From an uncultured Clostridia bacterium (GTDB lineage: Bacteria; Bacillota; Clostridia; TANB77; CAG-508), in NCBI GenBank assembly GCA_947628085.1, contig CANQYM010000017.1, positions 1 to 30,286 on the forward strand: a DNA stretch of 30,286 nt, given 5' to 3'. The notes beneath the pieces were generated by a model, which saw only the letters and a program-made list of their open reading frames with translations, was not told the DNA's origin and did not search any database. Below are positions 1-30,286 of the stretch, piece after piece. The position numbers were made by a program, and so were the translations under genes. Numbering within the stretch: position 1 is the stretch's first letter; each line of letters opens with the position of its first letter.

Positions 1-57
1 TCTAAAACCATGTACTTTATTTCTTTGTCTTTTTTTTGGTTGATATGTTCTTTTCAT
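1..57 (-). CDS. rpmH: 50S ribosomal protein L34, N-terminal part; the gene continues beyond the left edge
   Basis: The reverse complement of 1-57 translates to MKRTYQPKKRQRNKVHGFR, the canonical L34 N-terminus. An AGGAGG Shine-Dalgarno (rc of 64-69) lies 6 nt upstream of the ATG (rc of 55-57). The gene is divergent from dnaA, as at most bacterial origins. Confidence 0.85.
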   Translation of the reverse strand, partial: MKRTYQPKKRQRNKVHGFR

Positions 58-297
58 TTTGCACCTCCTAATTTATAATAATTTTATTATATTTTTGAAT
101 TAAATAATATCTATTTATTCGCAAGTAATTTAAATTATACTATACAATGCTAGAAAAAGTCAAGTAATTAATAAAATTTGTAACCTTTATTTCCCTAAAT
201 ACATAAAATTTATTTTTTTTTATTTTTCTAATAATTTAACTTGATATTTAAAAATATTTTTGATATTATATGCGTGTAATAAAAAAGGATTTTTATG

Positions 298-375
298 TTT
301 TCCACAGAATGTTTGTTCTTGTAAAACATGTTTACGTAAGGTTTGCAGTTTTCTTGTGGACAACCCTGTGGATAA
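298..375. promoter_or_regulatory. DnaA-box cluster upstream of dnaA (left part of oriC / dnaA autoregulatory region)
   Basis: TTTTCCACA at 298-306, TGTGGACAA (rc TTGTCCACA) at 355-363 and a perfect TGTGGATAA (rc TTATCCACA) at 367-375, all in the rpmH-dnaA intergenic region. Confidence 0.6.
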
Positions 376-409
376 CCACTATAACTAGAAAGGACGGTCT
401 TCTTAAAAA

Positions 410-1759
410 ATGTATACTGATAAAGATGATTTACTTGCAAAAGCTAAAGATTTATTAAAAGAAGAAATGACAACAATTTCTTATACAACATGGATTAAAA
501 ATCTAGAAATCCAATCTATTATTGATGATAAAATTGTTTTAGTAGCTTTTTCAAAAATGCAAAAAGATGCTATTGAAACACGTTTGTTTGATTTAATTTG
601 TAATACATTTAATTTTATTACTAATAAAAATTGTGAAATAGAAATAATAGAAAAAGATTCTTCAAATAGCGAACCTTTTAAAGAGCAAAGGGAAGAGGTT
701 TCTTTTGAAAATTCTGAAAATTATTCTCGTTCTTTTTTAAATCCTAAGTATACATTCGATAACTTTGTAATAGGAAATAATAATAAATTTGCTCAAGCTG
801 CTGCTTATGCTGTTGCTGAATCTCCAGCCACTGCTTATAATCCATTATTTATTTATGGAGGAGTAGGACTTGGAAAAACACATTTAATGCATGCAATTGG
901 AAATAAAATTATTCAAAAAAATCCTAATGCAAAAGTTTTATATGTAACATCTGAAAATTTTATTAATGAGCTTGTAAATTCAATAAAAGATGCAAATTAT
1001 AAAAATGAATTATTTAGAAATAAATATAGAAATATTGATGTTTTATTAATAGACGATATTCAATTTATAGCAGGGAAGAAAACAGGGCAAGAAGAATTTT
1101 TCCATACCTTTAATGCATTACATCAAAACGGAAAACAAATTATTATTTCAAGTGATAGACCACCAAGAGACATTCCTTTATTAGAAGAAAGATTAAAATC
1201 AAGATTTGAATGGGGGATACTTGCTGATATTTCAATGCCAGATTATGAAACACGTTTAGCAATTCTTAGAAGAAAAGTTCAAGCAGATAAAATATTAATT
1301 GATGATTACATATTATCTGTTATTGCTACAAAAATAGATTCAAATATTAGAGAATTAGAGGGAGCTTTAAACAAAATAGTTGCTTATGCTTCATTAACAC
1401 ATAGTCCAATAACAATAGAAATTGCTGAAAAATCTATTAATGATATTGTTCTTCAAAAAGAAAAAGTTATTTCTTCAGACTACATACAAGACGTTGTTGC
1501 TAAATATTTTAATATAGATAAAAAAGATTTAATATCTTCTAAAAAATCAAATGACATTGCATATCCTAGACAAATAGCAATGTATTTATGTAGAAATGTT
1601 GCTGGTCTTTCTCTTCCAAAAATCGGCGCAGACTTTGGAAATAGGGACCATACAACTGTTATGCATGCAGTAAATAAAATAGAAAAAGAAATAAAAGAAA
1701 AAACAAATACTAAATTAATTGTGGAAAGTGTGAAAAACATAATTGAAGATGCAAATTAA
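410..1759 (+). CDS. dnaA: Chromosomal replication initiator protein DnaA
   Basis: 449-aa ORF with Walker A GGVGLGKTHL, Walker B LLIDDIQF, sensor region ISSDRPP and the C-terminal DNA-binding signature DHTTVMHA. It sits next to rpmH and dnaN. Confidence 0.97.
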   Translation: MYTDKDDLLAKAKDLLKEEMTTISYTTWIKNLEIQSIIDDKIVLVAFSKMQKDAIETRLFDLICNTFNFITNKNCEIEIIEKDSSNSEPFKEQREEVSFENSENYSRSFLNPKYTFDNFVIGNNNKFAQAAAYAVAESPATAYNPLFIYGGVGLGKTHLMHAIGNKIIQKNPNAKVLYVTSENFINELVNSIKDANYKNELFRNKYRNIDVLLIDDIQFIAGKKTGQEEFFHTFNALHQNGKQIIISSDRPPRDIPLLEERLKSRFEWGILADISMPDYETRLAILRRKVQADKILIDDYILSVIATKIDSNIRELEGALNKIVAYASLTHSPITIEIAEKSINDIVLQKEKVISSDYIQDVVAKYFNIDKKDLISSKKSNDIAYPRQIAMYLCRNVAGLSLPKIGADFGNRDHTTVMHAVNKIEKEIKEKTNTKLIVESVKNIIEDAN

Positions 1760-1858
1760 TTTATTTTTAGCATAAATTTTAATTTATAAAAAATATTTGT
1801 TTTACAAACATTTTTTTACAAAAAAATTTATATTAATTCTTACGGAATAGATAAAAGG

Positions 1859-2023
1859 ATTTCCACACAAAAATGTGAAAATCATGTTTATTTTTTGTTA
1901 ATAAAATTGTATTCACAAATGATAAATATTAACGTGGATAAAATAAAAAGAAATTCACAAAATTATTCACATAGTTTTTCTTATAGGTATAGGCTATTTC
2001 AAGACTTTTCCACTAAATTCACA
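1859..2023. promoter_or_regulatory. DnaA-box cluster between dnaA and dnaN (right part of a bipartite oriC)
   Basis: ATTTCCACA 1859-1867, GTATTCACA 1909-1917, CGTGGATAA (rc TTATCCACG) 1933-1941, AAATTCACA 1951-1959, TTATTCACA 1963-1971, TTTTCCACT 2006-2014 and AAATTCACA 2015-2023. An extremely AT-rich stretch at 1760-1858 is a candidate unwinding region. Confidence 0.6.
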
Positions 2024-2074
2024 GTACCTATAACTAATACTACTATTAATATTATTTTATAGAAGGAGAAAAAA

Positions 2075-3190
2075 ATGAAAGTTATTTGTGAAAAAGAAAA
2101 AATTTTAAAAGGAATTAATTCTGTTATAAATGGTGTTGCTTCAAAAACAACAATGCCTATATTAGAAGGAATTCTTATTCAAACAAATGATAATGAATTA
2201 AAATTAACTTCTTACGATTTAGAAATAGGAATAGAGTATATAGTAGAAGCAAAAATAGAAGAACACGGAAGTACAGTAGTAAATGCTATAATGTTTAGTG
2301 AAATAATAAGAAGACTTCCTTCATCAGATATAAAATTAAATATTAATGAAAATAATTTATTAGAAATAGAATGTGAAGGATCTCTATATAAATTAGCAAC
2401 AATGAATCCAGATGAATTTCCAGAATTACCAAAAATAAACATAGATAATTCAATAGAAATAGATCAAACAATATTAAAAAATATGATAAGAAAAACAATA
2501 TTTGCAGTAAGCACAGAAGAAAATAGGCCAATTTTTACAGGATGTTTATTTGAAATAGAAGGAAATAAATTAAATGTAGTTGCAGTTGATGGATATAGAT
2601 TAGCAATAAAAAGTTGTAGCTTAAATGCAAATGTAAATAATTTTAGCTGTGTTATTCCAGGAAAAACTTTAAATGAAGTAAATAAAATAGTTTCAGATTC
2701 TTTTGAAACAATAAAAATAGGAATAGCAAGAAATCAAGCATTATTCGAAATGGAAAATTGTAAAATTGTAACTAGATTATTAGATGGAGAATTCTTAAAA
2801 TATTCTAATACAATTCCTCAAAATTGGGACACAAGAATAAAAGTAAATAAGAATAATATACAAAATTGTTTTGAAAGAATTTCTTTAATTTCAGCGTCAT
2901 CCATTGAAAAAGAAAAGAAATATCCAGTAAAAATAAATATAGATGTAGGAAAAGTAACAATTTCTTGTGCAAATCAAACTGGAGATGCAAAAGAAGAAAT
3001 TTATGTTGATACAGAAGGAAAGGAATTAGAAATAGGATTTAATCCAAAATTTTTCTTAGATGCATTAAAAGCAATAGATGATGAAGAAGTATATATAGAT
3101 TTTGGAACGAATAGATCTCCATGTGTAATAAAACCAATAGAAGATGGAGATTATATTTACATGATATTACCAATAAAAATGAAGGACTAA
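2075..3190 (+). CDS. dnaN: DNA polymerase III beta sliding clamp
   Basis: 371-aa ORF with a GGAG RBS, located directly after dnaA. It has the length and three-domain layout typical of DnaN (MKVICEKEKILKGINSV ... VIKP ... YIYMILPIKM). Confidence 0.95.
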   Translation: MKVICEKEKILKGINSVINGVASKTTMPILEGILIQTNDNELKLTSYDLEIGIEYIVEAKIEEHGSTVVNAIMFSEIIRRLPSSDIKLNINENNLLEIECEGSLYKLATMNPDEFPELPKINIDNSIEIDQTILKNMIRKTIFAVSTEENRPIFTGCLFEIEGNKLNVVAVDGYRLAIKSCSLNANVNNFSCVIPGKTLNEVNKIVSDSFETIKIGIARNQALFEMENCKIVTRLLDGEFLKYSNTIPQNWDTRIKVNKNNIQNCFERISLISASSIEKEKKYPVKINIDVGKVTISCANQTGDAKEEIYVDTEGKELEIGFNPKFFLDALKAIDDEEVYIDFGTNRSPCVIKPIEDGDYIYMILPIKMKD

Positions 3191-3241
3191 AAATTAAAAA
3201 GAAGGGAGAAATATTAGCAAAACTAATATAAAATAAAAAAA

Positions 3242-3463
3242 ATGCCAGATTTTTTACAAAAAATATATGATAAATTAGTAGATTTATTTATGAAATTTAC
3301 TAAAAAATGCGATGAATGGTCAGAAACTATATATGAAAGAACAGGAAAAAAAATAAATATAGCAATGATAATAGGAGCAATAATTCTTATTATTTTTGTA
3401 GCAATATTTGTAAAGGCAATTTTAGGAATAGTATGGGGAAAATTAAGTACTGGAGATTATTAA
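3242..3463 (+). CDS. Small hypothetical membrane protein (one TM helix, IAMIIGAIILIIFVAIFVKAILGIVWG)
   Basis: 73-aa ORF filling the dnaN-recF gap. It has a charged N-terminal half and a hydrophobic C-terminal helix, and I see no S4-domain features. Confidence 0.5.
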   Translation: MPDFLQKIYDKLVDLFMKFTKKCDEWSETIYERTGKKINIAMIIGAIILIIFVAIFVKAILGIVWGKLSTGDY

Positions 3464-3470
3464 AATAAAA

Positions 3471-4545
3471 ATGTACATAAAAAATATAGTTTTAAATAAT
3501 TTTAGAAATTACAGTAATCAAGAAATAGAACTTAATAAAAATATTAATATAATATATGGAAATAATGCTCAAGGAAAAACAAATATAGTAGAAGCAATAT
3601 TTTTATGTAGTTATCGGAAAGTCTTTTAGAGCAAAAAAAGATAAAGAATTAATAAAATTTAATGAAAAAAATTCAAAAATAAAAATAGAATATGAAAAAA
3701 AAGATAGAACAGGAAAAATAGAAGCCGAAATCGAAGATAAAAAAATATTTTTATTAAATGGAATAAGACAAAATAAAGTAAGTAATATTGTAGGAAATAT
3801 AAATGTTGTAATTTTTACACCAGACGATATTGAAATAATAAAAGATGGTCCACAAAAAAGAAGAAGATTTCTTGATATGATGATAAGTTCGTTAAAGCCA
3901 AATTATATACATTTACTTAATAATTATAATAAAATATTAGATCAAAGAAATAATTACTTAAGACAAATAAAATATGAAAATAAAGATAAAAATAATTTAG
4001 ATGTTTGGGATGAAAGCTTAGCAGAATATTCTTTTAAAATATATGAATATAGAAAAAATTATATAGAAAAATTTTCTGAAAAAATAGAAGATATCCACAA
4101 AACAATAACAAAAAGTGGAAAAGAAGAAATAAAAATAAAATATATAAGCAATAGTAAAGATAAAGAATCTTTTTTAGAAAATTTGAAAAAATCTAGAGAA
4201 ATAGATATATCTCGAGGATTTACAGCCACAGGAATACATAGAGATGATTTCATAATATATATAAACGGAAGACAAGTTTCTATTTTTGGTTCACAAGGAC
4301 AACAACGAACAGCAACTTTAACATTAAAATTATGCGAACTTCAGATAGTAAAAGAAGAAATTGGAGAAAATCCAATACTATTATTAGATGATTTTATGTC
4401 AGAACTTGATGAAGAAAGAAGAAAAAGTTTTTTAGAAAATATAGAAGAAAATCAAGTTATTATAACTTGTACAGATAAATTTGAATTAGAAAAGAACAGC
4501 TCAATATTTTTTGTAGAAAATGGTATTTGCAAAAAAGAGTGTTAA
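3471..4545 (+). pseudogene. recF: recF (DNA replication/repair protein RecF) disrupted by a single-base frame shift near 3615
   Basis: The frame from ATG 3471 gives MYIKNIVLNNFRNYSNQEIELNKNINIIYGNNAQGKTNIVEAIFLCSYRKVF and then TAG at 3627-3629. The +1 frame from 3616 continues GKSFRAKKDKELIKF...FTPDDIEIIKDGPQKRRRFLDMMISS without stops into the 3877..4545 ORF (SQGQQRT, LLLDDFMSELD). The total length is 1075 nt (3n+1). Confidence 0.85.
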
Positions 4546-6489
<1,944 letters not shown>

Positions 6490-6512
6490 TTAATTAAATA
6501 TACTAAAAGATG

Positions 6513-6547
6513 AAGCCATAAAGAATTCACTTTATGGCTTTTTATAT
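6513..6547 (+). terminator. Rho-independent terminator after gyrB
   Basis: An 11-bp stem AAGCCATAAAG (6513-6523) / CTTTATGGCTT (6530-6540) with a 6-nt loop, followed by a T-rich tail. Confidence 0.6.
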
Positions 6548-6557
6548 TCTAAAAATA

Positions 6558-6613
6558 TCTTAATAATTTCTTAATAATTTCTCTATTTTTTCTTAATAAA
6601 AGTTTGCTATAAT
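6558..6613 (+). promoter_or_regulatory. Four tandem 11-bp direct repeats abutting an extended -10 promoter of the two-component operon
   Basis: TCTTAATAATT (6558-6568), TCTTAATAATT (6569-6579), TCTCTATTTTT (6580-6590) and TCTTAATAAAA (6591-6601), followed by TGCTATAAT (6605-6613). The RBS and ATG follow at 6647. Confidence 0.45.
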
Positions 6614-6646
6614 AAATGCAAAATAATAGCGATAGGAGGTTTTTAA

Positions 6647-7345
6647 ATGTATAATATTTTAGTTTGTGATGATGATAAAGAAATAGTAAAAGCTATTGAA
6701 ATATATTTAAATAAAGAAGGATATAACGTAATTAAAGCATTTGATGGAGAAGAAGCATTAAAAGTTTTAAAAAATAATACTATACATTTAATAATTCTAG
6801 ATATAATGATGCCAAAAAAAGATGGAATTGAAACTTTAAATGAAATTAGAAAAGATAAATCAATTCCCGTTATAATGCTATCTGCAAAATCTGAAGATGA
6901 AGACAAAATTAAAGGATTAAATTTAGGCGCAGATGATTATGTTACAAAGCCATTTAATCCACTAGAATTAATTGCTAGAGTAAATTCTGGAATTAGAAGA
7001 TATACAAAACTTGGAAATTATGAAGCAGAAGAAAATAAAAATATTTTTAAATCAGGAGAACTTGTAATTGATGATAATTTAAAAATTGTAAAAGTAGATG
7101 AACAAGAAATAAAATTAACACCAACAGAGTATAATATTTTAAAATTTTTAACCAAAAATAAAGGAAAAGTTTATTCAATTGAGCAAATATATGAAAATGT
7201 TTGGGAAGATGAAGCATATGCTGCTGAAAATATAATTGCAGTTCATATAAGACATATTAGAGAGAAAATAGAAATAAATCCAAAAGAACCAAAATATTTA
7301 AAAGTTATATGGGGAATAGGATATAAAATAGAAAATTTAGATTAG
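6647..7345 (+). CDS. OmpR/PhoB-family response regulator (receiver plus winged-helix domain)
   Basis: Receiver motifs DDD near the N-terminus, LIILDIMMPKKDG and VTKPF. The C-terminal winged helix reads LTPTEYNILKFL ... IWGIGYK. Confidence 0.9.
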   Translation: MYNILVCDDDKEIVKAIEIYLNKEGYNVIKAFDGEEALKVLKNNTIHLIILDIMMPKKDGIETLNEIRKDKSIPVIMLSAKSEDEDKIKGLNLGADDYVTKPFNPLELIARVNSGIRRYTKLGNYEAEENKNIFKSGELVIDDNLKIVKVDEQEIKLTPTEYNILKFLTKNKGKVYSIEQIYENVWEDEAYAAENIIAVHIRHIREKIEINPKEPKYLKVIWGIGYKIENLD

Positions 7346-7365
7346 ATAAAAAGAGGGATTTTAAA

Positions 7366-9534
7366 ATGAAAGAAAGTAAAATTTTAAAAATTACAAGTTA
7401 CATATTACTTCCAATATTCATTTTAATTATTTTTTTAAGTTGTTTTTTGGAAGTTGGAAAAGAAAGTATGCATGATAAAGAGCGATTTAAAGAAGATGAA
7501 TTTTTTAAAACAGATGATTTTCTATCAGCTTATATGTATATGCTGTCAGATCAAACAAAAAATTTAATTTATCAAAATAGCATATATTCTAGTATAAAAG
7601 ATGGAGATATAAGAATATGCTATAACGTTGTAGATAAGCCAGATTGCTCTCTTTCATATCTTTATAACATAACTGTAAAAAATAAATGTTTTTTAATTCT
7701 TTATAAAAATTTAGCATTAACAAATGTTGAATTAACAGAAAACACAAATACAATTGAAGAAATTAAAAACTTTATACAAAACAATGATAAAAAAGTTAAT
7801 ATAGTAAATGGAATTGTAGAATCAGATAATGAAATATTTTCAAATAAAGCAATTAAATATTGGGAATTATTTAATATAAATTATTATTCAATAACAGAGG
7901 GAGGACAGCACAAAGAGAATGTTGTTGCGGAAAGCATTGAAAATGATTATGAAGCAGAAATATTAGAAGATAGTCCAATAATGATAGAAGAGGTGCCAGA
8001 TAAAAGGGAATATTTTAGTACAACAATTAATGATTTTCAAATATATAGCTCTTATAAAGAAGAAGTAATATATAATTCTTCAGAAAAATTATTTGAAAAG
8101 TTTGTAGAAGAATTAGGAAAATATGAAAACATATTATATACTTTAACACCAGTATCAGTAATAGGAGCAGTTTTATTTTTAGTATATTTAATTATTTCAA
8201 TAGGGCACACAAAAAATAAAGAAGAAATAGATTTAAATGATATAGATAAAATACCTCTAGAAATTGTACTTTTAATAGGTGGAATATTATATGGCATAAT
8301 GATTGGCATTATGTTTGTGGTTATTCCAGATCTTAATATTAGTCATTATGTTTTTGCAGTAAATTTATTCTTTGCAATATATTTTTCAAGCTATATTATT
8401 GGTATGGTAATGGCTGTAACAATCATAAAAAGAATAAAATCAAAAACTTTTGTAAAAAGCAGTATTATTTTAAAAATTTTTATGAAATGTATTAATCTTA
8501 TAAAAAAATTATTTAAAAAAATTGTTAAAATAATATTAAATTTAAGAGAAATATTGCCAAAAACATGGAAATTAGTTTTATTAATAGCAGGATATGTTTT
8601 AATTTGTTTTATACTAATTTTAATGTTTGAAGAATTTGGTCTTTTCTTAGGATTAGTTTTAGGAGCATTCATTTTATATAAAATTTTGATTGAAATAAGA
8701 AATTTTCAAAAAATAGAACAGCATTTAAAAGCAATGTACGAAGGAGATAACTTAAAGAAATTAGATGAAAATGAATTTACAAAAGAATTTAAAAATATAG
8801 TTAAATATATAAACGATATTTCAAAAGGTTTTGAGAATGCAATTCAAGAAGGAATAAAATCTGAGAGATTAAAAACAGAGCTTATTACAAATGTTTCACA
8901 TGATATAAAAACACCGCTTACATCTATTATAAACTATGTGGATTTAATAAAAAAAGAAAATATAGATAATGAAAAAATTAAAGAATATATTGAAGTTTTA
9001 GATAATAAATCTCAAAGATTAAAGAAATTAACAGAAGACTTAGTTGAAGCGTCAAAAGCCTCTTCTGGAAATGTAAAATTAAATATTGAAAAAATAAATA
9101 TTTGTGAGTTAATAAAACAATCAACAGGAGAATTTGAAGATAAATTTAAAAATAAAAATTTAGATGTAATATTAAATATTCCAGAAGAAGAAATTTATAT
9201 AAATGCAGATAATAGATATATGTATAGAATTATTGAAAATTTATTTACAAATATTTCAAAATATGCGTTAGATGCATCTAGAGTTTATATAGATATTACA
9301 AAAAATGAAGAAAAAACAAAAGTTGAAATAAAAAATATTTCAAAAGAAAAATTAAATATATCAGCAGATGAATTAATGCAAAGATTTGTAAGAGGAGATA
9401 AAGCAAGAACAACAGAAGGAAGCGGACTTGGAATATCAATTTCAAAAAGCTTAACAGAACTTCAAAAAGGAAAATTTAATTTAGTTGTAGATGGAGATTT
9501 GTTTAAAGTTGAATTAGAGTTTAAAACTTTATAA
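7366..9534 (+). CDS. Sensor histidine kinase with a large N-terminal extracytoplasmic region and a multi-TM block
   Basis: H-box VSHDIKTPLTSI, N-box ENLFTNISKYA and G-box GSGLGISISK. There is one N-terminal TM, about 230 aa of soluble sequence, then several TM helices before the kinase core. The gene follows the regulator by 20 nt. Confidence 0.9.
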   Translation: MKESKILKITSYILLPIFILIIFLSCFLEVGKESMHDKERFKEDEFFKTDDFLSAYMYMLSDQTKNLIYQNSIYSSIKDGDIRICYNVVDKPDCSLSYLYNITVKNKCFLILYKNLALTNVELTENTNTIEEIKNFIQNNDKKVNIVNGIVESDNEIFSNKAIKYWELFNINYYSITEGGQHKENVVAESIENDYEAEILEDSPIMIEEVPDKREYFSTTINDFQIYSSYKEEVIYNSSEKLFEKFVEELGKYENILYTLTPVSVIGAVLFLVYLIISIGHTKNKEEIDLNDIDKIPLEIVLLIGGILYGIMIGIMFVVIPDLNISHYVFAVNLFFAIYFSSYIIGMVMAVTIIKRIKSKTFVKSSIILKIFMKCINLIKKLFKKIVKIILNLREILPKTWKLVLLIAGYVLICFILILMFEEFGLFLGLVLGAFILYKILIEIRNFQKIEQHLKAMYEGDNLKKLDENEFTKEFKNIVKYINDISKGFENAIQEGIKSERLKTELITNVSHDIKTPLTSIINYVDLIKKENIDNEKIKEYIEVLDNKSQRLKKLTEDLVEASKASSGNVKLNIEKINICELIKQSTGEFEDKFKNKNLDVILNIPEEEIYINADNRYMYRIIENLFTNISKYALDASRVYIDITKNEEKTKVEIKNISKEKLNISADELMQRFVRGDKARTTEGSGLGISISKSLTELQKGKFNLVVDGDLFKVELEFKTL

Positions 9535-9585
9535 AAAAATCTTGACTTATAAAAAATTCTGTTGTAATATAGTTATCAATCAAAG

Positions 9586-9616
9586 GGGCGCAAAAAAATT
9601 GCGCTCTTATTTTTTT
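9586..9616 (+). terminator. Rho-independent terminator after the kinase gene
   Basis: Stem GGGCGCAA (9586-9593) / TTGCGCTC (9599-9606) with an A5 loop, followed by TTATTTTTTT. Confidence 0.6.
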
Positions 9617-9632
9617 AAGGAGGTAGATATAA

Positions 9633-10208
9633 ATAAAAAAAGAAAAAACAACTCAGGGCTGGCTACCATTTGATGAAGTTTTAGAAAACGGAATAATAAA
9701 GCAAAAAAATTCTTATATAAAAATTATAAAAGTAATTCCAATTAATTATGATTTAAAATCAAATTTAGAAAAAGAAGCTATTTTAAATTCTTATAAATTG
9801 TTTTTAAAAACATGCGATTTTAATGTTCAAATAATTATTCAAAGTAAAAAAGAAAATTTATCAAAATATTTTTTTAATCTTAAACAAATTTCCCAAAAAG
9901 AAGAAAACGAAAAAATAAAAGAAATAGCAAAAGAGTATATAGAGTTTATAAAAAATAAAAATGAAGAAAACAAATCAGCATCAAAAAATTTTTATATAGT
10001 TATTAAATATGATTTTGATTTATCCACAAAAAGTGCTCAAACTGTGGATGAAAACATTGCAATTAACTTTTTAAATGAAGGATTTTTTAAAATAAAAGAA
10101 ACTTTATCAAGATGTGGCAATACTGTATATGACATTAATGAAAAACAAGAAGTAGAAGAAATTTTAAATTCATTTTTTAATCAAAAAGGTGAAAAAAAGG
10201 AGGAATGA
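9633..10208 (+). CDS. N-terminal domain of a Gram-positive-type VirB4 (TcpF/PrgJ/Orf16-like) ATPase; no canonical start codon; out of frame with the ATPase domain
   Basis: The frame is open from the TAA at 9630-9632. It reads IKKEKTTQGWLPFDEVLENGIIKQKNSYIKIIKVIPINYDLKSNLEKEAILNSYKLFLKTCDFNVQIIIQSKK, which resembles VirB4 N-termini of Firmicute conjugation systems. A strong AAGGAGG (9617-9623) lies 9 nt before ATA 9633. The first ATG/GTG/TTG in frame is TTG 9798, inside the conserved region. Confidence 0.6.
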   Translation: MKKEKTTQGWLPFDEVLENGIIKQKNSYIKIIKVIPINYDLKSNLEKEAILNSYKLFLKTCDFNVQIIIQSKKENLSKYFFNLKQISQKEENEKIKEIAKEYIEFIKNKNEENKSASKNFYIVIKYDFDLSTKSAQTVDENIAINFLNEGFFKIKETLSRCGNTVYDINEKQEVEEILNSFFNQKGEKKEE

Positions 10209-11964
10209 TAATATAGAAAATTTTTATGATGGAATATTAAATATTAAAGATAAAATGGCACCAAGCTATATAAATAATAAAAATCCAAAATATTTAGAAA
10301 TTGACGGAACTTTTTATAGTGGAATATTAGTAATAGATTATTATAGAGAATATAATGATATTATTTTAAAAAATATTATAAACACAAATATAAATATGAA
10401 TATATCAATATTTTATGAAAAGCAAGATACATATAAAACAATTAAAGATTTAACATATTTTATTGGAAATGTTGGTGTTGATTTAAAATCTGGAAATGAA
10501 AATAGACAAGACATAGACATTGCAGCATATTCATATACAGATGCAAAATATATTAGAAAAGAAATGCAAGTAAATAATGAAGAATTATATTTTTTATATA
10601 CATATATATTAATAATTTCTGAAACAGAACAAGAAATGGAAAGAAATTTAAATAAAATAGAAGGCATTTTACAAGCATCTGGAATGATGACAAGAAAAGG
10701 GAATTTTAGACAAGAGCAAATTTATAATTCTTGTCTTCCTCTAATGGAAAATAATAAAGATATTAAAACTGTTACAAGAAGAAACATTTTAGGAAGTGGA
10801 CTTGTTTCAACATATCCATTTGTTTCATCAAATTTGTGTGATGAAAATGGAATTTTTATTGGAACTAATATTTATAATAATTCAATGATTTTAGTAGATA
10901 GATTTAACAAAGAAAAATATAAAAATGCAAATATGTGTATTTTTGGAACAAGCGGAGCAGGAAAATCTTTTTATACAAAATTATTAATTTTAAGATATAG
11001 GCTTCTTGGATTAGATCAATACATAATAGATCCAGAAAGAGAATATACAAAAATTTGTGAAAGTTTAGATGGAGTTTGTATTAAATTTGGTCCAACTTCT
11101 AATTCATATATAAATATTTTAGATATTAGAGAAGAGGAAATTGAAGAGGAAAAAGGTTTTTTAGTATCTAAACTAAGTAAATTAAGAATATTTTTTAGCT
11201 TAGTTTTTGGAGAATTAGATGAGGAAAATGTTGCACTTTTAGAAGAAAAATTAATAGAAGTTTATAAAGAAAAAGGAATAACTTTTGATGATAATTCTTT
11301 ATATAACGAAAATAAAGAATTTAAAAAAAGCTCACAAATGCCGATTTTACAAGATTTATATGAAATTTTAGGAAAAGATGAAAAAACATTATTTTTTAAA
11401 AGAAAGTTATATCCATTCATATATGGATCATTAAAATTTTTAAATAATTTTACAAACGTTGAACTTGAAAATAAATTAATTGTTGCAGATATATATGAAC
11501 TTGGAGAAGAAAATTTAAAATATGGAATGTATATTTTTACAGAGCTTTTTTGGGACAAGATAAAAAAAGATAGAAATAAAAATAAGGCTATTTATTTAGA
11601 TGAAATTTGGAGATTAATTGGTGTTACATCAAACAAGTTTGTAGCAAGTTTTATATATAAAATATTTAAAACAATTAGAAAATATGGAGGAAGTGCAGTT
11701 GCAATTACACAAGATGTTTCAGATTTATTTAGTTTGGAAGAGGGAACTTATGGTAAAAGTATTTTAAATAATTCTAGTATAAAATCTTTTTTCTCATTAG
11801 AAGAAGAAAATATTTTAGTTTTAGAAAAATATGCAAATATTTCTGAAAAAGAAAAAATAGAAATTAAATCTTTAAAAAGAGGTGAAGCACTTATGTTTAT
11901 TGGAGATAACCACATTTTATCTAAAGTAGAAGCATCTGAATATGAAAAGGAGTTGATAATTTGA
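10189..11964 (+). CDS. VirB4-like T4SS ATPase, central and C-terminal ATPase domains
   Basis: 591-aa ORF with Walker A FGTSGAGKS and Walker B AIYLDEIWRL, ending in ITQDVSD. It overlaps the upstream fragment across an A7 run (10192-10198). Confidence 0.85.
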   Translation: MKKRRNDNIENFYDGILNIKDKMAPSYINNKNPKYLEIDGTFYSGILVIDYYREYNDIILKNIINTNINMNISIFYEKQDTYKTIKDLTYFIGNVGVDLKSGNENRQDIDIAAYSYTDAKYIRKEMQVNNEELYFLYTYILIISETEQEMERNLNKIEGILQASGMMTRKGNFRQEQIYNSCLPLMENNKDIKTVTRRNILGSGLVSTYPFVSSNLCDENGIFIGTNIYNNSMILVDRFNKEKYKNANMCIFGTSGAGKSFYTKLLILRYRLLGLDQYIIDPEREYTKICESLDGVCIKFGPTSNSYINILDIREEEIEEEKGFLVSKLSKLRIFFSLVFGELDEENVALLEEKLIEVYKEKGITFDDNSLYNENKEFKKSSQMPILQDLYEILGKDEKTLFFKRKLYPFIYGSLKFLNNFTNVELENKLIVADIYELGEENLKYGMYIFTELFWDKIKKDRNKNKAIYLDEIWRLIGVTSNKFVASFIYKIFKTIRKYGGSAVAITQDVSDLFSLEEGTYGKSILNNSSIKSFFSLEEENILVLEKYANISEKEKIEIKSLKRGEALMFIGDNHILSKVEASEYEKELII

Positions 11965-13151
11965 AAATTATTACAGCAATGGGAGATCCTTATTTAAACA
12001 ATAAATTAAAAGAAAAATATGAAGTTATTGGAAAAGATATTTTTTATCAAGAAGGAATTTTAGAAATATTAACAGAAAGAAAAGATATCGATTTATTAGT
12101 TTTAAGTAATAATTTGCCTTTTGAATATAAATTTGAAGAATTAATTGAAAAAATAATTAAAGAAAAAGAAGAACTAGAAATAATAGTTTTTCTAAAAGAA
12201 AAAGATGAAAATATTGAAAACTACTTAAATAGCAAAAATATTTATAAAATATTTTATTTAAATGAAGAGGGATATAGAAATTTTTTTAATGTAATTAATT
12301 CAAATGAGAATAATCCTCAAAAAATACAAGATGAAATTAAGAATTTTAAAGAAATAATTTTAAATAATTCTAAGAAAAAAGGAATTAATTTAAAAAGCGA
12401 TTTTTTAAAGAATAAAATTGAAAATGAAGAAAAAAACAAACAAAATTCTAAAAAAGATGAAAAAGAAAATGAGCGAAATTTTGAAAATAGAGAAGAAAAT
12501 AAAAGTTCAAAAATAATAGTAGTTTCTGGAAATTCTGGTGCTGGAAAGACAATAGTATCAATTCTTTTATCGAAATATATAGAAAAGCAAAGCAAGAAAG
12601 TTTTATTAATAGATTTTGATTTAAAAAATAAATCAATTAATACAATATTAGGCGTAAAAACAAAGAAAAATACAGAAGAAAATATAAGTATTTTTAATAA
12701 AAACTTATATATTTTAAATGAAGCAAAAGAAATTTTAAATAGCTTTGAAATATATAAAATAAATATGTTTTTAGAAGAATTAAAAAATAAATTTGATTAT
12801 ATAATAATAGATTTTTCAAATGAATTAAATGAAGAATTAGAAAAAAGCGTACTTTTAAAGGCAAATAAAATTATTTTTTTATTAGAATCAAATTTATTAG
12901 AAATAAAAAAAGCTAAAAACTTTTTAGAAATTTATTTAGAGGATTATGGAATTGATTCTAATAAAATAAAAATAGTATTTAATAAAGCAAACAAATATAA
13001 AATTCCAGATTTTATATTAAAAGAAATTTTTTCTAATTTTGAAATAATAGGAAATATAGAATATGACGAAAAATATACGTTATTTATAAATAAAAATTTT
13101 AATAATATAAATTGTAAAGATGAATATAAAAAAATCTATGAAAAATTATAA
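11961..13151 (+). CDS. TadZ/CpaE-like protein: N-terminal receiver-like domain fused to a MinD/ParA-type ATPase
   Basis: TTG start 8 nt after AAGGAG, overlapping the VirB4 stop. The N-terminus (KIITAMGDPYLNNKLKEKYEVIGKDIFYQEGILEIL...DLLVLSNNLP) looks like a CheY-type fold, but I could not identify an acidic phosphoacceptor pocket. A K/E/N-rich linker follows, then IVVSGNSGAGKT (P-loop) and VLLIDFD. Confidence 0.7.
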   Translation: MKIITAMGDPYLNNKLKEKYEVIGKDIFYQEGILEILTERKDIDLLVLSNNLPFEYKFEELIEKIIKEKEELEIIVFLKEKDENIENYLNSKNIYKIFYLNEEGYRNFFNVINSNENNPQKIQDEIKNFKEIILNNSKKKGINLKSDFLKNKIENEEKNKQNSKKDEKENERNFENREENKSSKIIVVSGNSGAGKTIVSILLSKYIEKQSKKVLLIDFDLKNKSINTILGVKTKKNTEENISIFNKNLYILNEAKEILNSFEIYKINMFLEELKNKFDYIIIDFSNELNEELEKSVLLKANKIIFLLESNLLEIKKAKNFLEIYLEDYGIDSNKIKIVFNKANKYKIPDFILKEIFSNFEIIGNIEYDEKYTLFINKNFNNINCKDEYKKIYEKL

Positions 13152-13162
13152 AAGGAGGAATT

Positions 13163-13888
13163 ATGGTAGGTTTAGAAATAGAAAATAATATAGAAATGAA
13201 AAATAGTTTAGGAGATAAATTAAAAAATTTACAAGAAAATTTTATTGAATCTGATATTGGAAAAGCAATAAATTCAGCAATAGATATAGGATTAAAAGCT
13301 GTTCTTCCAGATTTGATAGAAGACCAAGTAATAGATGTGAAAAATGCAATATTAGAAAACGGATTTTCTGAAGGAATAAAAGAAGTAATAGATTCTGCTA
13401 TAAACACTGGAAAAAGTGCAATAGGAATTATAACAGGAAATTTTGAAAATGTATCACAAATACAATTAGCAGTAAAAAATGGTGGAATACTTGATAAAGT
13501 ATCCGATTTATTAGACTATACAATAGATTTTGCAAAAGAAAAGAATGTAATAGATAAAAATATAAGTTCTCTTATAAAAAATGGTAAAAATTCAATAATT
13601 AAATCTGTAGAAGAAAAAATTGAAGAAACTTTAACTAATCAAATAAAAGCTGTTGAAAAAGTTGAAAAGTACTGTAATAATTGGAATATTGGATACGCTT
13701 CTCAAGATATAACTGCGATGGACAAAGCATATAAGAACATTAAAAATAATTTAGAAAAAATAGTTCCAATAGAAAATATAATTAATAAAGCAAGAACGAT
13801 AGAAAATTTGCATAATTTAATTAAGAGTAATGGTAATAGTTTTGATTTAACTAAAGAAGAGGAAATGCTTGCGGAAAAATTAGCATAA
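13163..13888 (+). CDS. Hypothetical, predicted all-helical protein with an internal AINSAIDIG / VIDSAINTG repeat
   Basis: 241-aa ORF with an AAGGAGG RBS, 11 nt after the preceding gene, so it is probably co-transcribed with the VirB4/TadZ-like genes. I recognise no motif. Confidence 0.65.
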   Translation: MVGLEIENNIEMKNSLGDKLKNLQENFIESDIGKAINSAIDIGLKAVLPDLIEDQVIDVKNAILENGFSEGIKEVIDSAINTGKSAIGIITGNFENVSQIQLAVKNGGILDKVSDLLDYTIDFAKEKNVIDKNISSLIKNGKNSIIKSVEEKIEETLTNQIKAVEKVEKYCNNWNIGYASQDITAMDKAYKNIKNNLEKIVPIENIINKARTIENLHNLIKSNGNSFDLTKEEEMLAEKLA

Positions 13889-13955
13889 AATTTTTCTTCG
13901 AAAAATTTTTGCTTTCAAAAATTTCATTTTTTGAAAATAAAATTTATTTTCTTAT

Positions 13956-14135
13956 CTATAAACTGATACCATTATTAATATATGTTTTTTAATGTTTTGC
14001 TGTCGCAATTTTCTTAAAATAAAGCAAATAAATAAAATTAGAAACAAAATTGCTCCAATCGCCCTTCGCTTATGCTTTGGTTGGTCGCTGCGCATCATTT
14101 AAAAACATATATTAATAACGCTATCAGTTTTATAG
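13956..14135 (+). repeat. Structured intergenic repeat, copy 1 (diverged)
   Basis: Arms 13956-13990 and 14100-14135 pair over about 35 bp. The core 13991-14099 aligns with copies 2 and 3 (TGTCGCAAT...ATTGCTCCAATCGCCCTTCGCT.A.GCTT.GGTTGGTCGCT). Confidence 0.8.
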
Positions 14136-14157
14136 GATAAACTTTTATGAATAAATC

Positions 14158-14186
14158 TTGAAATAAATACAATGTGTAAGTATAAT
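14158..14186 (+). promoter_or_regulatory. Sigma-70-type promoter for the HExxH gene
   Basis: TTGAAA (14158-14163), a 17-nt spacer, then TATAAT (14181-14186). Confidence 0.5.
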
Positions 14187-14220
14187 AAAAGTATAATAAT
14201 TTTATAAAAGGAATTTTTAT

Positions 14221-15438
14221 ATGGATATAGAGTATAATGTTAATGATGAAAATAGAAAAGTTTTAGAAGACGTATGCGAAAAATATGGATATTCAGAAGA
14301 ATTAAAAAGTGTTTTATCAAAAGTAATGCCAGCTATGTTAGAAGGAGCTACATATGAAGAAAGAACTCTTTTTTATAGTATGCTAAGAAAAACACCAATA
14401 GAAATTATTCCTGCTGAATCTACAATAACACGTTCAGAATTAAGCAAAAAGCATTTTGGAGAGATTAATCCACATATAATAGATGCAGAAACAGACATTG
14501 GTGAATACGGAAAAACAGAACCGGCAGGAAGTTTTGTTAGAGAAGCGGAATTAGATGATGATTTAAAAATAAAAGGTGTTAGGCAATATCTTTTTATAAG
14601 AGAATTAAGTGAGAAAAACGAAAAAAATAGAAGAGCAATAGATTTATTAGGAACCAAAATAAATGTTTCTCATTTAATACATGAATTAGGGCATGCATGG
14701 GTTTCAGAAAAAAACGGATATGAGTTAGATGATAATGGAATACTTACAGAACGAACAGGAACTTGTAAAATAAAATATCAAATAACACCTCTTGAAAATG
14801 GAAAATATGAGAGAAGAGAAATTTCTAGAACAGGATTAATGTTAGAAGAGTCATTAAACACAAATATGGAAGAAGAAAGTTTAGCTAGGTATTTAGGACT
14901 TTCTAGAGAAAAAACTAAATTATTATATAGAGCCTCAGGATGTTTAGAGAGTTCCTTATATCAAGGTCTAATGTCAGAAATGAGTGAAACATTAACAGAA
15001 AGAACCAAAGGAAGAAGTTTAAGAAGTTGGAGAATAGAGGGGAACGAAAAAGCCTTAGAAGAATTAAATTCCGTAATGATGAAAACAAATGAATATCAAA
15101 ATAGAGAAACGGGAAATGAATATTTTAAAGATAAGGCAGAAATTTTCGAAGAAAAAACTAGAGAAGGAGCGACAAACGAAAGACTTAAAAGATTTCTTCT
15201 TAGATGTAAAAAAGACTTTTTCCCTAACAAAAAAGATATGACACCAATGGAAATTATAGAAGCAACATTAAGACAATGTTATGATGTAAAAGTAAATCAA
15301 CTAACCTTTGATTTTTCTACAGAAGAAAAAATAGAAGAGTATCAAAAATTCGTACATTCAGTATTAGCAGACGGATATCTTTTAATAAAAGATACTGATG
15401 AATATTTAAAAAATAAAAGCCAAGATTTAAGTAAATAA
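14221..15438 (+). CDS. Hypothetical cytoplasmic protein with an HExxH zinc-metallopeptidase motif
   Basis: 405-aa ORF with HELGHAW followed by acidic EESLN/EEE that could supply a third ligand. There is no signal peptide. The sequence is visibly richer in R/G/T codons than its neighbours. Confidence 0.7.
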   Translation: MDIEYNVNDENRKVLEDVCEKYGYSEELKSVLSKVMPAMLEGATYEERTLFYSMLRKTPIEIIPAESTITRSELSKKHFGEINPHIIDAETDIGEYGKTEPAGSFVREAELDDDLKIKGVRQYLFIRELSEKNEKNRRAIDLLGTKINVSHLIHELGHAWVSEKNGYELDDNGILTERTGTCKIKYQITPLENGKYERREISRTGLMLEESLNTNMEEESLARYLGLSREKTKLLYRASGCLESSLYQGLMSEMSETLTERTKGRSLRSWRIEGNEKALEELNSVMMKTNEYQNRETGNEYFKDKAEIFEEKTREGATNERLKRFLLRCKKDFFPNKKDMTPMEIIEATLRQCYDVKVNQLTFDFSTEEKIEEYQKFVHSVLADGYLLIKDTDEYLKNKSQDLSK

Positions 15439-15463
15439 AAATATGATAAAATTTTAATTTTTA

Positions 15464-15496
15464 CGGGCAAAATTAAAGAAATTTTGCCTGTTTTTT
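15464..15496 (+). terminator. Rho-independent terminator after the HExxH gene
   Basis: Stem GGCAAAAT (15466-15473) / ATTTTGCC (15481-15488), followed by a T6 run at 15491-15496. Confidence 0.6.
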
Positions 15497-15497
15497 C

Positions 15498-15527
15498 TTG
15501 ATTTTTCCTACATATTTATTATATAAT
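15498..15527 (+). promoter_or_regulatory. Candidate gyrA promoter
   Basis: TTGATT (15498-15503), an 18-nt spacer, then TATAAT (15522-15527). Confidence 0.45.
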
Positions 15528-15563
15528 GCAATAGAAAAGTAATATAAGAAAAGAGGGAAATAA

Positions 15564-18005
15564 ATGGAAAGGCAAGATGGAAAAATAATCGAAAGAAACA
15601 TTGAAGCTGAAATGAAAACAGCATATATTGATTATGCAATGAGTGTTATAGTTTCACGTGCTTTACCAGATGTTAGAGATGGTTTAAAACCTGTTCATAG
15701 AAGAATTCTTTATTCTATGCACGAAGATGGAATTACATCAGATAAACCTTATAGAAAGTGTGCAAATACAGTTGGATCTGTTTTAGGTAGATACCATCCT
15801 CATGGAGATTCTTCTGTTTATGATGCTATGGTTAGACTTGCTCAAGATTTTTCAATGAGATATATGCTAATTGATGGACATGGTAACTTTGGTTCAATAG
15901 ATGGTGATGGAGCTGCTGCAATGAGGTACACAGAATCTAGGATGTCAAAAATAGCAGAGCAAATGTTAGTAGATATTGAAAAAAATACAGTAGATTTTAT
16001 GCCAAACTATGATGACAGACTTCAAGAACCAACAGTACTTCCATCTAAAATACCAGCACTACTAATAAATGGTTCTTCTGGAATTGCCGTAGGTATGGCA
16101 ACCAATATACCTCCACACAATTTAACAGAAGTTATTAATGGTGCAATAAAGGTTATTGAAGATGACAATGTTACAAATGAAGAATTAATGCAAATAATTA
16201 AAGGTCCAGATTTTCCAACAGGAGCAATGATTCTTGGAAAAGAAGGAATAAAAGAGGCTTATACAACAGGTAAAGGAAAAATAACTGTAAGAGCTGAAAC
16301 AGAAATAGAAGAAATGTCTGGTGGAAGACAAAGAATTATTGTTTCATCACTTCCATATCAAGTAAATAAAGCAAACTTAATAATAAAAATAGATGAACTA
16401 ATAAAAGAGAAGAAAATAGAAGGTGTTTCAGAAGTTAGAGATGAATCAGACAGAAATGAAAGAGTAAGAATAGTTATTGAACTAAAAAGAGATGCTAGAC
16501 CTCAAGTAATACTAAATCAATTATTTAAGCATACACAAATGCAAGATACTTTTGGTGTTATAATGCTTGCACTAGTTAATGGAGAACCTAAAATATTAAC
16601 ATTAAAAGAATGCTTAGAAGAATATATTAAACATAGAAGAGAAGTAGTTTTAAGAAGAACAAAATTCGATTTAGATAAGGCAGAAGCCAGAGCTCACATA
16701 TTAGAAGGTTTAATAATTGCTATTGATAATATTGATGAAGTAGTTAAAATAATTCGTGAATCTTATGATGATGCAAAAGAAAGATTAATGGAAAGATTTA
16801 AACTTACAGATATACAAGCACAAGCAATTCTTGATATGCAACTTAAGAGATTATCTGGTTTGCAAAGAGAAAAACTAGAAGAAGAATATGCAGAATTAAT
16901 GAAATTAATAGCATATTATAAAGAAGTTTTATCTAGCGAAACTCTAGTTTTTGAAATTATAAAAACAGAACTTATTGAAATTAGAGATAAATTTGGAGAT
17001 GAAAGATTAACAAAAATCTCTGCGGCAGAAGGTGAATTTGAAGAAGAAGACTTAGTAAAAGAAGAACAAACAGTAATTGCTTTAACACACTTTGGATATA
17101 TAAAGAGAATGCCAATAGATACTTATAAGAGTCAAAGAAGAGGCGGAAAAGGTATTACAGGAATTGCAACAAGAGAAGATGATTTTGTTAAAGAAATCTT
17201 TTCAGCATCTACGCATGATACAATATTATTCTTTAGTAATAAAGGAAAAATGTATAGATTAAGAGGATTTGAAATTCCAGAAGCCGGCAGAACCGCAAAA
17301 GGAACAGCTATAGTAAACTTATTAAATCTAGAAGCTGGAGAAAAAATTTCTGCAATTATTCCTATACAAAATTTTGCAGAAGGCAAATATTTATTAATGG
17401 GAACAAAATCTGGATTAATAAAGAAAACACCATTACAAGAATATGATTCTAACAGAAGAACAGGATTAATGGGAATAACTTTAAGAGAAGACGATGAACT
17501 TATAGATGTTAGAATGACAGATGGACAAGATAATGTTGTTTTAGTTACAAGAAAAGGTATGAGTATAACATTTGATGAAAAAGATGTTAGACCAGTTGGA
17601 AGAACAGCCCAAGGCGTAATCGGAATGAGATTAGATGATGATGACTATGTTGTTGGTATGGAACCAATTATAGCAGGAAGCCAAGCAACATTACTTGCAA
17701 TTACAGAGAACGGATTTGGAAAGAGAACTGAGCTTGAAGAATATAGAGTTCAAAATAGAGGCGGAAGAGGAGTTATAACATATAAGATTACACCAAAAAC
17801 TGGTGAACTTGTTGGAATTAAAATTGTTAGTGGAAAAGAAGATGTTATATTAATAACAGATACAGGAACAATTATAAGATTAAACTCAGGAGAAATTAGT
17901 GTTCTAGGAAGATCAACACAAGGTGTTACATTAATGAGAACTAATGAAGGAAAAGTTGTAAGTATTGAAAAAATAGTTGAAGAAGATTCAGACTATGTAA
18001 TTTAA
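15564..18005 (+). CDS. gyrA: DNA gyrase subunit A
   Basis: 813-aa ORF with HPHGDSSVYD (QRDR region), AAMRYTE (catalytic Tyr) and C-terminal beta-pinwheel repeats (GRGG.G, GRTAQGV, GRSTQGV). Confidence 0.97.
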   Translation: MERQDGKIIERNIEAEMKTAYIDYAMSVIVSRALPDVRDGLKPVHRRILYSMHEDGITSDKPYRKCANTVGSVLGRYHPHGDSSVYDAMVRLAQDFSMRYMLIDGHGNFGSIDGDGAAAMRYTESRMSKIAEQMLVDIEKNTVDFMPNYDDRLQEPTVLPSKIPALLINGSSGIAVGMATNIPPHNLTEVINGAIKVIEDDNVTNEELMQIIKGPDFPTGAMILGKEGIKEAYTTGKGKITVRAETEIEEMSGGRQRIIVSSLPYQVNKANLIIKIDELIKEKKIEGVSEVRDESDRNERVRIVIELKRDARPQVILNQLFKHTQMQDTFGVIMLALVNGEPKILTLKECLEEYIKHRREVVLRRTKFDLDKAEARAHILEGLIIAIDNIDEVVKIIRESYDDAKERLMERFKLTDIQAQAILDMQLKRLSGLQREKLEEEYAELMKLIAYYKEVLSSETLVFEIIKTELIEIRDKFGDERLTKISAAEGEFEEEDLVKEEQTVIALTHFGYIKRMPIDTYKSQRRGGKGITGIATREDDFVKEIFSASTHDTILFFSNKGKMYRLRGFEIPEAGRTAKGTAIVNLLNLEAGEKISAIIPIQNFAEGKYLLMGTKSGLIKKTPLQEYDSNRRTGLMGITLREDDELIDVRMTDGQDNVVLVTRKGMSITFDEKDVRPVGRTAQGVIGMRLDDDDYVVGMEPIIAGSQATLLAITENGFGKRTELEEYRVQNRGGRGVITYKITPKTGELVGIKIVSGKEDVILITDTGTIIRLNSGEISVLGRSTQGVTLMRTNEGKVVSIEKIVEEDSDYVI

Positions 18006-18019
18006 AATATTTCATTTAG

Positions 18020-18059
18020 AAATCTGAATTGAAGAATTTACTTCAATTCAGATTTTTTT
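18020..18059 (+). terminator. Strong rho-independent terminator after gyrA
   Basis: A 15-bp stem AAATCTGAATTGAAG (18020-18034) / CTTCAATTCAGATTT (18041-18055), followed by a T run. Confidence 0.75.
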
Positions 18060-18154
18060 GCCTAATTAAAAATTATTCATAAATAACTTTTTTTAATATT
18101 AGTAATTCATTTTTGAATAAAAATAATTATTAATTTTAATTATTAAATTTTTCT

Positions 18155-18320
18155 ATAGAAGCACTTAATATATAAATAATTTTATTAGTGACTTGGTGTC
18201 GCAATCTCCTTTTTTTAAAATAAACAAAAGGAAGATTGCTCCAATCGCCCTTCGCTAACGCTTCGGTTGGTCGCTTACGCGTCACTTATAAAATTATTTA
18301 TATATATTAAGTACTTCTAT
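18155..18320 (+). repeat. Structured intergenic repeat, copy 2
   Basis: Arms 18155-18185 and 18288-18320 pair over about 30 bp. The core 18187-18286 is nearly identical to the reverse complement of 21629-21730. Confidence 0.85.
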
Positions 18321-18397
18321 TTTGAAATTTTATATCTTTATTTTTTATAATTTATTTAATATAATTAAATAAATTATAAAGGAGCAAAAATTTAAAG

Positions 18398-19006
18398 TTG
18401 GATATATTAACATTAAATTCTAAAGAAAAATTAGGTTGCAAAATGTGTGATAAATGTTGTATATATAGAGGAGATATAAGATTAACTCCTCTTAATGTAT
18501 GCAAAATAAGTAAATTTTTAGGGTTAAGTATAAATGATTTTTTAAATAAATATACAGATAGATTAGAAAATAATAAATTGGAGATTGTGCTTAAAACTGT
18601 AGGCAACTTAAAACAATGTATTTTATATGATGAAAAAAATAAAAAATGTAAAATCCACGCTGTAAAACCTATGCAATGCGTAATGTTTCCGCTTGTTCCA
18701 GAAAATTTAAAAAGAGATTATTTCTATAATTCAGAACAGTGTAAATTAGAAGAATTTAAAGAAATAAAAGTAAAAGAATGGCTTAACGGAAATAACAATA
18801 TATATAGTAAAAACAAGAAAATATGCATGGAATGGATTGAATTTTTAGAATATGTTCAGCCTAAAATAGAAAATATATCAAGTGAAAAACTAGAAGAATT
18901 TTATAAAATTTTATTTGAAAATTATAATTTAAATAAATTAAACTTAAAAATGCAAATGAGAAAAAATATGAAAAAAGTAGAAAGAGAAGTAATGGATAAA
19001 AAATAA
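18398..19006 (+). CDS. YkgJ/UPF0153-type Cys-cluster (putative zinc- or iron-chelating) protein
   Basis: GCKMCDKCC near the N-terminus, plus CILYDEKNKKCKIH and KPMQCVMFP. TTG start 13 nt after AAGGAG. Confidence 0.65.
   Translation: MDILTLNSKEKLGCKMCDKCCIYRGDIRLTPLNVCKISKFLGLSINDFLNKYTDRLENNKLEIVLKTVGNLKQCILYDEKNKKCKIHAVKPMQCVMFPLVPENLKRDYFYNSEQCKLEEFKEIKVKEWLNGNNNIYSKNKKICMEWIEFLEYVQPKIENISSEKLEEFYKILFENYNLNKLNLKMQMRKNMKKVEREVMDKK

Positions 19007-30286: not shown

Follow-up and report, generated by a model that had tools for sequence, protein, structure and literature searches.

Small palindromic repeats are common in bacteria, but there are very few families for which their movement and the upkeep of pairing in their stems have been worked out. 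BIME-1 (RIP) elements of enterobacteria consist of two inverted REPs around an asymmetric central motif with an IHF site, and PATEs, which are derived from IS200/IS605, insert 3' of a fixed tetra- or pentanucleotide and have distinct subterminal hairpins at their ends. REPINs are REP doublets that form hairpins and are mobilised by RAYT transposases; compensatory changes and tandem clusters that include the flanks have been described for them (Bertels and Rainey 2011, PMC3116915).

The repeat described here is found in three copies of ~165 bp, each in an intergenic spacer of the window, i.e., the whole stretch of 30,286 nt that was analysed. Like BIME-1, it has inverted arms around an asymmetric conserved centre, is intergenic and follows no orientation rule; however, the BIME centre is a double-stranded protein-binding site without covarying helices and the BIME arms are conserved REPs, the opposite of what is seen here. 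Integron attC sites resemble it in being defined by a folded single strand, with halves that covary and with conserved unpaired positions. The attC sites, however, have conserved R''/R' (GTTRRRY) boxes at the stem base and a variable tip, and lie next to intI in arrays of the same orientation, whereas here the tip is conserved, the stem bases are not, and copies are scattered singly in either orientation. In contrast to PATEs, there is no fixed boundary base and there is one long hairpin instead of two subterminal ones.

The likeness to REPINs includes the extragenic position, tens of copies per genome, a size of about 100-170 nt, a long hairpin in ssDNA or RNA, common compensatory changes, the absence of a target-site duplication, and tandem arrays in which element and flank are repeated as one unit (three units with a 161-nt period at locus L009 and three units at L016). 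However, the conserved parts of a REPIN are its two inverted terminal REPs and its middle is variable, whereas the present repeat has variable ends and one conserved, asymmetric folded core; a REP-like GTAG motif is absent. The bcr1 repeat of the Bacillus cereus group is close in size (about 155 bp), is likewise an intergenic repeat of Firmicutes with a patchy distribution between related strains, retains its structure through compensatory changes and has some decaying copies, but it is bounded by 5-bp direct repeats that have no counterpart here, is unrelated in sequence, and is known to be transcribed (PMC3184786). Classical MITEs such as ERIC, Correia/NEMIS and RUP (in part, PMC3184786) are also small, non-coding, multi-copy and intergenic, form RNA stem-loops and often lie at the 3' ends of genes, and filled and empty orthologous sites are a further MITE-type trait of the present repeat. 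Unlike here, the terminal inverted repeats of MITEs are conserved and match a parent IS, and target-site duplications accompany them. No parent IS was seen for the arms, which are not the conserved inverted repeats of any known MITE, a possibility that the initial annotation of this locus had raised. The best-supported description is of a new family of interspersed hairpin repeats with a distinctive layout, a variable stem with a conserved, asymmetric, internally folded cap, from which the classical defining marks are absent.

The window copies and the distribution of the family

The window has a G+C content of ~24% and, judging from dnaA, dnaN, recF and gyrB at its start, is chromosomal DNA near the replication origin. 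Across all 30 kb of the window, no inverted repeats other than the arms of copies 1-3 (Table 1) are at least 25 nt long, at least 90% complementary and within 160 nt of each other. Measured against shuffled sequences, the whole element of copy 1 has a folding z-score of -5.8 when treated as RNA; for copy 3, treated as DNA, the scores of its two strands are -9.6 and -9.75. A stop-free reading frame spans copy 3, and Logan strain contigs around this copy break within the repeat.

All coordinates and substitutions listed in the initial annotation were correct on re-check. The closing helix of copy 1 differs from AGTGAC/GTCACT of copies 2 and 3 by two double substitutions and one T.T mismatch, and its inner hairpin has a T-A pair in place of the C-G pair of the other copies, in which the two strands read GCAATCTT/AAGATTGC. 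Copy 1 represents a subfamily with a long P2 loop and with CGCTGCGC instead of CGCTTACGC; its P2 strands correspond to columns 65-73 and 114-122 of alignment A2 (see below), and its P3 contains a covarying C-G/A-U pair.

Table 1. Positions of the repeat copies and of their parts in the window
Feature	Position	Strand	Remarks
Copy 1, whole element	13956..14135	+	diverged subfamily, partly decayed; compared with strain L068
Copy 1, left outer arm	13956..13990	+	partner is 14100-14135; 35 nt, 91% complementary
Copy 1, right outer arm	14100..14135	+	partner of left arm 13956-13990
Copy 1, closing helix P1, 5' strand AATGTT	13991..13996	+	partner ATCATT at 14094-14099; one T.T mismatch
Copy 1, hairpin P2	14005..14053	+	GCAATTTT (14005-14012) with AAAATTGC (14046-14053); AT-rich loop between
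Copy 1, invariant segment TTGCTCCAATCGC	14050..14062	+	same in 43/43 aligned copies
Copy 1, hairpin P3	14058..14085	+	14058-14064 with 14079-14085; two conserved G.U(T) wobble pairs
Copy 2, whole element	18155..18320	+	compared with strain L068
Copy 2, P1	18188-18192 with 18281-18285	+	GTGAC with GTCAC
Copy 2, core	18193-18280	+	invariant 13-mer at 18236-18248
Copy 3, whole element	21597..21761	-	read on minus strand; orthologues in L007, L009
Copy 3, P1	21729-21725 with 21634-21630	-	core 21724-21635

The family comprises at least 55 non-redundant copies in MAGs of related low-GC Clostridia and in metagenomes, with ~30 copies in one MAG, and the element is 140-185 nt long across the family. 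A scan of a genome collection with a conserved 20-mer returned 26 loci, most of them in a rabbit-gut MAG labelled 'uncultured Clostridia' (Lapin-005 bin45, hereafter bin45) and the rest in four further MAGs; the query was the C-variant of the 20-mer only, so the scan passed over genomes with the A-variant and gives too narrow a taxonomic spread. A core HMM recovered 41 copies from these 26 loci and the window. In a pattern scan of metagenomes, real and much more divergent copies were found at 15 of 35 loci, on contigs with 26-32% G+C; the other 20 loci lie on GC-rich contigs and were discarded as chance matches (16 without a core-HMM match and four matching the 20-mer alone). The window and bin45 are 97% identical over 6 kb and thus represent close relatives, and the element recurs in independent assemblies from several studies.

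Rfam covariance models gave no match over the window element, either at the gathering score or at E <= 10, and no relevant match in 18 related loci. ARAGORN predicted no tRNA in the element, BLAST against plasmids and phages and a pattern scan of IMG/VR gave no match, and a full-text literature search for the core sequence returned unrelated primer matches only. The repeat is an undescribed family, and its carriers are a clade of uncultured gut Clostridia with very AT-rich DNA.

Every copy is intergenic, and the neighbours are unrelated housekeeping genes (such as gyrA, topA, der, murA-like genes, ABC transporters and P-type ATPases); no recurrent neighbour gene family or transposase was found near the copies. 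The copies tend to lie nearer to the end of the preceding gene than to the start of the following one, commonly 3-96 nt past the stop codon. There is no bias of orientation relative to genes (18 sense and 10 antisense copies between co-directional genes, eight between convergent and six between divergent genes) or relative to local strand skew (24 versus 17). Copy 1 and copy 2 both lie upstream of a strong promoter-like site; for copy 2, this site follows immediately, and gyrA's own 17-bp terminator with a U7 tail lies upstream of the element. An intrinsic terminator was considered as the function of the repeat and rejected, given this separate gyrA terminator and the lack of U-tract enrichment: the mean number of T in the 10 nt after the stem is 4.3 (plus strand) and 3.6 (minus strand), close to background, and at least six T follow the stem in only nine (plus) and seven (minus) of 43 copies.

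Anatomy and covariation of the hairpin

From the outside inward, the element consists of AT-rich outer arms of 28-40 nt (18% G+C); then, 6-9 nt before the core, an irregular zone that is unpaired in ~3/4 of copies; and a closing helix P1 of 5 bp, paired in 41-43 of 43 copies. Inside P1 are the linker TTGGTGTC and three hairpins: P2 (GCAATC.../...GATTGC), with a tip that ranges from 3 nt to ~45 nt; P3 (AUCG.CC/GG.UGGU), with two wobble pairs; and P4, a small hairpin of variable length that is enlarged at loci L024, L027 and L054. The core is ~90 nt long with 57% GC, compared to 24% in the genome, and includes the invariant segment; its 47-nt 3' part (57% G+C) is 92% identical between bin45-type copies. 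In the folded core of one strand, P2, P3 and P4 meet in a three- or four-way junction; this fold belongs to that strand only, because the P3 wobbles turn into A.C mismatches on the opposite strand. The cap is nearly invariant across genomes in which housekeeping genes are only 70-80% identical. The 22-nt stretch ATTGCTCCAATCGCCCTTCGCT, which the initial annotation described as single-stranded-looking and unchanged, is indeed identical in all three window copies but is partly helical, since P2 has its 3' strand and P3 its 5' strand there. A coding role of the element was rejected: P2 loop lengths differ by non-multiples of three, and variation tracks base pairing.

The fold of the core and arms is supported by covariation. 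Counted on the MAFFT alignment A2 of 43 copies, 88.6% of cells are paired, compared to 71.4% after shuffling of partners (none of 500 shuffles reached 88.6%) and to 37-48% when partners were slid by 1-3 columns. Changes on both sides of a pair were found in 318 cells, compared to 108 in the shuffles, and double changes are present in 33 of 46 pairs; it should be noted that these cells come from paralogues, so that the counts are not independent events and the shuffle control ignores relatedness, a weakness from which the slid-partner control and the direct comparisons of orthologues are free. Covariation is seen in P1, P2, P3 and the arms, and the four top mutual-information column pairs in the core fall in P1 (two), P2 (one) and P3 (one). 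The top pair in P2 is T-A or C-G (31:12, none broken) and that in P3 is C-G or A-U (31:11, one broken). The register of P3 with wobbles is 98.8% paired, with 11 double and six one-sided consistent changes; one of the wobbles never varies, whereas at the other 37 copies have U.G and six have U-A. This covariation-supported register was preferred to the MFE register, CCAAUCG/CGGUUGG, which is broken in 17 cells.

The outer arms are specific to each copy and yet complementary to each other, as had been noted for the three window copies, and this is true across the family. Over the 1435 aligned arm positions of 45 copies, there are 58 mismatches and 19 gap columns, and the arms within a copy are 94.6% complementary; the arm mismatches of the wobble type (G.U) show no strand preference (nine plus versus 16 minus). 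Between bin45-type copies, in contrast, arm identity is 0.677, compared to 0.674 for shuffled arms. Thus, the long helix is under some constraint, in line with one of the two possibilities raised in the initial annotation, in that pairing is kept and sequence is not. The arms nevertheless share ancestry, because 12.8% of arm pairs score above the 99th percentile of the shuffled distribution, a 13-fold enrichment. By arm similarity, 22 of 29 copies join into a single cluster, and about half of the copies in bin45, the richest MAG, have the same outer end, (T)TCTTATAG, which lies at a constant distance from the core.

Boundaries and change in orthologous copies

Two copies on one contig, L012 and L021, are ~96% identical over the complete hairpin, including the outermost AAGCTCTTAAG; their similarity drops to background exactly at the stem base, and their flanks differ. 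Three comparisons of orthologous sites (L019/L034, L021/L041 and L041/L035), between genomes that are only 75-79% identical, pair a filled site with an element-free genome in which the genes are separated by a spacer of 0-40 nt without a palindrome; near-identical strains showed no recent insertion polymorphism. An arm HMM run over ~0.3 Mb found no core-less palindromes, and its one solo arm fragment abuts its own element. The flanks of 41 copies contain no direct target-site duplication and no conserved boundary bases. Whole units are therefore present or absent between related genomes, and the arms travel with the core, the recurring unit being the whole hairpin, which ends at the stem base. 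The sharing between L012 and L021, the empty sites and the lack of core-less arms together place the arms within the element, and insertion into the middle of palindromes already in place, as the initial annotation suggested, is unsupported; the empty palindromic sites it proposed to look for, with arms joined and the core absent, were found neither at the three orthologous empty sites nor by the arm HMM.

The orthologous copies L043 and L053 are 87% identical over 2.4 kb and lie next to the same M23 peptidase gene. Between them, there are four mirrored changes in the arms and P1 and one in the P2 tip; the unmirrored changes are a single one in the irregular zone and one in a loop, and the conserved core is otherwise identical. 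The non-coding flank is ~16% diverged (counted from the alignment), and about nine one-sided and fewer than one complementary two-sided changes would be expected in 33 pairs under independent mutation. Therefore, the arms change at an approximately neutral per-site rate but in a coupled fashion. Similarly, copy 3 of the window and its L009 orthologue (88% identical) are distinguished by a mirrored A>G/T>C change, a mirrored 1-nt indel and three unmirrored changes.

The sister strain L068, whose GyrA protein is identical to that of the window, has in its copy 1 a perfect closing helix, AATGA/TCATT, and the consensus TTACGCTTCGG where the window copy has uncompensated changes, i.e., the T.T mismatch in P1 and two C>T substitutions; the left arms of copy 1 in the two strains differ by ACCA against AGTG. 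These uncompensated changes have accumulated at a rate about equal to that of the flanks, and copy 1 is partly decaying. In copy 2, three substitutions within 19 nt distinguish the window from L068, the rest of the core being identical, and they flip both members of the covarying P3 pair (C...G to A...T).

Clustered multi-base changes and coupled changes at a near-neutral rate point to templated events, which in the core may be conversion between copies and in the arms hairpin-templated correction. Template switching between the arms of inverted repeats is documented (PMC7202029), and besides making the arms alike it can turn the spacer into the opposite orientation (PMC8604942). That selection acts too is shown by the conserved core and by the zone beside P1 that is recurrently unpaired. 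Accordingly, selection on the long helix, as initially suggested, is one way to maintain the constraint on pairing but not the sole one, and hairpin-templated correction fits at least as well.

Candidate explanations and significance

Whether the repeats are a family of small non-coding interspersed palindromic elements of the REPIN/BIME/bcr1/MITE class that is recognised in single-stranded form is, in our judgement, an evenly balanced question, and we favour this explanation. The element would be handled as a folded single strand, either ssDNA or RNA; a trans-acting factor may read the invariant junction segment, with the stems serving as a scaffold only. Complementarity of the arms would be kept mainly by hairpin-templated correction, through template switching within a strand or conversion of one arm by the other, and in addition by selection against unpaired states, and the cores may be kept alike within a genome by conversion between copies, by purifying selection, or by both. 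Several observations count against this explanation. No transposase, RAYT or candidate enzyme was found in ~0.39 Mb of partly redundant sequence searched with approximate probes; for example, tblastn of two Y1 transposase probes of approximate sequence against 385 kb of loci, some of them redundant, returned no hit with an E-value under 0.38. The core with 57% GC is kept in a 24% GC genome, with zero core changes at 87% identity, and the persistence of the core looks like purifying selection on each copy, for which an RNA of use to the host would account no less well. Pure homogenisation of the arms would not be expected to leave a zone that is unpaired time and again 6-9 nt from the core. A more specific proposal, which we regard as unlikely, is a structure-defined mobile hairpin whose ends are set where pairing stops: an enzyme would recognise the cap with its four-way junction on the single strand, or the cap would itself be a functional RNA motif, present in many copies and carried along by a hairpin of this kind, and the arms would evolve by obligatory mirrored substitution at an approximately neutral rate.

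The main rival is a multi-copy structured ncRNA with a host function, in which a rod-like stem carries the three- or four-way junction cap, acting either as an independent sRNA or as a cis element that shapes mRNA 3' ends, processing or stability; ERIC and Correia elements, which are substrates of RNase III or RNase E, provide a model for the cis-acting version. Such a function, which we consider rather unlikely, would be consistent with the conservation of the fold on one strand only, including two near-invariant G.U pairs (one of them A-U in six copies), with variable lengths of the P2 and P4 tips, which are typical of RNA families, with a core that is invariant between orthologues while the flanks diverge and that stays GC-rich in so AT-rich a genome, and with the position of the copies shortly downstream of stop codons. 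The unbiased orientation relative to genes and strand skew, however, is not expected of it, nor is the absence of a U-tract on either strand or of an Rfam family match; copy 2, behind the gyrA terminator and ahead of a promoter-like site, need not be in an mRNA at all, and copy 1 gains uncompensated changes between strains about as fast as the flanks do.

If a short mobile core inserted into the loops of palindromes already in place (terminators, for instance, or a different hairpin repeat), the outer arms would be target-derived, in keeping with the differences in the outermost 10-13 bp among the three window copies, with between-copy arm similarity that averages the shuffled level, and with the terminator-like positions of the elements. 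Such insertion is nonetheless very improbable, given that L012 and L021 share their arms to the last paired base within different flanks, that genes are adjacent without a palindrome at the three orthologous empty sites, that core-less palindromes with arm-like sequence were not found, and that a common terminus at a fixed distance from the core and the excess of high-scoring arm pairs link the arms of different copies; in addition, the real terminator of gyrA is separate from copy 2. We assign a similarly low probability to an inverton, in which the arms would be recombination sites, their identity a by-product of recombination, and the asymmetric core a segment that flips a promoter or another signal. 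An asymmetric segment between inverted repeats of 30-40 bp, unbiased orientation and the strong promoter-like sites that adjoin copies 1 and 2 would fit such a switch, but these sites are outside the element and not in the invertible part, the arms differ between copies so that a single site-specific invertase could not recognise them, and the covariation of P2 and P3 would be useless to a double-stranded switch. The elements downstream of the orthologous topA gene at L020 and L024 are oppositely oriented, as an inverton would predict; however, their arms are unrelated, so that independent insertion explains the opposite orientation, and at other orthologous loci (the window, L007 and L009; L043 and L053; consensus assemblies) the orientation is the same. 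Finally, AT-rich DNA yields many weak inverted repeats (1535 pairs), but an origin by chance or as an assembly artefact is negligible in view of the restriction of long, nearby, highly complementary arms to three window loci, the folding z-scores of -5.8 to -9.75, and the presence of the element in independent assemblies of several studies.

The family cleanly separates two constraints, with a stem that is free in sequence but ~95% paired and a cap that is nearly invariant. Mirrored near-neutral substitutions with almost no one-sided ones make it a test case for templated arm correction versus compensatory selection. The invariant 13-mer and the covarying junction can serve as bait for a partner protein, and also as a covariance-model seed for annotating these repeats, repeats that break short-read assemblies of poorly known gut Clostridia. 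If the repeat is indeed a structure-defined mobile hairpin, or a hairpin with a functional RNA motif as its cap, the family would offer a natural system in which hairpin-templated correction could be measured against compensatory selection.

Turnover of terminator stems

The gyrA gene ends in a canonical terminator, and at the equivalent site in the sister strain (L068), whose GyrA protein is identical to that of the window, we found a stem that differs in sequence yet is again perfectly paired. Thus ordinary terminator stems of the window genome, like the stems of the hairpin element, change in sequence and yet remain paired.

Coordinates of the features discussed (in the window unless a locus is named)
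Feature	Position	Properties
gyrA terminator	18018-18057	perfect 17-bp stem, then U7; z = -6.3
Equivalent site, L068	5452-5484	
CAAAAATTTTATTTTTCCAAAA unit	13915-13950	~1 occurrence
CAAAAATTTTATTTTTCCAAAA unit, L068	1243-1386	~6.7 tandem copies
Array, L009	2411-2886	161-nt period, x3
Array, L016	~4513-4947	period ~118 nt, x3
Element pair, L003	6689-6822, 6880-7039	58 nt between copies
Solo arm fragment, L005	5848-5874	
ParA-like ORF	11961-13151	
Inverted repeat	12863-12891 / 12952-12980	29-nt arms, 86% complementary, 60 nt apart
Type IV secretion/conjugation-like set	10189-13151, 23027-24364	TraG P-loop/VirB4-like, ParA/CpaE-like, VirD4/TrwB-like coupling protein
ORFs with no Pfam match	9798-10208, 13163-13888, 14221-15438, 21231-21539, 21814-22689, 22708-23037	near the ATPase-like genes
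Synteny break	~19026	
Second palindromic element, L035	~5640-5810	core ~70 nt

Arrays, pairs and fragments of the element

Tandem arrays comprising the element and part of its flank occur in two loci from related genomes, L009, where the array is orthologous to window copy 3, and L016, where P2 is cut down to GCAATC-AAA-GATTGC and other sequence takes the place of the core's 3' end. In another such locus (L003), two copies of different subfamilies stand head to head, and in L005 a solo arm fragment abuts a complete element. Immediately upstream of copy 1 lies the 22-nt AT-rich unit CAAAAATTTTATTTTTCCAAAA, which has grown into a tandem array in the sister strain. The hairpin element breaks up assemblies of these genomes: two short-read Logan contigs (L071, L072) terminate ~110 nt past the gene adjoining copy 3, that is, within the repeat.

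Gene neighborhood

Genes resembling type IV secretion/conjugation ATPases are located less than 25 kb from dnaA, amid replication genes, and the ParA-like ORF contains an inverted repeat. A synteny break separates the CxxCxxCC gene from the dnaC/dnaI-like gene: on its right side the rabbit-gut MAG bin45 (L007) is 97% identical to the window, but on its left side the two are unrelated. In the sister strain, the neighbor downstream of the CxxCxxCC gene instead encodes a 1677-aa DEAD/ResIII helicase.

A second palindromic element

Locus L035 carries another palindromic element, unrelated to the hairpin repeat family and with no match in Rfam, that is built on the same plan: its AT-rich arms, GC-rich at their ends (GCCCAA...GGGG...TTATATATTTTATTTTT and its complement), enclose a GC-rich core. 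The shared plan suggests that these genomes may harbor several families of conserved-cap hairpins.

Follow-up and report, generated by a model that had tools for sequence, protein, structure and literature searches.

What is the 166-nt sequence that lies between gyrA and the next gene in this Clostridia contig, and what does it do there? The first-pass annotation of the window (the whole stretch of 30,286 nucleotides that was analyzed) had left it as a small RNA, a DNA-level site, or a REP-like insulator. These options can now be narrowed. The sequence belongs to a previously uncatalogued family of ~165-base non-coding repeats, which is present in roughly 30 copies per genome and restricted to a very AT-rich lineage of uncultured gut Clostridia. 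Its random orientation, a core that is flipped at one site, empty sites, and tandem arrays favor a dispersed repeat of the REP/ERIC-like type over a dedicated RNA gene with a single orientation.

The reference copy and two further copies in the window

The earlier reading of the letters at 18155-18320 was confirmed when we checked it on the sequence. The parts of this copy, its surroundings, and the two other copies are as follows.

18155-18320, + strand: reference copy, 166 nt in length, made up of a 5′ arm, the core, and a 3′ arm; the covariance model matches 18181-18292 with 134 bits
18155-18192, + strand: 5′ arm of the long helix; its innermost AGTGAC (18187-18192) is P1, which is semi-conserved and covarying
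18193-18280, + strand: conserved core of 88 nt, the three-way-junction cap
18201-18239, + strand: inner hairpin GCAATCTCC / GGAAGATTGC, whose A/T-rich tip varies in length
18241-18270, + strand: irregular GC-rich hairpin CCAA-(TCGC bulge)-CC-TTC-GC-TAAC-GC-TTC-GG-TTGG, which holds the most conserved block of the family
18281-18320, + strand: 3′ arm of the long helix
18020-18059, + strand: likely gyrA terminator, a hairpin and T-run past the gyrA stop codon, 5′ of the repeat
18322-18351, + strand: promoter-like TTGAAA-18-TATAAT (11/12 matches) directly past the 3′ arm, 5′ of a gene of the CxxCxxCC family
21597-21761, − strand: second copy, 165 nt, with its core at 21635-21724
13960-14130, + strand: third, diverged copy, 171 nt, with its core at ~13997-14093; covariance model 97.5 bits

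As had been described, the reference copy stands between the gyrA terminator and the next ribosome-binding site, which the promoter-like site precedes. Long ORFs, tRNAs, and transposases are absent here. An ARAGORN scan of the window gave no tRNA, no tmRNA, and no tRNA-like cloverleaf. The gyrA terminator is not constant in this position, as L037, L046, and L048 have another terminator cassette instead. The contrast in composition also held, with 55% G+C in the non-loop part of the core, 10.6% in the arms, and 24.2% in the window. All four TCGC motifs were found (at 18199, 18245, 18252, and 18271), and the arms pair over 38 positions (18155-18192 with 18281-18320), 36 of which are Watson-Crick. 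Compared with shuffled sequences, the fold of the reference copy has a z-score of about −10 on either strand.

The reverse-complement copy and the diverged copy that had been claimed both exist, with the full extents listed above. A repeat finder joins all three copies of the window, and a 16-mer from the core occurs in it three times, where 0.03 occurrences are expected. The third copy represents a subfamily whose ends are TTGCTGTCGC...CTGCGC and whose hairpin tip is longer. It is set like the reference copy, with a terminator on its 5′ side and a promoter-like site (14158-14186) on its 3′ side. At these two copies the repeat thus sits between a terminator and a promoter, and read-through there may be low. 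The second copy lies between genes for proteins of 291 and 102 amino acids, and in a relative without the repeat a gap of just ~25 nt separates the same two genes. No convincing terminator or promoter separates the flanking genes from the repeat at this 21.6-kb site in the window, and judging from the sequence this copy is likely co-transcribed with its neighbors.

Family size, arms, core, and fold

Copies were collected with an exact 19-mer from the core in GTDB contigs (one genome per species), and then with a covariance model built from 29 copies. The 19-mer was found at 29 loci, of which 26 were true copies and three were chance matches in GC-rich coding DNA. The true loci are from AT-rich Clostridia MAGs, nearly all of them from the rabbit-gut MAG Lapin-005__bin45 (bin45), which shares ~97% identity with the window along 6.1 kb. 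The first-pass annotation had proposed to count the copies genome-wide and to look for covariation among them. Many copies were indeed found, 49 by the covariance model in the window and the collected loci, with at least 31 in bin45 and a few in related Clostridia, and their alignment does show covariation (see below). The central block is identical across distant genomes. About ten of the 49 copies lack the exact 19-mer, and thus the conservation of this block is not merely due to ascertainment. A metagenome scan for divergent lineages with a BTTGC... pattern gave one further true, shortened copy and three chance matches in GC-rich DNA. The covariance model found no copy in the 11-kb gyrA loci of three related species, and no copy was present in the viral contigs, phages, and plasmids that were searched. 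GyrA homologues place the host near Candidatus Scatovivens (93% identity).

The repeat could not be placed in any RNA family on first reading, and the search of Rfam 15 (including hammerhead, twister, pistol, hatchet, glmS, HEARO, and ROOL) likewise gave no hit at the gathering threshold over the whole window. Rfam scans of three diverse copies at permissive E-values gave only weak sub-threshold hits, which were mutually inconsistent.

The units are 152-178 nt long. Each consists of a core of ~88-97 nt on an AT-rich stem, which has 33-40 bp in most copies and is ~95% Watson-Crick. On average the stem has 36 pairs, and the summed stems contain 930 Watson-Crick pairs versus 61 mismatches; the complementarity of the arms ends ~40-42 nt from the core. 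In 25 copies from the window and bin45, the cores are on average ~97% identical to the consensus (87-100%). The ungapped identity of the arms between copies is 0.43, versus 0.39 expected by chance from their composition, and conservation falls off outward from the core. The divergence of the arms is not linked to that of the core (rho 0.12), and a double change from A-T to G-C was observed between the orthologous arms of the window and L011. The arms are constrained solely to pair, and the cap is constrained in its sequence.

We compared the arms with a consensus arm, CTCTTATAGTATTTATATATAATTTTAT-AAGTGAC. Seventeen of 25 arms resemble it significantly better than their own shuffles do, and it was never found without the core, suggesting that the arms are part of the ancestral unit and have drifted under a constraint to pair only. 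The cores are intact even on fully diverged arms. This argues against simple selfish decay, and selection at every copy, gene conversion limited to the core, or renewal of the arms is needed. In one subfamily (the L019 and L004 variants) the hairpin tip is deleted.

Several other ideas about the unit were rejected. Coding potential was rejected because the tip length and P1 are variable, and thus no reading frame is preserved. Insertion into existing palindromes was rejected because long palindromes without a core are few and shorter (22-28 bp); moreover, GTGAC..GTCAC hairpins on their own are no more frequent than expected (6 versus 6.9). A palindrome spanning all of the extra intergenic DNA was rejected because the complementarity of the outer flanks does not exceed that of mismatched flank pairs. 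The arms are also not guides or addresses, since in 385 kb they match only themselves, their partner arms, and their orthologues.

In the alignment of 49 copies, 97.5% of the cells are paired and 12 of the 22 pairs have changes on both sides. None of 500 shuffles reached any of the observed measures, and controls in which the fold was slid were 22-39% paired. The supported fold is a three-way junction, which is formed by the long helix, the irregular GC-rich hairpin, and the A/T-tipped hairpin. The last of these, an inner hairpin with an A/T loop of variable length, had already been recognized in the reference copy, and five of its seven pairs show compensatory changes. In the irregular hairpin, the CC/GG helix by the symmetric internal loop has A-U instead of C-G at three loci and U-A at one other.

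Other parts of the fold had to be redrawn. AGTGAC/GTCACT had been taken as the closing helix of the conserved core. Since all five innermost pairs of the stem (P1) show double changes, it belongs instead to the variable stem and is its innermost, covarying part. The central CCAA had been thought to pair with either of two TTGG motifs. Pairing with the downstream TTGG stood, with C-G in 43 and U·G in four of the 49 copies at the variable position. The upstream alternative is disrupted in 11 of the 49 copies without compensatory changes, and the variation gives no support to a switch between two mutually exclusive folds. The C(UUCG)G hairpin was not retained either: in the supported fold these letters form one strand of an internal loop and the GG/CC helix, and there is no tetraloop hairpin. 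As the covariation shows, folding of the single strand is important.

Whether this single strand is RNA or DNA was approached through the two strands of the repeat. On the complementary strand of 18155-18320 (+), the hairpin loop is GUAA, with the variants GUGA, GCAA, and GAAA, and the internal loop is GAA/GAA. The mini-hairpins that had been pointed out on this strand thus do carry signals of the GNRA type, but these can be taken only as suggestive, as the GNRA rule does not hold in six of 29 copies. There are ~26 wobble-type (G·U) versus 13 A·C-type events on the same strand, which is a borderline excess of G·U. Among the stem mismatches, 20 are of the wobble type versus 41 others, and the two strands do not differ in fold energy (21 versus 18 copies, p = 0.49). 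Since the mismatches are not dominated by G·U and the strands are equally stable, a constraint specifically at the RNA level is unproven.

Genomic setting and competing explanations

Every copy is intergenic, and the neighbors are housekeeping genes. The repeat is co-oriented with both flanking genes in 15 cases, opposite to both in seven, between a divergent pair in five, and between a convergent pair in three. All three copies in the window are oriented toward the downstream gene, and in L005 the 3′ arm overlaps the ribosome-binding site and the start codon, as a cis-regulatory 5′ leader or riboswitch of the downstream gene might do. However, the downstream genes are unrelated (they encode the CxxCxxCC protein, folA, a zinc-ribbon protein, and others), the promoters are located 3′ of the repeat, and seven of the 22 copies flanked by co-directional genes have the opposite orientation. 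We therefore give next to no credence to a leader, and a relic of a local duplication, which would be the other simple local explanation, is excluded by the 49 copies across several species.

The repeat might also be purely a bidirectional terminator or insulator hairpin, whose core would be a mere GC clamp. It is intergenic and often lies past the 3′ end of a gene, and a long symmetric hairpin would serve both directions; in addition, operon junctions of 21-27 nt in relatives are replaced by spacers that bear the repeat and a separate promoter. Nevertheless, the arms have only 10.6% G+C, a terminator scanner reports none for them, and T is not enriched after either arm (3.3 T within 8 nt past the 3′ arm). 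The upstream genes already have their own terminators, five copies are between divergent genes, and a GC clamp would not require ~35 invariant unpaired nucleotides. A pure terminator or insulator is thus very unlikely.

With GyrA as an anchor, we compared orthologous sites. In species with 92-96% identical GyrA the repeat is absent from both the 18-kb and the 21.6-kb sites, and the flanking genes at the empty sites are 21-27 nt apart or separated by unrelated spacers of 105-138 nt. The 14-kb site is empty in the sister species. The same species retains the 18-kb copy, while its 21.6-kb site has two or three tandem copies, in which the core is inverted relative to the window and the arms are in place. 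Tandem arrays were present in L011, L046, L048, and L019. No clean empty-site junction was found, and the AT-rich spacers of the sister species could not be aligned. At sites where relatives lack the repeat, the gain in the window amounts to 250-365 nt and exceeds the 165-nt unit.

A core that is inverted at the same site in a sister species could indicate an inverton, i.e. an invertible phase-variation switch with the arms as recombinase sites and a promoter in the core, and one copy does have a weak outward TTGCGA-18-TATTAT match. But the orientation is identical in all conspecific assemblies examined, and the arms differ between copies and thus provide no common recombinase site. No invertase is encoded nearby, and the promoter matches are weak and not conserved. 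We regard an inverton as highly improbable.

The same sites bear on the possibility that the copies are independent genes of a structured small RNA, possibly a protein sponge or a self-cleaving ribozyme. The three-way junction would then be the functional RNA, and the long helix a stalk from which it is released, as RNase III does with rRNAs. A GC-rich core in a genome of 24% G+C is typical of structural RNAs, many unpaired nucleotides around the three-way junction are invariant, and the same central block is present in distant genomes. The GUAA/GUGA/GCAA/GAAA loops and the GAA/GAA internal loop of the complementary strand, with more G·U than A·C, also fit an RNA. Such genes would hardly be flipped at an orthologous site and randomly oriented elsewhere, however, and the absence of the element from close relatives indicates that it is dispensable. 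Furthermore, there is no conserved promoter or terminator at a fixed distance, the GNRA rule is broken in the six copies mentioned above, the strands lack an energy asymmetry, and no Rfam ribozyme family was matched at threshold. Small-RNA genes are for these reasons distinctly unlikely.

We also looked for signs of mobility. No target-site duplication or shared flanking motif was found in the 14-nt flanks of 25 copies, and terminal inverted repeats are not conserved among the copies. No transposase, HUH, RAYT, or recombinase gene is near ~40 copies (8-11-kb loci), and an all-against-all ORF comparison of 26 loci gave no recurrent protein family near the copies. As for a parent element, the 19-mer was never inside a larger coding element. 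The orientation follows no rule with respect to local GC skew (20 versus 16). Since conserved termini, a target duplication, and a transposase near the copies are all absent, the case for mobility comes from the distribution only.

In a DNA-level element, an HUH or tyrosine transposase, a recombinase, or a nucleoid protein acting in trans would recognize the cap and hairpin, either in the form of folded single-stranded DNA or as a duplex site. Mobilization or maintenance could then resemble that of REPIN/RAYT or IS200/IS605 in using single-stranded DNA, and the complementarity of the arms could be kept by quasi-palindrome correction via template switching. Both strands fold equally well, the orientation follows neither the genes nor GC skew, the stem mismatches show no strong preference for G·U, and the core flips between inverted arms at an orthologous site, all of which speak for such an element. 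The lack of a target-site duplication is also shared with elements of the IS200/IS605 type. Some copies have mini-hairpins of the GCGAAGC / GC-GNA-GC type, which are very stable in DNA too. On the other hand, no HUH, RAYT, or recombinase gene is near the ~40 copies, a lagging-strand orientation bias and a conserved flanking tetranucleotide are absent, and the covariation of a 2-bp helix inside the core is not expected from palindrome correction. A DNA-level element is therefore unlikely on balance, but it has a real chance of being correct.

Proposed function and comparison with known repeats

The best explanation, in which we place roughly even confidence, is that the family is a lineage-restricted, non-autonomous repeat of the ERIC/Correia/REPIN kind with an inverted conservation logic, and that it acts once folded as a single strand, read-through transcripts being the most likely setting. 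It may have spread by duplication or by mobilization in trans, and the conserved cap may be the module by which a processing or mobilizing protein recognizes the element. Any effect would be exerted as a fold in read-through transcripts. There, the ~36-bp duplex would be a natural substrate of RNase III and a barrier to exonucleases, and it might uncouple neighboring cistrons or stabilize their ends, as has been reported for ERIC, Correia, and REP elements. Since the two strands give mirror-image folds of equal stability, we propose that the element could work in either orientation. MITE-like repeats are known to form long stem-loops, to be co-transcribed, and to alter mRNA stability (PMC3184786).

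A bolder possibility, which is rather unlikely, is that the three-way-junction cap is a new functional nucleic-acid module and the locus-specific helix of ~36 bp is its delivery or processing stalk. The cap might be a new class of RNA (a ribozyme or a protein-binding RNA) that would be freed from any transcript by duplex-specific cleavage. Alternatively, it might define a new mobile element that is recognized via the folded cap alone and tolerates or regenerates arbitrary palindromic arms. If true, either version would explain why ~31 paralogous caps are ~97% identical on average despite their unrelated stems.

REP, ERIC, Correia, and BOX repeats have been described chiefly in cultured Proteobacteria and in a small number of Firmicutes, and their ends are the conserved parts. 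The conservation logic of the present family is the reverse of the MITE, REP, and attC patterns. In the broad sense it is a small dispersed repeat (MITE), being short, non-coding, multicopy, and intergenic, with presence/absence polymorphism and a long stem-loop. A classical IS-derived MITE was rejected, since conserved terminal inverted repeats and a target-site duplication are both absent. The Correia elements (CREE) of Neisseria are similar in that they are ~100-160 nt long, have many intergenic copies, and are co-transcribed with their neighbors. RNase III cleaves the Correia hairpin in RNA. The 26-bp terminal repeats of Correia elements are conserved and accompanied by a TA duplication; the present repeat has neither feature, and no conserved promoter was found in it. 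In their core, Correia elements can hold promoters and protein-binding sites (PMC3184786).

ERIC/IRU of Enterobacteriaceae (imperfect palindromes of ~127 bp), RUP, BOX, bcr1, and RPE are likewise short, non-coding, intergenic, and dispersed, with a long stem-loop. Like the present repeat, the ERIC-type elements occur in either orientation and vary strongly in abundance among related genomes, and they are thought to be active in co-transcribed mRNA (PMC3184786). They have conserved terminal inverted repeats and TA or target duplications (PMC3184786), whereas in the present repeat the termini are least conserved, the center is nearly invariant, and there is no duplication.

REP/REPIN sequences, which are mobilized by RAYT/HUH proteins, share the palindromic and extragenic nature, the lack of target duplications, the non-autonomy, and the genome-specific expansion, and they are recognized as folded single strands. 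In REP the paired parts are conserved, together with a 5′ tetranucleotide, and occur as inverted doublets; here the paired arms are variable, the non-palindromic cap is conserved, and the 8-11-kb loci around the copies encode no RAYT. Elements derived from IS200/IS605 (PATE-like) have a constant tetra- or pentanucleotide at the left junction, differing subterminal hairpins at their ends, and a lagging-strand bias. By contrast, the junctions of the present repeat are mutually complementary and variable, and its orientation to GC skew is the 20 versus 16 given above.

Integron attC sites also keep most of a palindrome in structure rather than in sequence and are used as folded single strands. 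Their outer R″/R′ boxes (RYYYAAC / GTTRRRY) are conserved and their center is variable, which is the opposite of the present repeat. Moreover, attC sites are in cassette arrays beside an integrase, whereas the present repeats are scattered among housekeeping genes. The RNase III processing stalks of rRNA resemble the repeat only in the way they work, as a long, near-perfect duplex of arbitrary flanks encloses a conserved structured RNA. The present repeat differs from them in that it has no fixed direction of transcription and is dispensable in close relatives.

Should the family prove to be purely selfish, it would add only modestly to the catalogue of repeats. It nevertheless offers a natural experiment on whether the complementarity of a hairpin is kept by selection on RNA or by palindrome correction at the DNA level. 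The cap is a candidate for a new protein-recognition or catalytic fold, and the repeat marks operon junctions that were split in one lineage. The covariance model is ready for the annotation of such MAGs. The repeat also interrupts assemblies, as the contigs L035 and L036 end at it.

Possible exchange of sequence next to the repeat

From the end of gyrA to the start of the repeat, strains with identical or near-identical GyrA carry one or the other of two unrelated terminator cassettes (window 18006-18154 versus 6943-7010 in L037, L046 and L048, which are loci of related genomes). Since the point at which the cassettes switch is ~11 nt upstream of the repeat's 5' arm, the sequence comparison suggests recombination at or near the repeat. 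The repeat also appears to break short-read assemblies, since the Logan contigs L035 and L036 both start ~117 nt upstream of the gene for a 102-aa protein, close to the place where the repeat begins in the window (~58 nt upstream of the same gene).

Gene neighbourhood and loss of synteny

gyrB and gyrA are spaced ~9 kb apart (4564-18005), and the genes between and beyond them are as follows.

Between gyrB and gyrA: a histidine kinase, a VirB4/DUF87-like ATPase, a ParA-like ATPase and ORFs without a Pfam match
19090-24364, beyond gyrA: DnaC-like, DnaB_2 and TraG-like genes

This mixture of origin-region and conjugation-like genes is unusual, and the combination is kept in relatives. Synteny is lost at ~19026, directly past the CxxCxxCC gene. 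From 7870 onward, L037, whose GyrA is identical, encodes a 1677-aa DEAD/ResIII protein in place of the DnaC-like block. In the near-identical MAG from rabbit gut (Lapin-005__bin45; L008 1-1871), alignment to the window starts only at 19026.

Repeat copies in related genomes

The repeat also forms tandem arrays. In those at L011 2428-2862 and L046/L048 10548-10834, full units recur every 161 nt, three or two to an array. The array at L019 4520-4840 has three units of a subfamily without the hairpin tip, with a period of ~117 nt. Short AT-rich tandem repeats lie directly 5' of several copies (L022 7371-7513, L026 2136-2200 and L020 1400-1470), one such unit being the 23-mer ATACTTCAAAAATATATTTTTTA. 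In a distant low-copy genome (L005 4430-4480), the zinc-ribbon gene that lies downstream has a GGAGGAG ribosome-binding site and a start codon that both overlap the 3' arm of the repeat; because of this overlap, the stem could occlude translation initiation of that gene.

gyrA- and gyrB-linked features in other genomes

Immediately 3' of gyrA in Candidatus Scatovivens faecipullorum (L042/L043 6930-6975) is a zero-loop palindrome, ATAAAAGTGACTTTT followed directly by AAAAGTCACTTTTAT. It has GTGAC/GTCAC in common with the closing helix of the repeat (AGTGAC/GTCACT, the innermost part of its stem). Since GTGAC/GTCAC hairpins showed no overall enrichment (6 versus 6.9 expected), the palindrome is probably a coincidental terminator. 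A related species (L044/L045 1320-3125) has ~1.8 kb of AT-rich DNA without a called gene between gyrB and a gene for a 405-aa protein. Furthermore, a GyrA-like protein of 1081 aa on a 5-kb contig (P0001) carries an additional PF04762 domain, and it is probably the product of a fused or mis-called gene.
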